Notes under the pieces: model-generated
The model's input: the letters and a program-made list of their open reading frames with translations, nothing else
What the model was told of the DNA's origin: nothing
Databases searched by the model: none
In this document: positions 1-25,507 of the stretch, in pieces
How the letters are laid out: every line of letters begins with the position of its first letter
Position numbering within the stretch: the first letter of the stretch is position 1
UHGV virus genome: UHGV-0069400
Length of the DNA stretch: 25,507 bases
Origin: a virus
Direction: 5' to 3' (one strand)
Program-made: the position numbers and the translations under genes

Positions 1-28
1 TGATGCTAGTGCTCCACAGGGATTTCAA

Positions 29-370
29 ATGGGGGATGCGGCAGAACTTAAGGCTGTGCTTGAGGATGGCGGTATCGCCCGAGTGAAAAAGCAGGATTTG
101 GGAAGCGATGAAATTTCCACACACCTGGAAGCTGGCAAGCTCGTCACAAAGTTGGCTCTCGACTGGCAGAACCGCATTAAATTTACACTGGACCATAACT
201 TCAGCCTTACCAGCGTCAAATTTGCGGATGAATTGCTTGAGCAGAACTCTGATATTGATAGTGAAGATGTTGCGCAGCGACTGGACGCAGATTTCTTCCT
301 GTTAACCAGTGAAATTTCGTGCCTGGTTGATGCTCTGGTAAATGCCCTGGGCGGAGAGGCTAAGCAGTGA
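29..370 (+). CDS. Hypothetical protein, possibly 5'-truncated by the window edge
   Basis: ORF of 113 codons from the first ATG; the frame is open back to nt 2, so the true start may lie upstream of the window. Its TGA stop overlaps the GTG start of the next gene (GTGA). No recognisable motif. Confidence 0.4.
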
Positions 371-3300
371 AAGAGCTGTGCTATGGATCTGTTTGCAGTG
401 GAATTGAAGCCGCGAGTATTGCCTGGGAACCGTTGGGTATGCGTCCGGCGTGGTTTGCTGAAATCGAGCCTTTTCCATCTGCCGTTCTTGCGCTCCGCTG
501 GCCCCATGTCGCCAACCTTGGCGACATGACAAAACTTGCCAAAAAAGTCTTGGCTGGGGAAATCGAATCCCCTGACGTGCTCGTCGGGGGAACACCATGT
601 TTTACCGCGGGGCATATGGTTCTTTGTAAAAATGGTTATAAACCAATAGAAGATGTTTGCCCTGGCGATTACGTAGTCAGTCATCTCGGGCGGTTACAAC
701 AAGTAAAAAGAGTTGGTTCAAAAATAGCTAATACGGGGTTACTTAATGCCGTTGGGCAGCCTTTAGGTATAAGAACAACCAATGACCATCCCTTCCTGGC
801 GGTTCGGTGGAAAGCCCAAAACACCCGGAAAAATGGCACATATTTTAAGAGAGAGTTGTTGTCTGAACCGGAATGGCGAGCAGCATGTGATATGCCGGGA
901 TATCAATGGTGTGCTCTAACTAATTTCAATATTGCATCTCCAGATATTTGTTCTCGGTTCTTGTCTGAAGAACAGGCTATGTATCTTGCGGGCGCTTATG
1001 TTGGCGATGGATATATTAGGAGATGGAGAGGTAAATCTAAGAAGGCGGTTGTTTTTGGCATAAATTGCCAGAAATTGAGAAAGTTTCATTGCCGCATACC
1101 AGAAAACATATTTTCCGTGGCAAGCGAAATCCGAGGGAGCATCAAAGTAACCTTGAATGATACGTGTTATGCCAATTGGCTTAATGAACATTTTGGCGAG
1201 TTAAGCCATGCTAAGCGTATCCCTGCATGGGTGATGTCGCATCCATTGCGTCATGTGTTTTTACAAGGCTATCTTGATACTGATGGGACACCAAGTGGTA
1301 AAGCGGGATTTAGAATTAATAGTGTTAGTCCTGCGCTTGCTTGGGGCGTTGCGGAGTTGTCACAGACTTGTGGTTATGTTTCTTCGGTCAGCTTTATTGA
1401 AGTTGAGCCCAAAAAAGTGATCGAGGAGCGCGTGGTAAATCAACGGAATTATTATCAGGTAACAATCTGCCCGCAGAAATTGTCACGTAAATCAAGATTG
1501 GCTCATGGAATGCTTTTACGAACAGTCAAAGAGTTTAAATCGGTAGGCCTAGATACTGTATACAACATAGAAGTCGAAGGTGATCATTCCTATATCCTCA
1601 ATGGTGCGGTGGTCCATAACTGTCAGGCATTCAGTATCGCTGGATTACGTGGCGGGCTTGATGATGAGCGTGGCGCGCTAACTTTAAAGTATGTGGAGCT
1701 TGCAAATGCAATTGACGACAAACGGGCTGAGTCATTTCTCAAACCAGCCGTTATCGTCTGGGAAAATGTCCCAGGAGTCTTGTCATCGGCAGATAACGCC
1801 TTCGGGTGTTTCCTTGCCGGATTGGCTGGAGAAGATGCGCCATTTGAACCAGGTGATCGACCTGAATCAGGAAAAAGTAACGCGTTCTGGCGGTGGGATG
1901 GCAAAACCGGTTGCCATGCTCCAAAGTGGCCGCAGTGTGGTTGTATTTATGGACCGCAGCGAAAGGTGGCCTGGAGAATCCTTGATGCCCAATACTTCGG
2001 AGTGGCACAACGACGCCGACGCGTGTTTGTTGTCGCAAGTGCTCGAACAGACCTCGATCCCGCAACGGTACTTTTTGAGTTCGAAGGCGTGCGCCGGGAT
2101 ATTGCGCCGAGCCGAAAAAAGAAGGAAATCGCTTCCGCCATTATTGCAAATGGCGCTGCAATCAGTGGCGAAAGCCTAAATCCATGCCTACACGCTGACA
2201 TGCCACCCGGTATGAAATCGACGAAAGCCGTAAACGCTTTCAGGATGGCAGCATTTGGGGAATATATTGACGATGAAACCGCATCGACAGTAAAGGCAAG
2301 AGATTTTAAAGATGCCACTGACCTTGCCGTTTTTAGCAGCACAGGAGCAGGTTTTTGGTCAGAAGGGCATGGTACATTGCGGGCACGTGAGCAAGAAAGC
2401 CATGAGCATCTTGTTACATTGGCTTTTCCTGAGCGTATGAGCGGTACACAACATGCTGCAACTAAGAATACTTCACCATCTCTAATGGCTAAAAGTCCAA
2501 CAGCTGTTTGCTATGAAGTAAGAAACGCAGAAGTAGCTGTCCGCCGTCTTACCCCTGTCGAATGTGAAAGGCTGCAAGGTTTTCCTGATGGACATACGTT
2601 GATCCCGACGGAAAAGCGTAAAAAAGTTAATTCAGATGAACTGGCATATCTTCGCAATCACTATCCAGATTTAAGCGAAGAAGAGGCCGCGATGCTTGCA
2701 GCTGACGGACCGCGTTACAAAGCGATCGGCAATAGTATGGCAATACCAGTAATGCGCTGGATTGGCGATCGGATTACTAAGGCCGTATGTCGGCAGAAAG
2801 AAAGAAGTGAAACAAAAGAGCGAAAAGTTAAACCAGCGGCAGAATTCGAGCGGTCCATATTCAAATGGGCTGGTGGAAAATTTGGTGTTCTGGAACAAAT
2901 CTTTCGCTATTTGCCAGAAGGGAAGCGCCTGATTGAACCTTTTGTTGGTGGCGGAGCTGTCTTCATGAATGCCGGATACCAGGAAAATCTGCTAAATGAT
3001 GTGAATGCTGACCTGATTAACTTTTACAAGACTCTGCAACGCGAGGCGAATTCACTTATCACTCTGGCACATTGTTTCTTCCAGGACTACAACACACAGG
3101 AAGGATACCTGGCAGTACGGAATGCGTTTAACAAACAAGTCTATGATGATTTACATCGCGCAGCGGCGTTTTTGTTCCTGAACCGACATTGTTTTAACGG
3201 ATTGACGCGTTACAACCAGGCCGGTGAGTTCAATGTCGGTTATGGGAAGTATAAAACTCCGTATTTCCCATTGCAGGAGATGGAAGCCTTCCTTGGTGCG

Positions 3301-3654
3301 GAAGGGCGTTCTGAGTTTGTATGTGGTGATTTTGCTGCGGTGATTGAAGCTGCCGGAGAAGGAGATGTCATCTTTTGCGATCCGCCGTATGAACCGCTCC
3401 CAAATACAGAGGGATTCACGAACTATTCCGGTCATGACTTTAAGTTTGAAGAGCAAAAACGCCTGGTGTCTCTGTTGACGGATGCTCATCGCCGAGGTGC
3501 AAAGGTTCTCATTACTAACAGTGGCGCGCCAAACATCAGAGAACTTTATCAGGACAGTGGCTTCAGAGTGGAACCTCTTTTTGCCAGACGTTCTGTGTCT
3601 TGTAAGGGGGACACTCGAGGTGTTGCTCATGACGTTATAGCGATATTGCTCTAA
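367..3654 (+). CDS. dmt: Bifunctional DNA methyltransferase: N-terminal C5-cytosine MTase (interrupted by an intein) fused to a C-terminal Dam-like N6-adenine MTase
   Basis: 1095-codon ORF, GTG start. C5-MTase motifs: motif [12 protein letters not shown], motif IV split as GGTP / intein / CQAFSIAG, then [40 protein letters not shown]-terminal Dam-like domain: [18 protein letters not shown]. Excising the intein leaves 754 aa. The symbol is assigned by analogy with the P1 bifunctional methyltransferase and is from memory. Confidence 0.8.
598..1620 (+). mobile_element. Intein (341 codons) with LAGLIDADG homing-endonuclease domain, inserted in C5-MTase motif IV
   Basis: Starts with Cys ([20 protein letters not shown], block A-like) directly after GGTP. 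Block B TTNDHPF; two LAGLIDADG motifs ([22 protein letters not shown]); blocks [23 protein letters not shown], ending His-Asn followed by +1 Cys (CQAFSIAG). In-frame joining restores [12 protein letters not shown]. The segment looks AT-richer than the flanks by eye. Confidence 0.85.
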
Positions 3655-3674
3655 TAAATTTATTAGTGTAATAT
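3645..3674 (+). promoter_or_regulatory. C1-type operator pair overlapping a sigma70-like promoter
   Basis: ATTGCTCTAATAAATTT at 3645-3661 is a perfect match to the operator consensus and overlaps the methyltransferase stop codon. An inverted, overlapping second site AAATTTATTAGTGTAAT lies at 3656-3672 (2 mismatches). TTGCTC (3646-3651), 17-nt spacer, TAATAT (3669-3674) forms a -35/-10 pair. Confidence 0.6.
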
Positions 3675-3838
3675 CGCCTCAATGAATCGTGATTTATAGA
3701 GCGATTTAGCTGTTAGCCGCGACAGGCGCGGCGGCAAGTATGGCGGGGTAGTGACTCCTTCCCCCTCATGACGCCGAGTTGCCAGGTTGACCATACACCT
3801 AAGTGGCAACACCGAAGTGCGTTACGAGCTTCCAGTTT

Positions 3839-3864
3839 GCCCATCTTCGGGTGGGCGTTTTTTT
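3839..3864 (+). terminator. Rho-independent terminator
   Basis: 7-bp stem GCCCATC/GGTGGGC (one G-U wobble) with a TTCG tetraloop, followed by G and seven T. Confidence 0.65.
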
Positions 3865-4329
3865 CAGGGTTTTCGTCATGGTTAGCGACTTTGCGGCGGT
3901 TTAGAAACTGACCATTAAAGTAAATGCAAACGATGATCTGATGATGGTAGCGGCCTAAGAAGCCAGACGCCACGGGGTATGAGTCGTCCCCCGTCAAAAA
4001 ATCGACCGCAGAGTGTCCCCGTCTGTGTATTAGGGAACGGGGAGGCACAACAGGTAAGGGCGCTGGTGTGATTAACCAGATGAACGAGAAGGGGCCATCT
4101 GTTGGTCAGCGTCCTTTCCTGTTGCGTCTTCTTTTCAGCGTAACAGCGGTGCTTAACAGCACTTTGGGTACAGTTCCACGAATTTACGGGTATATCCCGT
4201 CATGCTGAAAGCGCTAATCACGCTGGAAGCCAGGGTTATGCATCCCCTGTTACCGAATTGCAGCCAGGGCGCGGTGCGCCGAAAAGCATACGGAGGTGGA
4301 AGCCCTCGCCGGAGACGTACCCGGCAAGT

Positions 4330-4405
4330 GATGGTGTAGCTCAGCGGTTAGAGCGGTTGACTGTTAATCAACGGGTCGATGGTTCAAATCCATCCACCAT
4401 CGCCA
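4330..4405 (+). tRNA. tRNA-Asn (anticodon GTT)
   Basis: 76-nt cloverleaf folded by hand: acceptor GATGGTG/CACCATC, D-arm GCTC-AGCGGTTA-GAGC, anticodon arm GTTGA-CTGTTAA-TCAAC, T-arm GATGG-TTCAAAT-CCATC, discriminator G, encoded CCA. Confidence 0.9.
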
Positions 4406-4407
4406 AT

Positions 4408-4483
4408 GCCGGTTTAGCTCAGTTGGTAGAGCGCCTGCCTTGTAAGCAGGATGTCAGCGGTTCGAGTCCGTTAACCGGCACCA
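4408..4483 (+). tRNA. tRNA-Thr (anticodon TGT)
   Basis: 76-nt cloverleaf: acceptor GCCGGTT/AACCGGC, D-arm GCTC-AGTTGGTA-GAGC, anticodon arm CCTGC-CTTGTAA-GCAGG, T-arm AGCGG-TTCGAGT-CCGTT, encoded CCA. Starts 2 nt after tRNA-Asn. Confidence 0.9.
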
Positions 4484-4491
4484 ACACAACA

Positions 4492-4565
4492 GGTAAGGGT
4501 ATTTTGCGACGTCGGAGATCGCCGTGCTTGGCAGAGGGTTCGAATCCCTACGAAGTACCCTTACC
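4492..4565 (+). ncRNA. tRNA-like element lacking a canonical anticodon arm (tRNA remnant or minimal tRNA-like RNA)
   Basis: 74 nt closed by a perfect 8-bp stem GGTAAGGG/CCCTTACC. Contains a D-arm-like hairpin GCGA-CGTCGGAGA-TCGC and a T-arm-like hairpin AGGG-TTCGAAT-CCCT, but no 5-7-5 anticodon arm, and 8 unpaired nt between the T-stem and the 3' acceptor strand. Starts 8 nt after tRNA-Thr. Confidence 0.45.
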
Positions 4566-4711
4566 GTTGTGATGAAGTGCAGCTCTTAGAAGCAACCAGA
4601 AGATAAGCATCTGGCTTCACAACATAAACCGCAGGAACGACCAATAAACGGTAGTCCGTATGGAGAACACCCCGTTGAGGAAGAGGCCTGGCCGGAACCG
4701 TAACCGGCACT

Positions 4712-4803
4712 ACAACGTTGAGAACACTGGCGTAACGGGGTCATATCCCAATCTACGAATAAATGTTGCGTTGCAGCGTGACAACCAGTGTTCTCAACAT
4801 TGT
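4712..4803 (+). repeat. Structured repeat unit 1: 19-bp inverted-repeat stem enclosing a conserved 25-nt core
   Basis: Arms ACAACGTTGAGAACACTGG (4712-4730) and CCAGTGTTCTCAACATTGT (4785-4803), one mismatch. Inner stem CGTA/TACG and conserved core GTAACGGGGTCATATCCCAATCTAC (4732-4756). Conserved GGTGAATGC follows at 4804-4812. Confidence 0.6.
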
Positions 4804-4996
4804 GGTGAATGCACAGGCTGATGTGCCGCAACTACAGTAGTGCGCGCTTTGCGGGGCTTGCTACAACCCTGTGTCGGAGTTCAGCACCGACCATCACAGT
4901 TTGATTCTCTGGCATGAGCATAACGCTGAAATAAGTCCAGTCTGGTGCGGCCCGATCACCCGCCGTTAGCTCCACGAAACGGAGCACGTAACAGGT

Positions 4997-5056
4997 AAGA
5001 GCATTCTCCTGTAACGGGTTCATATCCCAATCTACAGGTCCACCAAGAATGCTCTT
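4997..5056 (+). repeat. Structured repeat unit 2: second copy of the conserved core with different but still complementary stems
   Basis: Arms AAGAGCATTCT (4997-5007) and AGAATGCTCTT (5046-5056). Inner stem CCTGTA/TACAGG. Core GTAACGGGTTCATATCCCAATCTAC (5011-5035), 24 of 25 identical to unit 1. GGTGAATGC at 5065-5073. Confidence 0.6.
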
Positions 5057-5214
5057 TCCGTTGCGGTGAATGCGGCTAAGCGCACGCGGGGAAATGGTTA
5101 TATCTGTCCATTATTTCTCCTTGTTTCCACGTCCACGGTGGATAACCAGCCAAAGGACACCGGGAGGCACCCGGCACCGCAACCTTATTTCCCAACCAGT
5201 AATGAGGTTAATAA

Positions 5215-5640
5215 ATGCTCGGCATTCTCAAAAAGAAATTCCGCAAAGCGGCTGGCGGAGTCAAGAAGATGGAAAACCGTGATGCGGTGGAAGCGACTGT
5301 CTGGGGCGCATATTCCATTGCATACTCTGACGGCACCTGCGATGCGAAAGAAATTGCAGTATTGGAAAAAACCATTGCAGCACTTCCTGCCTTTGCGCCG
5401 TTCTCCGGTGAAATTGCCCAGATGAGCGCCAATATTCGCGCTCAATATGAAGCCTCGCCGCGCCGAGCGAATGCCCAGGCTTTACGTGAACTGGCTGACG
5501 TGTCTGGAACTAATGATGCGGTAGATGTTCTGTGCCTATGCATTGATATTGCTGACCAGGATGGCATTGGGGCAGAAGAGCAGGAGCAATTGAAGAAAAT
5601 TGCCCAGGCTCTTCAATTGCCACTGGAACAGTATATCTGA
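5215..5640 (+). CDS. tciA: TerB-like protein (tellurite-resistance TerB family; TciA-like)
   Basis: 141 codons. GAGG 7 nt upstream of the ATG. C-terminal VLCLCIDIADQDGIGAEEQEQLKKIAQALQL matches the TerB-type pattern. Position next to tRNAs and the helicase matches my recollection of the P1 tci cluster. Confidence 0.6.
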   Translation: MLGILKKKFRKAAGGVKKMENRDAVEATVWGAYSIAYSDGTCDAKEIAVLEKTIAALPAFAPFSGEIAQMSANIRAQYEASPRRANAQALRELADVSGTNDAVDVLCLCIDIADQDGIGAEEQEQLKKIAQALQLPLEQYI

Positions 5641-5804
5641 TGGTTATAAAAGCACGTCTAATTCTGGCTTTGGTTTTTCTCGTGCTATCTGTGCTGGTGG
5701 ATTTCACCAGCACAATCCTGTCGGTTTTATCCGACGGGGCGTTGGTAGCAGTAGCTGTAACATTGGTATGGCCGATATTTAAACCAGCCTCGAAGGATCA
5801 GTGA
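5640..5804 (+). CDS. Small hydrophobic membrane protein (54 aa)
   Basis: Not in the supplied ORF track. ATG overlaps the upstream TGA (TGATG). Translation MVIKARLILALVFLVLSVLVDFTSTILSVLSDGALVAVAVTLVWPIFKPASKDQ has two predicted TM segments. Confidence 0.45.
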   Translation: MVIKARLILALVFLVLSVLVDFTSTILSVLSDGALVAVAVTLVWPIFKPASKDQ

Positions 5805-5911
5805 TGAGCTTCTGGGATTTTGCAGATAAGTATCCAATTGTTCTCATTATCATTGTTGCCATAGTTGTAGGTGGTATTGTTAGCGCCATTGAAGCACTTA
5901 GGAAACAGTAA
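5804..5911 (+). CDS. Small hydrophobic membrane protein (35 aa)
   Basis: Not in the supplied ORF track. ATG overlaps the preceding TGA. Translation MSFWDFADKYPIVLIIIVAIVVGGIVSAIEALRKQ has a single TM segment. Ends 3 nt before tRNA-Ile. Confidence 0.4.
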   Translation: MSFWDFADKYPIVLIIIVAIVVGGIVSAIEALRKQ

Positions 5912-5914
5912 TCC

Positions 5915-5990
5915 GGCCCTTTAGCTCAGTGGTTAGAGCTGGCGACTCATAATCGCACGGTCACCGGTTCAAGTCCGGTAGGGGCCACCA
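5915..5990 (+). tRNA. tRNA-Ile2 (anticodon CAT, presumably lysidine-modified; elongator Met not excluded)
   Basis: 76-nt cloverleaf: acceptor GGCCCTT/AGGGGCC, D-arm GCTC-AGTGGTTA-GAGC, anticodon loop CTCATAA, T-arm ACCGG-TTCAAGT-CCGGT, encoded CCA. Body resembles E. coli ileX as I recall it; the G1-C72 pair argues against initiator tRNA. Confidence 0.85.
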
Positions 5991-6227
5991 TATTTGGTTG
6001 TAACACGGCGTCTGGCACATGCGTCGTTAGCGGTCTGGTGACGTTAAAGGGGTTACCTTTTCCCCTAGCTCAGGCAACAAACCAGGTAGCCGGAATGTGC
6101 AAGCCCCGTTCATAGCGTCGGACTGCGGATTCACCATCTTGGCGATTCGGTGTGACAGCCGGGAAGAGTCCGGCGAATTAATCCTGATTTTCTGGTGATG
6201 ACTCATATCGTTAGGAGTGATTTGAGT

Positions 6228-6272
6228 ATGCCGATTATATCTGACATTCAGCACGCCTGGGTGGAGTGCTAA
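6228..6272 (+). CDS. Possible 14-codon upstream leader ORF translationally coupled to the helicase gene
   Basis: AGGAG 11 nt upstream of ATG 6228. Encodes MPIISDIQHAWVEC. Its TAA (6270-6272) overlaps the helicase ATG at 6272 (TAATG). Confidence 0.3.
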   Translation: MPIISDIQHAWVEC

Positions 6273-7636
6273 TGTCTGCATCCCCTCTTGAATCCATGCC
6301 AAATTCCCTTAGTGCAGAACAAGCTGTACTTGGTGGCTTAATGCTTGATAACTGCCGCTGGGATGAAGTGGCAGATCGTATAGTTGCTGATGATTTTTAT
6401 ACCAATGCTCATCGTGAAATTTTCAGTGAGATGGAGAGGTTATTAAGTCATGGCAAACCGATTGATTTGATAACACTTGCTGAAGCACTTGAACAGAACG
6501 GTAAATTAGAACGCGCCGGTGGTTTTGCGTACCTTGCGGAGATGTCAAAGAACACGCCCAGCGCGGCAAATATTTGTGCTTATGCGGATATCGTTCGTGA
6601 ACGCGCGGTTGTTCGTGAAATGATTTCCGTCGCAAATGAAATAGCTGAAGCTGGATATGCGCAGGATGGCCGGGGCAGCAATGAAGTGCTGGATATGGCT
6701 GAACGCCGCGTTTTTGAAATAGCTGAAAAACGACAAAAGAGCGGTAGTGGTCCAAAAGATATCGCCAGCATTCTCGATGCAACGGTATCTCGCATAGAAG
6801 AGTTGTTTCAGCGACCGCATGATGGTGTAACGGGACTTGATACCGGATTTACCGATCTCAATAAGAAGACGGCAGGGCTTCAGTCGTCCGATCTCATCAT
6901 TGTCGCCGCCCGCCCATCTATGGGGAAGACCACGTTTGCGATGAATCTCGTCGAAAATGCCGCAGTTCGTAACGATAAGCCCGTATTGGTTTTTAGCCTT
7001 GAGATGCCGAGCCACCAGCTGATGATGCGCTCACTGGCTTCTCTTGCACGCGTTGATCAGACTCGTATTCGAACAGGGCAACTTAACGACGAGGATTGGG
7101 CGCGGGTTTCTGGCGCAATGGGTATTCTGTTGGACAAGCAGAATATTTTTATTGATGACTCAAGCGCCCTGACGCCGACAGAGCTACGTTCCCGCGCTCG
7201 TCGTGTTTATAAAGAAAATGGTGGTTTGAGCATGATTATGATCGACTACTTGCAACTTATGCGCGTCCCGGAGCTGCAAGATAACCGAACGCTGGAAATT
7301 GCCGAGATTTCTCGCTCTCTAAAGGCGTTGGCGAAGGAATTACAAGTACCGGTGGTGGCATTGTCACAACTTAATCGATCGCTTGAACAGCGTGCGGACA
7401 AACGACCGGTAAATTCAGATTTACGTGAATCAGGAGCAATTGAGCAGGACGCAGACCTGATCATGTTTCTGTATCGCGACGAAGTTTATCACCCGGATAG
7501 CGAAATGAAGGGCATTGCCGAGGTAATTATCGGAAAGCAACGAAATGGCCCAATTGGCACGGTGAGATTGGCTTTTAACGGCCAATACTCACGGTTTGAT
7601 AACTATGCTGGTGCTGACTGGCAAGAGGATTATTAA
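6272..7636 (+). CDS. ban: Replicative DNA helicase, DnaB family (P1 Ban-like)
   Basis: About 454 codons. DnaB-like N-terminal domain and RecA-like C-terminal domain with Walker A ARPSMGKTTFA and Walker B LIMIDYLQLM. GGAG 6 nt upstream of ATG 6272; the ORF track begins at an in-frame GTG at 6266. Confidence 0.85.
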   Translation: MSASPLESMPNSLSAEQAVLGGLMLDNCRWDEVADRIVADDFYTNAHREIFSEMERLLSHGKPIDLITLAEALEQNGKLERAGGFAYLAEMSKNTPSAANICAYADIVRERAVVREMISVANEIAEAGYAQDGRGSNEVLDMAERRVFEIAEKRQKSGSGPKDIASILDATVSRIEELFQRPHDGVTGLDTGFTDLNKKTAGLQSSDLIIVAARPSMGKTTFAMNLVENAAVRNDKPVLVFSLEMPSHQLMMRSLASLARVDQTRIRTGQLNDEDWARVSGAMGILLDKQNIFIDDSSALTPTELRSRARRVYKENGGLSMIMIDYLQLMRVPELQDNRTLEIAEISRSLKALAKELQVPVVALSQLNRSLEQRADKRPVNSDLRESGAIEQDADLIMFLYRDEVYHPDSEMKGIAEVIIGKQRNGPIGTVRLAFNGQYSRFDNYAGADWQEDY

Positions 7637-19464: not shown

Positions 19465-20193
19465 ATGAAAGGCGAAGTGAAAGAGCGCGGCATGATTTTC
19501 AACGATGAGATGGTCCGGGCCATCCTCGAAGGAAGGAAAACGCAGACGCGGCGGATAATGAAAAATCAGCCTGCGGAAGTTGGTCCAGAAGCACCAGTGA
19601 TGGTTAGAAAAATTGGTGCAGGTTTTCAGTGGTACGGGGCTGATGGTGTAAGCAGTGTTTTCAATTGCCCATTTGGTATCGTCGGCGATCGAATTTGGGT
19701 TCGTGAAACATGGGCGATATTAGGCAATGAGGATGGTTGCAGTGTGGACTGGAACGACAACCTTTGTCGTGGCGATGAGAAGAACGCAGCAAGGATTTAT
19801 CGGGCCAGTTGCGAGCAAAAACCTGGTGATTACGGCTTATGGTCGATACCCGATGATGCCGACTGGAAACCTCACACTGTGAATGAAAAGTTTGATGGTG
19901 GGTGGCGTCCATCAATTCACATGCCGCGATGGGCATCACGCATTCTGTTGGAAATTACCAACGTGCGCGTTGAACGGTTGAACGATATCAGCGAATGCGA
20001 TGCAAGGGCTGAGGGCGTTCCGCCTGCTGGAAGTTTGCTTCCTGATCACCCGGGAACATTCCTTACTCCCAAGGGGGATTTCGCAATGGCCAAGGTTGCG
20101 TTCCAGCGCCTGTGGGAATCCATCTATGGTGAAGAAAGCTGGAACGCTAATCCCTGGGTGTGGGTAATCGAGTTTAAGCGCATTCAGGAATAA
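19465..20193 (+). CDS. ASCH-domain-like protein
   Basis: 242 codons. GGGGG upstream. N-terminus MIFNDEMVRAILEGRKTQTRR fits the ASCH GxKxxxxR pattern as I remember it. Confidence 0.45.
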   Translation: MKGEVKERGMIFNDEMVRAILEGRKTQTRRIMKNQPAEVGPEAPVMVRKIGAGFQWYGADGVSSVFNCPFGIVGDRIWVRETWAILGNEDGCSVDWNDNLCRGDEKNAARIYRASCEQKPGDYGLWSIPDDADWKPHTVNEKFDGGWRPSIHMPRWASRILLEITNVRVERLNDISECDARAEGVPPAGSLLPDHPGTFLTPKGDFAMAKVAFQRLWESIYGEESWNANPWVWVIEFKRIQE

Positions 20194-20196
20194 ACC

Positions 20197-21075
20197 GTGA
20201 GTATGCATCAAGTCGTCAGCTTTTCAGGTGGACGAACATCGGCTTATCTCGTTCATCTGATGGAAGCACAGCGAAAAGCTGGCGCTAGCGTCCATTTCAT
20301 TTTTATGGATACCGGCTGTGAACATCCTCTGACGTATCGCTTTATTCGTGAGGTTGTGAAGTTCTGGAACGTACCGCTAACGGTGTTGCAGGTCGATATA
20401 AATCCAGAACTTGGGCAGCCAAATGGTTATACGGAATGGGAACCAAAGGATATTCAGACGCGAATGCCGGTGCTTAAACCGTTTATGGACATGGTTAAAA
20501 AGTACGGTACGCCATACATCGGCGGCGCGTTCTGTACCGACAGGCTAAAACTCACCCCTTTCACGAAATATTGCGATGACCATTTTGGGCGAGGGAATTA
20601 CATCACATGGCTCGGTATTCGTGCGGACGAACCCCGTAGGCTGAAACCGAAACCGGGCGTCCGGTATCTTGCCGAACTGTCAGATTTTGATAAGTCGGAT
20701 GTTATCCGGTGGTGGCGAAAACAACCTTTTGATTTGCAAATCCCGGAGCACCTCGGGAACTGTGTTTTTTGCATCAAAAAGTCAACGCAAAAGCTGGGGC
20801 TTGCATGTAAAGACGAACCAGGTCTGATGCGGGTTTTTAATGAACTGGTTACAGGCAAACACGTCAGGGATGGTCATCGCAGAACAGGTAAAGACGTTAT
20901 GTACCGTGGCCACCTGACGCTTGACGGGATTGCCAGAATGTATGCCGACAGTGACTACAGAAATTTGTATCAGGCGATGGTGCTGGCCAAGCGGTTTGAT
21001 ACTGGTTCGTGTTCCGAATCATGTGAAATCTGGGGTGACCAATTGGAGTTGAAATTCGAAGAGGTAGTGGAATGA
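20197..21075 (+). CDS. PAPS-reductase-family protein (PP-loop ATP-pyrophosphatase fold)
   Basis: 292 codons, GTG start (or ATG at 20203). PP-loop SFSGGRTS near the N-terminus. C-terminal Cys cluster CSESCEIWGDQ. Confidence 0.7.
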   Translation: MSMHQVVSFSGGRTSAYLVHLMEAQRKAGASVHFIFMDTGCEHPLTYRFIREVVKFWNVPLTVLQVDINPELGQPNGYTEWEPKDIQTRMPVLKPFMDMVKKYGTPYIGGAFCTDRLKLTPFTKYCDDHFGRGNYITWLGIRADEPRRLKPKPGVRYLAELSDFDKSDVIRWWRKQPFDLQIPEHLGNCVFCIKKSTQKLGLACKDEPGLMRVFNELVTGKHVRDGHRRTGKDVMYRGHLTLDGIARMYADSDYRNLYQAMVLAKRFDTGSCSESCEIWGDQLELKFEEVVE

Positions 21076-21275
21076 CAATCGTAAAAACCCATACCGGCAC
21101 CGTGATCACCAAAGACGGTCCGAAGGTAAAAAAACTGCACCAAACAGAGCGGATGTGGGTCGTTGGCAAAAACGAGTTTTACCACAAAGAAACTGGACGC
21201 CGCCATTTTGCAGAAAATACGCGCCGCCGACTGCTGTTAGACACCATCAAGCCTATCGAGGTGAAGCATGTTTAA
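21072..21275 (+). CDS. Small hypothetical protein (67 aa)
   Basis: ATG overlaps the upstream TGA (ATGA). Basic protein, no motif. Confidence 0.4.
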   Translation: MTIVKTHTGTVITKDGPKVKKLHQTERMWVVGKNEFYHKETGRRHFAENTRRRLLLDTIKPIEVKHV

Positions 21276-21507
21276 ACAGAACGAAAAAGCTATCGCTCAA
21301 ATTGCTGATTATATCCCGCGTGCGTGCCGGGGTATGCAGTTGCAGGAAGCCAAAGCGCGCCTGGAGAAAAAAATTGCGCTCTATATTGATGACGGCTGTG
21401 ATTCCGCCGTTCTTAACGCGGCGTTCGCACCAGCTCTTAACTGTCACACTCGGGAGTCTTTTTTTTCGTGCATCGCAGCGCAACTCCGCCAAGGAGGCAA
21501 CCAGTGA
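21268..21507 (+). CDS. Small hypothetical protein (79 aa)
   Basis: ATG overlaps the end of the upstream ORF by 8 nt. Confidence 0.4.
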   Translation: MFKQNEKAIAQIADYIPRACRGMQLQEAKARLEKKIALYIDDGCDSAVLNAAFAPALNCHTRESFFSCIAAQLRQGGNQ

Positions 21508-22148
21508 GTAACCGTTTTTACATGATGTGCTTGCGTGAAACTGTGGGTAATAACGCCTCATTCCATTGCCATAACGGCAATGGTTACAGTTCTGATATCG
21601 ATCGAGCACATGTTTACACGCAGGAAGAAGCCCAAAAAGCCTGGAATTGTGGTCGAGATATCGATCAGCCTGTTTGCGCTGATAGCGTGGATGCAATGGC
21701 TGTGTGGCACGTTGATTGCCAGTACATCCCCACAGAAAGCCTGATTGAGTCAGATTGCACTGCGTATGTGGCCTACAAAAAAGGTAGCTGGAACGGCAAC
21801 GATGTTTACTGGCTTCAACACGGTGGATTGCCAACAGATGACTTCAGTAAAGCGACCATCTTTAGCGTCGCCAACAAAAACGAACCAGGAATAGTTTGGT
21901 TGCCATTTTCCATTGCTGATGCAGCAAAGCGTCGGACGTTCAATATCAATAACTTTAACCGCAGAACAATGGTTCAGGGCGCAGGTTTGGTCATGCCTGA
22001 CTGGTTGAAAGAGCAGAACAGAAGAAAGAAGTCGCGAAGCGGGAAGGTGCGTTGGAATTGTCCGCATTGCGGAAAAATAACCTGGCAGTACAGCCCATAT
22101 GATTTTGAAGGCTGTAGTGATTACAACTGTGAAGGATGGCGAGAATGA
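21504..22148 (+). CDS. Hypothetical protein with C-terminal zinc-ribbon
   Basis: ORF track starts at 21468; GTG 21504 has AAGGAGG 7 nt upstream and overlaps the previous stop (GTGA). C-terminal WNCPHCGKITWQ...CSDYNCEGW. Confidence 0.45.
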   Translation: MSNRFYMMCLRETVGNNASFHCHNGNGYSSDIDRAHVYTQEEAQKAWNCGRDIDQPVCADSVDAMAVWHVDCQYIPTESLIESDCTAYVAYKKGSWNGNDVYWLQHGGLPTDDFSKATIFSVANKNEPGIVWLPFSIADAAKRRTFNINNFNRRTMVQGAGLVMPDWLKEQNRRKKSRSGKVRWNCPHCGKITWQYSPYDFEGCSDYNCEGWRE

Positions 22149-22891
22149 CAATTGACTATCAGGCACTGCGTGAGGCGGCAGAGCGTGCAATTCCGGCAAT
22201 GGAACACCTGTTAATGTTGCCAGTTGATGATGATTTGTTAACTGAACAGGAACTTAAGGATTACGGTGTGGATATTGATGCGCTCAACGCCTTCAAATTT
22301 CTGACCGGACCAGAAACCGTGCTGGCACTACTGGATGAACGGGAAAGAAACCAGCAATACATCAAACGCCGCGACCAGGAGAACGAGGATATTGCGCTAA
22401 CGGTTGGGAGGCTGCTAATCGAAAACGGCCAGCTTGTTGCCGATACGCTACGCCACTTAGCTGATAACGAAATCGACTCTGATTATTTTGCTATCACCTC
22501 AACGAATGAGAACGGTACTGAAATTGATCATGAGATGGCTATTACCGATTACGCACTGCAAGCTGCCGGAACTGTAGACGAATTGGTTGCAGCGCTGGAA
22601 TCCGCAGAGAAGCGCATAGCAGAACTGGAAGCACGGGAAATAAAACCAGCCAAAGGCGAAGTTCTTGTCGTTGTATCTGGTTTTACTGGTTGCGGAAAAA
22701 GCGCCATTGCCGGGGAAATAGAAATCGCGATGAAGGCTATTGGTGTACCGGTTAAGTGGACTAATGGCGATGCAGAAAAGCGCATGACTGGCGCTGACTG
22801 GCTGACAGCGATTGAGATGTACAAACCAACTGTGCGCATCGCGGAAGTTAATGTGCCACGCGCCGCTGGCATTCGCATCAAAGGAGAGTGA
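22145..22891 (+). CDS. Hypothetical protein, possibly Ea22-like
   Basis: ATG 22145 overlaps the upstream TGA (ATGA); the ORF track starts at 22136. N-terminus MTIDYQALREAAERA resembles lambdoid Ea22-type proteins as I recall them. Confidence 0.4.
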   Translation: MTIDYQALREAAERAIPAMEHLLMLPVDDDLLTEQELKDYGVDIDALNAFKFLTGPETVLALLDERERNQQYIKRRDQENEDIALTVGRLLIENGQLVADTLRHLADNEIDSDYFAITSTNENGTEIDHEMAITDYALQAAGTVDELVAALESAEKRIAELEAREIKPAKGEVLVVVSGFTGCGKSAIAGEIEIAMKAIGVPVKWTNGDAEKRMTGADWLTAIEMYKPTVRIAEVNVPRAAGIRIKGE

Positions 22892-22896
22892 GTGAT

Positions 22897-23094
22897 ATGG
22901 ATAAAAACACCACTGCTTACTGGAATCTGTCACTTGATACCGAATGCCCCAAATGTGGTCACAATTTCGATCTGCTCTGTGATGCTGATTTCTGGGAGTT
23001 TTCTGGAGCAAAACAGGCATGTGAAGAAATAAAAGGTTACGAAACATGCTGCCCAGAATGTAACCATGAATTTAAAACAGATTTTGTGTATTGA
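22897..23094 (+). CDS. Small zinc-ribbon protein (66 aa)
   Basis: GGAG upstream of ATG 22897 (ORF track uses GTG 22888). Two CxxC pairs: CPKCGH and CCPECNH. Confidence 0.45.
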   Translation: MDKNTTAYWNLSLDTECPKCGHNFDLLCDADFWEFSGAKQACEEIKGYETCCPECNHEFKTDFVY

Positions 23095-23104
23095 GGCATA
23101 ACGA

Positions 23105-24295
23105 ATGACCACTTTTACTAAAGAACAATTAATAGAGATAATTAAGCGCAATATAACGGTTATGGATCGTTATCCTGATTTAGTAACTGCACAAATGGAT
23201 CTGGAAGTATACAAAATCGCGCTGGCATCACTGGAAGCAGAACCAGTTGCTTATATTTTCAAACATCCGGCCGGGAAATTATTCTGGGCTTTAACGGATG
23301 AAAGCAATAAAGAGCAACCGGACGTTATTCCTGTTTATGCTGACTCACCTGCGCCGGTTGTGCCGGATGAAATAGACGTAAACGATGTACCAAGGGCGGT
23401 GACATATTTCAAGACACACAGAGATTGTTACGCAGATGGCTGGAACGCCTGCCGCGCCGCCATGCTTCAGTCCGGAAACTTTCGGGAAAATAAGAATTCG
23501 TCAACCAATAATTTTCGGGAAATCGCGGAAACGTCAACCAACTATCCGGTAATTCCTAGTGAGGTGTTGTCCGCAATCCTGAAGGTTGCCAAGATTCGTG
23601 CCGATTTCGATGATTTTGACGGTGACAGGCGAGGTATCGGTGATTGTCTGGATGAGGCTGAGCAAGAGCTTATCGTTACCATTAACAAATATGCCAGTCA
23701 GTTGGCAGCAGAACCGATAGCGACTAATGACGTTCGAGAGCAAACAGCCGTTCCGCCAGTTCCTGTAATACAGGCTGATGTCGCGCAGGCAATTGAAAAA
23801 CTCAAACGGAAATTAGTGGAATGCAATCGCTATAACTACTGCGCAGATGCAGTTAAGGGCGTTGAGTATGCCTGCCACGCTGCCATGCTTCAGGGTAGCC
23901 AACCTGTAAGCCAAACTTACAAGTTTCCAGTTAATACACCTTGCCAGGATGCGCCAGCCCATATCTGGCTGCAAACAGCTGGAGTATGGCCAGAAGATGG
24001 CGAGTTAAGCGAATTAACGTGGTGCAGCCACAATCAGCACCATGATGACACGCTATATGTTCGAGCTGACTTGGTAAATGGCAATTCTCAGGTAACTCCG
24101 GATGGTTGGATAAGCTGTAGTGAGCGAATGCCCGCTCAAGATGATTGGATTTTAATTTATTCAAAGCACGGTGAGTATATGGCAGGACAGGTGCAAGGGG
24201 AATACGTGGAGTTGAGCGACGGCACTTTATCCTGGTTAGGGAACGCCTTGTTCTGGATGCTGCTACCAGAACCTCCCCAGGAGGCAGGTCAATGA
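23105..24295 (+). CDS. Hypothetical protein with internal repeats and DUF551-like C-terminus
   Basis: 396 codons. GAGG upstream. Repeated ACRAAMLQSG / ACHAAMLQGS segments. C-terminal GWISCSERMPAQDDWILIY...WMLLPEPP resembles the DUF551 pattern as I recall it. Confidence 0.45.
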   Translation: MTTFTKEQLIEIIKRNITVMDRYPDLVTAQMDLEVYKIALASLEAEPVAYIFKHPAGKLFWALTDESNKEQPDVIPVYADSPAPVVPDEIDVNDVPRAVTYFKTHRDCYADGWNACRAAMLQSGNFRENKNSSTNNFREIAETSTNYPVIPSEVLSAILKVAKIRADFDDFDGDRRGIGDCLDEAEQELIVTINKYASQLAAEPIATNDVREQTAVPPVPVIQADVAQAIEKLKRKLVECNRYNYCADAVKGVEYACHAAMLQGSQPVSQTYKFPVNTPCQDAPAHIWLQTAGVWPEDGELSELTWCSHNQHHDDTLYVRADLVNGNSQVTPDGWISCSERMPAQDDWILIYSKHGEYMAGQVQGEYVELSDGTLSWLGNALFWMLLPEPPQEAGQ

Positions 24296-24375
24296 GCTGG
24301 CCTGAAGCATTCGCAACGGTAGGAATTGTGATGGCGGCAGCACTGGGTTTGTATTCAATTTGTCGCTGGTGGTAA
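24292..24375 (+). CDS. Small hydrophobic peptide (27 aa)
   Basis: Not in the supplied ORF track. ATG overlaps the upstream TGA. Translation MSWPEAFATVGIVMAAALGLYSICRWW. Confidence 0.3.
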   Translation: MSWPEAFATVGIVMAAALGLYSICRWW

Positions 24376-24377
24376 CG

Positions 24378-24611
24378 ATGGGGAAATTAACTTTTGTAGT
24401 CGAATTTGAGGATGGTAAAGAGCCACCTGTTAGCGCCAATCTTGATGTTGCTGGTGGAAGGCTTGTTTCGGTTCTATTTGGTGACTACCGAGATGACTTC
24501 TTCCAACCAGAAGAAGTTGATGTAGTGCGAGAGGCATTAAACGAGTTAAGTGTTGACAACGATGATGCTCATGCGGAAATCATCCAAAAAATGGAACTGC
24601 TAACTCACTAA
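24378..24611 (+). CDS. Small acidic hypothetical protein (77 aa)
   Basis: ORF track starts at 24360; the in-frame ATG at 24378 follows the stop of the preceding peptide. Confidence 0.35.
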   Translation: MGKLTFVVEFEDGKEPPVSANLDVAGGRLVSVLFGDYRDDFFQPEEVDVVREALNELSVDNDDAHAEIIQKMELLTH

Positions 24612-24659
24612 ATTATCAATTATGGTGCTATAACCTACGACACCGAGAGAAAATTTATA

Positions 24660-24782
24660 ATGTCAAAAGTAAATGTTTTGATTTTTTCAGCAATTGTTGG
24701 CTTTGGTTTTACTGCCGGAGTGCAGATTTATATTACGTGGGAAAAAATCATCAACTACGCATGGAGTTGTTTTATTAAGTGA
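24660..24782 (+). CDS. Small membrane protein (40 aa)
   Basis: Not in the supplied ORF track. Translation MSKVNVLIFSAIVGFGFTAGVQIYITWEKIINYAWSCFIK. Lies in the AT-richer 3' segment. Confidence 0.3.
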   Translation: MSKVNVLIFSAIVGFGFTAGVQIYITWEKIINYAWSCFIK

Positions 24783-24789
24783 GGTAAGT

Positions 24790-25050
24790 ATGTGGAGAGG
24801 TAATAATCATGGCAAAAGCCAGATGATACTTACCGAATATAAGCTAGACCACAAAACCAATAAATCACGCTCAGTATATTTGCTCCGGCACAATAGTCGC
24901 GTAAGAAATACCGTGCTGGAACAAAATCTGACAGTTGAAATGGATAATTACGGGGGATTCAAGCCAACAATTTCACTTGATGATTTTCCTCGTGGTTTAA
25001 GCGAAAGAGAAGCAATGCTGAAATTAGCAGAATGGCTACAAAACACTTGA
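24790..25050 (+). CDS. Small hypothetical protein (86 aa)
   Basis: ORF track starts at 24694; GAGG 5 nt upstream of ATG 24790. Confidence 0.35.
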   Translation: MWRGNNHGKSQMILTEYKLDHKTNKSRSVYLLRHNSRVRNTVLEQNLTVEMDNYGGFKPTISLDDFPRGLSEREAMLKLAEWLQNT

Positions 25051-25063
25051 GGGAGGAAGAAAA

Positions 25064-25507
25064 ATGGATAGACAAAAGGTAAAGTCAGGACTGGGATTAA
25101 TGTTCTGGGGAAACATTGTGGCATTATTTGCAGTAATTCCAATTCTGGGAGTAATTGCAGCTCTTGTTGGCGGAATCATGGAATTGATTGCAATTGTAAA
25201 TCTGAGAAAACAAAGTGAAAATTATAACAATGCATTTTGGTTTACAATTGCCGGAATTGTGCTTGGGCTCTTCGCCGGTGGAGATGGATTATGGGGAACA
25301 GCGATATCAATTCTCCATGGCCTTGCAACATTGGGTGCAACCTACTACATTTGCACAGCAACAGAGGAATGTGTAAGTATAGTATCTTATGAGGTAGCAG
25401 ATTATTGCCACAGCGTATGCAACTGGTATGTAACTTGTATGGTTATTTCATTGGCGATCAGTGTTGTGATGCTCGTATTTTCAATTATTCCAGTACTTGG
25501 ATTTATC
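25064..25507 (+). CDS. Multi-pass membrane protein, 3'-truncated by the window edge
   Basis: Not in the supplied ORF track. GGGAGG upstream of ATG 25064. 148 codons with no stop before the window end; several hydrophobic segments and a Cys-rich loop. Confidence 0.5.
   Translation, partial: MDRQKVKSGLGLMFWGNIVALFAVIPILGVIAALVGGIMELIAIVNLRKQSENYNNAFWFTIAGIVLGLFAGGDGLWGTAISILHGLATLGATYYICTATEECVSIVSYEVADYCHSVCNWYVTCMVISLAISVVMLVFSIIPVLGFI

Follow-up and report, generated by a model that had tools for sequence, protein, structure and literature searches.

A putative LAGLIDADG intein at the catalytic cysteine of the bifunctional methyltransferase Dmt in a P1-like phage-plasmid

The long methyltransferase gene analyzed here is most distinctive for a 341-aa insertion at the catalytic Pro-Cys of its C5-cytosine methyltransferase domain, which by sequence and predicted structure is a class-1 intein carrying a LAGLIDADG homing endonuclease, and which presumably splices. 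We consider it very probable that the gene is the P1 dmt of an IncY phage-plasmid, invaded by a selfish intein that would splice out to yield Dmt and would home into intein-less alleles. The first-pass annotation of the window (the whole stretch of DNA analyzed, 25.5 kb) had described a single polypeptide fusing a C5-cytosine and a Dam-like N6-adenine methyltransferase; this fusion is real, but the intein was underplayed. Because the ORF is the ortholog of P1 dmt, the fusion of C5 and Dam domains was already known and is ordinary by itself, and the added value lies in the intein.

The window is 100% identical to E. coli plasmid pCombat11I9-3 and is part of a P1-like (IncY) phage-plasmid; the whole element is about 115 kb. 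The protein of the 1095-aa ORF is 100% identical to WP_148119546 of the same plasmid, and the ORF is 98.8% identical to the dmt of RCS47. The gene order is syntenic with P1, running from rdgC/hrdC through dmt, tRNA-Asn, tRNA-Thr, plp and upl to ban and the baseplate genes, and the GTG start of dmt overlaps the rdgC/hrdC stop (GTGA) as it does in P1. At the other end, the Oban/ban promoter sequence ATTGCTCTAATAAATTTATTAGTGTAAT, identical in the window and in P1, overlaps the dmt stop codon. In P1, dmt is a member of the C1-repressed, lytic-phase uhr-hrdC-dmt operon, and the P1 GenBank record annotates a C1 operator, Odmt, upstream of dmt. The ORF is longer than P1 Dmt by 341 aa; with residues 78-418 removed in silico, the remaining 754 aa gave 739 of 754 identities (98%) to P1 Dmt (AAQ14041), which bears out the earlier statement that the spliced length equals that of the P1 bifunctional methyltransferase. 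On this alignment, the ORF is the P1 dmt ortholog, predicted to encode a bifunctional orphan enzyme with an N-terminal C5-cytosine and a C-terminal Dam-type GATC N6-adenine methyltransferase.

Both methyltransferase domains proposed for the one ORF were recovered in Pfam and NCBIfam searches, with E-values far past chance level. The Dam half matched PF02086 (D12 N6-adenine methyltransferase; residues 834-1067, E = 3e-56), TIGR00571 (Dam; residues 830-1092, E = 5e-74) and, in a PDB search, E. coli Dam structures (E = 4e-58), and the motifs KWAGGK, FxGxG and DPPY that had been pointed out in it lie at residues 833-838, 859-863 (as FVGGG) and 1005-1008. The C5 half matched PF00145 (E = 1e-29) in three separate stretches on the unspliced ORF; on the spliced protein, the match was contiguous (residues 8-135) and rose from 104 to 125 bits (E = 6.6e-36). 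The C5 motifs I, IV, VI, VIII, IX, and X were all located [Table 1], and HhaI and HaeIII matched this domain in the PDB search. RefSeq labels the whole protein just 'Dam family'.

Table 1. Predicted features of the dmt precursor gene and its downstream neighbor, in window coordinates.
Feature	Position	Strand	Basis or remark
dmt precursor ORF (N-extein, intein, C-extein)	367..3654	+	1095 aa; GTG start at 367, TAA stop at 3652-3654
N-extein, aa 1-77	367..597	+	Motif I to GGTP of motif IV; alignment with P1 Dmt
C5 motif I, SVCSGIE	388-408	+	
Motif IV, GGTP	586-597	+	
Class-1 intein, 341 aa (C1 ... H340-N341)	598..1620	+	Residues 78-418; absent from P1 Dmt, clean boundaries
Intein block B, TNDH (T61, H64)	778..789	+	Invariant in family alignment
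LAGLIDADG (DOD) homing-endonuclease domain	955..1407	+	About intein residues 120-270; PF14528, AF2, fold matches
LAGAYVGDG	985-1011	+	First LAGLIDADG motif
LQGYLDTDG	1261-1287	+	Second LAGLIDADG motif
Intein blocks F/G, end His-Asn	1558..1620	+	TIGR01443; Spl DnaX mini-intein C-terminus match
Cys419	1621..1623	+	Putative +1 extein nucleophile and catalytic Cys of motif IV (PCQ)
C-extein, C5-methyltransferase part	1621..2790 (end approximate)	+	Profile matches, motifs, HhaI and HaeIII
Motif VI, ENV	1759-1776	+	
Motif VIII, QRRRRVF	2008-2028	+	
C5-methyltransferase variable (TRD-like) region, 173-aa allele	2029..2547	+	Allele comparison
Motif IX	2542-2586	+	
Motif X	2722-2742	+	
Dam-family N6-adenine methyltransferase domain	2854..3642	+	TIGR00571, PF02086, E. 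coli Dam structures
KWAGGK	2863-2880	+	
FVGGG	2941-2955	+	
DPPY	3379-3390	+	
P1 Oban C1 operator and ban promoter region	3645..3675	+	P1-annotated features; neighbor, not part of the protein

In motif IV, the insertion separates Pro77 from the catalytic Cys (GGTP↓CQAFS, the arrow marking the junction), and therefore this Cys would be the +1 splicing nucleophile too; in-silico splicing rebuilds GGTP↓CQAFSIAG, identical to the intein-less alleles. A Hint splicing domain is split by a nested LAGLIDADG endonuclease domain (Pfam Hint_2 and LAGLIDADG_3, PF14528), which is the sole endonuclease domain found at the locus, and NCBIfam TIGR01443 (intein_Cterm) matches residues 398-419. The class-1 residue set is complete, with C78, T138-N-D-H141, D406, H417-N418, and C419 of the ORF corresponding to C1, T61/H64, D329, H340-N341, and C+1 of the intein. 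An alignment with relatives that are only 24-53% identical shows no change at C1, T61, H64, or N341 and at least 90% conservation at D329 and the +1 Cys; of the endonuclease residues, K206 never varies, and D137 and D229 (D214 and D306 of the ORF) reach at least 90% conservation. The intein has a GC content of 43% vs 49% in the exteins. Sequence matches in the PDB were weak (Spl DnaX mini-intein, E = 0.0015; PI-PkoII, E = 0.023), so structure prediction and fold search were needed. The AF2 model of the intein (pLDDT 92.9, pTM 0.89) has beta-rich termini and an alpha/beta segment at residues 124-257, and its top Foldseek matches were PI-SceI (E = 4e-17), TliVMA, PI-PfuI, and PI-PkoII, with PhoVMA also found. 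Further fold matches were the GyrA and Prp8 inteins for the splicing domain and I-DmoI, I-SceI, and I-OnuI-type enzymes for the endonuclease domain, the latter being predicted to adopt the alpha-beta-beta-alpha-beta-beta-alpha pseudo-dimer fold.

We then compared dmt alleles with and without the intein. Of 498 plasmid records that bear dmt, 133 have the intein, as do 152 of the 480 dmt-bearing complete E. coli genomes, about a third (∼3% of all 5426 complete E. coli genomes), and at least one laboratory P1 isolate carries it. Every intein match listed in the plasmid and E. coli genome searches coincided with a dmt annotation or had no gene listed over it, and the intein-bearing E. coli genes are annotated merely as 'Dam family methyltransferase'. 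The intein sits in three backbones of dmt, of 672, 754, and 807 aa (plus 341 in each case), all of which also exist without it. One plasmid carries an IS91 inside its dmt gene. All 22 complete intein-plus alleles have an open intein of 1023 nt with no frameshifts, and their synonymous diversity (piS) is 0.012 in the intein, ∼7-fold below that of the flanks (0.098 in the N-extein and 0.081 in the Dam end). Purifying selection on the intein is still detectable; it was rejected as the cause of the low diversity, since synonymous sites are where diversity is lacking and piN/piS is higher in the intein (0.35) than in the exteins (0.16-0.22). The base at junction position -1 is A in 22 of 22 intein-plus alleles and T in 54 of 54 intein-minus alleles. 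The linked flank markers look like co-conversion: upstream they fade the farther they lie from the junction, and downstream, as far as about +116, they are at or near fixation (21-22 of 22). The polymorphism, the three backbones, the low piS, and the marker gradient fit recent or ongoing homing, with cleavage presumed. Conceivably, the intein was instead acquired once, and ordinary homologous recombination between P1-like plasmids then produced the flank pattern with no endonuclease action. The A/T split at -1 could also mean that the surviving empty sites are perhaps cleavage-resistant, and the homing would therefore be past and not ongoing.

For the invaded dmt gene, we infer all four of the following steps. 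The 1095-aa precursor would first be made from the C1-repressed operon in lytic growth. The intein would then be excised through an N-S acyl shift at Cys78, transesterification to Cys419, and cyclisation of Asn418, joining Pro77 to Cys419 and rebuilding the GGTPCQAFS catalytic loop in the 754-aa Dmt. Cys419 would serve as the splicing nucleophile first and as the catalytic nucleophile of the methyltransferase afterwards, and therefore the C5 domain should be inactive before splicing; the separate Dam domain need not be. In the third step, mature Dmt would methylate GATC, as documented for P1 and as needed for pac cleavage and packaging, and would probably methylate cytosines too, at sites set by the swappable variable region, which would protect the progeny from restriction. 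Finally, when two P1-like genomes meet, the freed endonuclease would cut intein-less dmt at ...ACGCCT↓TGTCAGGC..., and repair would copy the intein with short flanking tracts into the cut allele.

The gene had also been proposed to be an orphan multi-specificity methyltransferase acting mainly in broad protection against host restriction, a reading that is partly supported and that we consider less likely than not. Two methyltransferase chemistries are united in one protein with no restriction enzyme nearby, and the gene belongs to a lytic-phase operon. The region between motifs VIII and IX consists of mosaic alleles of 91, 173, 226, and 281 aa in P1-like elements, and these exchangeable modules recall the multispecific phage C5-methyltransferases with tandem target-recognition domains (PMC12707154). 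With such a modular, swappable region, anti-restriction by the C5 half is plausible. However, the only documented role of P1 Dmt that we found is GATC methylation of the pac site by its Dam activity for packaging, and hence dmt is essential in Dam- hosts (review PMC12707154). In the P1 GenBank note, Dmt is a 'bifunctional DNA methyltransferase' with GATC and, just 'perhaps', C5 cytosine as its targets, and broad protection leaves the 341-aa insertion unexplained. Moreover, most E. coli hosts are Dam+ themselves, and further GATC methylation would add little protection there; for the C5 half of the P1 family, we know of no described sequence specificity.

A regulatory use of the intein seems rather unlikely to us. 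The precursor would already be Dam-active and m5C would appear only after splicing, so that the intein would be a post-translational timer staggering the two methylations in P1 lytic growth, or a redox- or stress-sensitive switch acting via Cys78 and Cys419; separately, P1 would hold a natural, actively homing E. coli intein. The intact splicing residues, their conservation among such divergent relatives, the 22 open alleles, the detectable purifying selection, and the high-confidence predicted fold likewise make it unlikely that the intein is dead, that is, a relic that no longer splices and leaves the C5 half permanently disrupted while the Dam domain methylates pac. This is so even though some P1 lineages may not need the C5 half, as W74 replaces the conserved G of motif IV in reference P1 (VWGTPCQ), one dmt allele carries P77L, and a CRISPRi screen scored dmt as non-essential. 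Selection for splicing would then possibly be weak, and the somewhat relaxed piN/piS of the intein and the RefSeq name would agree with a relic.

The earlier remark that no restriction endonuclease lies nearby holds: two independent annotations and a Pfam scan of 10 less-characterized ORFs gave no restriction-endonuclease domain or annotation in the window. There was only a weak sub-threshold VRR-NUC match in PmgM. Membership in a Type II restriction-modification system was rejected, there being no cognate endonuclease next to the methyltransferase in the window. It is very unlikely that dmt is the methyltransferase half of a restriction-modification system with an endonuclease beyond the window, even if the window covers only part of the element and P1-family elements carry such systems elsewhere (e.g., Type III EcoP1I res/mod). 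EcoP1I has its own Mod subunit, laboratory P1 with res/mod deleted retains dmt, the dmt operon of P1 includes no endonuclease partner, and the neighbors in the window are rdgC, tRNAs, ban, and tail/baseplate genes. An annotation or assembly artefact, with the extra 1 kb being an IS, a group I/II intron or a misassembly, is hardly credible, as nothing besides the unusual length and the one IS91-bearing dmt speaks for it, whereas the insertion keeps the reading frame, measures exactly 1023 nt without a stop, has the same length in more than 150 independent complete genomes, and is matched by intein and LAGLIDADG profiles and fold, and Rfam found only three tRNAs and no intron RNA in the whole window.

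E. coli is generally regarded as lacking native inteins, yet the dmt intein is carried by P1-like phage-plasmids in the share of complete E. coli genomes given above. In silico, the population data on the invaded dmt point to recent homing with unusual clarity, which standard P1 genetics could test directly; if true, P1, the classic genetic workhorse, would be a tractable in vivo system for intein homing and co-conversion. The 1013-, 1095-, and 1148-aa 'Dam family' proteins would be intein-containing Dmt precursors, which is relevant to genome annotators, users of P1-derived vectors, and the typing of P1-like AMR plasmids.

No published description of an intein in Dmt or P1 was found in the literature on inteins in P1-like phage-plasmids and C5 methyltransferases or, for the P1 genome, in the GenBank notes. 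Literature matches to engineered toxin-inteins, to inteins in other genes of Pectobacterium phage CB7, and to a CASP14 N4-methyltransferase were unrelated. C-5 methylases are among the intein hosts listed for actinobacteriophages (bioRxiv 10.1101/2025.01.02.630785), and inteins have been described in mycobacteriophage DNA methylases (DNMT-1/2 in Kelley et al., 2016, PMC5050341; also Gosselin et al., 2023, PMC9957025). The mycobacteriophage methylase inteins are distant LAGLIDADG relatives of the dmt intein (∼27% identity), reside in orphan phage methylases, and show patchy distribution with evidence of horizontal transfer between divergent methylases (PMC5050341, PMC9957025). They were rejected as the same insertion allele because their exteins are N6/N4 methylases and their junction differs (…VVKN↓CPLQF in Pacc40 gp60).

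Relatives with 27-52% identity over the full length share the P↓C...(H/N/K)N↓C(Q/T) junction in C5-methyltransferases of Mannheimia, Propionibacterium, and Lactobacillus phages, a jumbo coliphage, and metagenomic contigs, which suggests that this lineage targets the motif IV site in phages of Proteobacteria, Actinobacteria, and Firmicutes. In Mannheimia phage 587AP2, Propionibacterium phage B22, Lactobacillus phage Nyseid, and jumbo coliphage A4, the site is identical (Pro↓catalytic Cys), but the host proteins are single-domain C5-methyltransferases, whereas here the host is a C5 and Dam fusion in a P1-family phage-plasmid of Enterobacteriaceae.

With PI-SceI, PI-PfuI, PI-PkoII, and TliVMA, the dmt intein shares its architecture and predicted fold (Foldseek E = 4e-17 to 3e-9), as well as C1, TxxH, the two LAGLIDADG Asp residues, the terminal HN, and the +1 Cys. 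Sequence identity to them is only 10-16%, the dmt intein is smaller (341 aa vs 361-537 residues in the matched chains), and its extein is a DNA methyltransferase in place of the V-ATPase, polymerase or RNR of PI-SceI-type inteins. In P1 dmt (formerly dam) and in the gene of the window, the domains come in the same order, the gene follows hrdC/rdgC in the operon and starts with the overlapping GTGA, and the Oban operator and tRNA genes lie downstream. The two differ in motif IV, where the reference P1 protein has W74 and no intein, whereas the window allele has G74 and the 341-aa intein, and P1-like dmt alleles elsewhere differ from the window allele in the variable region.

The dmt ORF (1,095 aa, GTG start, TAA stop), whose GTG overlaps the stop codon of the upstream rdgC/hrdC (GTGA) in an arrangement identical to that of phage P1, carries a D12/Dam N6-adenine methyltransferase (MTase) domain (PF02086, E 3e-56 in Pfam; TIGR00571, E 5e-74 in NCBIfam) and a C5-cytosine MTase domain (PF00145, E 1e-29 in Pfam), the match to which is split into three stretches. 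The first-pass annotation had read the gene as a fusion of these two folds, which the domain search bears out, and the KWAGGK, FxGxG, and DPPY motifs it named were all located. This fusion in one ORF is genuine, far beyond chance, and is already known as P1 Dmt. What the annotation under-described is an intein, the sole non-routine feature of the gene.

In an alignment with P1 Dmt (754 aa), we found a single clean insertion of 341 aa, which starts with CFTAGH, finishes with VVHN, and is followed by Cys419. The flanks GGTP and CQAFSIAG place the insertion in C5-MTase motif IV, where it separates the Pro from the catalytic Cys; the junctions of intein-less dmt, putative targets of the intein endonuclease, read GGGGGTACGCCT followed by TGTCAGGCATTC and GGGGGAACACCT followed by TGTCAGGCATTC. 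Profile searches found Hint_2, LAGLIDADG_3, and an intein C-terminal splicing region, the presence of which is the reason for an ORF of 1,095 aa and not 754 aa. Deletion of the insertion in silico yields a product of 754 aa, 739 of which are identical to P1 Dmt, in agreement with the 754-aa match to the P1 enzyme given in the first-pass annotation. In this product PF00145 is contiguous across the junction (residues 8-135, profile positions 5-119) and its score increases from 104 bits in the precursor to 125 bits; C5-MTase motif IV is restored on predicted splicing. An Rfam search found no intron-like RNA in the window.

Features of dmt, its intein, and the surrounding window
Feature	Window position	Dmt precursor residues	Remark
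dmt ORF	367-3654 (+)		
Intein insertion	598-1620	78-418	
Hint_2		77-126	profile search
LAGLIDADG_3		298-362	profile search
Intein C-terminal splicing region		398-419	profile search
Variable region between C5-MTase motifs VIII and IX	2029-2547		other alleles at dmt loci L003, L070, L074
D12/Dam MTase		830-1092	PF02086, TIGR00571
KWAGGK motif		833-838	
FVGGG motif		859-863	
DPPY motif		1005-1008	
Diverged patch	3740-3775		P1 68761-68795
tRNA-Met (CAT)	5915-5990		ARAGORN
Accessory stretch	19465-24295		differs from RCS47 and P1
PAPS-reductase-domain ORF	20197-21075		accessory stretch
Ead/Ea22-like ORF	22136-22891		accessory stretch
396-aa ORF with C-terminal DUF551	23105-24295		accessory stretch

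In an alignment with 12 homologs (24-53% identity), the class-1 splicing residues (C1, T61, H64, D329, N341, and the +1 Cys) the two LAGLIDADG motifs (G132-D137-G138 and G224-D229-G230), and K206 are invariant or at least 90% conserved, and the window copy has the penultimate His. An AlphaFold2 model of the intein, built with the homolog alignment as input, reached a pLDDT of 92.9 and a pTM of 0.89; its Foldseek matches in the PDB were PI-SceI (E 4e-17), the TliVMA and PhoVMA inteins, PI-PfuI, and PI-PkoII, followed by mini-inteins and the free-standing LAGLIDADG enzymes I-DmoI and I-SceI. The intein is in frame and stop-free in all complete copies examined. As judged from these residues, the catalytic inventory for both splicing and endonuclease activity is intact in the window copy, and the putative endonuclease encoded within the dmt ORF is a homing endonuclease, not a restriction enzyme. 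The window intein differs from most other copies at two positions outside the conserved catalytic sites, E253 (G253 in most) and E277 (D277 in most), and the exact window protein occurs in only two of 22 sampled alleles.

The intein is widespread among P1-like elements. Of the plasmid records in PLSDB, dmt was matched by 498 and the intein by 133 (129 at 99% identity or more); among 5,426 complete E. coli genomes, the Dam end of dmt is present in 480 and the intein in 152, with all intein copies at least 99% identical and the Dam end mostly at 95-99%. In both sets, the listed matches are all either annotated as dmt or outside any listed gene. Five of 153 E. coli intein copies are chromosomal, presumably in integrated or chromosomally assembled P1-like elements. 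In an E. fergusonii plasmid (NZ_CP057105.1), an IS91-family transposase interrupts dmt near the intein start, and in two further E. fergusonii records (NZ_CP070875.1 and NZ_AP028818.1) the match to the intein is confined to its first 76 nt and, in one of them, abuts the record start.

We then compared the backbones of 76 complete dmt alleles from IMG/VR loci and reference records. Dmt is 672, 754, 807, or 862 aa long without the intein and 1,013, 1,095, or 1,148 aa with it, every intein-plus length being an intein-minus length plus 341 aa. These length classes correspond to four mosaic alleles of the variable region (91, 173, 226, and 281 aa), which carry the intein in 10/15, 11/53, 1/3, and 0/5 cases, respectively. 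The alleles, at least four in number, share modules, the 281-aa allele combining segments of the 226-aa and 173-aa ones, which suggests modular target-recognition domains and different m5C specificities among P1-like elements. The lab P1 isolate 'del res del mod' (OP279344.1, 61684-64725) carries the intein at 99.4% aa identity together with the 91-aa allele, giving a Dmt of 1,013 aa and hence a dmt gene markedly unlike the one in the reference P1 genomes. Reference P1 c1.100 mod749::IS5 (AF234172, dmt at L001:3001-5262) itself reads VWGTPCQ at Dmt residue 74, where 74 of the 76 alleles read VGGTPCQ, and IMGVR_UViG_2630968766_000004 reads GGTLCQ at residue 77, replacing the motif IV Pro by Leu. 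Both changes lie in the C5-MTase catalytic loop and may be inactivating, in which case reference P1 may not represent the C5 activity.

Among the 22 intein-plus alleles, diversity is lowest in the intein (pi 0.006, piS 0.012, piN/piS 0.35), followed by the C-extein over motifs IV-VIII (0.012, 0.031, and 0.22), the Dam end (0.030, 0.081, and 0.17), and the N-extein (0.035, 0.098, and 0.16). The contrast in piS indicates that the intein coalesces about 7-fold more recently than its carrier alleles, and the intein is still under purifying selection. Its GC content is 43%, against 49% in the exteins. At the base before the junction, which is the third of the Pro codon, all 22 intein-plus alleles have A and all 54 intein-minus alleles have T. 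Upstream, none of the 54 intein-minus alleles has the intein-linked variants at -22, -48, -104, and -118, which 18, 16, 17, and 14 of the 22 intein-plus alleles carry, respectively; downstream, the intein-plus alleles are uniform or almost uniform (21-22/22) at the markers between +23 and +116, the intein-linked base being found in only 13-17 of the 54 intein-minus alleles. Part of this pattern could also be explained by a single gain of the intein and subsequent ordinary recombination between P1-like plasmids. Taken together, distribution, diversity, and flank markers look like the expected footprint of homing with short-flank co-conversion, which is not proof of it.

The precursor is predicted to splice to the 754-aa Dmt, with Cys419 serving first as the splicing nucleophile and second as that of the MTase; the C5 half would therefore be inactive before splicing, while the Dam domain, being separate, may already be active. 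Once freed, the LAGLIDADG enzyme would cut dmt copies lacking the intein in cells that contain two P1-like genomes, and the intein would be copied in during repair. The Dam activity of P1 methylates GATC, and packaging depends on it at pac; in Dam- hosts dmt is therefore essential (PMC12707154). A CRISPRi screen scored dmt as non-essential, and the P1 GenBank note describes C5 methylation by Dmt only as 'perhaps'. Of the earlier interpretation, an orphan bifunctional MTase giving broad protection against host restriction, the first part stands; the documented role is packaging control. The variable region would set the m5C specificity, and anti-restriction protection through it may occur. The absence of a restriction endonuclease near the MTase was confirmed as far as annotation and profiles reach: none is annotated across the window in either of two records, and a Pfam scan of ten less-characterised window ORFs returned only a sub-threshold VRR-NUC match in PmgM.

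The region matches E. coli plasmid pCombat11I9-3 (NZ_CP021729.1; IncY, non-mobilizable, 115 kb) at 100% identity, phage RCS47 at 98.8%, and P1 at 97.8% over the parts present in P1. The remaining window is a standard P1 block (tRNA-Asn, tRNA-Thr, plp, upl, tciA, a CAT-anticodon tRNA, ban (dnaB), dbn, baseplate/tail genes 5, 6, 24, 7, 25, and 26, pmgL-S, and pap) plus a variable accessory stretch, several ORFs of which had no match in a Pfam search. In the P1 record, dmt closes the uhr-hrdC-dmt operon under the C1-repressed promoter Pdmt, located before the start of the window; conservation extends to the Oban operator overlapping the dmt stop codon. The P1 equivalent of the tRNA-Met is annotated trnI, a tRNA-Ile2 with a CAT anticodon, presumably lysidine-modified. 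Between dmt and the P1 'dicF-like region', intergenic DNA that is otherwise ∼99% identical to P1 contains a short patch of high divergence, and Rfam made no DicF call there at the gathering threshold.

Our literature search found no description of an intein in P1, P1-like phage-plasmids, or E. coli, and public records name the intein-bearing proteins only Dmt or 'Dam family' methyltransferase. It is notable that an element with no description found is common in E. coli phage-plasmids and present in a sequenced lab P1 isolate, that the catalytic Cys of the MTase would double as the +1 nucleophile of the intein, and that a clean population signature of recent spread occurs in a highly tractable system. 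An intein-only search found relatives of 47-52% identity in metagenome Dmt-like C5-MTases and Mannheimia phage 587AP2, and of 27-33% in C5-MTases of Propionibacterium phage B22, Lactobacillus phage Nyseid, EBPR siphovirus 2, and jumbo coliphages such as A4. In all relatives inspected, a Pro precedes C-[F/V]-x-A-G at the start and [H/N/K]-N precedes C-[Q/T] at the end. The closest named relative, in vB_MhS_587AP2 (47.7% identity; locus 2264-4584), lies in a C5-MTase whose frame appears to be interrupted immediately past the +1 Cys-Gln, ending CQSDKGG..., with the remainder annotated as a CDS of its own. Downstream of this C5-MTase is an HNH homing endonuclease gene, which indicates that selfish elements have targeted the C5-MTase gene on more than one occasion. 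C-5 methylases are among the known intein hosts in actinobacteriophages (2025 survey, bioRxiv 10.1101/2025.01.02.630785), and LAGLIDADG inteins inserted in motif IV of C5-MTases from phages are already a known kind of element. The mycobacteriophage 'DNA methylase' inteins (∼27% identity) reside in N4/N6 methylases at a different insertion site.

Follow-up and report, generated by a model that had tools for sequence, protein, structure and literature searches.

A LAGLIDADG intein at the catalytic Pro-Cys of the P1-type Dmt methyltransferase, probably spread recently among P1-like phage-plasmids

The stretch of DNA analysed here (the window; 25,507 nucleotides of the viral genome UHGV-0069400) carries a dmt gene that lies, like dmt in P1, between hrdC and tRNA genes. 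The gene begins with a GTG codon overlapping the 3' end of hrdC/rdgC, and its product is the P1-type Dmt of a P1-like E. coli phage-plasmid, a bifunctional protein that joins a C5-cytosine methylase to a Dam methylase and is 98-99% identical to the Dmt of RCS47. The product is named by PGAP only as 'Dam family site-specific DNA-(adenine-N6)-methyltransferase', and an earlier reading made from the letters alone (the sequence-only reading) had missed the bifunctional P1 Dmt identity of the host. The features of the gene are as follows.

367-3654, plus strand: dmt precursor open reading frame, 1095 aa, comprising C5-cytosine methyltransferase, intein and Dam adenine methyltransferase (profile matches)
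367-597, plus strand: N-extein, aa 1-77 (alignment to P1 Dmt and M.HhaI)
494-597, plus strand: N-flank tract with intein-linked SNPs, a probable co-conversion tract (A at -1, nt 597; C at -22; T at -48; T at -104)
598-1620, plus strand: class-1 intein, 341 aa, whose Hint splicing domain is interrupted by a LAGLIDADG homing-endonuclease domain (profiles, alignment, model)
598-636, plus strand: intein block A, with Cys1 (C78 of the precursor) at 598-600 (11-sequence family alignment)
766-798, plus strand: intein block B, with T61 at 778-780 and H64 at 787-789 (T61-N-D-H64 motif)
958-1473, plus strand: LAGLIDADG endonuclease domain, approximate limits, intein aa ~121-292 (secondary structure of the model, LAGLIDADG_3, Foldseek)
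979-1023, plus strand: LAGLIDADG motif 1 / block C, LAGAYVGD137G, with the putative catalytic D137 at 1006-1008
1204-1233, plus strand: block D, with Lys206 at 1213-1215 (K206 invariant in family alignment A2 and in 23/23 P1-type inteins)
1255-1290, plus strand: LAGLIDADG motif 2 / block E, FLQGYLDTD229G, with the putative catalytic D229 at 1282-1284
1555-1620, plus strand: intein blocks F and G, with H340 at 1615-1617 and N341 at 1618-1620, the His-Asn end (TIGR01443 intein_Cterm, phmmer)
1621-1623, plus strand: Cys+1, codon TGT (motif alignment with M.HhaI)
1621-2790, plus strand: C-extein, C5-methyltransferase part (PF00145, TIGR00675, M.HhaI alignment)
from 1621, plus strand: second half of motif IV, CQAFS, in the C-extein
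1762-1770, plus strand: motif VI, ENV, in the C-extein
2008-2022, plus strand: motif VIII, QRRRR, in the C-extein
about 2116-2541, plus strand: variable target-recognition region (comparison with OP279344; four length classes)
2542-2586, plus strand: a further motif of the C-extein (M.HhaI alignment)
2728-2751, plus strand: motif X, GNSMAIPV, in the C-extein
2854-3642, plus strand: Dam-family N6-adenine methyltransferase domain, aa 830-1092 (TIGR00571, PF02086)

The N-extein holds the motif I region of a C5-methyltransferase (GSVCSGIEA), the first half of motif IV (GGTP) and Pro77, the -1 residue. Motif I of this host is atypical, with SGIEA instead of GxGG. The host protein matches PF00145 with 104 bits, and the joined exteins align to M.HhaI across motifs I-VI, VIII, IX and X, in order. 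The Dam half scores 249 bits against TIGR00571 (cut-off 115) and 191 bits against PF02086 (cut-off 22), placing it among the D12-class Dam enzymes; being more than 400 residues away from the insert, it may work without splicing. With regard to the cytosine half, the P1 GenBank record says merely 'perhaps at C5 cytosine', and no publication demonstrating m5C formation by P1 Dmt was found in the literature searched. The gene has been scored as non-essential (PMC10695390) and is required only in Dam- hosts (PMC12707154). Since dmt is dispensable in dam+ hosts and its C5 activity is only presumed, selection for splicing may be weak.

The insert is 1023 nt long (341 codons) and in frame. When the window protein is aligned with the intein-free reference P1 Dmt (AF234172, 754 aa), a single gap appears, of exactly those 341 residues, and the P1 junction VLVWGTP/CQAFSIAG (a slash marks the junction throughout) becomes VLVGGTP-(341 aa)-CQAFSIAG in the window. 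The sequence-only reading had placed a LAGLIDADG intein at 598-1620, at the motif IV Pro-Cys of a phage C5-methyltransferase, and had proposed joining the exteins and comparing them with intein-free homologs; the P1 Dmt alignment, together with profiles, the structural model and population data, bears out that placement. Its masses of ~120, ~83 and ~38 kDa also agree with those we calculate for the precursor (121.7 kDa), the predicted spliced product (83.3 kDa) and the intein (38.4 kDa). The insert is AT-richer than its host gene, as had been noticed, with a modest effect: its GC and GC3 are 0.430 and 0.372, against 0.550 and 0.519 in the N-extein and 0.484 and 0.414 in the C-extein, and only 2.2% of 1023-nt segments of this sequence are equally AT-rich.

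All of the hallmarks named from the letters (Cys1, T61-N-D-H64, two LAGLIDADG motifs, His-Asn and a +1 Cys) are present, and their conservation is high. An alignment of 11 family sequences shows no variation at C1, F2, A4, G5 and G13 of block A or at N341, and T61 and H64 vary neither in family alignment A2 nor among the 23 P1-type inteins. Cys1 is kept in all 138 family representatives and in all 23 copies from the population, HN in 126 of the 138 representatives and Cys+1 in 134 of 138 relatives, and the +1 codon is TGT at every one of 81 loci. The C-terminal end of the intein reads VVHN/C. No change was seen in C1, T61, H64, D137, K206, D229, H340 or N341 among the 23 P1-type inteins, and the splicing and endonuclease residues are conserved in relatives at 23-52% identity. 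Cys1, the TxxH of block B, HN/C, the predicted Hint fold and the intein-free homologs aligned across the junction identify the insert as a class-1 intein.

Profile and structure searches point the same way. A profile search of the insert, also proposed earlier, gave matches above the cut-offs for LAGLIDADG_3 (37.2 bits, cut-off 22.5), Hint_2 (28.5 bits, cut-off 28.4) and TIGR01443 intein_Cterm (25.9 bits, cut-off 15.6), and a match to Intein_splicing below its cut-off. Sequence matches in the PDB were weak (phmmer; C-terminus of the Spl DnaX mini-intein, E=0.0015; PI-PkoII, E=0.023), so a fold search was needed. The AlphaFold model of the intein (pLDDT 92, pTM 0.89) found full-length inteins as its best Foldseek matches, namely PI-SceI (E=1.6e-17), TliVMA, PI-PfuI and PI-PkoII, and also matched the mini-inteins 4oz6 and 6mx6, while its middle domain matched the free LAGLIDADG enzymes I-SceI, I-OnuI and I-AniI. 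Helices and strands predicted for residues 124-292 are arranged as an alpha-beta-beta-alpha-beta-beta-alpha pseudo-dimer, matching the endonuclease domain of PI-SceI among others. In the 11-sequence alignment G132 and G138 of motif 1 and G224 and G230 of motif 2 are invariant, and both D137 and D229 are at least 90% conserved. By its motifs and predicted fold, this domain belongs with the intein-encoded LAGLIDADG (DOD) homing endonucleases that are two-motif monomers.

Other kinds of insert were considered. A group I or group II intron or an IS element was ruled out, as the insert is in frame, free of stop codons and homologous to proteins over its full length; a scan of the window with Rfam returned three tRNAs only and no RNA-like match in 598-1620. 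An open reading frame on the opposite strand within the intein (916-1191, 91 aa) was treated as spurious. Bacterial intein-like (BIL) domains are Hint domains that lack an endonuclease and occupy variable, non-conserved positions in their hosts. A BIL domain was rejected here, given the endonuclease domain, the canonical HN/C and a site in the host's best-conserved motif; the BIL structure 2lwy was matched only at E=0.97 in the PDB sequence search.

In the joined exteins Cys+1 aligns with the cysteine of the M.HhaI motif GFP-CQAFSISG, which we take to be Cys81, the catalytic nucleophile of that enzyme. The alignments therefore support a double role in which Cys+1 would serve as the nucleophile for trans-thioesterification and, once the protein is spliced, as the motif IV catalytic cysteine of the C5-methyltransferase. 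Because the insert splits motif IV at this cysteine, C5 activity is predicted to depend on splicing, as the sequence-only reading had proposed and as the M.HhaI and P1 Dmt alignments support. A 122-kDa precursor would be translated first; Cys1 would attack the Pro77 carbonyl in an N-S acyl shift, Cys+1 would receive the N-extein through trans-thioesterification, cyclisation of Asn341 would free the 38-kDa intein, and an S-N shift would yield the 83-kDa Dmt with its PCQ motif restored. We consider it likely that this class-1 intein, lodged with its LAGLIDADG homing endonuclease between Pro77 and the motif IV catalytic cysteine of Dmt, both splices and homes.

To us, the near-invariant proline at -1 is the feature of most interest in this intein. 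Proline at this position blocks or impairs most tested inteins (PMC6486613); splicing could therefore be slow or inefficient here. It could even be that the insert does not splice and that the C5 half is permanently disabled, a loss that would be tolerated if the Dam half folds and functions by itself and C5 methylation is dispensable. Besides the inhibitory proline, the non-essentiality of dmt, the merely presumed C5 activity of P1 Dmt and the decay of some intein-containing alleles and of the Mannheimia homolog would agree with such a loss. We nevertheless regard it as improbable, since every splicing residue is invariant, changes in the Hint parts are mostly synonymous (7:4), the dmt frame is intact in 21 of 23 intein-containing alleles (checked up to, but without, the last 1-3 sense codons; the N-extein frame is broken in the other 2), and 126 of 138 diverged family members natively have proline at -1, pointing to a family adapted to it.

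Some other inteins are known to splice conditionally. In this one, conditional splicing could, through the redox state of a Cys1-Cys+1 disulfide, temperature or stress, time C5 methylation during lytic growth or establishment. Cysteines do occupy both nucleophile positions of the junction, and the unfavourable proline could render splicing rate-limiting (PMC6486613). We give this idea very little credence: the patchy presence of the intein (27-28%) and its signatures of a selfish element are explained without any benefit to the host, and the same phage lineage thrives without it. The suggestion, made with the sequence-only reading, that the intein gates anti-restriction methylation is speculation.

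How the intein is distributed among P1-like dmt alleles bears on its mobility. Of the 497 dmt records in PLSDB, about 133 (~27%) contain it, as do 23 of 81 IMG/VR and reference loci and 152 of 5426 complete E. coli genomes; uninterrupted junctions number 361 in PLSDB and 58 among the 81 analysed loci, so that ~73% of P1-like dmt alleles are still empty. Three of the four length classes of the target-recognition region include intein-containing alleles, and each of those three has intein-less members as well. Nucleotide diversity (pi) is 0.0056 in the intein; in these alleles the N-extein has 0.0345, the C-extein 0.0144 and the Dam part 0.0177, so that the intein is 2.5-6x less diverse than its own flanks. 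In the Dam part, the nearest neighbor is intein-less for 20 of the 23 intein-containing alleles.

The N-flank carries a second signature. Position -1 is A at all 23 intein-containing loci and T at all 58 intein-less ones, and the variants at -22, -48 and -104 occur at 19 of the 23 and at none of the intein-less loci. No uninterrupted junction with CCA was found in PLSDB. The ends of the donor-type tract differ between alleles, and 18 of the 50 differences between the window and P1 fall within nt 201-400 of the gene, around the junction at nt 231. Two empty-site haplotypes exist, ...GGAACACCT/TGTCAGGC... and ...GGTACGCCT/TGTCAGGC.... The low diversity of the intein and the linked SNPs of its flank indicate that it spread recently through P1-like dmt alleles, probably by homing. 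When two P1-like elements meet in one cell, free intein would cut the intein-less dmt junction (...GGAACACCT/TGTCAGGCATTC...), and repair would copy the intein, with short flanks, into the empty allele. The exact in-frame insertion, the full set of splicing and endonuclease residues, the fold and the signatures of recent spread are established, and from these we infer the mechanism of splicing and cleavage.

The same signatures of mobility could also be explained by ordinary homologous recombination among co-resident P1-like plasmids. Low diversity, linked SNPs and presence in three classes fit homing, and plain recombination is compatible with them too. Of the earlier proposal that the insert arrived by homing, acquisition as a mobile element is supported by the population data, with homing as its probable route. 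An intein that splices while its endonuclease is dead or dying, and that spread between co-resident P1-like plasmids by recombination rather than homing, would suit a gene as mosaic as dmt, in which the four target-recognition-region classes are shuffled relative to the flanks and the two local junction haplotypes show recombinant patterns. It would also suit the ~73% of alleles that are empty and the relative excess of non-synonymous change in the endonuclease domain (4 synonymous and 9 non-synonymous sites, compared with 7 and 4 in the Hint parts), numbers that are too small to test. The pattern over the whole intein (n=23) favours the main reading: polymorphism is synonymous at 11 sites and non-synonymous at 13, with a pN/pS of 0.34. 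We hold a dead or dying endonuclease to be unlikely, since all 23 inteins keep D137, D229 and K206, residues also conserved in relatives down to ~29% identity, stop codons and indels are absent from all 23, the intein is much less diverse than its flanks, and a perfectly linked -1 base within a short, private N-flank tract resembles co-conversion after a double-strand break at the junction. A homing intein is the reading that we prefer.

The P1-type Dmt intein is one member of a large and barely described family that uses a single site in many phages and bacteria. Related inteins occupy the same Pro/Cys site in at least 129 diverged protein clusters (50% identity), and the counts from the junction classification of 80 genome-contig loci are a lower bound, as the crude regular expression used misplaces some N-termini and misses weak or archaeal matches that are probably other inteins. 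Unannotated copies occur in Mannheimia phage vB_MhS_587AP2, Propionibacterium phage B22 (gp50), Lactobacillus phage Nyseid and E. coli jumbo phage A4, as well as in many bacterial genomes and MAGs; in the Mannheimia phage the C-extein is degraded and the gene broken. The view that an intein in a DNA-modification enzyme of a temperate phage is unusual consequently does not hold, given these same-site clusters, the same-site inteins of several deposited phage genomes, and the phage-methylase inteins already published (PMC5050341, PMC9957025, bioRxiv 10.1101/2025.01.02.630785). In the literature searched we found neither a description of the P1-like Dmt intein (P1, dmt, Punavirus, RCS47, cytosine/C5-methyltransferase) nor a publication on the PCQ codons of C5-methyltransferases as a common homing target; methylases do not feature in Novikova et al. 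2016.

It is possible, and we advance it tentatively, that the P1-type Dmt inteins and the wider C5-methyltransferase motif IV family have evolved to splice after Pro(-1) and are still homing among P1-like E. coli phage-plasmids. Such inteins would offer a supply of splicing domains that tolerate Pro(-1), as well as a native E. coli system of intein homing and splicing with the full genetics of P1. In a stronger variant, the hard Pro-Cys junction would make splicing slow or redox-conditional and cytosine methylation would come later than adenine methylation. Standard laboratory strains of E. coli usually count as free of inteins. Among deposited sequences, a laboratory derivative of P1 (OP279344) has the intein, and P1, a highly tractable phage, would thus host a probably active intein with a predicted homing endonuclease. 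As the +1 nucleophile of the intein is the catalytic cysteine of the enzyme, methylase activity would read out splicing directly. The near-universal Pro(-1), unspliceable for most engineered and natural inteins (PMC6486613), is of practical interest for protein engineering. More broadly, a 38-kDa selfish element sits in over 130 plasmid records and in 152 complete E. coli genomes, within a gene labelled only 'Dam family methyltransferase', and homing appears to target the PCQ codons of C5-methyltransferases widely, in phages and across bacterial phyla.

Among known systems, PI-SceI (Sce VMA1), PI-PfuI, PI-PkoII and TliVMA share with the Dmt intein both the bipartite architecture of Hint domain and two-motif LAGLIDADG endonuclease and the class-1 chemistry (Cys1, TxxH, HN, Cys+1). 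They differ in sequence (11-17% identity), in length (454-537 aa, as opposed to 341) and in host, being found in an ATPase, a ribonucleotide reductase and a polymerase, whereas the native -1 residue of the Dmt intein is proline. Closer in biology are the DNA-methylase inteins of actinobacteriophages (DNMT-1/2 of Kelley et al. 2016, PMC5050341; Gosselin et al. 2023, PMC9957025), which likewise have LAGLIDADG endonucleases, reside in orphan phage methyltransferases, are patchily distributed and are less diverged than their exteins, inviting the same argument for recent transfer; unlike the Dmt intein, they occur mainly in N6/N4 methylases, and none is in P1-like phages or Enterobacteria. The intein of Pacc40 gp60 lies at a different site (...MHV/C...KN/CPLQ), and the C-5 methylase host reported in bioRxiv 10.1101/2025.01.02.630785 is just listed, with site and mechanism absent. 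The same-site C5-methyltransferase inteins have the identical insertion point (xxP/C...HN/CQxxS) and are 27-57% identical over their full length to the P1-type inteins; identical site and full-length homology make them intein alleles of one family. Their hosts are single-domain enzymes, whereas the C5 domain of P1-type Dmt is fused to Dam, and with nearest relatives at no more than 57% identity the P1 lineage forms a distinct branch. Finally, the reference P1 Dmt (AF234172; annotation of Lobocka et al. 2004) is the same C5 and Dam protein, 98% identical to the window in its exteins, and differs in being intein-less, in its other junction haplotype (GGT ACG CCT) and in a unique G74W in motif IV.

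Judged by its motifs and modelled fold, the insert in dmt (window nt 598-1620) belongs to the class-1 inteins and has a homing endonuclease embedded in it. The features of the precursor, the intein and the neighbouring tRNA genes are as follows.

367-3654, plus strand: dmt precursor, the single long open reading frame in this region, 1095 aa
N-terminal part of the 1095-aa frame: C5-cytosine DNA methylase (Pfam PF00145, 104 bits)
Between residues 77 and 419: intein region, with Hint_2, LAGLIDADG_3, Intein_splicing and intein_Cterm matches (Pfam, NCBIfam)
aa 830-1092, C-terminal part: Dam-family adenine methylase (PF02086, 191 bits; TIGR00571, 249 bits)
598-1620, plus strand: intein, 341 codons, with Cys1 (TGT) at 598-600 and His-Asn at 1615-1620
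Block A: carries Cys1
Block B: T61-N-D-H64
LAGLIDADG motif 1: LAGAYVGD137G
Block D: Lys206
LAGLIDADG motif 2: FLQGYLDTD229G
Block F: 15 residues
Block G: NGAVVH340N341, then Cys+1
1621-1623, plus strand: Cys+1 (TGT), directly after the intein
4330-4405, 4408-4483 and 5915-5990: three phage tRNA genes, Asn-GTT, Thr-TGT and a CAT-anticodon tRNA

Aligned with ten relatives (23-52% identity), the intein shows no change at C1, T61, H64, K206, N341 or Cys+1 and at least 90% conservation of D137 and D229. The AlphaFold2 model built from this alignment (mean pLDDT 92, pTM 0.89) has full-length LAGLIDADG inteins as its top PDB matches, namely PI-SceI (E=1.6e-17), TliVMA, PhoVMA, PI-PfuI and PI-PkoII; its central domain matches free LAGLIDADG enzymes and its Hint part matches mini-inteins. 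The sequence-only reading had recognized an intein in a phage C5 methyltransferase, correctly: the open reading frame, profiles and codon readout bear out its coordinates and every hallmark it listed, and its mass estimates agree with the computed 121.7, 83.3 and 38.4 kDa.

The dmt region is 98-99% identical to that of the P1-like phages RCS47 and vB_EcoM-Ro157c2YLVW, and reference P1 matches the window here in two pieces that leave out exactly the insert. P1 Dmt (AF234172, 754 aa; annotated as a "bifunctional DNA methyltransferase", GATC, "perhaps at C5 cytosine") supplies an intein-free homologue that aligns across the junction with one gap of 341 residues (VLVWGTP/CQAFSIAG versus VLVGGTP[intein]CQAFSIAG in the window). 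That sequence, from reference laboratory P1 (locus L001; mod749::IS5 c1.100), has Trp for Gly at codon 74 (window nt 586-588), giving WGTPCQ rather than GGTPCQ in motif IV. The base concerned is T in just one of the 58 intein-less loci, and the textbook P1 Dmt may therefore have a C5 half that is atypical or impaired. The E. coli plasmid pCombat11I9-3 is collinear with the whole window (348 mismatches in 25,507 nt), and PGAP names its dmt only "Dam family site-specific DNA-(adenine-N6)-methyltransferase". The tRNA genes match those 3' of dmt in P1; the CAT-anticodon tRNA is called Met by ARAGORN and Ile by PGAP in the matching plasmid. Coverage of the window by named P1-like phages is only about 80%; for the fifth or so that is not shared, one candidate is the distal end (about 21200-25507; ead/Ea22-like, DUF551 and small hypothetical proteins in the annotation of the matching plasmid).

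The position of the insert bears on enzyme function. The joined exteins align with M.HhaI, where the motif IV segment pairs with DILCAGFPCQAFSISG and is followed in order by the ENV, QxRxR, motif IX and motif X segments. In M.HhaI, the Cys of PCQ (Cys81) acts as nucleophile and attacks C6 of the target cytosine. Because 341 residues interrupt motif IV in the precursor, we infer that C5 activity would have to depend on splicing, the intein leaving the Dmt precursor by what would be class-1 chemistry. The Dam domain, more than 400 residues downstream of the insert, may fold independently. The earlier proposal that the enzyme depends on splicing holds, as a deduction, for the C5 half; it had not considered an independent Dam domain. 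A reading in which the protein does not splice, the insert being tolerated with Dam working unspliced and C5 methylation dispensable, strikes us as improbable. Counting against splicing and homing, Pro at -1 impairs most inteins tested (PMC6486613), dam+ hosts can dispense with dmt (PMC10695390, PMC12707154), and the N-extein is broken in 2 of 23 intein-bearing alleles. Both of these come from IMG/VR, with stops at codon 61 (locus L081) and codon 8 (locus L053, whose N-extein alignment to the window is gapped), and both have an intact intein reading frame. The suggestion that the intein is a conditional gate on anti-restriction methylation is unsupported, and we consider it very improbable.

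The intein is common among P1-like elements. At a DNA identity of at least 95%, it interrupts the dmt junction in about 133 of 497 PLSDB plasmid records, 361 being uninterrupted. It occurs in 152 of 5426 complete E. coli genomes: 148 of the cases are on plasmids, and 5 of the 153 matches lie on chromosomes, where they may represent integrated P1-like elements or artefacts of assembly. A laboratory P1 derivative in GenBank, "Escherichia phage P1 isolate del res del mod" (L003, OP279344.1, host MG1655 Z1), carries it at 99.4% amino acid identity in a 924-class dmt annotated simply "Dmt", so an experimentally handy intein-bearing P1 already exists. The 80 dmt loci taken from IMG/VR (L012-L091) were analysed together with the window, P1, RCS47 and OP279344; the 5' part was usable in 81 of these, 23 with the intein and 58 without. 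The stretch of the C5 half that separates motif VIII from motif IX (window about 2116-2541, Dmt aa about 584-725) has four length classes among these loci, and its sequence is unrelated from class to class, e.g. window versus OP279344. It looks as if target-recognition domains, and hence methylation specificity, are swapped among P1-like elements.

Several signs point to recent spread. With class length counted from Cys+1 up to where the Dam part begins, the intein is present in three of the four (924 nt, 12/28; 1170 nt, 10/45; 1329 nt, 1/3; 1494 nt, 0/5). Nucleotide diversity among intein-bearing alleles is lowest in the intein, at 0.0056; the N-extein has 0.0345, the first 480 nt of the C-extein 0.0144 and the Dam part 0.0177. 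In the Dam part, the nearest neighbour is an intein-less allele for 20 of the 23. The GC content of the intein is 0.430 versus 0.484-0.550 in the exteins. The base at -1 (third position of Pro77) is A in 23/23 intein-bearing and T in 58/58 intein-less loci (naive Fisher p about 1e-20, or 7e-19 on unique haplotypes, for sequences that are not independent). Across the 81 loci, N-flank variants at -22, -48 and -104 mark 19 of 23 intein-bearing and zero intein-less loci, and PLSDB yielded no uninterrupted junction with intein-type flanks. Intein-less alleles have two local junction haplotypes, one of which contains all intein-bearing alleles; the ends of the donor-type tract vary from allele to allele, and 18 of the 50 differences between window and P1 fall in gene nt 201-400, spanning the junction at nt 231. 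The 23 inteins contain no stop codons, and their polymorphisms (11 synonymous, 13 non-synonymous sites; pN/pS 0.34) leave the catalytic residues untouched. Taken together, these patterns show a young element that lately moved into diverged dmt alleles, bringing short donor flanks with it.

Such a pattern would be expected from endonuclease-driven homing with co-conversion, in which the LAGLIDADG domain would cleave the empty dmt junction; ordinary recombination could also produce it. Movement by recombination only, with splicing intact, is in our view unlikely, and the endonuclease domain does hold relatively more non-synonymous polymorphism than the Hint parts (small counts; the partition is our own), which counts against homing. 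The probable reading, in our view, is of a class-1 intein able to splice, with a LAGLIDADG domain that is still driving its homing into empty dmt junctions or did so until very recently.

The earlier impression that an intein in a DNA-modification enzyme of a temperate phage is unusual does not survive a wider search. A word-indexed search returned relatives at 47-52% identity, nearly all within PF00145 proteins, and phmmer, run exhaustively against 1.84 billion cluster representatives, yielded 4508 matches at E<=1e-3 and 190 at E<=1e-30. Among the best 150 of the 4508, 138 are full-length, with Pro at -1 in 126, Cys at +1 in 134 and, in 129, a C...S context after the intein that is, by its sequence, the same motif IV Pro/Cys site. 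Species-representative genomes with this context include Rhizobiales, Lachnospiraceae, Bifidobacteriaceae, Actinomycetes, Bacteroidales, Cyanobacteria and others. Propionibacterium phage B22 gp50, Lactobacillus phage Nyseid and E. coli jumbo phage A4 (junction read here) share the site; phages ph0011, UE-S1 and TH47 match the intein at similar identity inside cytosine-methyltransferase genes, placed by gene and not by junction. The closest named relative, also at this site (48% identity), is in a C5-methylase gene of Mannheimia phage vB_MhS_587AP2 (L010, KP137435, 964-3284; protein P0011, whose cluster is reported on 578 Mannheimia haemolytica contigs). Its C-extein is frameshifted just after HN/CQ, and the remaining methylase is annotated as a CDS of its own, with an HNH homing endonuclease gene after it; the whole looks like a decaying, doubly invaded methylase. 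Two related inteins at 22-29% identity, in hosts lacking precomputed PF00145 annotation, lie in a hypothetical protein of Parvibaculum indicum (P0022, ...FHPP/C...VHN/CTRLC) and a metagenomic HNH-domain protein (P0025, ...KNT/C...VHN/CQYCGH), which suggests that this lineage has now and then jumped to other sites that contain a Cys.

In the literature, covered here without most subscription journals so that absence is no proof, we found no description of an intein in P1, Punavirus or dmt, nor of PCQ as a site that inteins use in general. What makes this intein worth following is that its native -1 residue is Pro, that the catalytic cysteine is also the splice nucleophile, and that homing seems to be active within a genetically tractable pair, P1 and E. 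coli. Inteins in actinophage DNA methylases have been published: Kelley et al. 2016 (PMC5050341) list the N6_N4 methylases DNMT-1 and DNMT-2, Gosselin et al. 2023 (PMC9957025) treat one methylase family with the same argument that the intein is less diverged than the extein, and a 2025 preprint (10.1101/2025.01.02.630785) includes a C-5 methylase (IPR001525) among host proteins, giving neither site nor mechanism. The methylase intein of the mycobacteriophage Pacc40 type is distantly related to the dmt intein, but it has a different insertion site, and its host is an N4/N6 methylase.

Follow-up and report, generated by a model that had tools for sequence, protein, structure and literature searches.

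The window analyzed here, a 25,507-nt stretch of UHGV virus genome UHGV-0069400, is, judging by nucleotide identity, a P7-like P1 phage-plasmid. Positions 3400-4600 are 96-97% identical to phages P1 and P7 as well as many P1-like phage-plasmids, 3675-3870 is 100% identical to E. coli plasmid NZ_CP021729.1, and at least 80% of a 196-bp query is present in 468 plasmid records. Over 3700-3870, identity is 98.8% to P7 and only about 87% to P1 because the block surrounding a variable RNA helix, from now on referred to as H2, differs between the two (swapped block 3735-3773). The interval of interest sits between the stop codon of dmt (DNA methyltransferase) at 3654 and the tRNA-Asn gene at 4330-4405. 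Downstream of Pban, the genes are ordered tRNA-Asn/Thr, tciABC, a third tRNA gene and ban, which starts at 6266. There is good support for assigning 3645-3864 to the ban operon of P1/P7, as its control region together with its 5' leader.

Promoter P1ban occupies 3646-3674 on the plus strand and consists of a -35 hexamer TTGCTC (3646-3651), a 17-nt spacer and a -10 hexamer TAATAT (3669-3674), base for base the hexamers of the 'sigma 70 promoter P1ban' in the P1 record AF234172. A previous sequence-only reading of the locus had described a near-consensus promoter buried in two overlapping C1-type operators. Hexamers, spacing and position were correct, however, 'near-consensus' was overstated: the hexamers match the sigma-70 consensus TTGACA/TATAAT at 3/6 and 4/6 positions (7/12 in total), and a consensus scan of 3000-5000 reported no promoter-like sites, P1ban itself included. 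Both operators could be confirmed. Oban-a (formerly Op72a; 3645-3661, plus strand) is an exact copy of ATTGCTCTAATAAATTT, the 17-bp asymmetric C1 operator consensus, and Oban-b (formerly Op72b; 3656-3672, minus strand), which is part of palindrome I2 and overlaps Oban-a by 6 bp, carries two mismatches to it. Counting matches with up to three mismatches, the window contains six C1 operator sites against 0.14 expected by chance. Oban-a and Oban-b are annotated in both P1 (AF234172) and P7 (AF503408) at the same coordinates and overlap the promoter hexamers, as a P1-type Pban/Op72ab requires. The P1 record states for Oban-a/b 'controls expression of ban', to which the P7 record adds the tRNAs. 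Promoter and operators are already known and, by these matches, are the annotated P1ban/Op72ab (Oban-ab). The P1 ban control region has the same hexamers and operators in the same place, 3' of dmt and 5' of tRNA-Asn/Thr, tciABC and ban, and we found no difference between it and the window, which represents a P7-type allele. In line with these annotations, we take Pban to be repressed by C1, together with Lxc/Bof, and derepressed on induction.

An intrinsic terminator is located at 3838-3864 on the plus strand and combines a 7-8 bp stem, a UUCG loop and a U7 tract. Residues 3839-3845 pair with 3850-3856, supplemented by a U3838-G3857 wobble, with five G-C pairs in the stem and the U-run at 3858-3864. 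The fold has a dG of -12.8 kcal/mol and a pair probability of 0.96-0.97 in the ensemble of the whole leader. The strong terminator proposed previously (GC stem, TTCG tetraloop, seven T) is thus present as stated and canonical, and its reported distance of about 165 nt from the promoter agrees with the 164 nt separating the -10 hexamer from the terminator stem. We consider the terminator real because its stem is invariant in 13 distinct P1-family alleles and kept in phage D6, with a U-run of 6-8 in relatives, and not because of scan counts, as a consensus scan alone yields two terminator-like sites against 2.4 expected from shuffles. It is the sole convincing plus-strand terminator up to the ban start at 6266. 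Over the same distance no sigma-70-like promoter was detected on the plus strand, using a scan that also misses Pban and may therefore overlook weak promoters. Since the annotations place ban and the tRNAs under Pban, some polymerases must pass the terminator. The untranslated RNA beyond it is about 1.5 kb long and comprises the tRNA-Asn/Thr genes and a stretch antisense to plp/upl.

Inspection of the leader revealed no extended complement to either terminator arm upstream of the terminator. A classical attenuator with alternative hairpins is unlikely given the terminator probability of 0.97 and the lack of an encoded competing fold, and any modulation would therefore have to go through the polymerase or a factor instead of alternative hairpins. 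The earlier suggestion that the terminator might be an attenuator ahead of the tRNA-helicase operon comes nearer to our best explanation, however, no antiterminator hairpin is encoded.

Placing the start site by the -10 position, the predicted terminated ban leader RNA would span about 3681-3864 on the plus strand (~184 nt). Its fold has a dG of -65.8 kcal/mol and a z-score of -2.24. A 5' hairpin formed by UGAAUCGU and GCGAUUUA (3683-3708, plus strand) is predicted in both minimum free energy and centroid folds of the window and P1 leaders and contains two variable sites in the P1 family. ORFs in the interval encode 26-49 aa, and a single minus-strand frame (3713-4048) reaches 111 aa. The two longest ORFs tested, of 111 aa (minus) and 47 aa (plus), had no Pfam match. 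Protein coding was rejected on this ground and because frames are broken in relatives by 3-nt and 4-nt indels and the variable U-run of 6-8. The previous statement that only trivial ORFs are present is roughly right. In the most likely reading, after loss of C1, Pban makes both the ~184-nt terminated leader and a read-through RNA for the tRNAs, tciABC and ban. A noncoding RNA of roughly 185 nt made only when the repressor is absent, as proposed earlier, is a reasonable product, being noncoding and bounded by a C1-controlled promoter and a terminator, but is better accounted for as a cis-acting leader for the reasons given below.

When 5426 complete E. coli genomes were searched with 3675-3870 by sensitive BLAST, 4396 of them gave a match. 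A typical match shows about 81% identity over 3717-3814, occurs at 1-8 places per genome and is mostly chromosomal. The copies of K-12 and BL21 belong to the Qin prophage and fall between ydfC and dicB, at the locus encoding the small RNA DicF. DicF engages in Hfq-dependent pairing with the ftsZ, xylR, pykA and manX mRNAs, and 35 years of work have treated it as an isolated prophage sRNA. It is a 3'-UTR-derived sRNA of ydfC, generated by early termination and 5' cleavage by RNase E (PMC9438474, PMC5069750).

The P1 record labels 68791-68892, corresponding to about 3769-3870 of the window, as a 'dicF-like region'. This annotation, unexplained since 2004, covers part of the interval and was missed by the sequence-only reading. 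The 52-nt Rfam DicF model (RF00039) matched neither 3000-7000 with E up to 1 nor 3640-3900 with E up to 10, and the K-12 DicF positive control scored 76.7 bits with the same tool; DicF identity of the interval was therefore rejected. Rfam places DicF at L004 2622-2673 and the homology to the window stops some 15-25 nt short of the DicF 5' end. Thus, what P1/P7 shares is the stretch upstream of DicF, not DicF itself. By these comparisons, the 'dicF-like' label is known but imprecise and reflects the upstream flank together with a weak resemblance of the 5' half of the terminator to the DicF 5' end.

The shared stretch represents a conserved RNA module, from now on referred to as the DicF-locus leader module. 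Homologues were gathered by pattern scans (IMG/VR; one genome per species) and BLAST of phage records, a pattern-based collection that makes the breadth of the family and the invariance of some loop positions uncertain. A covariance model, R1, was built from 20 diverse copies, the window sequence among them. R1 matches the window over its full length (model positions 1-118) at 3706-3823 on the plus strand, in a single copy, with 100.3 bits and an E-value of 3e-25; scores are 92-101 bits for P1 and P7 and 110-138 bits for lambdoid copies. The module matched no Rfam family, whether searched for in the window, in K-12, in Salmonella phage F1055 or at the Erwinia locus. Taken together, the module is a ~100-nt structured RNA with three hairpins and a probable pseudoknot, belonging to an undescribed RNA family.

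RNAalifold analysis of the 20 diverse copies yielded a hairpin H1, a helix P2 enclosing hairpin H2, and a hairpin H3, all on the plus strand. H1 (GCCGCG-ACAGG-CGCGGC, 3716-3732) is the GC hairpin already pointed out in the sequence-only reading, confirmed here in sequence and identified as a conserved helix with 91-96% of pairs kept in two alignments, A2 and A3. P2 is formed by CGGC (3732-3735) and GCCG (3773-3776) and has 99.6-100% of cells paired; its pair 3735/3773 shows a compensatory change, with C-G in alleles of the P7 type as opposed to U-A in P1-type and lambdoid copies. H2 (3745-3765) has a variable stem, GGGG/CCCC in the window, and a pyrimidine-rich loop UAGUGACUCCUU. Depending on the lineage, the H2 stem reads GGGG/CCCC, CUGGG/CCCAG, CAGGUG/CACCUG, CCCGGG/CCCGGG or CAGGG/CCCUG, with complementarity kept, double changes at 3/4 model pairs and a loop that stays pyrimidine-rich. 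H3 (3778-3810) comprises a 7-bp outer stem GUUGCCA/UGGCAAC, a 3-bp inner stem and a conserved loop UGACCAUAC. For H3, 98.4% of cells are paired, and the outer stem shows double changes at 5/7 pairs, for example GUUGUCA/UGACAAC and GUAACCA/UGGUUAC. In alignment A2 (20 sequences), 91.8% of pair cells are paired against 59% for the best slid control, with 12 compensatory pairs. The corresponding values for the model-aligned A3, containing 62 distinct copies, are 96.7%, 57% and 13, and none of 500 shuffles reached the observed values. H1, P2, H2 and H3 are hence kept through compensatory changes in both alignments, and within the P1 family the changes in P2 and H2 are compensated.

A candidate pseudoknot is formed by GUAUGG at the P2-H2 junction (3738-3743, plus strand) and CCAUAC inside the H3 loop (3791-3796, plus strand). 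The two strands are near-invariant, perfectly complementary and 99.7% paired in the 62 distinct copies. Pair 3739/3795 is U-A in the window and C-G in all P1-type alleles, which carry GCAUGG and CCAUGC, with U.G intermediates seen and no C.A. Non-consensus 5' strands in three IMG/VR scans amounted to four true singletons, one G.U and three uncompensated. The search patterns fixed parts of the H3 loop and the pseudoknot strands, so the invariance of these columns is partly due to ascertainment. We read this pattern as strong purifying selection with one compensatory event, and regard the pseudoknot as probable, not proven. Pairing of the H2 loop with a downstream GGAGGCAC motif, found in the dicB/tciA leader, was also considered and rejected, as the motif is invariant whatever the H2 allele and does not covary.

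The arrangement at the ban operon closely resembles the DicF locus (Qin dicBF; RF00039). About 98 nt of the pre-DicF stretch is shared at ~81% identity, the order of elements is the same (module, short RNA segment, intrinsic terminator), and each is part of an early phage operon under repressor control that continues with genes 3' of the terminator. The differences are that P1/P7 lacks the DicF sequence, the segment being shrunk to a variable 27-nt spacer, that the P1/P7 module is located 25-35 nt from the transcript start whereas the Qin module resides in the ydfC 3' UTR, and that the repressor is C1 in P1/P7 but DicA at the DicF locus. Further, in lambdoid copies the module is enclosed by a closing helix, GUUGUGG/CCACAAC, and immediately preceded by a boxA-like UGCUCUYU. 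P1/P7 lacks both: UUAGCUGU and GAAGUGCG are found in place of the closing helix, with three non-pairs, and the boxA-like motif was not found upstream. A P0-like closing helix (GCUG 3709-3712/CAGU 3833-3836) and a spacer hairpin are predicted by folding, but were discarded since they are not kept in relatives. Based on this comparison, P1/P7 has the leader and terminator of a DicF-locus cassette but no DicF, and this cassette forms the 5' end of a phage-plasmid operon under C1 control.

The module is found in lambdoid (pro)phages of Escherichia/Shigella and in Salmonella phage F1055. It was also identified in Citrobacter, Trabulsiella, Serratia symbiotica, Erwinia tracheiphila, Izhakiella and a phage recorded as infecting Actinobacillus. 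In the functional phages Ayreon, mEp460 and cdtI, it is located in the early-left operon, where it is preceded by the repressor gene plus one to three small ORFs and followed by kil/dicB, recombination genes, xis and int, and no N-like gene was found near it in these three phages. In lambdoid prophages, the module has no promoter of its own and lies 300-900 nt inside a repressor-controlled early-left (dicBF-type) operon. This promoterless, mid-operon position is a better fit for a cis-acting leader element than for a free-standing sRNA gene. Alternatively, the P1/P7 leader could be a free-standing, trans-acting RNA of ~184 nt present only when C1 is off, whose conserved loops would contact a host factor or base-pair with targets. 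Promoter and strong terminator do bound a discrete unit, stable RNAs bound by Hfq typically have a 5' hairpin and end in a hairpin with a U-run like the U7 found here, and near-invariant loops and junctions suggest a specific binding partner. However, genes downstream of the promoterless lambdoid module must be expressed, the P1 and P7 annotations put ban and the tRNAs under the same promoter, and no conserved single-stranded seed is evident, the sole unstructured stretch, the spacer, being the most variable part. We regard this alternative as less likely than the cis-acting leader, but as a serious rival.

One hundred copies collected on module sequence only were analyzed for what follows the module. 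A terminator, defined as a hairpin with a U-run, was detected 40-121 nt 3' of the module in 96 of them and the other four have long-stem hairpins missed by the simple detector. In the window, the distance from the R1 model end to the end of the U-run is 41 nt. Between module and terminator, at least nine sRNA-like payload types of 40-121 nt occur, DicF among them, and Rfam recognizes only the DicF types. P1/P7 is, by this comparison, an 'empty' version with near-zero payload, in which a variable 27-nt spacer (3811-3837, plus strand) occupies the site where lambdoid prophages carry DicF or other payloads, directly followed by the terminator. A weak hairpin is possible in the spacer at 3814-3832.

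The recurrence of payloads raises the possibility of a DicF-type 3'-derived sRNA, in which an RNase E cut 3' of the module would free a short Hfq-binding sRNA with its 3' end at the terminator, the module serving as a processing platform. The position is homologous to that of the 53-nt DicF, itself made by termination and RNase E (PMC9438474, PMC5069750), other module copies have sRNA-like payloads of 53-121 nt, and the P1 record calls the region dicF-like. Against this, Rfam DicF is unmatched even at E up to 10, and just 27 nt separate H3 from the terminator stem, a spacer that tolerates five substitutions and a 4-nt insertion in close relatives. Moreover, the sole AU-rich single-stranded site is the terminator foot, and a cut there would leave no seed. 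Such an sRNA is therefore improbable in P1/P7.

Variation within the P1 family follows a clear pattern. In the 13 distinct P1-family alleles, H1, H3 and the terminator stem never vary, and the P1-type and P7-type alleles differ by the swapped block 3735-3773, across which P2 (U-A to C-G), H2 and the pseudoknot stay paired. The least conserved part is the spacer, with five variable sites and the 4-nt insertion. The spacer being the most variable part, conservation lies in the module and terminator and not in a seed. As judged from these alleles, the pattern speaks against a DicF analogue with its seed in the spacer and for a function in the module and terminator. Phage D6 has the same terminator and downstream tRNA leader and no module, which shows that the module is not obligatory for this terminator/tRNA leader layout.

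The D6 arrangement, together with an STnc100-like stretch at 5062-5181 and repeated junction motifs, would be compatible with the module being a relic, left behind when an ancestor of P1 recombined with a lambdoid early-left operon, and functionless in P1/P7 beyond the terminator. We consider this highly improbable: H1, H3 and, other than at 3739/3795, the pseudoknot strands are invariant across the 13 P1-family alleles, P2, H2 and the pseudoknot remain paired despite the changes that distinguish P1-type from P7-type alleles, which indicates selection for the fold within the P1 family, and at least 80% of the query is carried by the 468 plasmid records mentioned above.

We propose a cis-acting role for the module at the terminator because the two constantly occur together while the sequence between them changes, and the near-empty P1/P7 cassette likewise points to such an action. 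C1 bound to the two overlapping operators would shut off P1ban. Upon loss of C1, transcription would begin near 3681 and produce a leader containing, in order, the 5' hairpin, the ~100-nt module (H1, P2/H2, H3 and pseudoknot), the 27-nt spacer and the terminator. Polymerases stopping at 3864 would release a stable, structured leader RNA of ~184 nt, and those passing the terminator would cross about 1.5 kb of untranslated RNA to reach tciABC, the third tRNA gene and ban. The folded module would act on the polymerase or the nascent RNA at the terminator and in this way set the read-through fraction. It would not be a base-pairing sRNA but would function through antitermination or attenuation, much like the HK022 put RNAs. 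A C1-controlled ban leader with a module acting in cis at the terminator is the best explanation at present, with a mechanism that we infer, and we favor it tentatively, as slightly short of an even chance. Several points speak against it. The terminator might simply be leaky and D6 does without the module. A contribution to making the downstream sRNA would account equally well for the constant proximity of a terminator. P1/P7 lacks the lambdoid closing helix and boxA-like motif, and the pseudoknot rests on one compensatory event. Finally, the analogy with HK022 put is positional only.

HK022 put RNAs are cis-acting processive antiterminators that make the polymerase resistant to terminators (PMC9378689). 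The module may resemble them in being a nascent RNA that folds over about 70-100 nt within a repressor-controlled early operon, located 5' of terminators and with no N-type protein nearby. The put RNAs, however, consist of two stem-loops and a short triplex with conserved U28, G35 and A64, whereas the module has three hairpins and a pseudoknot; put sites occur as L/R pairs, but each phage has a single copy of the module. The cis read-through conferred by HK022 put is blocked by mutations in the zinc-binding domain of the RNA polymerase beta' subunit. Comparing the module with HK022 putL/putR, short-word BLAST found nothing and R1, with filters off and E up to 10, gave no match. Homology to HK022 put was rejected on the basis of these blank searches and the differing helix layout.

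Riboswitch-type attenuators, premature-termination leaders and 5'-UTR-derived sRNAs likewise place a structured leader and then a terminator before genes, and their terminated product can be stable. Riboswitch-type attenuators have terminator/antiterminator pairing, in contrast to the module leader, which has none (terminator probability 0.97), and in relatives of the latter any of several segments can separate the 'aptamer-like' module from the terminator, with free exchange among them. The EAR element of Bacillus eps operons is a pseudoknotted cis RNA of about 120 nt that is found within the operon and promotes read-through of downstream terminators. EAR stems from another phylum, is unrelated in sequence and is likened to the module by description only. 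A more far-reaching view is that the module represents a new class of cis-acting RNA altering elongation, either a processive antiterminator or a terminator-gating sensor, with DicF and at least eight further payloads as exchangeable cassettes. This would include a factor-independent or Nus-assisted antiterminator, functionally akin to put or EAR but unrelated to them, as well as a ligand- or factor-sensing element, and we consider it a serious but minority possibility.

No description of the conserved upstream module was found in the searchable literature. What is new is probably the module upstream of DicF, which is structured, probably pseudoknotted, more conserved than DicF and without an Rfam family. 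What P1/P7 shares with the DicF locus, and what explains its 'dicF-like region', is this upstream RNA. Module matches are present in most E. coli genomes (~80%), near-always followed by a terminator and with a swappable sRNA in between. If the module is idle in P1, the finding shrinks to a known promoter, a terminator and a relic. If it controls termination or sRNA production, this would explain how N-less lambdoid phages and the P1 ban operon pass a strong early terminator, and also how prophages exchange sRNA 'payloads'. P1 offers a convenient system to test this, with its clean C1(ts) switch and an almost empty cassette.

Two further observations can be added. The STnc100-like stretch at 5062-5181 of P1/P7 corresponds to the other flank of the lambdoid dicF cassette, and cassette-junction motifs are repeated in P1/P7; by sequence resemblance, both suggest a mosaic ancestry of P1/P7. 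The third tRNA gene of the operon is annotated as tRNA-Ile in P1, and ARAGORN reads its CAT anticodon as Met.

In the window, a stretch at 5062-5181 (+ strand) resembles the Rfam family STnc100 with 41.9 bits (E 6.5e-8), a sub-threshold match given the gathering score of 47, and is followed shortly 3' by the tciA start at 5215. The stretch between DicF and dicB in K-12 (L004 2671-2880) is matched by STnc100 as well, at 34.4 bits. The P1/P7 ban operon leader therefore contains the two segments that flank the dicF cassette of lambdoid prophages, the module (the conserved structured RNA at 3706-3823 in the window) on one side and the STnc100-like stretch on the other. In P1/P7, the 1.2 kb separating these flanks are occupied by the terminator, two tRNA genes and the region antisense to plp/upl.

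The terminator (3838-3864) is followed by a noncoding leader of about 465 nt (3865-4329) that extends to tRNA-Asn and is also conserved in phage D6 (94%). Rfam returned weak chance-level matches only for this leader (tmRNA_permuted, mir-465). At 4038-4047 the leader carries GGGGAGGCAC, similar to the dicB-leader motif CCUGGAGGCACC, and its distance to the module is similar to the motif-module distance in lambdoid phages. D6 (L178 2220-2530) is without the module and has retained this terminator together with the tRNA leader. Further features of D6 are a 'GGCACCCCCGCUGCAAC' remnant, similar to the end (3') of the module in lambdoid copies, and another long hairpin, the second, directly 5' of the terminator.

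Three copies of the direct repeat CACAACAGGTAAGGG are found in the window at 4046-4060, 4485-4499 and 4987-5001, one of them directly 3' of tRNA-Thr. Two further direct repeat pairs are located at 4732-4756/5011-5035 and 4789-4812/5050-5073. CACAACAGGTAAGGG is similar to 'UUUUUACACAACAGANAAGAGCA...GACGGGCUCAUAACCCAAUCCAC', found in lambdoid cassettes after the terminators of some payloads (the exchangeable sRNA-like segments downstream of the module). The direct repeats of the window have the appearance of serial cassette junctions, as though one kind of site had repeatedly received tRNA genes and sRNAs. Phage vB_Apl-pPE4 encodes a tandem duplication of payload and terminator after a single module (L127 1590-1770), an arrangement consistent with cassette-like behaviour. 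In Trabulsiella, Serratia, Erwinia, Izhakiella and Salmonella phage F1055 (L167, L148, L170, L175, L128), a long terminator hairpin makes up the payload. It contains GGAGG and, after a short spacer, AUGUUCU(A/G)CCG, which could represent a tiny ORF or leader peptide within the terminator stem.

Many lambdoid copies of the module (L167, L128, L170, L175) carry a boxA-like motif (UGCUCUUUCC / GUGCUCUCUUC) directly 5' of the closing helix, whose first strand is GUUGUGG; the motif might hint at a role of Nus factors. No boxA-like motif was found upstream of the P1/P7 module; in the window, one at 5050-5057 precedes the STnc100-like element.

Within the module, the block containing helices P2 and H2 (3735-3773) occurs as two sharply separate alleles, P1-type and P7-type, in phage-plasmids that are otherwise 97-99% identical. 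In PLSDB, identity to the window is at least 95% in 111 records and 80-90% in 354 records. A few intermediates between the two alleles carry U.G in the pseudoknot.

Four more C1-operator-like sites of the window with 1-3 mismatches, located at 13505-13521 (-), 17129-17145 (+), 17178-17194 (-) and 19270-19286 (+), presumably correspond to other known P1 operators. Some lambdoid loci (L050 4732-4920; L067 7039-7227) encode the Rfam families IsrK and C4 antisense RNA downstream of the module, at distances from a few hundred nt to 2.5 kb, and several regulatory RNAs are therefore gathered in one early-left region.

Follow-up and report, generated by a model that had tools for sequence, protein, structure and literature searches.

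A family of long RNA hairpins between the RNA units of the ban operon leader in a P1-like phage

Layout of the ban operon leader

The DNA analysed here, hereafter the window, is the 25,507-nucleotide virus genome UHGV-0069400; it is P1-like (97.7%), and the island adjoined by its genes dmt and tciA is, by transfer of the P1 annotation in AF234172, the leader of the ban operon, which is under C1 repression. The island is transcribed from the P2ban/P1ban promoters, which share the end of dmt (3629..3677, + strand) with Op72, a divalent C1 operator; this region contains an inverted repeat at 3640-3677. The RNA features that follow are likewise on the + strand. A dicF-like region (3769..3865), which is a misc_feature of P1 and ends in an intrinsic terminator (hairpin 3839-3856, then a T run at 3858-3864), is followed by a structured RNA module with an SsrA-like tag, by tRNA-Asn and tRNA-Thr and then by cloverleaf-shaped domains, and copies of a long hairpin, here termed hairpin A, alternate between these units. 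The last domain lies directly upstream of tciA (5215-5640), which has a TerB Pfam match. The ban-leader region is not resolved in the P1vir transcriptome preprint.

Both tRNA-Asn (GTT; 4330..4405) and tRNA-Thr (TGT; 4408..4483) were called by ARAGORN and matched Rfam, at 74.5 and 74.9 bits, respectively. ARAGORN calls were limited to Asn, Thr and Met(CAT), and the tRNA/tmRNA callers at default thresholds returned no further genes. Before tRNA-Asn lies a P1-specific structured spacer (4127..4329; fold z -1.05), nearly invariant in 23 relatives, which contains the hairpin GCCGGAGACGTACCCGGC at 4308-4325 and the palindrome ACGGG-TATAT-CCCGT at 4186-4200. A preliminary description of this DNA had likened the palindrome to a shortened repeat core; it is indeed present, and the pattern ACGGG(N)T(N)ATATCCC, defined post hoc, fits it together with the repeat cores at 4735 and 5014 (three matches versus 0.002 expected), but its fold energy is ordinary (z -0.28) and, being invariant in relatives, it supplies no covariation evidence.

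The module at 3867..4043, delineated by alignment, covarying helices and sub-threshold tmRNA matches, has a conserved 5' part (GGGTTTTCGTCA..GCGACTTTGCGG..TTTAGAAACTGACCA) and a frame at 3926-3958 that encodes ANDDLMMVAA*. As in a tmRNA tag frame, the resume codon encodes Ala and a start codon is lacking, the C-terminus is of the xAA type, and the stop codon lies in the loop of a helix-5-like hairpin; upstream in the same frame there is a TAG stop at 3902-3904, after which ATG, GTG and TTG are all absent. Variants of the tag RNA carry synonymous changes at the Ala, Leu and Val codons, and their helices covary. Its two terminal hairpins, H1 (3972-3994) and H2 (4016-4043), are the ACGGG​G/CCCCGT hairpins that had previously been counted among the repeat family: they are present and both stems covary in relatives, and of the window's 14 ACGGGG sites six lie in 3972-4740, but they belong to this separate module and not to the repeats, and their folding energy by itself is not significant (z 0.21). 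Neither a search for long-range pairing nor lowered ARAGORN thresholds revealed a tRNA-like domain (acceptor stem with G3.U70, T-arm and 3' ACCA) in the tag RNA at 3867-4043. ARAGORN called nothing at default, ps95, ps90 or ps85 and made a call only at ps80, among eight calls with unrelated tags, and the matches to tmRNA_permuted and beta_tmRNA remained below threshold (24.1 versus 47 and 14.1 versus 84). The tag RNA occurs in 719 phage records, including FelixO1-like and Vi01-like phages, and almost none of the records listed annotates it.

Hairpin A in the window and in other phages

The 15-mer CACAACAGGTAAGGG occurs exactly at 4046-4060 and 4485-4499, and the third copy noticed earlier, AACAGGTAAGAG at 4990-5001, lies inside a near copy of the 15-mer, CGTAACAGGTAAGAG, at 4987-5001. 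Five matches with at most three mismatches were found versus 0.43 expected, and none of 100 shuffled sequences reached five; the motif is a shared recognition or structural sequence, as had been proposed, and not chance. One of the five is the reverse-complement arm at 4112-4126, which makes the motif half of an inverted repeat. What the preliminary description had not recognised is that each copy of the 15-mer is one arm, the 5' basal arm, of a + strand RNA hairpin of 60-100 nt, and that a 3' partner, C[CT]CTT[AT]CCGTTG[TC]G, sits 50-80 nt downstream of each copy. Hairpin A has the 5' arm CACAAC-A-GGUAAGRGCAUUG and the 3' arm CAGUGCYCUUWCC-GUUGYG, with a bulged A that is kept and a U.U mismatch that is usual, whereas its apical 35-75 nt, the cargo, are free to vary. 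The stems comprise 19 modelled pairs plus extensions, a duplex of about two turns (at least 20 bp, interruptions allowed).

A covariance model (R1) built from 42 family members found exactly four matches in the 25.5 kb (45-63 bits; the next best scored 11 bits) and placed no hairpin A elsewhere in the window, and all four stems fold far better than shuffled sequences (z -4.7 to -6.2). The first copy, M1 (4046..4126; fold z -5.76; 46.4 bits, E 2e-11), pairs the 15-mer at 4046-4060 with the 3' arm CAGCGTCCTTTCCTGTTGCG. M2 (4485..4570; z -4.88; 58.2 bits) begins with the second exact 15-mer, in agreement with the earlier observation that the motif forms the 5' end of a tRNA-like element at 4485. 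Its cargo is a tRNA-elbow-like element with a 7-bp covarying stem, the hairpin GCGAC-GUCGGAG-AUCGC and the T-arm AGGG-UUCGAAU-CCCU, and homologous cargo is found in two lambdoid scaffolds (L024 and L064); this T-arm is its only canonical part in comparison with a full cloverleaf tRNA, and 4485-4570 gave no ARAGORN call and no RF00005 match even at E up to 10. M3 (4708..4807; z -6.19; 44.6 bits), which coincides with an inverted repeat (I1) of 23 nt at 91%, has a scaffold that has diverged, CACTACAACGTTGAGAACACTGG / CCAGTGTTCTCAACATTGTGGTG, and carries compensatory changes. M4 (4987..5066; z -4.73; 62.6 bits, E 6e-16) has CGTAACAGGTAAGAG as its 5' arm and is abutted by the small hairpin GCTCC-ACGAAAC-GGAGC (4969..4985), which was identified from the table of upstream contexts, precedes hairpin A in many lambdoid contigs and is shared with 25-32 non-P1 loci. 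The cargos of M3 and M4 have a 25-nt core in common (4732-4756 and 5011-5035). The island is thus made of related modules, as had been suggested, and a history of repeated duplication within it is borne out for the M3/M4 pair only; at the hairpins, relatives differ by exchanged cargo and by insertions and deletions, and the hairpin family is a scaffold common to lambda, lambdoid prophages and an N4-like virulent phage rather than the result of local duplication in P1.

Three domains follow the hairpins. The mini domain B2 (4565..4625), which was defined by folding, is closed by GTTGTG../..CACAAC, with closing pairs (GTTGTGATG/CTTCACAAC) that recur in relatives, and contains the hairpin CCAGA-AGATAAGCA-TCTGG. 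B3 (4799..4900) is cloverleaf-shaped and multi-hairpin in its MFE structure; it is closed by ATTGTGGTG/CATCACAGT and has a D-like hairpin, GCACA-GGCTGA-TGTGC, and a T-like hairpin, GTCGG-AGTTCAGCA-CCGAC. B4 (5060..5183; fold z -2.98), closed by GTTGCGGTG/CACCGCAAC, is related to STnc100 but partial: it aligns to positions 31-147 of the 206 in RF02076 at 41.9 bits (E 4e-7), below the gathering score of 47. Family-wide, the closing helix of the B domains covaries, with a near-perfect complement in 58 of 110 cases versus 2 of 110 in shuffles. This helix re-uses the GUUGYG strand of the 3' arm of hairpin A, so that the base of hairpin A and the closing helix are mutually exclusive, and MFE folding picks differently between them from unit to unit.

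The hairpin A scaffold was found in at least 120 viral contigs, which beyond P1 include lambda and more than 100 other enterobacterial phage contigs, and hairpin length ranges from 62 to 118 nt. Scaffold and tag RNA are both present in P1-like phage-plasmids, in lambda and other lambdoids, and in the N4-like St11Ph5. Across the family, paired cells amount to 94.2%, with eight pairs changed on both sides; none of 500 shuffles reached this, and slid controls gave 36-61%. In M3 and in the St11Ph5 variant, the helix is kept through multiple compensatory changes. G.U pairs are frequent, and scores on the + strand exceed those on the minus strand by 10-36 bits. In P1 the hairpins have the orientation of the ban transcription unit, and in the lambdoids, where they sit between Q and holin, that of the transcription unit there; with neighbouring tRNAs they are co-oriented in seven of seven loci. 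On its upstream side hairpin A abuts a terminator, the 3' end of a tRNA or a small hairpin, and on its downstream side a tRNA or a B domain. The lambda copy (44,788-44,866) lies directly after tR'; its arms extend to about 28 nt, and no other duplex in the late leader reaches 20 bp. Among E. coli genomes, 628 of 5,426 match, and the K-12 prophage DLP12 has no copy. Matches in Pseudomonas, the Bacillus group, Bacteroidota and similar taxa were rejected as lambda-DNA contamination; there the 70-nt lambda hairpin recurs unchanged, on contigs of low coverage that in some cases are about 48.5 kb long.

No temperate coliphages have been studied more than P1 and lambda, yet the hairpin is absent from Rfam 15 and unannotated in the records of both, as it is in the St11Ph5 record and in all 25 E. 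coli matches listed. Rfam searches of the window and 15 lambdoid loci, at gathering thresholds and at E up to 10, returned nothing for the hairpins. The literature searched contained no description of hairpin A, and neither the 15-letter motif nor the tag peptides appeared in any relevant paper in it.

Possible roles of the hairpins

The reading that we favour, at about even chances, is that the hairpins are RNase III-type processing and punctuation sites in a polycistronic array of non-coding RNAs. When C1 repression is lifted, Pban would make one long transcript, in which host RNase III would cut the hairpin A duplexes, each of 20 bp or more; cutting would separate the RNA units, and the left-over half-stems might protect the new ends. 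Cutting might also act as a structural switch, in that the freed GUUGYGGUG could pair with a downstream CACCRCAAC and close the next domain. The position of the hairpins, in the transcript, on the transcribed strand and between functional units in both the ban leader and the lambdoid Q-to-holin leader, is what such sites would be expected to show. RNase III, however, needs duplex geometry and not sequence. The arm identity of approximately 91%, together with the kept U.U mismatch and bulged A across unrelated phages, speaks against RNase III as the explanation and points to a sequence-specific partner or to recombination-driven homogenisation.

The contrast between arms and cargos bears on an alternative that we regard as unlikely, though deserving of attention, namely that the hairpins are themselves the functional products, with the constant bulged stem binding a host factor or stabilising the RNA and the variable apex being the active part. 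A tRNA-elbow mimic could, for example, be a decoy that draws off defence nucleases aimed at tRNAs, or enzymes that process or modify tRNAs, in a layout like that of Y RNA / YrlA. Whereas the arms are 90.6% identical, cargos are 49.9% identical versus 48.6% for shuffled cargos, and the 67 cargos fall into 39 unrelated types. T-arm-like hairpins are present in 10 of these 67 versus 0.06 expected, and the M2 cargo type is kept in three different scaffolds with its inner 7-bp stem covarying; these observations suggest that some of the hairpins are functional RNAs themselves. The presence of hairpin A in virulent phages as well is in keeping with this, as is the cargo after tRNA-Thr, which differs among close relatives (P1-type versus P7-type) and is present in both types in JL22. 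On the other hand, tRNA-like features are missing from most cargos, whose folding is mostly ordinary (mean z -0.48; only 10% below -2), and there is no match to a YrlA or tRNA model.

The exchange of cargo among relatives could also reflect events at the DNA level. Were the arms short homology blocks through which phage mosaics exchange RNA cassettes, their conservation would result from recombination and not from RNA function. Breakpoints do lie at the modules: in SJ46, in which M3 and M4 are not intact hairpins, a deletion runs exactly between the two 25-nt cores, which also indicates that individual copies are dispensable; in JL22, a 167-bp insertion at the M2 3' arm brings a second hairpin; and in P7 and D6 a replacement begins after M3. 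The scaffold is, moreover, common to otherwise unrelated phage families. A recombination handle does not, however, require an inverted repeat, and the compensatory changes, the G.U-biased strand asymmetry, the kept mismatch and bulge and the constant co-orientation with transcription would all be left unexplained. We consider conservation through recombination improbable, and such handles can have an RNA function at the same time.

The island, described as noncoding, is overlapped at 4454-5023 by two minus-strand genes of the P1 GenBank record, plp (a putative lipoprotein) and upl, and the 63-aa upl ORF is intact in the window. That protein coding accounts for the conservation is nevertheless very improbable, and we rejected it: plp has a TTG start, overlaps the 3' end of tRNA-Thr, carries an in-frame stop in the window (81 aa versus 125 aa) and is colinear in only eight relatives; the plp and upl ORFs are cut by indels at the hairpins in relatives, neither has a Pfam family, and both are unannotated in P7, D6 and Ro157c2YLVW. 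It is hardly credible that the hairpins are integron attC-like single-stranded DNA recombination sites, which they superficially resemble as imperfect palindromes of 62-118 nt with AAC...GTT ends (..CACAAC / GTTGTG..), extrahelical bases (the kept bulge and mismatch) and a variable centre, since the ends (G)CACAAC / GTTGTGG misfit the core sites RYYYAAC/GTTRRRY, stem sequence is conserved as well as structure, unlike in attC, the inter-hairpin "cassettes" are RNAs, and the gene tables of P1, P7, D6, JL22, SJ46, Ro157c2YLVW, lambda, Vi01, adrianh and St11Ph5 show no integron-type integrase beside the hairpins. Together with CRISPR-like, retron and MITE readings, it was dropped in view of the lack of an associated enzyme, the RNA-type strand asymmetry and the constant co-orientation with transcription.

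If processing by RNase III or a similar activity does take place at the hairpins, a single repressor-controlled promoter would deliver tRNAs, sRNAs and the ban mRNA from one transcript, and hairpin A would be a simple marker for unannotated phage RNA genes, which lie between one hairpin and the next. Arms that stay constant while unrelated cargo is exchanged among close relatives are the signature of a cassette system, which suggests that phages trade small RNAs as they trade protein morons. If it is translated, the tag RNA that accompanies the hairpin would be relevant to how phages manipulate trans-translation. We speculate, with considerable reserve, that many enterobacterial phage families may have in common a modular array of non-coding RNA cassettes subject to recombination, in which a constant scaffold with hypervariable cargo punctuates tRNAs, tRNA-shaped sRNAs of the STnc100/PasD type and an RNA with an SsrA-like tag, and which could serve to hijack translation or ribosome rescue or to decoy tRNA-targeting defences. 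If true, this would be a previously unrecognised phage system.

Relation to known systems

Among known RNAs, the tag RNA is closest to tmRNA, including its two-piece permuted forms (RF04321, RF01850), with which it shares a GCA-first frame, the pattern ANDD...xAA* and UAAAU before the frame; unlike tmRNA, it has no pseudoknots, and its covariance scores are far under the gathering thresholds. M2 resembles YrlA (RF02553) in its long bulged basal stem and its tRNA-like top, which combines a canonical T-loop with a GG-containing hairpin and has no anticodon arm, but it has no covariance-model match; the sole RF02553 match (19.9 bits; gathering score 69) lies over tRNA-Asn/Thr. No Rsr/Ro gene was seen beside the island, and most hairpin A cargos are not tRNA-like, again in contrast to YrlA.

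B4 is comparable to the prophage sRNAs STnc100/PasD, both by its alignment to RF02076 and by the TerB-family gene downstream of it. Conserved genes in the neighbourhood of PasA and PasC include TerB, and matches to STnc100 are abundant in the flanks of PasA, PasC and PasD (Zhu, Shabalina and Storz, bioRxiv 10.64898/2026.05.13.724894); the hairpin upstream of B4 has no description in that work. B4 differs from STnc100 in that it lacks the first 30 and the last 59 positions of the model, and with them any 3' terminal part.

For hairpin A itself, the closest systems are RNase III hairpins, such as the R sites of T7 and the N-leader, sib and late-leader sites of lambda. RNase III sites in the lambda late leader were reportedly described by Daniels et al. 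in 1988 (Virology 167:568), and the lambda hairpin A may correspond to those sites. Hairpin A is distinguished from the known sites by a stem sequence kept across unrelated phages, a hypervariable apex and a 3' arm shared with the closing helix of the next domain; like them, it is a long interrupted duplex on the transcribed strand, with internal mismatches and bulges, between the units of one transcript, and its cleavage is predicted in P1.

Hairpins in the leader of the ban operon

Positions 3600-5300 share 97.7% identity with phage P1 (AF234172 68622-70318) and also match other P1-like phages. In the P1 annotation, the C1-controlled promoters P1ban/P2ban and the operator Op72 lie at the end of dmt, where the stretch starts, followed by a "dicF-like region", tRNA-Asn and tRNA-Thr, and further downstream by tciABC, trnI and then ban; this layout identifies the island as the ban operon's ~1.5-kb leader, with + strand transcription. 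An intrinsic terminator at 3839-3865 closes the dicF-like region inside this leader, and read-through is thus required to reach the tRNAs and ban. The dmt ORF itself (367-3654) encodes 1095 aa in the window, the same as in vB_EcoM-Ro157c2YLVW, vs 754 aa in P1 (66412-68676), which indicates a longer variant of the methyltransferase.

The repeated 15-mer of the preliminary description is real and belongs to something more general than was proposed. Exact copies start at 4046 and 4485, a third, 80% conserved, lies at 4987, and the motif is commoner than chance (five matches with up to three mismatches vs 0.43 expected; none of 100 shuffles reached five). One of the five matches lies on the minus strand (4112-4126), and the 15-mer is therefore one half of an inverted repeat. 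Each copy forms the 5' arm of a long hairpin, which we call hairpin A, with the 3' arm C[CT]CTT[AT]CCGTTG[TC]G. The four + strand copies, M1 (4046-4126; fold z -5.8), M2 (4485-4570; z -4.9), M3 (4708-4807; z -6.2) and M4 (4987-5066; z -4.7), or A1-A4, folded better than all 200 shuffles in every case, and although the M3 stem has diverged, its pairing is preserved by compensatory changes. A covariance model trained on 42 family members recovered M1-M4 alone from the 25.5-kb window (45-63 bits; next best match, 11 bits), with + strand scores exceeding those of the minus strand by 10-36 bits. Hairpin A is thus a family of + strand RNA hairpins.

The leader runs from the promoter/operator through the dicF-like RNA with its terminator, a tag-like RNA, A1, a P1-specific spacer, tRNA-Asn and tRNA-Thr to A2, a small domain B (mini-B), a spacer, A3, B3, another spacer, A4, B4 and tciA. 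The hairpins are positioned between the RNA units of a single repressor-controlled transcript and alternate with helix-closed domains. The annotated minus-strand ORFs plp and upl (4454-5023) overlap the hairpins and tRNA-Thr and are probably not genes: plp has a TTG start, overlaps tRNA-Thr, is shortened by an in-frame stop in the window (81 aa vs 125 aa) and keeps colinearity in only eight relatives; indels in relatives interrupt both ORFs, no Pfam family was found for either, and both are absent from other annotators' gene calls for P7, D6 and Ro157c2YLVW.

A constant scaffold with exchangeable cargo

Beyond P1, at least 120 viral contigs match the pattern ACAGGTAAGRG-N35-65-YCTTWCCGTTG, and among the matches listed most contigs are 30-55 kb and thus not P1-sized. 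The arms are nearly constant (mean pairwise identity, 0.906), whereas the apical cargo is at the random level (0.499 vs 0.486 in shuffled cargos), with 39 unrelated types represented among 67 distinct cargos. In the 42-sequence alignment, 94.2% of cells are paired, compared with only 36-61% in slid controls, G.U pairs are frequent, and a U.U mismatch occupies one position in 35 of 42 sequences. Changes on both sides affect 8 of 19 pairs, a value reached by none of 500 shuffles; since the search pattern itself fixed much of the stem, it is the positions not covered by the pattern, as well as M1, M3 and the P7 variant, that supply this covariation.

Genuine hosts in a collection with one genome per species belong to the Enterobacterales. 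Matches in unrelated phyla (L224, L231, L233, L242, L249, L253, L261 and other fetched loci, from Pseudomonas, Oceanobacillus, Shewanella, Algoriphagus and others) consist of the lambda copy, an identical 70 nt, on contigs of low coverage (~48.5 kb in several cases), and are most simply explained as contamination of the assemblies by lambda control DNA. One 3' arm variant with its downstream junction is present in 628 of 5,426 complete E. coli genomes; among the 25 matches listed, none coincides with an annotated feature.

Variation among P1 relatives is located at the modules, and cargo is exchanged between them. In P7 and Ro157c2YLVW the scaffold 3' of tRNA-Thr is the same but its cargo differs, JL22 carries both of these cargos in tandem, and SJ46 lacks the sequence that separates the 25-nt core of M3 from that of M4. 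M4 of Ro157c2YLVW (L002, ~2440) lacks only the small GGGUUCAUAUCCC hairpin, whose motif is ACGGG(N)T(N)ATATCCC. In P7 and D6 the M4 region is replaced by a tRNA-Ser-like gene and another scaffold variant; ARAGORN called an 87-nt tRNA-Ser(TGA) at the position of the P1 M3-M4 spacer (P7, L005 2831-2917; D6, L003 2607-2693), and the hairpin A variant that follows has a 75-nt cargo including TTAAGCGAATGCCGGAAGCAGAACCGGATCACCAAATG, a sequence found 3' of hairpin A in lambda.

Folding is unremarkable in most cargos (mean z -0.48), yet 10 of the 67 contain a T-arm-like hairpin vs 0.06 expected. The M2 cargo resembles a tRNA "elbow", with a canonical T-arm, a 7-bp inner stem that covaries across three scaffolds and a 5-bp hairpin whose 7-nt loop contains GG; it was not accepted by any tRNA caller or tRNA model. 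The palindrome at 4186-4200, likened earlier to the repeat core, is present, and at the sequence level the resemblance is real: ACGGG(N)T(N)ATATCCC occurs here as well as in the cores of M3 and M4 (4186-4198, 4735-4749 and 5014-5028; three matches in the island vs 0.002 expected, the pattern having been selected post hoc). The palindrome does not vary among relatives, and its fold is ordinary.

RNA units between the hairpins

Domain B is closed by a helix between a GUUG-YRNUG strand downstream of the hairpin A 3' arm and CANYR-CAAC 58-218 nt downstream, with a near-perfect complement in 58 of 110 cases vs 2 of 110 in shuffles, and this helix covaries (TGGTG/CACCA, TGATG/CATCA, TAGTG/CACTA, CGGTG/CACCG, TGCTG/CAGCA). 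It bounds a cloverleaf-shaped, multi-hairpin domain, typically with the 5' hairpin GCGCA-GGCUGA-UGCGC and the 3' hairpin GCCGG-AGAUCAGCA-CCGGC, and in some phages a real tRNA, Arg-UCU, occupies this position. Because the GUUGYG strand that pairs with CACAAC at the base of hairpin A is also a strand of the closing helix, the two helices are mutually exclusive; minimum free energy folding chose the B helix for A4+B4 and lambda and the full A stem for A3+B3. B3 spans 4799-4900, and B4 (5060-5183) lies directly upstream of tciA, a TerB-family gene. B4 matches Rfam STnc100 (RF02076; model positions 31-147) at 41.9 bits (E 4e-7), below the gathering score of 47. According to a 2026 preprint, STnc100 is related to the prophage sRNA PasD, its matches are abundant in the flanks of PasA, PasC and PasD, and TerB is one of the genes whose proximity to PasA and PasC is conserved in lambdoid prophages (bioRxiv 10.64898/2026.05.13.724894); in P1, the TerB-family gene tciA comes after B4.

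The ACGGGG/CCCCGT hairpins of the preliminary description are present at 3972-3994 and 4016-4043, but they are part of a separate module, a conserved structured RNA at 3867-4043. This SsrA-tag-like RNA holds a frame, 3926-3958 (GCA AAC GAT GAT CTG ATG ATG GTA GCG GCC TAA; ANDDLMMVAA*), that is preceded by UAAAU and has no in-frame start codon. Relatives carry ANDDLMMAAA, ANDDLMLMAA, ANDDLMLAAA, ANDDVVLMAA, ANDDVVLIAA and ANDDAVLMAA; changes at their Ala, Leu and Val codons are third-position or otherwise synonymous, and differences across other phages are synonymous and conservative. The consensus structure places the stop codon in a hairpin loop, the two ACGGGG/CCCCGT hairpins covary, and both partners have changed in 12 of 19 predicted pairs. 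Rfam matches are weak (permuted-tmRNA, 24.1 bits; beta-tmRNA, 14.1 bits), and no tRNA-like domain was found for 3867-4043.

A total of 719 phage records contain the tag RNA, and none of those listed annotates an RNA gene at its position; the element lies inside the tRNA array of virulent Felixounavirus (FelixO1-like) phages and is also found in Vi01-like phages. When loci were retrieved with the tag pattern only, the hairpin model detected co-oriented hairpins A in ~20 loci of enterobacterial phages. In N4-like St11Ph5, the tag RNA precedes a canonical hairpin A (62 bits) and follows a scaffold variant in which the U.U mismatch is retained. The ~1.9-kb unannotated region of this virulent Escherichia phage (L278, 1400-3290) contains, besides the tag-like RNA and canonical hairpin A, an odd tRNA-Ala(cgc) and no fewer than four other canonical T-arm sequences (GGTTCGAGTCC, GGGGGTTCGAATCCCTC, GGGTTCGATTCCCTCC, GGTGGTTCGATTCCATCC), none annotated as tRNA.

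Processing and relation to known systems

In lambdoid phages, hairpin A lies between the Q antiterminator (PF03589) and holin S (PF05106), on the same strand as both and usually directly 3' of the tR' terminator. The lambdoid order of promoter, short terminated RNA (6S/StxS) and hairpin A is paralleled in the ban leader by its terminated dicF-like region. The lambda copy (44,788-44,866) starts 7 nt past the 6S RNA end, and no other duplex of 20 bp or more occurs in the late leader. There is a lambda precedent for processing: the title of a 1988 paper announces sites at which RNase III processes the Q-dependent late transcript, and hairpin A, as the sole long duplex there, probably corresponds to them.

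We infer that hairpins A are RNase III-type processing sites. Cleavage would cut the leader into its units, leave half-stems as protection and release the 3' arm, which could then close the following domain. Processing alone would sit uneasily with the sequence-level conservation of the arms, mismatch and bulge across unrelated phages and with the enrichment of T-arm-like cargo, and two alternatives consequently remain live, namely that hairpin A is a scaffold for cargo function or that the hairpins are recombination handles; either role may coexist with processing.

The lambda, P1 and St11Ph5 records inspected carry no annotation for hairpin A, which is also absent from Rfam 15, and our search of the literature found no description of the hairpin motif or the tag peptides. 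A constant scaffold with hypervariable cargo punctuating tRNA-like RNAs is thus a variant without a description in the literature searched, and the processing hairpins of phage transcripts are the already known kind to which it would belong.

Follow-up and report, generated by a model that had tools for sequence, protein, structure and literature searches.

A family of modular hairpins in temperate enterobacterial phages includes a tRNA-like element abutting tRNA-Thr of P1 and may mark sites of RNA processing

Introduction

The tRNA cluster of phage T4 also encodes two structured RNAs that are not tRNAs, RNAs C and D (species 1 and 2), whose function is unknown; species 1 can be cleaved by RNase III in vitro. 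The T4-type PeSLs and the Correia elements of Neisseria, the latter processed by RNase III, are mobile cassettes or MITEs that fold as RNA hairpins. The RNase III dimer of Escherichia coli accommodates about 22 bp of double-stranded RNA and cuts intramolecular stems (PMC6212723), and processing of phage lambda late RNA by RNase III in vivo is announced in the title of Daniels et al. 1988 (Virology 167:568; cited in PMC7547250). As for tRNA-like molecules, an exhaustive 2014 survey of non-chromosomal phage and plasmid records reported ssrA from mycobacteriophages alone; outside the surveyed set, ssrA occurs in Bacillus phage G, and DS6A is described as 'TLD-only' (PMC4131195).

Known kinds of element include RNase III hairpins, tRNA-like processing signals and TLD-only RNAs; the hairpin family, the tRNA-like core and the tag units presented below appear to be undescribed. 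None of the three was found described in the searchable literature, and searches with the arm sequences and for tRNA-like elements of P1 gave nothing relevant. P1 and lambda are among the best-studied genomes, yet the stretch of P1 concerned here carries only the annotation of two dubious minus-strand ORFs, plp and upl.

Results

The element follows the last tRNA of the cluster in the ban operon leader

The window, which is the whole 25,507-nt stretch of virus genome UHGV-0069400 that we analysed, is bacteriophage P1, with 99% identity to record AF234173 across positions 4300-4700, and the P1 annotation was transferred onto it. On the 5' side the order is dmt, the C1-controlled Pban promoters (~3650-3678), a dicF-like region containing an intrinsic terminator (3838-3865), tRNA-Asn (4330-4405), tRNA-Thr(UGU) (4408-4483, plus strand, called by ARAGORN and Rfam) and then the element, here termed M2. 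Past it come the minus-strand ORFs plp and upl, tciA/B/C, tRNA-Ile2(CAT) (5915-5990) and ban, a dnaB analogue. tRNA-Thr is the final tRNA of the cluster, and its 3' end abuts M2. By the annotated order M2 lies within the leader of the long ban operon, on its sense strand, and from that placement we infer that the element is transcribed.

M2 folds as a 21-bp hairpin around a tRNA-like interior

A preliminary description of this DNA had noticed, eight nucleotides past tRNA-Thr, an element closed by a perfect 8-bp stem and carrying a D-arm-like hairpin and a near-canonical T-arm, with no anticodon arm. Its coordinates and most of its features stand. tRNA-Thr ends at 4483 and the element begins at 4492; GGTAAGGG (4492-4499) pairs fully with CCCTTACC (4558-4565); AGGG (4535-4538), TTCGAAT and CCCT (4546-4549) form a hairpin with a canonical T-loop; a D-arm-like hairpin can be drawn from GCGA (4506-4509), CGTCGGAGA and TCGC (4519-4522); and no 5-7-5 arm forms within 4492-4565. 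What does not stand is the segment described as eight extra unpaired nucleotides (4550-4557), as CGAAGTA (4551-4557) pairs with TATTTTG (4500-4506), making the closing helix 15 bp long, with pair probabilities of 0.91-1.0. The helix then extends outward past a bulged A (4491) through CACAAC (4485-4490) and GTTGTG (4566-4571), giving 21 bp in total across 4485-4571, with pair probabilities above 0.9 here too. The minimum free energy (MFE) for the fold with the 15-bp helix is -31.6 kcal/mol, versus -18.5 kcal/mol for the fold first proposed. Folding z-scores are -4.1 for the 74-nt and -5.3 for the 87-nt interval, and none of 200 shuffles folded as well.

All parts of M2 lie on the plus strand. 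The outer 5' arm, CACAAC, begins 1 nt past the CCA end of tRNA-Thr and covaries with the outer 3' arm across the family (columns 1-6 with 41-46 of alignment A2); the outer 3' arm is followed by a conserved single-stranded RTGAAKGC. The bulged A at the junction of outer and middle helices is present in most GGTAAG-type copies and is paired with T only in M1-type copies (alignment A2). The middle arms, which correspond to the 8-bp stem first noticed, are conserved in the family, and their pair 7-72 occurs as GC, AU and GU. The two strands of the 7-bp inner stem show compensatory changes in lambdoid homologues. Enclosed by this stem are the D-arm-like hairpin GCGA-CGUCGGAGA-UCGC (4506-4522), whose 9-nt loop contains GG and which lies outside the MFE and RNAalifold folds; a 12-nt linker, CGTGCTTGGCAG (4523-4534), which stands in place of an anticodon arm and variable loop and ends in a conserved UUGGYAG; and the invariant T-arm-like hairpin AGGG-UUCGAAU-CCCU (4535-4549), which is aligned as the T-arm by the tRNA-Sec and mascRNA models. 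The ensemble probability of the T-arm is 0.25 in the window's variant versus 0.65 in reference P1.

M2 is not a tRNA gene and matches no established RNA model at threshold

M2 is a real structure and not a tRNA gene. ARAGORN called only three true tRNAs in the window and none at the element, and the Rfam tRNA model RF00005 gave no match there even at E<=10, so that neither program finds a normal tRNA at 4492-4565. Membership among tRNAs was taken to mean a cloverleaf with an anticodon arm and a covariance score of at least 29 bits; the best covariance relatives of the element, tRNA-Sec (14 bits, E=1.9) and mascRNA (14.2 bits, threshold 42.5), are both far below threshold. M2 does share with tRNAs a T-arm of the GTTCRANYC type adjoining a 7-bp stem (AGGG-TTCGAAT-CCCT, one A, then the inner stem), and this inner stem continues for another 14 bp.

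The G3.U70 pair, discriminator A and 3' CCA of the tmRNA tRNA-like domain are absent from M2. The third inner-stem pair is U.G in 14 of 15 variants, and the 3' continuation reads C-CC-U in P1 and C-UC-U in lambdoid copies, with no encoded CCA. ARAGORN called no tmRNA, and at the element no Rfam match to tmRNA, YrlA or mascRNA reached threshold; the sole YrlA match (19.9 bits, threshold 69) falls on true tRNAs. Identities as YrlA, mascRNA or tRNA-Sec were rejected on these scores. An integron attC site was also considered and set aside, as the arms ACACAAC ... GTTGTGR, with the bulged A present, misfit the RYYYAAC ... GTTRRRY core sites.

An RNase III substrate has an intramolecular helix of about two turns (~20-22 bp), and M2 provides 6+15 bp interrupted by one bulged A. 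A tRNA-like RNase P substrate would have a 12-bp acceptor/T coaxial stack with a T-loop, a single-stranded 5' leader and a 3' RCCA; M2 keeps a 7+5-bp geometry, but its leader is base-paired to the trailer and it has no RCCA. As for MITEs, inverted arms are present, no target-site duplication was seen at the flanks and every copy is oriented with the nearby tRNAs, a combination that does not describe a MITE.

M2 belongs to a family of hairpins with conserved arms and exchangeable interiors

What the preliminary description missed is that the element belongs to a family of repeats: three sisters lie close by, and phage lambda has a copy as well. Repeat and arm scans of the window found four modules, all on the plus strand and restricted to 4046-5065. 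M1 (CACAACAGGTAAGGGCGCTG...CAGCGTCCTTTCCTGTTGCG, 4046-4127) lies upstream of tRNA-Asn, was found as inverted repeat I2 and by the arm scan, and shows a compensatory change from C-G to U-A relative to L002, one of the P1-like relatives. M2 occupies 4485-4571. M3 (4708-4807), with GTTGAGAA-type arms and interior GGGGTCATATCCC, corresponds to inverted repeat I1 (23 nt, 91% complementary). M4 (CGTAACAGGTAAGAGCATTCT...AGAATGCTCTTTCCGTTGCG, 4987-5065), with interior GGGTTCATATCCC, was recovered as repeats I9, D1 and D3 and by the arm scan.

In relatives collected through TciA homologues and arm patterns, arms of the consensus CACAAC(A)GGTAAGRGCAYTG ... CARTGCTCTTWCCGTTGYG RTGAAKGC enclose no fewer than 28 types of interior, which are unrelated to one another and 30-170 nt long. 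The alignment of relatives that had been suggested as a search for compensatory changes does reveal them, both in the family arms and in the lambdoid homologues, and they preserve the helix. Across 62 distinct arm sequences, 93.9% of cells are paired and double changes occur in 17 of 21 pairs; the paired percentage and the G.U counts are inflated because modules were selected for pairing, and the compensatory changes are not. None of 500 shuffles reached the observed values, and sliding the register lowers pairing to 34-54%. In all 28 modules detected by a pattern that matched both of their strands, the fold of the sense strand was more stable than that of the antisense strand, and the modules contain 102 G.U against 34 A.C pairs (a count subject to the same inflation). 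The sense-strand stability and the excess of G.U indicate selection on the transcript, or on that single strand.

Scans for arms with shuffle controls were used in place of an arms-only covariance model (R1, built with an artificial GAAA loop), as that model could not bridge interiors of 30-170 nt; it returned mis-registered partial matches of at best 18.2 bits and missed M2. In a public collection of genome contigs the exact 19-mer arm had no match, and a 17-mer arm had about 80 chance matches and one real match, to an Escherichia contig; a metagenome scan for the arm gave three matches only. Beyond enterobacterial phage and plasmid records, nearly all matches to the exact arm patterns arise by chance.

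The interior of one family member, L149, includes a hammerhead core that is complete and of type I (RF00163, 24.7 bits, E=5.6e-4), and the search for hammerheads in the other interiors found none besides it. As the hammerhead is an RNA-cutting device, its presence fits an interior slot that hosts RNA-cutting or RNase-recruiting structures. Under a strict definition, 3 of the 28 types of interior contain a T-arm-like hairpin, where 0.07 would be expected, and the antisense strand yields none; a further one, in the interior of L287, has the three-way-junction layout seen in M2.

Conservation of the tRNA-like core within a covarying closing stem

The 44-nt interior of M2 combines the D-like hairpin and the canonical T-arm without an anticodon arm. 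Its sequence, CGAYGTCGGAGATCGCC-(linker ...TTGGYAG)-AGGGTTCGAATCCCTA, is nearly invariant in P1-like plasmids and recurs almost unaltered in at least 13 lambdoid prophage contigs, usually directly after a tR'-like terminator. In an alignment of 15 sequences (A3), the 15-bp closing helix is 94% paired and both sides change in four pairs: pair 14-65 occurs as UG, AU, GC, CG and GU, and double changes are also found at pairs 9-70 and 13-66. Throughout the 15 variants the inner stem is always 7 bp, with a single A before the T-stem, which preserves a tRNA-like 7+5 geometry, and the D-like hairpin is invariant save for one loop base (C or U). The linker is the sole variable part of the core (columns 33-47 of A3; positions 4525, 4526 and 4530). 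Neither the D-like stem nor the T stem ever varies, which leaves covariation with nothing to say for or against them, and RNAalifold favours pairing of the D-like loop with the T-loop.

The T-arm and the 5 nt upstream match the T-arm region of a FelixO1-type tRNA-Asn at 20 of 21 nucleotides (E=6), and descent of the T-arm from a tRNA is plausible. Neutral decay of a tRNA is an unlikely account of the core, given that the core is invariant while the closing stem covaries. In the Klebsiella homologue the T-loop consensus is lost, and P1-like phages elsewhere carry other interiors at the same site (M2b, the L004 type and the L124 type); release of tRNA-Thr thus does not require the core.

Modules follow tRNA 3' ends and recur in antiterminated leaders, including that of lambda

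Every nearby tRNA examined is oriented with its module. In five tRNA-module pairs (Thr with M2, Thr with M2b, Asn with the Klebsiella type, and Ser with two types) the outer arm begins 0-1 nt past the CCA end or overlaps the CCA. Modules in other phages sit in leaders of antiterminated operons, some of them between Q and the holin gene and some downstream of the repressor region. In 10 of 11 contexts the module and the flanking operon run in the same direction; the exception is a self-contained unit between tail genes, made up of a promoter, a tmRNA-like unit, the module, a tRNA and a terminator.

Module matches occur in 1039 of 5426 complete E. coli genomes, the best covered of which are lambda lysogens. 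In lambda itself (J02459) the module occupies 44787-44862, 6 nt after the T-run of tR' that ends 6S RNA, and is the longest near-perfect helix of the late leader. The length of the conserved module helix matches the ~22 bp that the RNase III dimer accommodates (PMC6212723), and, judging from the title of Daniels et al., the lambda module hairpin may correspond to the RNase III sites of the late leader. The MG1655 prophage DLP12 has no copy of the family, so published K-12 maps of RNase III cleavage are of no use here.

The arms coincide with breakpoints among relatives

P1-like phages differ from one another by whole periods of the module array. L002 carries a 196-nt insertion bounded by identical 3' arms, CTTACCGTTGTGATGAA; in L102 and L096 tRNA-Thr is fused straight to M2b or to M3; in L098 the 5' arm of M1 is joined to the interior of M2b, with loss of the tRNAs; and L016 has a hybrid of M3 and M4. 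M2 itself stays constant (5 variable columns of 87) while both its neighbours are swapped, and the tRNAs upstream vary among relatives (Asn, Arg, Tyr, Thr, Ser). A sequence that forms an interior in P1-like phages reappears in lambda as a spacer. We propose that the repeated arms act as breakpoints for cassette shuffling in this region, probably as a by-product.

tmRNA-like tag units occur in the same leaders

Separately, we observed an unannotated tmRNA-like tag unit at 3926-3958, GCA AAC GAT GAT CTG ATG ATG GTA GCG GCC TAA (ANDDLMMVAA*), preceded by UAAAU and followed by a hairpin. Its coding part gives subthreshold matches to two Rfam models, tmRNA_permuted (24.1 bits, E=0.004) and beta_tmRNA (E=0.019). 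Homologues in lambdoid prophages encode six other tags (ANDDVVLMAA, ANDEQFLAVA, ANDDLMLMAA, ANDDLMLAAA, ANDDQFLAVA and ANDDVVLIAA), and one lambdoid unit scores 30.7 bits. All have 10 codons and a stop, their indels are multiples of three and synonymous changes are found. At the tag units ARAGORN calls no tmRNA and RefSeq has no annotation.

The unit in the window lies 530 nt upstream of M2, with M1 and two tRNAs in between; in some lambdoid phages a unit is adjacent to the core, and in others it is absent. Fourteen of the 29 non-P1 units have no T-arm hairpin nearby, which argues that tag units and M2-like cores are co-resident cassettes rather than obligate partners. A split, two-piece tmRNA made of M2 and the tag unit was considered and rejected as the main interpretation: M2 and the tag unit do not always occur side by side, G3.U70 and CCA are both missing, and the order of the two pieces is unlike that of permuted tmRNA genes.

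Discussion

We propose that M2 is the P1 copy of a family of modular, transcribed hairpins of temperate enterobacterial phages, each built from a covarying helix of about 21 bp and a swappable interior. As to its role, we tentatively favour a cis-acting element of RNA punctuation, in which RNase III would cut the helix, RNase P might act at the core and tRNA-Thr would be freed. Host RNase III would cut the long helix in the ban operon transcript, and RNase P might recognise the minihelix formed by the 7-bp inner stem and T-arm. Cleavage by either enzyme would separate the downstream mRNA from tRNA-Thr, which ends with its CCA 1 nt upstream of M2; exonucleases would then finish the tRNA-Thr 3' end, and the cut would also segment the ban leader. 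The hairpin and its covariation, the strand bias, the fixed place after tRNA 3' ends and the conservation of the core are read directly from folds and alignments; which nuclease would act at M2, and at which position, are the predicted part of the model. The preliminary description had listed a processing signal for RNase P or RNase Z among its options. Processing is the option we retain, with RNase III in place of RNase Z, as the dominant feature is a 21-bp helix.

Some observations count against this model. Pairing between leader and trailer normally hinders RNase P, the T-arm is marginal in the window's variant (P=0.25), and RNAalifold prefers pairing between the D-loop and T-loop. As RNase III needs no more than a helix, its action alone does not explain why the arm sequences, the bulged A and the RTGAAKGC tail on the 3' side are conserved, or why the loops of the 44-nt core are invariant.

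One alternative is an RNA that works in trans. Here the excised core of ~58 nt (7-bp stem, D-like loop and T-arm) would accumulate and act as a decoy by binding one of the host factors that recognise the elbow of tRNAs, for example SmpB, RNase P, TruB/TrmA or a protein of a defence system. Its architecture matches that of the tmRNA tRNA-like domain, with no anticodon stem-loop and 7+5-bp acceptor/T geometry; invariant core loops on covarying stems are the signature of sequence-specific recognition; and tmRNA-like tag units occupy the same leaders, with an M2-like core within 450 nt of 6 of the 29 non-P1 units. There is also a precedent in the TLD-only RNA of mycobacteriophage DS6A, molecules of this type being inhibitors of tmRNA, perhaps by titrating SmpB (PMC4131195). 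We nonetheless consider the decoy unlikely, as its third acceptor pair is U.G rather than G3.U70, no 3' CCA is encoded, neither ARAGORN nor a thresholded Rfam match to tmRNA, YrlA or mascRNA recognises it, nearly half of the tag units lack a T-arm hairpin nearby, and unrelated interiors replace the core in other P1-like phages. The more specific proposal that the 44-nt core, released from the hairpin, mimics the tRNA elbow or the tmRNA tRNA-like domain in trans (for example by titrating SmpB) and forms with the tag units a trans-translation toolkit of P1 and lambda-like phages seems to us quite unlikely. The earlier suggestion of a tRNA mimic can be given a concrete form, as a mimic of the tRNA elbow or of the tmRNA domain; nothing links the element to defences based on anticodon nucleases, since it has no anticodon arm.

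Recombination could explain the repeats with no role for RNA at all. The modules might be selfish or passive, MITE-like repeats or boundary palindromes whose arms spread by homologous recombination and promote the shuffling of cassettes (tRNAs and sRNA-like units) in hyperplastic leader regions of phages, with a functionless RNA and a core that is mere cargo. Indels among P1-like phages do start and stop in the arms (L002, L102, L096, L098, L016), M2 keeps its sequence while both neighbours are exchanged, and one sequence is interior in P1-like phages and spacer in lambda. Against this, orientation always follows the neighbouring tRNAs and nearly always the operon, no target-site duplications were seen, the G.U excess and sense-strand stability point to selection on the transcript, and homologous recombination needs neither a spacing of 0-1 nt from the tRNA CCA nor covariation that preserves the helix; we regard this account as rather unlikely. 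A former fourth tRNA gene that lost its anticodon arm by internal deletion and now drifts without function, another option raised at the outset, is very unlikely. It would fit the canonical T-arm with its 20 of 21 matches to tRNA-Asn, the enrichment of T-arm-like hairpins among interiors and the obvious, internally deleted tRNA-Thr relic that lies 200 nt downstream, at 4690-4710; but the core is near-invariant in P1-like plasmids and in the lambdoid contigs while five pair types occur at one adjacent stem position, no covariance model scores the element as a tRNA even at E<=10, and the acceptor-like helix is 15-21 bp rather than 7. What survives of this option is a possible origin of the T-arm in a tRNA, not a neutral relic. 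Finally, the hairpin could be incidental to plp ('putative lipoprotein'), which AF234173 annotates on the minus strand at the window equivalent of 4454-4831. The frame is broken in the window, where only an 81-aa ORF remains (4586-4831), the 196-nt indel within plp in relatives is not a multiple of 3, neither Plp nor Upl has a Pfam family, and the annotated ORF overlaps tRNA-Thr, making a protein-coding explanation extremely improbable.

If the cis-acting punctuation model is correct, temperate enterobacterial phages share a modular RNA 'socket', in which conserved arms with a bulged A enclose a structured interior that can be swapped and which would punctuate tRNA and sRNA cassettes in antiterminated operons. 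The model would account for release of the final tRNA of a phage cluster from a long mRNA and, with arms that double as breakpoints, for the freely varying tRNA content of P1-like phage-plasmids; the RNase III sites reported for the late leader of lambda would also gain a candidate that can be tested. A further, testable question, raised by the conserved core and the nearby tmRNA-like tag units, is whether these phages interfere with trans-translation or with factors that bind the tRNA elbow.

Among known systems, the bacterial Y RNA YrlA (RF02553) resembles M2 in being modular: its closing stem is long, and its tRNA-like domain mimics a T-arm and a D-arm but lacks an anticodon. It differs in that its Rfam model does not match the element. 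The tRNA-like domain of tmRNA and the DS6A TLD-only RNA (Hudson, Lau & Williams 2014, PMC4131195) likewise have no anticodon arm and combine a 7-bp stem with a T-arm; the DS6A RNA is, like M2, phage-borne, and tag units lie in the same leaders as M2. M2 departs from them in having no G3.U70, no ACCA end, no tmRNA call by ARAGORN or Rfam and no obligate tag partner. Mitochondrial tRNA punctuation and mascRNA/MALAT1, the latter cut by RNase P and RNase Z, also place a T-arm and an acceptor-like stem with a reduced or absent anticodon arm beside genuine tRNAs in a longer transcript; M2 scores 14.2 bits against the mascRNA threshold of 42.5, pairing of leader with trailer lengthens its helix to 21 bp, and it has no CCA or discriminator pattern.

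The remaining parallels concern phage cassettes and their transcripts. RNAs C and D of T4 are structured non-tRNA RNAs co-transcribed with a phage tRNA cluster, as M2 would be, and they do not form a repeat family with conserved arms. PeSLs and Correia elements share with the modules inverted repeats at cassette boundaries in hyperplastic regions, a role as recombination breakpoints and long hairpins in transcripts; the M2 family differs from them in its lack of target-site duplication, single orientation, variable interiors and fixed place at tRNA 3' ends. The predicted cleavage of M2 would resemble that of the RNase III hairpins of phages (the T7 early-region sites and those of the lambda N leader, sib and, according to Daniels et al. 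1988, the late leader), which have a helix of ~20-22 bp with a small bulge and lie between units of a long transcript, and a copy of the family occupies the lambda late leader just after tR'. What sets the M2 family apart from these hairpins is the conservation of its arms across unrelated phages, its swappable interior and its tRNA-like core.

Sequences adjoining modules M2, M3 and M4

Directly after M2, the family copy with a tRNA-like interior, lies a conserved + strand hairpin, GAAGCAACCAGAAGATAAGCATCTGGCTTC (4572-4623), which is also present in lambdoid phages of Salmonella and Escherichia. Because GTTGTGATGAAG...CTTCACAAC flank and enclose this hairpin, the outer 3' arm of M2 has an alternative partner downstream. 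A second, small hairpin on the + strand before the M3 copy, GGCCGGAACCGTAACCGGCAC (4690-4710), looks like an internally deleted tRNA-Thr, of which the acceptor 5' strand, the T-stem 3' strand and the acceptor 3' strand are left; the 10-mer TAACCGGCAC is common to this hairpin and to 4472-4481.

STnc100 is a Salmonella sRNA family, and a sub-threshold + strand match to it (5062-5181; 41.9 bits vs 47, E=4e-7) begins within the 3' outer arm of the M4 copy. There, UGCGGUG (5062-5068) can pair in two ways, with the 5' arm of M4 itself or with CACCGCA (5175-5181), and this choice of partners suggests alternative structures upstream of tciA.

The annotated P1 ORFs plp and upl (4454-5023, - strand) run antisense to the hairpin modules and are probably not genes. 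plp is truncated in the window, some indels in relatives have lengths not divisible by three, and no Pfam family was found for either ORF.

Coding sequence and tag unit upstream of M1

The + strand ORF of the bifunctional methyltransferase Dmt (367-3654, 1095 aa) contains an intein-like insertion at about nt 595-1620, with Pfam matches to Hint_2, LAGLIDADG_3 and, weakly, Intein_splicing, that splits the PCQ motif of the C5-methylase (GTPC|FTAGH...VVHN|CQAFS).

Between this ORF and M1, the first family copy, an unannotated tmRNA-like mRNA-like domain occupies 3864-4040. Its + strand tag ORF (3926-3958) encodes ANDDLMMVAA* in the resume-codon context UAAAU|GCA and is followed on its 3' side by a hairpin. 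Homologues in lambdoid prophages supply six further 10-residue tags with the frame kept. The Rfam model tmRNA_permuted scored the unit below threshold (24.1 bits, E=0.004), and ARAGORN found no tRNA-like domain.

Family modules in related phages

In the phage sequence L198, a compact non-coding unit (segment positions 327-990, reverse strand) lies between tail genes and is oriented opposite to them. Its parts are a sigma-70-like promoter, a tmRNA-like unit whose tag is ANDDVVLMAA, a module of the lambda type, a tRNA that bears an unusual anticodon (AAU), and a terminator.

The module of lambdoid contig L149 (2118-2326, + strand) lies between Q and the holin gene, with a tRNA 212 nt to its 3' side. 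Within its interior of 170 nt is a type I hammerhead core that is complete, CUGAUGAG...CGAAAC...GUC (RF00163, 24.7 bits against a threshold of 34, E=5.6e-4), found in this module alone among the 46 scanned.

In phage lambda, the family module (J02459 44787-44862; 488-563 of segment L296) begins 6 nt after tR'/6S RNA and overlaps the annotated orf-64. RNase III reportedly processes lambda late RNA, as described in 1988, and this module is probably the hairpin behind that processing.

Follow-up and report, generated by a model that had tools for sequence, protein, structure and literature searches.

The window analysed here, a stretch of viral DNA of 25,507 nucleotides, is 99% identical to phage P1 (window coordinate = P1 coordinate - 65018), and annotation was transferred on the basis of this identity. 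Two hairpins, units 1 and 2, are located on the transcribed (+) strand of the leader of the C1-repressed ban operon of P1, and sequence comparison together with covariance modelling makes it well supported that they represent paralogous versions of one conserved module of structured RNA, read on this strand. The module is a widespread yet unannotated RNA in untranslated leaders of temperate enterobacterial phage operons, and its tip, in the commonest form, is identical in sequence to the anticodon arm of tRNA-fMet. In the interpretation that we favour, to which we would give slightly better than an even chance, these paralogous leader modules are processing hairpins of the RNase III type that present a mimic of the initiator tRNA anticodon arm.

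Organization of the ban operon leader

According to the transferred P1 annotation, transcription of the + strand throughout the region is driven from Pban. The leader comprises, in this order, a dicF-like RNA (the dicF-like region is annotated in P1) with its terminator, which lies upstream of the hairpin array, one hairpin, tRNA-Asn, tRNA-Thr and three modules consisting of a hairpin and an STnc100-like domain, followed by tciABC, tRNA-Ile and ban (Table 1). A remnant of the tRNA-Thr 3' end, TAACCGGCAC, is found upstream of unit 1. In the literature searched, no report on the RNAs of the P1 ban leader was found, and the P1vir/hfq RNA-seq preprint contains no mention of plp, upl or the leader RNAs.

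The first-pass annotation recognized two elements, but the leader contains four such hairpins, E(-1), E0 and units 1 and 2, the first two of which carry different apical inserts. The insert of E(-1) is an unrelated one. The apex of E0 is tRNA-like, comprising an anticodon-arm-like hairpin, a variable-arm-like hairpin and a canonical T arm, GGGTTCGAATCCC; the same slot is occupied by other inserts in P7 and further P1-like genomes. The 3' strand of E0 overlaps the 5' strand of the short domain S0.

Table 1. Features of the ban operon leader in the window
Feature	Position	Strand	Basis	Remarks
Pban promoters and bivalent C1 operator	3633..3680	+	P1 annotation by 99% identity	
Intrinsic terminator	3838..3865	+	Terminator scan	Ends the 'dicF-like' leader RNA
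Scaffold hairpin E(-1)	4046..4126	+	Sequence; fold -48.8 kcal/mol	CACAACAGGTAAGGGCGCTGG...CAGCGTCCTTTCCTGTTGCG
tRNA-Asn(GUU) and tRNA-Thr(UGU)	4330..4483	+	ARAGORN, Rfam	Scaffold hairpins on either side
Scaffold hairpin E0	4485..4572	+	Sequence repeats, inverted repeat, fold	
S0, short domain	4566..4623	+	Fold	Closed by GTTGTGA/TCACAAC
Unit 1 (E1)	4708..4807	+	Core 4732-4756, inverted repeat, fold, covariance model R1	
S1, STnc100/PasD-like domain	4799..4901	+	Fold	Architecture shared by lambdoid loci
Unit 2 (E2)	4985..5068	+	Core 5011-5035, inverted repeat, fold, covariance model R1	
S2, STnc100-like domain	5060..5183	+	Rfam, inverted repeat	Closed by GTTGCGGTG/CACCGCAAC; immediately upstream of tciA
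ORF plp	4454-4831	-	P1 reference record	Antisense to RNA modules
ORF upl	4832-5023	-	P1 reference record	Antisense to RNA modules

Sequence and fold of units 1 and 2

The core GTAACGGG(G/T)TCATATCCCAATCTAC occurs exactly twice in the window, both times on the + strand, against zero copies expected by chance, and the two copies noted in the first pass are thus genuine. So are the inverted repeats described around them: the arms of unit 1 (4708-4730 and 4785-4807) are 23 nt long and 91% complementary, those of unit 2 (4994-5007 and 5046-5059) 14 nt long and 93% complementary. The inner stems that had been proposed, CGTA/TACG and CCTGTA/TACAGG, are both formed in the minimum-free-energy folds. 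Unit 1 contains the former stem, the core hairpin GGGGTCATATCCC and a second hairpin at 4764-4783. Unit 2 consists of the canonical scaffold GGTAAGAGCATTCT/AGAATGCTCTTTCC, the latter stem and the core hairpin GGGTTCATATCCC, with a single-stranded UCCACCA in place of the second hairpin. The fold energies are -49 kcal/mol (z = -6.5) for unit 1 and -35 kcal/mol (z = -5.2) for unit 2; no shuffled sequence equals either, and both hairpins are kept when the entire 731-nt leader is folded.

The outer stems, taken at first to be unrelated between the copies, are in fact diverged homologues, GGTAAGAGC/GCTCTTTCC (canonical GCTCTTACC) and GTTGAGAAC/GTTCTCAAC, which differ by three compensatory double changes across 9 bp. 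The basal duplex measures about 20-23 bp per module. As modelled, it extends in both units over roughly two helical turns nearly without interruption, as an RNase III substrate would, with 8+14 bp and one mismatch in unit 1, 6+2+11 bp and 1-nt interruptions in unit 2, and 21 bp in the E4 relatives.

A conserved RNA family in enterobacterial phages

Covariance model R1 was trained on lambdoid elements only and comprises 33 pairs, 8 of them compensatory. It finds unit 1 at 31.9 bits (E ~3e-6) and unit 2 at 40.2 bits (E ~1e-8), both at full length and on the + strand only; since perfect E4 hairpins yield 30-45 bits with R1 on their reverse strands as well, scores near 30 bits need to be read together with strand and core checks. 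In the sequences outside the training set, 91.6% of the cells are paired (shuffles give 74%, slid partners 34-42%) and changes on both sides are seen at 26 of the 33 pairs; none of 500 shuffles attains the value observed. This comparison of stems among relatives, which the first-pass annotation had suggested, supports with many homologues its view that selection maintains the fold, the stems changing in a compensatory manner while the core is conserved. There are 166 G-U cells and 35 A-C cells, which indicates an RNA fold. A single MAFFT alignment of all classes placed helices 2-3 nt out of register, and a model-based alignment was therefore used. With detection by a model not trained on them, strand specificity and covariation above that of the controls, the elements constitute a conserved structured RNA family, named E, for which an alignment and a model are supplied. 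Searches of the window and about 35 related loci against Rfam, both at gathering thresholds and at E <= 10, returned no family for the units.

The core is found with at least four unrelated stem sets in P1-like, Yersinia and lambdoid phages. Among E4-type scaffolds sampled independently of the core, 107 of 119 copies contain it exactly, and the diverged class L213 retains the fold through an A-U to G-C swap. Directly 3' of a terminator T-run sit 65% of the unique elements. Apical inserts are hypervariable, with about 50 classes in the shared scaffold; T-arm-like hairpins occur in 7 of 49 insert classes, where 1.2 would be expected. In phage lambda, a scaffold hairpin is located at about 44788-44866, between tR' and S and directly after tR'; it bears an unrelated insert, so the scaffold can do without the core. 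Parts of the array have been lost in some P1-like phages, indicating that one copy or more can be dispensed with: in Ro157c2YLVW it is precisely the GGGTTCATATCCC hairpin of unit 2 that is missing, and in SJ46-like genomes units 1 and 2 are fused.

Of 5426 complete E. coli genomes, 2492 (46%), O157:H7 among them, contain the lambdoid form. It is never annotated as RNA, being either left without annotation or listed as a 'hypothetical protein' pseudogene. In E. coli K-12, the yfdP leader of CPS-53 is without the element and the metY-rimP spacer shows no similarity to it. Among bacterial species representatives, the core was detected only in Yersinia alsatica, an Escherichia sp. and one Planctomycete match (chance rate). 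Although few phages have been studied as thoroughly as P1 and lambda, the module has neither an Rfam family nor an RNA annotation.

STnc100-like domains adjoining the units

The sequence GGTGAATGC does follow both units, as had been observed; it is, however, the 5' closing strand of the next module rather than part of the unit, and after each unit it opens an adjoining STnc100/PasD-like domain. S1 opens with TTGTGGTGAATGC, contains the hairpins GCACAGGCTGATGTGC and GTCGGAGTTCAGCACCGAC and closes with CATCACA. S2 matches RF02076 at 5062-5181 (model positions 31-147) with 41.9 bits and E = 4e-7; it was not accepted as a true STnc100, the score being below the gathering threshold of 47 bits and the match covering the model in part, and the units themselves are unmatched. 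Only one of the P1 domains reaches even a sub-threshold score, while true STnc100 copies in lambdoid tciA/terB loci score 75-100 bits. According to a preprint, PasD and STnc100 are homologous sRNAs that prophages carry near Q, and PasA/PasC lie near TerB (bioRxiv 10.64898/2026.05.13.724894). The units share a common neighbourhood with STnc100/PasD and are physically fused to domains of this type. They differ from STnc100 in lying outside the match to its model, which begins at 5062, and the P1 domains are devoid of a terminator.

Resemblance of the tip to the initiator tRNA anticodon arm

The basal duplex is topped by a junction, and the consensus of its 23-nt tip is UA-AC-GGG-N2CAUAN-CCC-AAUC-UA, with GGG, CAUA and CCC nearly invariant and loop positions 32, 33 and 38 variable across the family. 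The commonest variant, GGGCTCATAACCC, accounts for 62 of 125 unique elements. The commonest hairpin, GGG-CUCAUAA-CCC, is identical to positions 29-41, the anticodon arm, of E. coli metY, annotated by RefSeq as tRNA-initiator Met(CAU). The P1 hairpins are close variants, GGG-UUCAUAU-CCC in unit 2 and GGG-GUCAUAU-CCC in unit 1. Three G-C pairs, a 7-nt loop, U33, CAU and a purine at position 37, the features of an initiator anticodon stem-loop, are all present, a resemblance at the level of sequence only. Several features speak against mimicry: positions 32 and 38 of the P1 loops, UUCAUAU and GUCAUAU, are not those of tRNA-fMet, one class of the family has C33, the GGG/CCC helix has just 3 bp, and the conserved asymmetric AC/AAUC internal loop has no counterpart in tRNA.

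The hairpin had been described in the first pass as T-arm-like. A T arm would have a 5-bp stem and a U54-U55-C56-R57-A58 loop, but the stem here has 3 bp, a U stands where A58 belongs, and the loop matches instead the U33-CAU-A37 of an anticodon loop. The units are not tRNA genes: ARAGORN and Rfam RF00005 call tRNAs only at 4330-4405, 4408-4483 and 5915-5990, with none at the units even at E <= 10. Among the candidates put forward initially, a processed small RNA or a tRNA-derived element is retained in the best current reading; recognition by a phage protein is unlikely, given that the motif recurs unchanged in P1-like, lambdoid and Yersinia (PY54-related) phages, which share no obvious specific partner.

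Proposed function and comparison with known systems

On the favoured reading, transcription of the leader would follow loss of the repressor, and RNase III would cleave the long duplexes, much as it processes lambda leaders and rRNA operons. Cleavage would divide the transcript into its tRNAs, STnc100-like RNAs and mRNAs, and would set the capped stem-loop free. The released stem-loop could then act as a mimic of the initiator tRNA anticodon arm, binding or decoying a host factor that recognizes this arm; candidate targets are MetRS, the P site of the 30S subunit together with IF3, or a nuclease directed at the anticodon of initiator tRNA, such as VapC. A bolder version, which we regard as doubtful, is that temperate enterobacterial phages of the P1-like, lambdoid and Yersinia PY54-related groups carry a decoy dedicated to the anticodon arm of initiator tRNA and excised from operon leaders by RNase III upon prophage derepression. 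It would neutralise VapC-type toxins of host or plasmid origin and defence nucleases, which cut tRNA-fMet or sense it, or would tune initiation through the 30S P site/IF3 or MetRS. In its widest form, this view makes the scaffold a platform on which phages exchange tRNA-like decoys, which would account for the approximately 50 unrelated inserts, several of them tRNA-like. Phage tRNAs have recently been found to counter anticodon nucleases, and mimicry by the tip would fit this. If the tip truly mimics initiator tRNA, it would represent a new phage route against translation initiation or against tRNA-targeting toxins and defence. Read conservatively, the ban leader of P1, like the early and late leaders of lambdoid phages, would be laid out as a series of tRNAs, sRNA-like domains and mRNAs split by processing stems.

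RNase III sites have been published for the Q-dependent late transcript of lambda (Daniels et al. 1988 Virology 167:568) and for its N leader (Steege et al. 1987). Like the lambda leader hairpins and the metY-nusA-infB leader, the E elements form a near-perfect untranslated duplex of about 20 bp after a terminator or beside tRNAs, and lambda itself has the homologous scaffold hairpin. The published work on these leaders is not known to describe a family, swappable inserts or an initiator-like tip. As in the thrS operator of E. coli, a hairpin on a larger RNA copies the anticodon stem-loop of one specific tRNA, but the units regulate no cognate protein gene in cis and the tRNA resembled is the initiator. 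The bacterial Y RNA YrlA similarly carries tRNA-like modules atop a long stem formed by its 5' and 3' ends; its model (RF02553) was rejected, the sole match being of 19.9 bits against a gathering score of 69 and located over true tRNAs only. The 'boundary sequences' or moron slots of lambdoid phages likewise have conserved flanks and variable inserts downstream of Q/tR', with tRNAs there too, and stx genes are also found in this slot. Unlike these, the two flanks in family E pair with each other and show the covariation of an RNA helix, and one class of inserts is itself strongly constrained.

Alternative explanations

The inserts may instead be debris of tRNA genes captured in a recombination-prone slot adjacent to tRNA clusters of the phage, the hairpins being only processing stems and the tip having no function of its own. 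This we consider unlikely. The elements adjoin tRNA genes, the tRNA-Thr remnant precedes unit 1, and the hypervariability of the inserts, the excess of T-arm-like hairpins among the other classes and the deletion and fusion variants are all consistent with such an origin. However, the 23-nt tip has stayed invariant while the surrounding helices turned over with compensatory changes, class L213 has kept its fold by a base-pair swap, the exact core is present in 90% of the independently sampled E4 scaffolds, and no full tRNA was found nested in any scaffold.

A cis-acting transcription element of the nut, put or rrn boxA type, modifying RNA polymerase or blocking Rho so that transcripts extend through the long untranslated leader with its tRNAs and past terminators further downstream, is quite unlikely. 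The location in operon leaders would suit it, usually right 3' of a terminator, but a position 5' of the terminator would be expected. The 3' strand of the scaffold contains UGCUCUUU, which resembles rrn boxA, UGCUCUUUAACAA, and is followed by a GU-rich, boxC-like GUUGUGG; furthermore, GUUGYGGUG can pair either upstream, at the hairpin base, or downstream, in the closing helix of the STnc100-like domain, in mutually exclusive folds. When compared with the boxA consensus GCUCUUUA, UGCUCUUU is found in unit 2 and many lambdoid copies, but is buried there in a stable duplex, and the position is occupied by GUGUUCUC in unit 1 and GUGCUCAG in the Yersinia class. The invariant part of the element is the tip rather than this strand, and P1 has neither N nor Q.

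It is very unlikely that the units are trans-acting sRNAs whose core serves as a seed for host or phage mRNAs, for example at a UAUG start codon and possibly with Hfq. Conserved loops over variable stems are typical of seeds, and the neighbouring domains belong to the Hfq-associated STnc100/PasD family (bioRxiv 10.64898/2026.05.13.724894). Nevertheless, the window contains no complementary site of at least 10 nt, with 9-mers at the chance rate, the units have no terminator or U-tail of their own, and the predicted fold places half of the core in base pairs.

A feature acting at the DNA level, with 'boundary sequences' or inverted repeats serving recombination, protein binding or cruciform formation, appears highly improbable. 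The arms are conserved in sequence and flank swappable inserts, 'boundary sequences' are annotated at both ends of the interval in CUS-3, and recombination between the two cores gave rise to the fusions. Against this stand the strong strand asymmetry of G-U over A-C cells, the strand-specific matches of R1 to the window units, the constant orientation relative to terminators and downstream genes, and the extension of covariation to internal helices beyond the boundary arms. Several known DNA elements were considered as well: the elements do not conform to the RYYYAAC/GTTRRRY of integron attC sites, they have no target duplications and their inserts differ, unlike MITE terminal repeats, and only TGCTCT is shared with the C1 operator. 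The cix/hix sites and the ERIC repeat, also considered, were set aside.

The plp and upl reading frames

The first pass saw no coding potential in this region. As a correction to this description, the P1 record contains two CDSs on the minus strand, plp and upl; both are probably not genes. That the minus strand encodes proteins Plp and Upl, with the repeats coincidental, is hardly credible despite the annotation of both in the P1 reference and the intactness of upl in 79 of 79 homologous copies, since 12 of the 44 homologous plp copies, among them that of this window, are interrupted, plp runs antisense into tRNA-Thr, and the substitutions keep G-U pairs, as expected of a + strand RNA. There is thus a case for dropping plp, and probably upl too, from the P1 annotation. 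In P7 and D6, the interval is replaced and neither CDS is annotated. The ATG with which upl begins is the CAU of the unit 2 loop read on the opposite strand, and the initial ~13 codons of upl simply spell the reverse complement of the unit 2 hairpin.

Organization of the ban leader

The window is 99% identical to phage P1 (NC_005856; window coordinate = P1 coordinate - 65018), and the two core-bearing hairpins, unit 1 and unit 2, are located in the leader of the ban operon. The dicF-like RNA region is closed by the strong intrinsic terminator GCCCATCTTCGGGTGGGCGTTTTTTT; all downstream expression, that of ban included, requires terminator readthrough. The order of promoter, dicF-like RNA and terminator is the same as in the lambda PR'-6S RNA-tR' region.

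The tRNA-Asn(GUU)/tRNA-Thr(UGU) pair (4330-4483) is also found downstream of Q/tR' in the P22-like phages SfI, S137, and SPN9CC, and the ban leader of P1 gives the impression of a lambdoid late leader that has been transplanted. The 730 bp following tRNA-Thr contain no plus-strand gene; in the reference record they are filled by the minus-strand CDSs plp and upl, within which both units fall.

Features of the ban leader (window coordinates) and examples of the lambdoid form of the element, E4
Feature	Position	Strand or direction	Remark
Promoters P1ban and P2ban	~3633-3680	rightward	C1-controlled; ban operon
dicF-like RNA region	3773-3865		first in ban operon
Intrinsic terminator	3838-3865		closes dicF-like region
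Scaffold hairpin	4046-4126		other apical insert
tRNA-Asn(GUU)	4330-4405
tRNA-Thr(UGU)	4408-4483
plp and upl	4454-5023	minus	annotated P1 genes over the RNA modules
Scaffold hairpin E0	4485-4572		other apical insert
tciA	start 5215		followed by tciB, tciC
tRNA-Ile(CAU)	5915-5990		between tciC and ban
E4 example	L332:10745-10845
E4 example	NZ_CP038333 4453765-4453865

Structure and strand of the element

The 25-nt core, first noticed as a repeat, indeed occurs exactly twice (4732-4756 and 5011-5035, both plus strand; none expected by chance), and the inverted repeats enclosing it are real, spanning 23 nt with 91% complementarity in unit 1 and 14 nt with 93% in unit 2. The predicted folding energy is -49 kcal/mol for unit 1 (z = -6.5) and -35 kcal/mol for unit 2 (z = -5.2), in both cases far below that of shuffled sequences, and both hairpins are retained in the fold of the full 731-nt leader. 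The outer stems, described in the first-pass annotation as unrelated, are rather diverged homologues, GGTAAGAGC/GCTCTTTCC (canonical GCTCTTACC) versus GTTGAGAAC/GTTCTCAAC, differing by three double pair-preserving changes. The same long basal duplex, or scaffold, is present in two further leader hairpins: CACAACAGGTAAG(G/A)G...C(T/C)(C/T)TT(A/T)CC(G/T)TTG(T/C)G. Its 3' strand (e.g., 5049-5068; also E4) comprises UGCUCUUU and the GU-rich GUUGUGG, which we take to resemble rrn boxA (UGCUCUUUAACAA) and boxC; this boxA-like strand is base-paired and conserved in some classes only.

A search of related genomes for the core extended the covariation noted in two copies to a whole family. RNAalifold analysis of 15 E4 sequences yielded 33 pairs, eight with compensatory changes and almost none broken. 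Trained on these 15 sequences alone, a covariance model recovered elements outside the training set: the Yersinia class scored 42-56 bits and the L213 class 39-49 bits, while unit 2 reached 40.2 bits (E ~1e-8) and unit 1 reached 31.9 bits (E ~3e-6). Each of these matches was full-length, and the window units were matched on the plus strand only. In an alignment of 32 distinct non-training sequences, whose fitting to the model somewhat flatters the pairing and covariation figures, standard pairs occupied 91.6% of cells (74% upon shuffling, 34-42% with slid partners), both-sided changes affected 26 of the 33 pairs, and the covariation score was 0.44 versus 0.17; none of 500 shuffles attained any of the observed values.

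Among 58 unique family members 96% of cells were canonical, with 166 G-U against 35 A-C combinations, and the substitutions in P1-like variants are transitions preserving G-U on the plus strand. Both the G-U excess and these transitions point to folding of the transcribed strand as RNA and speak against a feature of double-stranded DNA. Where an E4 hairpin is perfect, its reverse strand likewise reaches 30-45 bits, and for this reason the evidence for the strand is drawn from the core, the G-U bias, and genomic context. The element very probably represents a structured plus-strand RNA family.

Classes and distribution

Scanning of IMG/VR for the exact core returned at least 120 stretches. Besides P1-like contigs, the matches listed included a third set of stems in phages related to Yersinia phage PY54; it is also present in one Yersinia alsatica genome and is located directly after a Q gene, a promoter resembling PR', and a terminator resembling tR'. 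At least 120 additional stretches, mostly phage contigs of 40-48 kb, were obtained with the scaffold 3' arm. The scaffold arms CACAACAGGTAAGAGCATTG/CAGTGCTCTTTCCGTTGTGGTGAATGCG are conserved in sequence in many lambdoid phages (IMG/VR loci L209-L298, and lambda), while the apical insert is hypervariable, with about 50 unrelated classes of 40-180 nt among the matches listed. Insert class L213 carries a diverged core, GGCGTGACGGGCCCATAACCCAATCCACGC, with inner stem pairing kept through an A-U to G-C swap; scanning with this variant (ACGGGNNCATAACCCAATC) added at least 120 stretches, and the E4 class predominates among the matches listed.

E4 comprises a terminator T-run, a 21-bp basal duplex, the stem CCGGGY/RCCCGG, the core GACGGGCUCAUAACCCAAUCC, and a second hairpin, GCGG-N6-8-CCGC. 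The exact core was present in 107 of 119 E4 scaffolds sampled by the 3' arm alone, the remainder being one- or two-base variants. Of 5426 complete Escherichia coli genomes, 2492 contain E4, in up to five copies, where PGAP annotates nothing or a frameshifted "hypothetical protein." In O157:H7 it is located in the early-left leader, with a cI-like repressor gene on one side and yfdR...xis-int on the other; early-left E4 in E. coli genomes lies between the repressor gene and yfdP/yfdR...int and is preceded by an STnc100-like RNA and a terminator. Across the family, a terminator T-run directly precedes 65% of unique copies, and others adjoin tRNA genes.

At L273:2439-2585 the core module sits on a 7-bp basal stem only, after tRNA-Asn and before a canonical scaffold hairpin, indicating that the core junction is separable from the long duplex.

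Similarity of the tip to the initiator tRNA anticodon arm

Initiator tRNA is distinguished by three G-C pairs in its anticodon stem, and recognition by MetRS depends mainly on CAU as identity element. The tip hairpin, initially likened to a T arm, fails as a T loop because it has no A58; it fits an anticodon loop (U33, CAU, A37), with three G-C pairs forming the closing stem. The invariant part of the element is UA-AC-GGG-(N2)CAUA(N)-CCC-AAUC-UA. Over 125 unique elements the hairpin is GGGCUCAUAACCC (62), GGGUUCAUAUCCC (27), GGGGUCAUAUCCC (23), GGGCCCAUAACCC (6), GGGUUCAUAACCC (3), GGGCUCAUAACUC (2), GGGUUCAUAUCUC (1), or GGGAACAUAACCC (1). The commonest form matches the E. coli metY anticodon arm UCGGGCUCAUAACCCGA (13-14 nt identical; RefSeq "tRNA-initiator Met(CAU)"). 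The tRNA-fMet query matched annotated tRNA-Met genes at 99% identity or more in 5426 of 5426 genomes, with a median of four copies each. The positions that never vary, GGG, CAUA, and CCC, are the initiator hallmarks; 32, 33, and 38 vary. The flanking AC/AAUC internal loop, which is as invariant as GGG, CAUA, and CCC, has no equivalent in tRNA, and the motif therefore goes beyond a copy of the anticodon arm.

The apex of E0 is tRNA-like without a D arm, consisting of an anticodon-arm-like hairpin (loop GUCGGAG), a variable arm, and the T arm GGGTTCGAATCCC; this insert is allelic across P1-like phages, with at least three versions. Like E0, insert L243 combines an anticodon-arm-like hairpin with a variable-arm-like hairpin and a canonical T arm. 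Among 49 insert classes, 7 contain T-loop-like GTTCGA/GTTCAA, versus 1.2 expected. No complete tRNA was nested in any scaffold examined.

Adjoining RNA modules and minus-strand ORFs

The downstream GGTGAATGC, originally counted as part of each unit, is assigned to a neighbouring STnc100-like module on the basis of an Rfam match and of the same architecture after unit 1 and in lambdoid phages. The match to STnc100 at 5062-5181 covers model positions 31-147 and is sub-threshold, with 41.9 bits (E = 4e-7) where the gathering score is 47; in it CACCGCA (5175-5183) pairs with UGCGGUG. After unit 1 (4799-4901) the closing helix is GUUGUGGUG...CAYCACAAC. The architecture includes two hairpins, GCRCAGGCUGAUGYGC on the 5' side and (C/U)CGGAG(A/U)UCAGCACCG(G/A) on the 3' side, and likewise lies 3' of the scaffold hairpin in many lambdoid phages. 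The GUUGYGGUG strand has two alternative partners, the hairpin base or the downstream closing strand. Bona fide STnc100 copies (75-100 bits) occur in lambdoid prophage loci with tciA/terB homologues. STnc100 and PasD are reported in a 2026 preprint (bioRxiv 10.64898/2026.05.13.724894) to be homologous prophage sRNAs, PasD being located near Q and PasA/PasC near TerB.

The first-pass annotation saw no apparent coding potential; the P1 reference record has plp and upl here. plp is broken in 12 of 44 homologous copies (27%), in the window by a stop at codon 81, and its 3' end runs antisense through tRNA-Thr; it is almost certainly not a gene. upl is intact in 79 of 79 copies, which comprise only eight distinct sequences. 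Its start coincides with the reverse complement of the unit 2 hairpin, from the ATG, the complement of the CAU loop, through the first ~13 codons. Its status as a gene is doubtful. P7 and D6 lack both.

Proposed processing and mimicry

The element is found in untranslated leaders of operons under repressor or antiterminator control. Its basal duplex is about two helical turns long and would be an RNase III site, a role to which we give a modest preference. Published work on lambda places RNase III processing sites in the late transcript that depends on Q (Daniels et al., 1988) and in the leader of N (Steege et al., 1987). The obvious long duplex of the lambda tR'-S interval is the scaffold hairpin. 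In P1, cutting at the four stems would set free tRNA-Asn/Thr, the STnc100-like domains, and the tciABC-ban mRNA, in a manner resembling rRNA operons and the metY-nusA-infB leader.

The freed capped stem-loop could be a stable small RNA that presents its copy of the initiator anticodon arm to the 30S P site/IF3, MetRS, or an initiator-tRNA nuclease; VapC is known to cleave initiator tRNA (Winther and Gerdes, 2011). Functional mimicry of this kind is a tentative and rather unlikely proposal. Overall, we rate the module as a phage leader RNA for which processing and tRNA mimicry may be inferred. RNase III processing in lambda leaders, the adjoining STnc100/PasD sRNAs, and lambdoid mosaic "boundary sequences" are already known; searches found no Rfam family or RefSeq RNA annotation for the module and no paper on it or its initiator-tRNA-like tip.

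Variation among P1-like phages

Several variants weigh against a strong function in P1. In Ro157c2YLVW (L003:1618-1697) a precise 13-nt deletion removes the GGGTTCATATCCC hairpin from unit 2, and in SJ46-like genomes (L018:2270-2359) units 1 and 2 are fused via core-core recombination with deletion of the 279-bp interval. Between the units, P7 (L005:1631-1717) and D6 (L004:1650-1736) have an additional tRNA-Ser(UGA) of class II, and their unit 2 insert is replaced. In lambda (NC_001416) the scaffold hairpin (~44788-44866; L299:489-565), which lies between S and the 6S RNA/tR' terminator and directly follows the latter, bears an insert unrelated to the core. The P7/D6 insert is the sequence just downstream of this hairpin in lambda, which points to mosaic exchange of leader segments between P1-like and lambdoid phages.

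Insertions seem to occur at module boundaries: Ro157c2YLVW also carries an insertion of ~170 bp with a 42-codon ORF (L003:1183-1345) exactly where the CCGGAACCGTAACCGG hairpin meets the base of unit 1.

Follow-up and report, generated by a model that had tools for sequence, protein, structure and literature searches.

The seven genes at positions 19465 to 23094 of the window (the whole stretch of 25,507 nucleotides analyzed, virus genome UHGV-0069400) are, taken together, probably best explained as a variable stretch of accessory genes within the pmgT operon of a phage-plasmid related to P1. Past pmgT, the genes are a string of separate modules that are exchanged independently, and lambdoid prophages, those of Stx phages among them, have the same modules in their early-left regions. 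One module encodes a homolog of λ NinC, a PP-loop protein related to SspD, which we tentatively propose to be a counter-defence enzyme directed against phosphorothioate-dependent restriction.

P1 Backbone and the pmgT Operon

Judged by its sequence, the window is a P1-like phage-plasmid. It is 99.9% identical to the E. coli plasmid pCombat11I9-3, and a blastn mosaic map gives a 98.8% match to P1 from position 4982 to 20159. The gene order pmgS-pap-pmgT is conserved with P1, and a C1 operator and pmgT stand at the syntenic place after pap. Gene calls between 19465 and 23094 yield seven ORFs on the same strand, matching the RefSeq annotation of a 99.9%-identical plasmid, NZ_CP021729. The features are as follows.

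19270–19286, plus strand: C1 repressor operator (P1 OpmgT, formerly Op88), the 17-bp ATTGCTCTAATAAATCT, identical to the annotated P1 operator
19271–19314: −35 and −10 elements of the predicted sigma-70 promoters P2pmgT and P1pmgT, overlapped by the C1 operator
19369–19455, plus strand: unannotated 28-codon hydrophobic ORF in the pmgT leader, MNTAFKIIMAAIYFWLFSITFGGIVAHG, as read from the sequence
19465–20193, plus strand: pmgT, P1 backbone gene, 242-aa protein of predicted ASCH fold
20160–20197: recombination breakpoint, with P1-reference homology up to 20159 and Stx-phage PA2 homology from 20198 (blastn)
20203–21075, plus strand: ninC homolog, 290-aa PP-loop protein (PAPS-reductase superfamily), SspD-related
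21072–21275, plus strand: g3, basic 67-aa protein, function not assigned (phrog_1226)
21268–21507, plus strand: g4, 79-aa protein, function not assigned (phrog_1344), overlapping g3 by 8 nt
21504–22148, plus strand: g5, 214-aa orphan (phrog_2457) with a C-terminal Cys-rich, zinc-ribbon-like segment
22145–22891, plus strand: g6, 248-aa Ead/Ea22-like protein (phrog_250/11761; PF13935)
22897–23094, plus strand: g7, 65-aa zinc ribbon (phrog_4173) with two CxxC pairs
23105–24295, plus strand: downstream neighbor in the same array, 396-aa protein with a C-terminal DUF551 (PF04448)

The operator and leader of the P1 pmgT-pmgU-pmgV operon (Op88/OpmgT) are identical here, one synonymous difference within the 28-codon ORF apart. 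This ORF, which is conserved in P1 and carries no annotation in NC_005856, has an AGGAG 8 nt upstream and a stop codon 9 nt before the pmgT start. By homology with the P1 annotation, transcription would start just past pap, at the promoters overlapped by the C1 operator, and on the same basis the plasmid prophage would keep the array silent until inactivation of C1 switches it on. A scan for promoters gave no strong sigma-70 site at the C1-controlled promoter, and terminator prediction found no convincing internal terminator in the array.

PmgT shares 99% identity with its P1 counterpart over aa 1–232; it has 242 residues, the family norm, as against 309 in the P1 reference. Homology to P1 stops 34 nt before the pmgT stop codon, that is, within the last 11 codons, and past the breakpoint the match is to the Stx-phage early region. 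Where the P1 reference has pmgU, pmgV, and upfM-O, the window has about 5 kb of lambdoid-type modules.

The predicted fold of PmgT is of the ASCH type, a PUA-like β-barrel with YqfB as the top structural match. The "ASCH-like" gene of a preliminary description of this DNA is P1 pmgT. In Pfam, no family matches PmgT at E ≤ 0.01, and ASCH itself gives no match even at E ≤ 10. The usual ASCH motif is GxKxxExR, in which PmgT has a Thr for the Glu. The ASCH proteins with which it was compared are the E. coli ac4C amidohydrolase YqfB, 3s9x, PH0355, and ZmASCH. In PmgT, the ASCH domain is also split by a large, highly conserved insertion rich in Cys and His (about 80 residues, about aa 81–158), which is a low-confidence part of the structure model.

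Module Exchange and Gene Junctions

Co-occurrence was surveyed in several hundred related loci anchored on NinC, g4, or PmgT. Downstream of NinC, g3 and g4 are both present in 31 of 61 loci and both absent in 30, while g5 is found in 5, an Ea22 gene in 22, and g7 in none. PmgT lies upstream of NinC in 11 of 69 NinC-anchored loci, and NinC lies downstream of PmgT in only 8 of the 75 loci anchored on the latter. The one fixed pair is g3 and g4, since g3 accompanies g4 in all 80 g4-anchored loci, 32 of which have an intact NinC and 48 do not. In about 45 distant NinC loci from other species, none of the other genes occurs within 5 kb, except a PmgT homolog in two; in two Xenorhabdus loci, such a homolog is found 0.8–1.4 kb downstream of NinC. 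In addition, g5 can be present or absent between g4 and the Ea22 gene, and the DUF551 gene often turns up in the same shuffled array in related loci.

The position of ninC itself also varies. In λ, the gene is flanked by ninB and ninD within the late-early nin region, whereas here it follows pmgT, and this copy and those of Stx phages belong to an early-left array on the exo-xis side. Lambdoid phages have NinC after DUF2303 or gp25, or inside the nin region, and PmgT is absent from them. In many P1-like plasmids, about 0.8 kb of ninC (window positions 20267–21054) is cleanly deleted, while pmgT and g3-g4 are kept. The joints between modules carry short shared boundary strings. Since the modules assort independently, the array is a mosaic of accessory genes and not a fixed cassette, and since they are gained, lost, and permuted independently, it is not one multi-protein machine. 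Recombination has joined the modules at or near gene boundaries, with the short overlaps keeping each gene translated behind its neighbor.

The preliminary description had all seven genes joined by overlaps. The packing is indeed tight, but an unambiguous overlap is present at only four of the six junctions: ATGA (4 nt) at ninC/g3, ATGTTTAA (8 nt) at g3/g4, GTGA (4 nt, with AAGGAGG 7 nt upstream) at g4/g5, and ATGA (4 nt) at g5/g6. Between pmgT and ninC there is a gap of 3 nt if translation starts at GTG 20197, or of 9 nt with the RefSeq start, ATG 20203. The g6/g7 junction is a GTGA overlap only if g7 starts at GTG 22888; the RefSeq start, ATG 22897, leaves a 5-nt gap. Overlaps are in any case the rule in lambdoid accessory arrays, as in λ, where all junctions from ninB to Q overlap; therefore, they carry no special signal.

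These data bear directly on the proposal that the region is one co-functional nucleic-acid-modification cassette, its ASCH, PP-loop, and small or zinc-ribbon proteins forming a single complex of fixed ratio that modifies phage DNA or host tRNA. The four overlapping junctions are in its favor, as is the ASCH fold of PmgT, since ASCH domains bind modified nucleic acids or act on ac4C. A contiguous pmgT-ninC block also recurs, at 87–92% identity, in a second group of P1-related plasmids of about 90 kb, and the two Xenorhabdus loci again have the two genes near each other. Nevertheless, pmgT belongs to the P1 backbone, is present in the P1 reference without ninC, and contains the breakpoint; it survives with g3-g4 where ninC is deleted; lambdoid NinC does without PmgT; and g7 was seen with NinC in none of the 61 loci. 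With such independent assortment of the partners, we regard a single complex as very unlikely, and the cassette proposal is not supported.

As for the remaining genes, three had been listed as zinc-ribbon or small proteins. The zinc-ribbon part of that description applies to g7, with its two CxxC pairs, and to the Cys-rich end of g5 (a CPHC...CxxxxC segment with weak zinc-finger matches), and does not apply to g3 and g4, which have no zinc-ribbon motif. Searches of Pfam, NCBIfam, and PADLOC with g3 and family searches with g4 gave no match. The homologs of g5 (133 clusters) are all annotated as hypothetical and have no Pfam domain. The Ea22-like assignment of g6 is sound, with 87.1 bits against PF13935 (gathering cut-off 27). 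A Walker-A motif, GFTGCGKS (22679–22702), lies in its roughly 70-aa C-terminal module, and g6 gives a weak, sub-threshold match to the APS_kinase P-loop (16.3 bits, cut-off 21.1).

NinC and Its Relatives

NinC is 80% identical to λ NinC over 285 of its 290 aa. The two have the same length, all family-invariant residues are present, and 4-nt overlaps likewise link the λ gene to its neighbors. Membership in the PAPS-reductase family, as first described, is borne out by a match to PAPS_reduct (PF01507) of 37.7 bits, above the gathering cut-off of 22.5, in which only residues 4–70 are aligned. The conserved features are SFSGGRTS, DTG, C111, C124, C187xxC190, and a flexible C-terminal GSCSESCE tail; the family as a whole has an invariant PP-loop and six conserved cysteines. 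The structure model is confident, and its best matches by fold are a [4Fe-4S]-cluster APS reductase and Fe-S thiolases.

NinC is a relative of SspD, the ATP-pyrophosphatase and sulfur-transfer component of SspABCD DNA phosphorothioation; BrxP and DndC are more distant relatives. A comparison of the NinC family with SspD by hhalign is near-full-length (99.6%, E 4e-24, 228 columns) and aligns the PP-loop, DTG, GIRADE (R-x-D-E-x-x-R), a conserved Cys (FCTDR against RWCT), and CxxC. All 29 of the NinC family members match the PADLOC SspD model, and a pattern scan brought in true SspD proteins of 300–360 bits. On the SspD model, the window's NinC reaches 48.8 bits, with residues 3–146 alone aligned, as against 297–360 bits for genuine SspD proteins. 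The two are similar in size and share a two-Cys C-terminal tail, with 25% identity. The NinC PP-loop, SGGRTS, has a Thr at the usual Asp of the SspD loop, SGGKDS, and the C-terminal Cys motif is CSESCE in NinC and CxxCHL in SspD. SspD is found in defence islands, in an operon with SspB, SspC, and usually SspA as well as a restriction module, whereas NinC is phage-encoded; no SspA, SspB, or SspC partner or restriction module was found among the scanned proteins, and the neighbors, which are P1 and lambdoid accessory genes, have no PADLOC match. The rest of the P1-backbone window likewise gives no hint of such a partner. Against DndC, NinC scores 17.5 bits with TIGR03183 (cut-off 290.4) and 17 bits with the PADLOC model.

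Possible Roles of NinC

A lead comes from Vibrio phages 44E38.1 and 41E34.2, in which genetics shows that p0018, a PAPS-reductase–Dam fusion, belongs to an anti-Dnd function (preprint by Piel et al., 10.1101/2021.05.05.442762). A phage into which p0018 and its neighbor p0019 were swapped infects a host that carries Dnd and lacks a retron (10.1101/2021.05.05.442762), and the result has been cited as anti-Dnd (PMC13551039). NinC is 55% identical to p0018 over NinC aa 1–280 (E 3e-109), including the CxxC and the GSCSESCE tail, and p0018 is likewise an early accessory gene, in a nin-like neighborhood with NinG. The two differ in that p0018 has a C-terminal Dam (PF05869), whereas NinC ends at residue 290 and the region has no Dam domain; also, the effect of p0018 is known only jointly with p0019, a homolog of which is absent from the window. 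By homology with SspD and p0018, it is tempting to propose that NinC is a counter-defence enzyme against phosphorothioate-dependent restriction of the Dnd and Ssp families, the best single reading in our view but one that we hold somewhat short of probable. The enzyme would act alone. Its target would be phage DNA or the modification machinery of the host, with ATP-dependent activation and chemistry of the cysteine or Fe-S kind.

Alternatively, NinC might have no counter-defence role, being a leftover, a conditionally neutral passenger, or a recombination or replication protein like NinB and NinG, one of which directly adjoins it in several species. The frequent deletion of ninC in P1-like plasmids would agree with this, as would the dispensability of λ ninC in the laboratory host (CRISPRi, Q in trans, EOP 1.0 and 1.5). 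That K-12 host is not known to carry a Dnd or Ssp system, so the proposed role would be conditional, and counter-defence genes are in any case typically gained and lost often. Comparison with the PA2 copies shows strong purifying selection on NinC (pN/pS 0.09; g3 and g4 are under purifying selection as well, at 0.14 and 0.28), its homologs form more than 4,300 clusters with invariant catalytic residues, and there are the anti-Dnd genetics of p0018. We consider the absence of a counter-defence role unlikely.

About equally unlikely, in our estimation, is a variant in which NinC would be a self-sufficient viral relative of SspD that needs only housekeeping sulfur donors, for example, IscS, and marks phage DNA with phosphorothioate or with a different ATP-activated modification of backbone or base.

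NinC could also be imagined as an RNA modifier, such as a tRNA thiolase or an enzyme of the lysidine or agmatidine type. The tRNAs of the host or of P1 would then be retuned, and the ASCH protein would be the RNA-binding partner. P1-like elements do have tRNAs of their own, and RNA-acting enzymes are known among ASCH proteins. On the other hand, the fold scores reflect a generic PP-loop core, the near-full-length profile homology is to a DNA enzyme, NinC-domain fusions to Dam DNA methyltransferase exist among the homologs, the genetic evidence concerns DNA-based defence, and domain searches found no THUMP, PUA, or tRNA-binding domain in NinC. Such a role seems to us highly doubtful.

The C-terminal catalytic motif of CysH is ECGLH. 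That NinC is an auxiliary metabolic gene product, a working PAPS/APS reductase boosting host sulfate assimilation, as virome papers often interpret phage PAPS reductases and as the Pfam match would allow, can be rejected as extremely improbable: it scores 21.4 bits with the CysH equivalog PRK02090 (cut-off 154), has a near-canonical SGGxxS PP-loop and the family tail GSCSESCE(I/V/A) in place of ECGLH, resembles CysH less than it does SspD and BrxP in HMM and profile comparisons, is found fused to Dam methylases, and occurs in early or anti-defence regions of phages, never adjoining sulfur-pathway genes. The earlier placement of the PP-loop protein outside ordinary sulfate assimilation is thus upheld.

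Implications

NinC is the most informative of the seven genes and the sole one with a mechanistic lead. The question of its substrate gains a direction, in that the protein is SspD-like and anti-Dnd activity has been linked to one of its close homologs. Should NinC write the modification by itself, Dnd- and Ssp-type defences would take λ, Stx phages, and P1-like plasmids for "self"; λ's long-uncharacterized ninC would have a function, and its product would be the first single-protein phosphorothioate writer.

Gene content and junctions

Seven genes on a single strand fill 19465-23094, as the ORF listing and direct reading agree, and the RefSeq gene calls on the E. coli plasmid pCombat11I9-3, which is 99.9% identical across the full length of the region, are the same as ours. 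They are pmgT (19465-20193), ninC (20203-21075), g3, g4 and g5 (coding for proteins of 67, 79 and 214 aa), g6 (Ead/Ea22-like) and g7 (65 aa). Their junctions are as follows.

pmgT/ninC: 3 nt apart with the GTG start at 20197, 9 nt apart with the ATG start at 20203
ninC/g3: ATGA overlap
g3/g4: 8-nt overlap
g4/g5: GTGA overlap, with AAGGAGG ahead of it
g5/g6: ATGA overlap
g6/g7: GTGA overlap or 5-nt gap, depending on start choice

Since the pmgT/ninC and g6/g7 junctions are gapped or depend on the start chosen, only four of the six are unambiguous overlaps. The preliminary description holds largely for the gene content, and in part for the overlaps said to join the seven genes. In λ, overlaps occur at every junction from ninB through Q, and such overlaps are normal for lambdoid accessory arrays. 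Within the region, an Rfam scan found no RNA family, a tRNA scan no tRNA gene, and no convincing internal terminator was predicted.

The product of g6 is a clear Ead/Ea22 protein, and that of g7 is a zinc ribbon with two CxxC motifs. The g5 family, an orphan one comprising 133 clusters, has a Cys-rich C-terminus; its homolog search returned unnamed proteins only, and g5 has no match among PDB sequences. Both g3 and g4 are under purifying selection, and neither has a recognisable domain. Pfam gave nothing meaningful for g3, g4, g5 or the C-terminal half of NinC, even at E<=10, and g3, g4 and g5 have no match in NCBIfam or PADLOC.

The last ~70 aa of the g6 protein form a module with a Walker-A motif, GFTGCGKS (22679-22702, codons 179-186). 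An APS kinase partnering a "PAPS reductase" was considered for this P-loop and rejected: the match, at 16 bits, is below threshold and covers only the Walker-A part of the module, and generic P-loop families turn up with similar scores. The module is too short for a kinase, its resemblance probably being of the generic P-loop kind.

The P1-like backbone and the pmgT joint

The window is a P1-like phage-plasmid; 4982-20159 matches the P1 reference at 98.8%. The genes upstream of pmgT are pmgS and pap, and three tRNA genes are found where they would be expected, that with a CAT anticodon matching the annotated trnI of P1. Directly after pap come the 17-bp C1 operator OpmgT (Op88) and a leader, both identical to P1. 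By analogy with P1, the array would be repressed in the prophage and expressed upon induction.

The gene first read as "ASCH-like" is P1's own pmgT (99% identity over aa 1-232), which a CRISPRi paper lists as non-essential in P1. Homology to the P1 reference ends at 20159, 34 nt short of the pmgT stop, and a 92.6% match to the early-left region of Stx phage PA2, taking in ninC, g3 and g4, begins at 20198. The adjacency of the ASCH and PP-loop genes is therefore the edge of a recombination joint and not the interior of a conserved unit. The PmgT of the P1 reference (L004, 14489-15418) has 309 aa against a family norm of 242 and departs from it after residue 232, its gene overlapping pmgU by ~200 nt; this C-terminus seems to have arisen through a rearrangement at the same joint rather than to be the ancestral protein end.

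Conservation in the PmgT family is highest in an insertion of ~80 residues that carries invariant Cys and His and in which the AlphaFold model has no confidence (residues ~81-158, window ~19705-19940; LGNEDGC...DW...AARIYRASCEQ...LWSIPD...WKPHT...PSIHMPRWASR). Cys92, Cys116 and His152 are invariant in PmgT, and Cys68 and His137 nearly so. Inside the ASCH fold, this Cys/His segment may form a metal site or may be an insert with a catalytic role.

Two features were observed in the leader of pmgT.

19319-19341: strong 9-bp GC-rich hairpin (CATGCCGCG/CGCGGCATG), located after the C1-controlled promoters and before the small ORF
19369-19455, plus strand: strongly hydrophobic 28-codon ORF (MNTAFKIIMAAIYFWLFSITFGGIVAHG), with AGGAG 8 nt upstream

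The scan calls the hairpin a minus-strand terminator, but there is no minus-strand gene upstream of it; viewed on the plus strand, it would be part of the operon's 5′ leader. Compared with shuffled sequences, the full leader has only a slight folding advantage (z -1.9). The small ORF ends 9 nt before pmgT, has no annotation in NC_005856 and is kept in P1, where the sole difference within it is synonymous. It may encode either a small membrane peptide or a leader peptide.

Neighbour counts

Co-occurrence was assessed by taking each gene as anchor in turn and scoring its neighbours, the NinC anchor set being 61 IMG/VR loci, 93-100% identical, with sufficient downstream DNA.

Neighbours of each anchor gene (number of loci)
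NinC, n=61: both g3 and g4, 31; neither, 30; g5, 5; Ea22, 22; g7, 0
NinC, n=69 with sufficient upstream DNA: PmgT, 11; DUF2303, 52
g4, n=80: g3, 80; intact NinC, 32
PmgT, n=75: NinC downstream, 8
NinC in other species, ~45 loci (37-74% identical): PmgT relative near NinC in two Xenorhabdus loci

On these counts the genes assort independently, and the single co-expressed modification cassette of the preliminary description is not supported; a conserved pairing of PmgT with NinC was likewise rejected. We conclude that g3 and g4 are the sole fixed pair and that the remaining genes are independent modules. In the ~45 loci of other species, g3, g4, g5, Ea22 and g7 are absent within 5 kb of NinC, and in Pantoea, Erwinia and Chimaeribacter NinC stands directly behind NinG, within a nin region. 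A contiguous pmgT-ninC block also recurs in a second set of P1-related plasmids (~90 kb), and thus the pairing is a feature of the insertion site in the backbone. Among 5,426 complete E. coli genomes, seven cover at least 80% of the region in one place, and 3,196 hold pieces of it. A known hypervariable accessory array is present here in a rare permutation.

Two further observations concern the distribution of NinC. The chromosome of Xenorhabdus sp. TCT-1 carries three NinC homologs (L024, L025, L026) with identical match statistics at distant positions, which suggests three related prophages, each with a homolog. The exact λ order ren-ninB-ninC-ninD...ninH was met in many unrelated taxa, including Pseudomonas, Oceanobacillus, Kitasatospora, Bradyrhizobium, a Segatella MAG and Shewanella (L005-L015, L018, L031, L056, L064, L065, L069), with identical scores and several on contigs of ~48.4-48.5 kb; these matches look like λ DNA contaminating public assemblies and not real prophages.

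ninC deletions and module joints

In P1-like plasmids in which pmgT is followed by g3, ninC is internally deleted: 20267-21054 is missing and g3-g4 is kept. The same clean ~0.8-kb deletion is present in several such plasmids (L183, L187, L198, L243), leaving the first ~64 nt (~21 codons) and the last ~21 nt (~7 codons) of the gene. By arithmetic on the blast coordinates, it appears to be in frame. The joint has a few bases of microhomology, and g3-g4 lies directly behind the remnant. These natural deletions in sister plasmids are possible ready-made ninC-null controls.

Short strings such as GGCAACCAGTGAGT and GAATGACAAT reappear at different joints, the former closing g4 and one pmgT variant, the latter, as GAATGACAAT(C/T)G, closing ninC and g5. 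Module joints with similar strings lie at 21493-21510 and 22140-22160 (examples, L261, L093 and L098). Such recurrence is consistent with exchange at gene boundaries, and the strings may be micro-homologies that enable modules to be exchanged with start/stop overlaps preserved.

NinC as a relative of SspD

NinC is 80% identical to λ NinC and of equal length, within a family of >4,300 clusters. Invariant in the family are the PP-loop (SxSGGRxS), DTG, G-x-R-x-D-E-x-x-R, Cys111, Cys124 and Cys187-x-x-Cys190; GSCSESCE is nearly invariant and lies on a tail that is disordered in the model. By sequence, the nearest characterised family is SspD, the PP-loop enzyme of Ssp DNA phosphorothioation. The PADLOC SspD model matches 29/29 NinC family members, a genome scan with a degenerate NinC pattern also drew in genuine SspD genes (297-360 bits), and profile-profile comparison of the two families relates them at 99.6% probability across 228 columns, in which the PP-loop, DTG, GIRADE, the conserved Cys and CxxC all line up. 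The model matches and the profile comparison therefore place NinC in a phage family that is sister to the PP-loop enzymes of DNA phosphorothioation. It nevertheless falls outside SspD proper, given its low score, its SGGRTS PP-loop, its different tail and the lack of Ssp partners.

A search of PDB sequences with NinC returned only the N-terminal 60 residues of CysH and APR. On these comparisons the NinC clade, the λ gene included, is not CysH, the assimilatory reductase, but a near-full-length relative of SspD, which places the PP-loop protein outside ordinary sulfate assimilation, in keeping with the preliminary description.

The papers retrieved on PAPS reductases in anti-defence or auxiliary metabolism mostly read them as sulfur genes. 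A review of the phosphorothioation machinery (PMC10853773) mentions neither NinC nor phage copies, and a whole-word search for "NinC" returned almost only unrelated papers in chemistry and psychology, together with one CRISPRi paper holding essentiality data for λ and P1. Our search found no study addressing λ NinC or stand-alone NinC.

A possible role in counter-defence

In some members of the family the NinC domain is joined to a Dam DNA methyltransferase. One such fusion is p0018 of Vibrio phage 44E38.1 (identical in 41E34.2), which shares 55% identity with the NinC of the window over residues 1-280. When p0018 and the adjacent p0019 were moved into a sister phage, that phage infected a host with Dnd, a phosphorothioate-dependent defence, and without the retron (Piel et al., preprint 10.1101/2021.05.05.442762). 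These authors credit the PAPS domain, at least partly, for infection of the Dnd host, and a later paper (PMC13551039) cites their work for evasion of Dnd mediated by a phage PAPS reductase. Neither p0019 nor the other Vibrio neighbours have homologs in the window. The anti-Dnd protein JSS1_004 was rejected as a relevant relative, being a T7 gp0.7-like kinase unrelated to the region.

Anti-Dnd activity is so far the sole genetic link of the NinC clade. That NinC itself acts in counter-defence is a serious, still tentative proposal; that it modifies DNA self-sufficiently we consider unlikely. The clade is to be read as SspD-like, probably a counter-defence enzyme and not a sulfur-assimilation gene.

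Significance

As a "cassette", the region is of little importance, being one permutation of a well-populated and ever-reshuffled accessory region of P1-like phage-plasmids, and its sequence is already in RefSeq. The most useful result of this analysis is the reassignment of the NinC clade from sulfur assimilation to an SspD-like family. Virome studies routinely count phage "PAPS reductases" as sulfur-metabolism genes, and the NinC clade contradicts the CysH reading. Because this clade is related to SspD and linked to anti-Dnd activity, the function of λ NinC is directly testable in λ, P1 and Stx phages, the best-studied phage systems.
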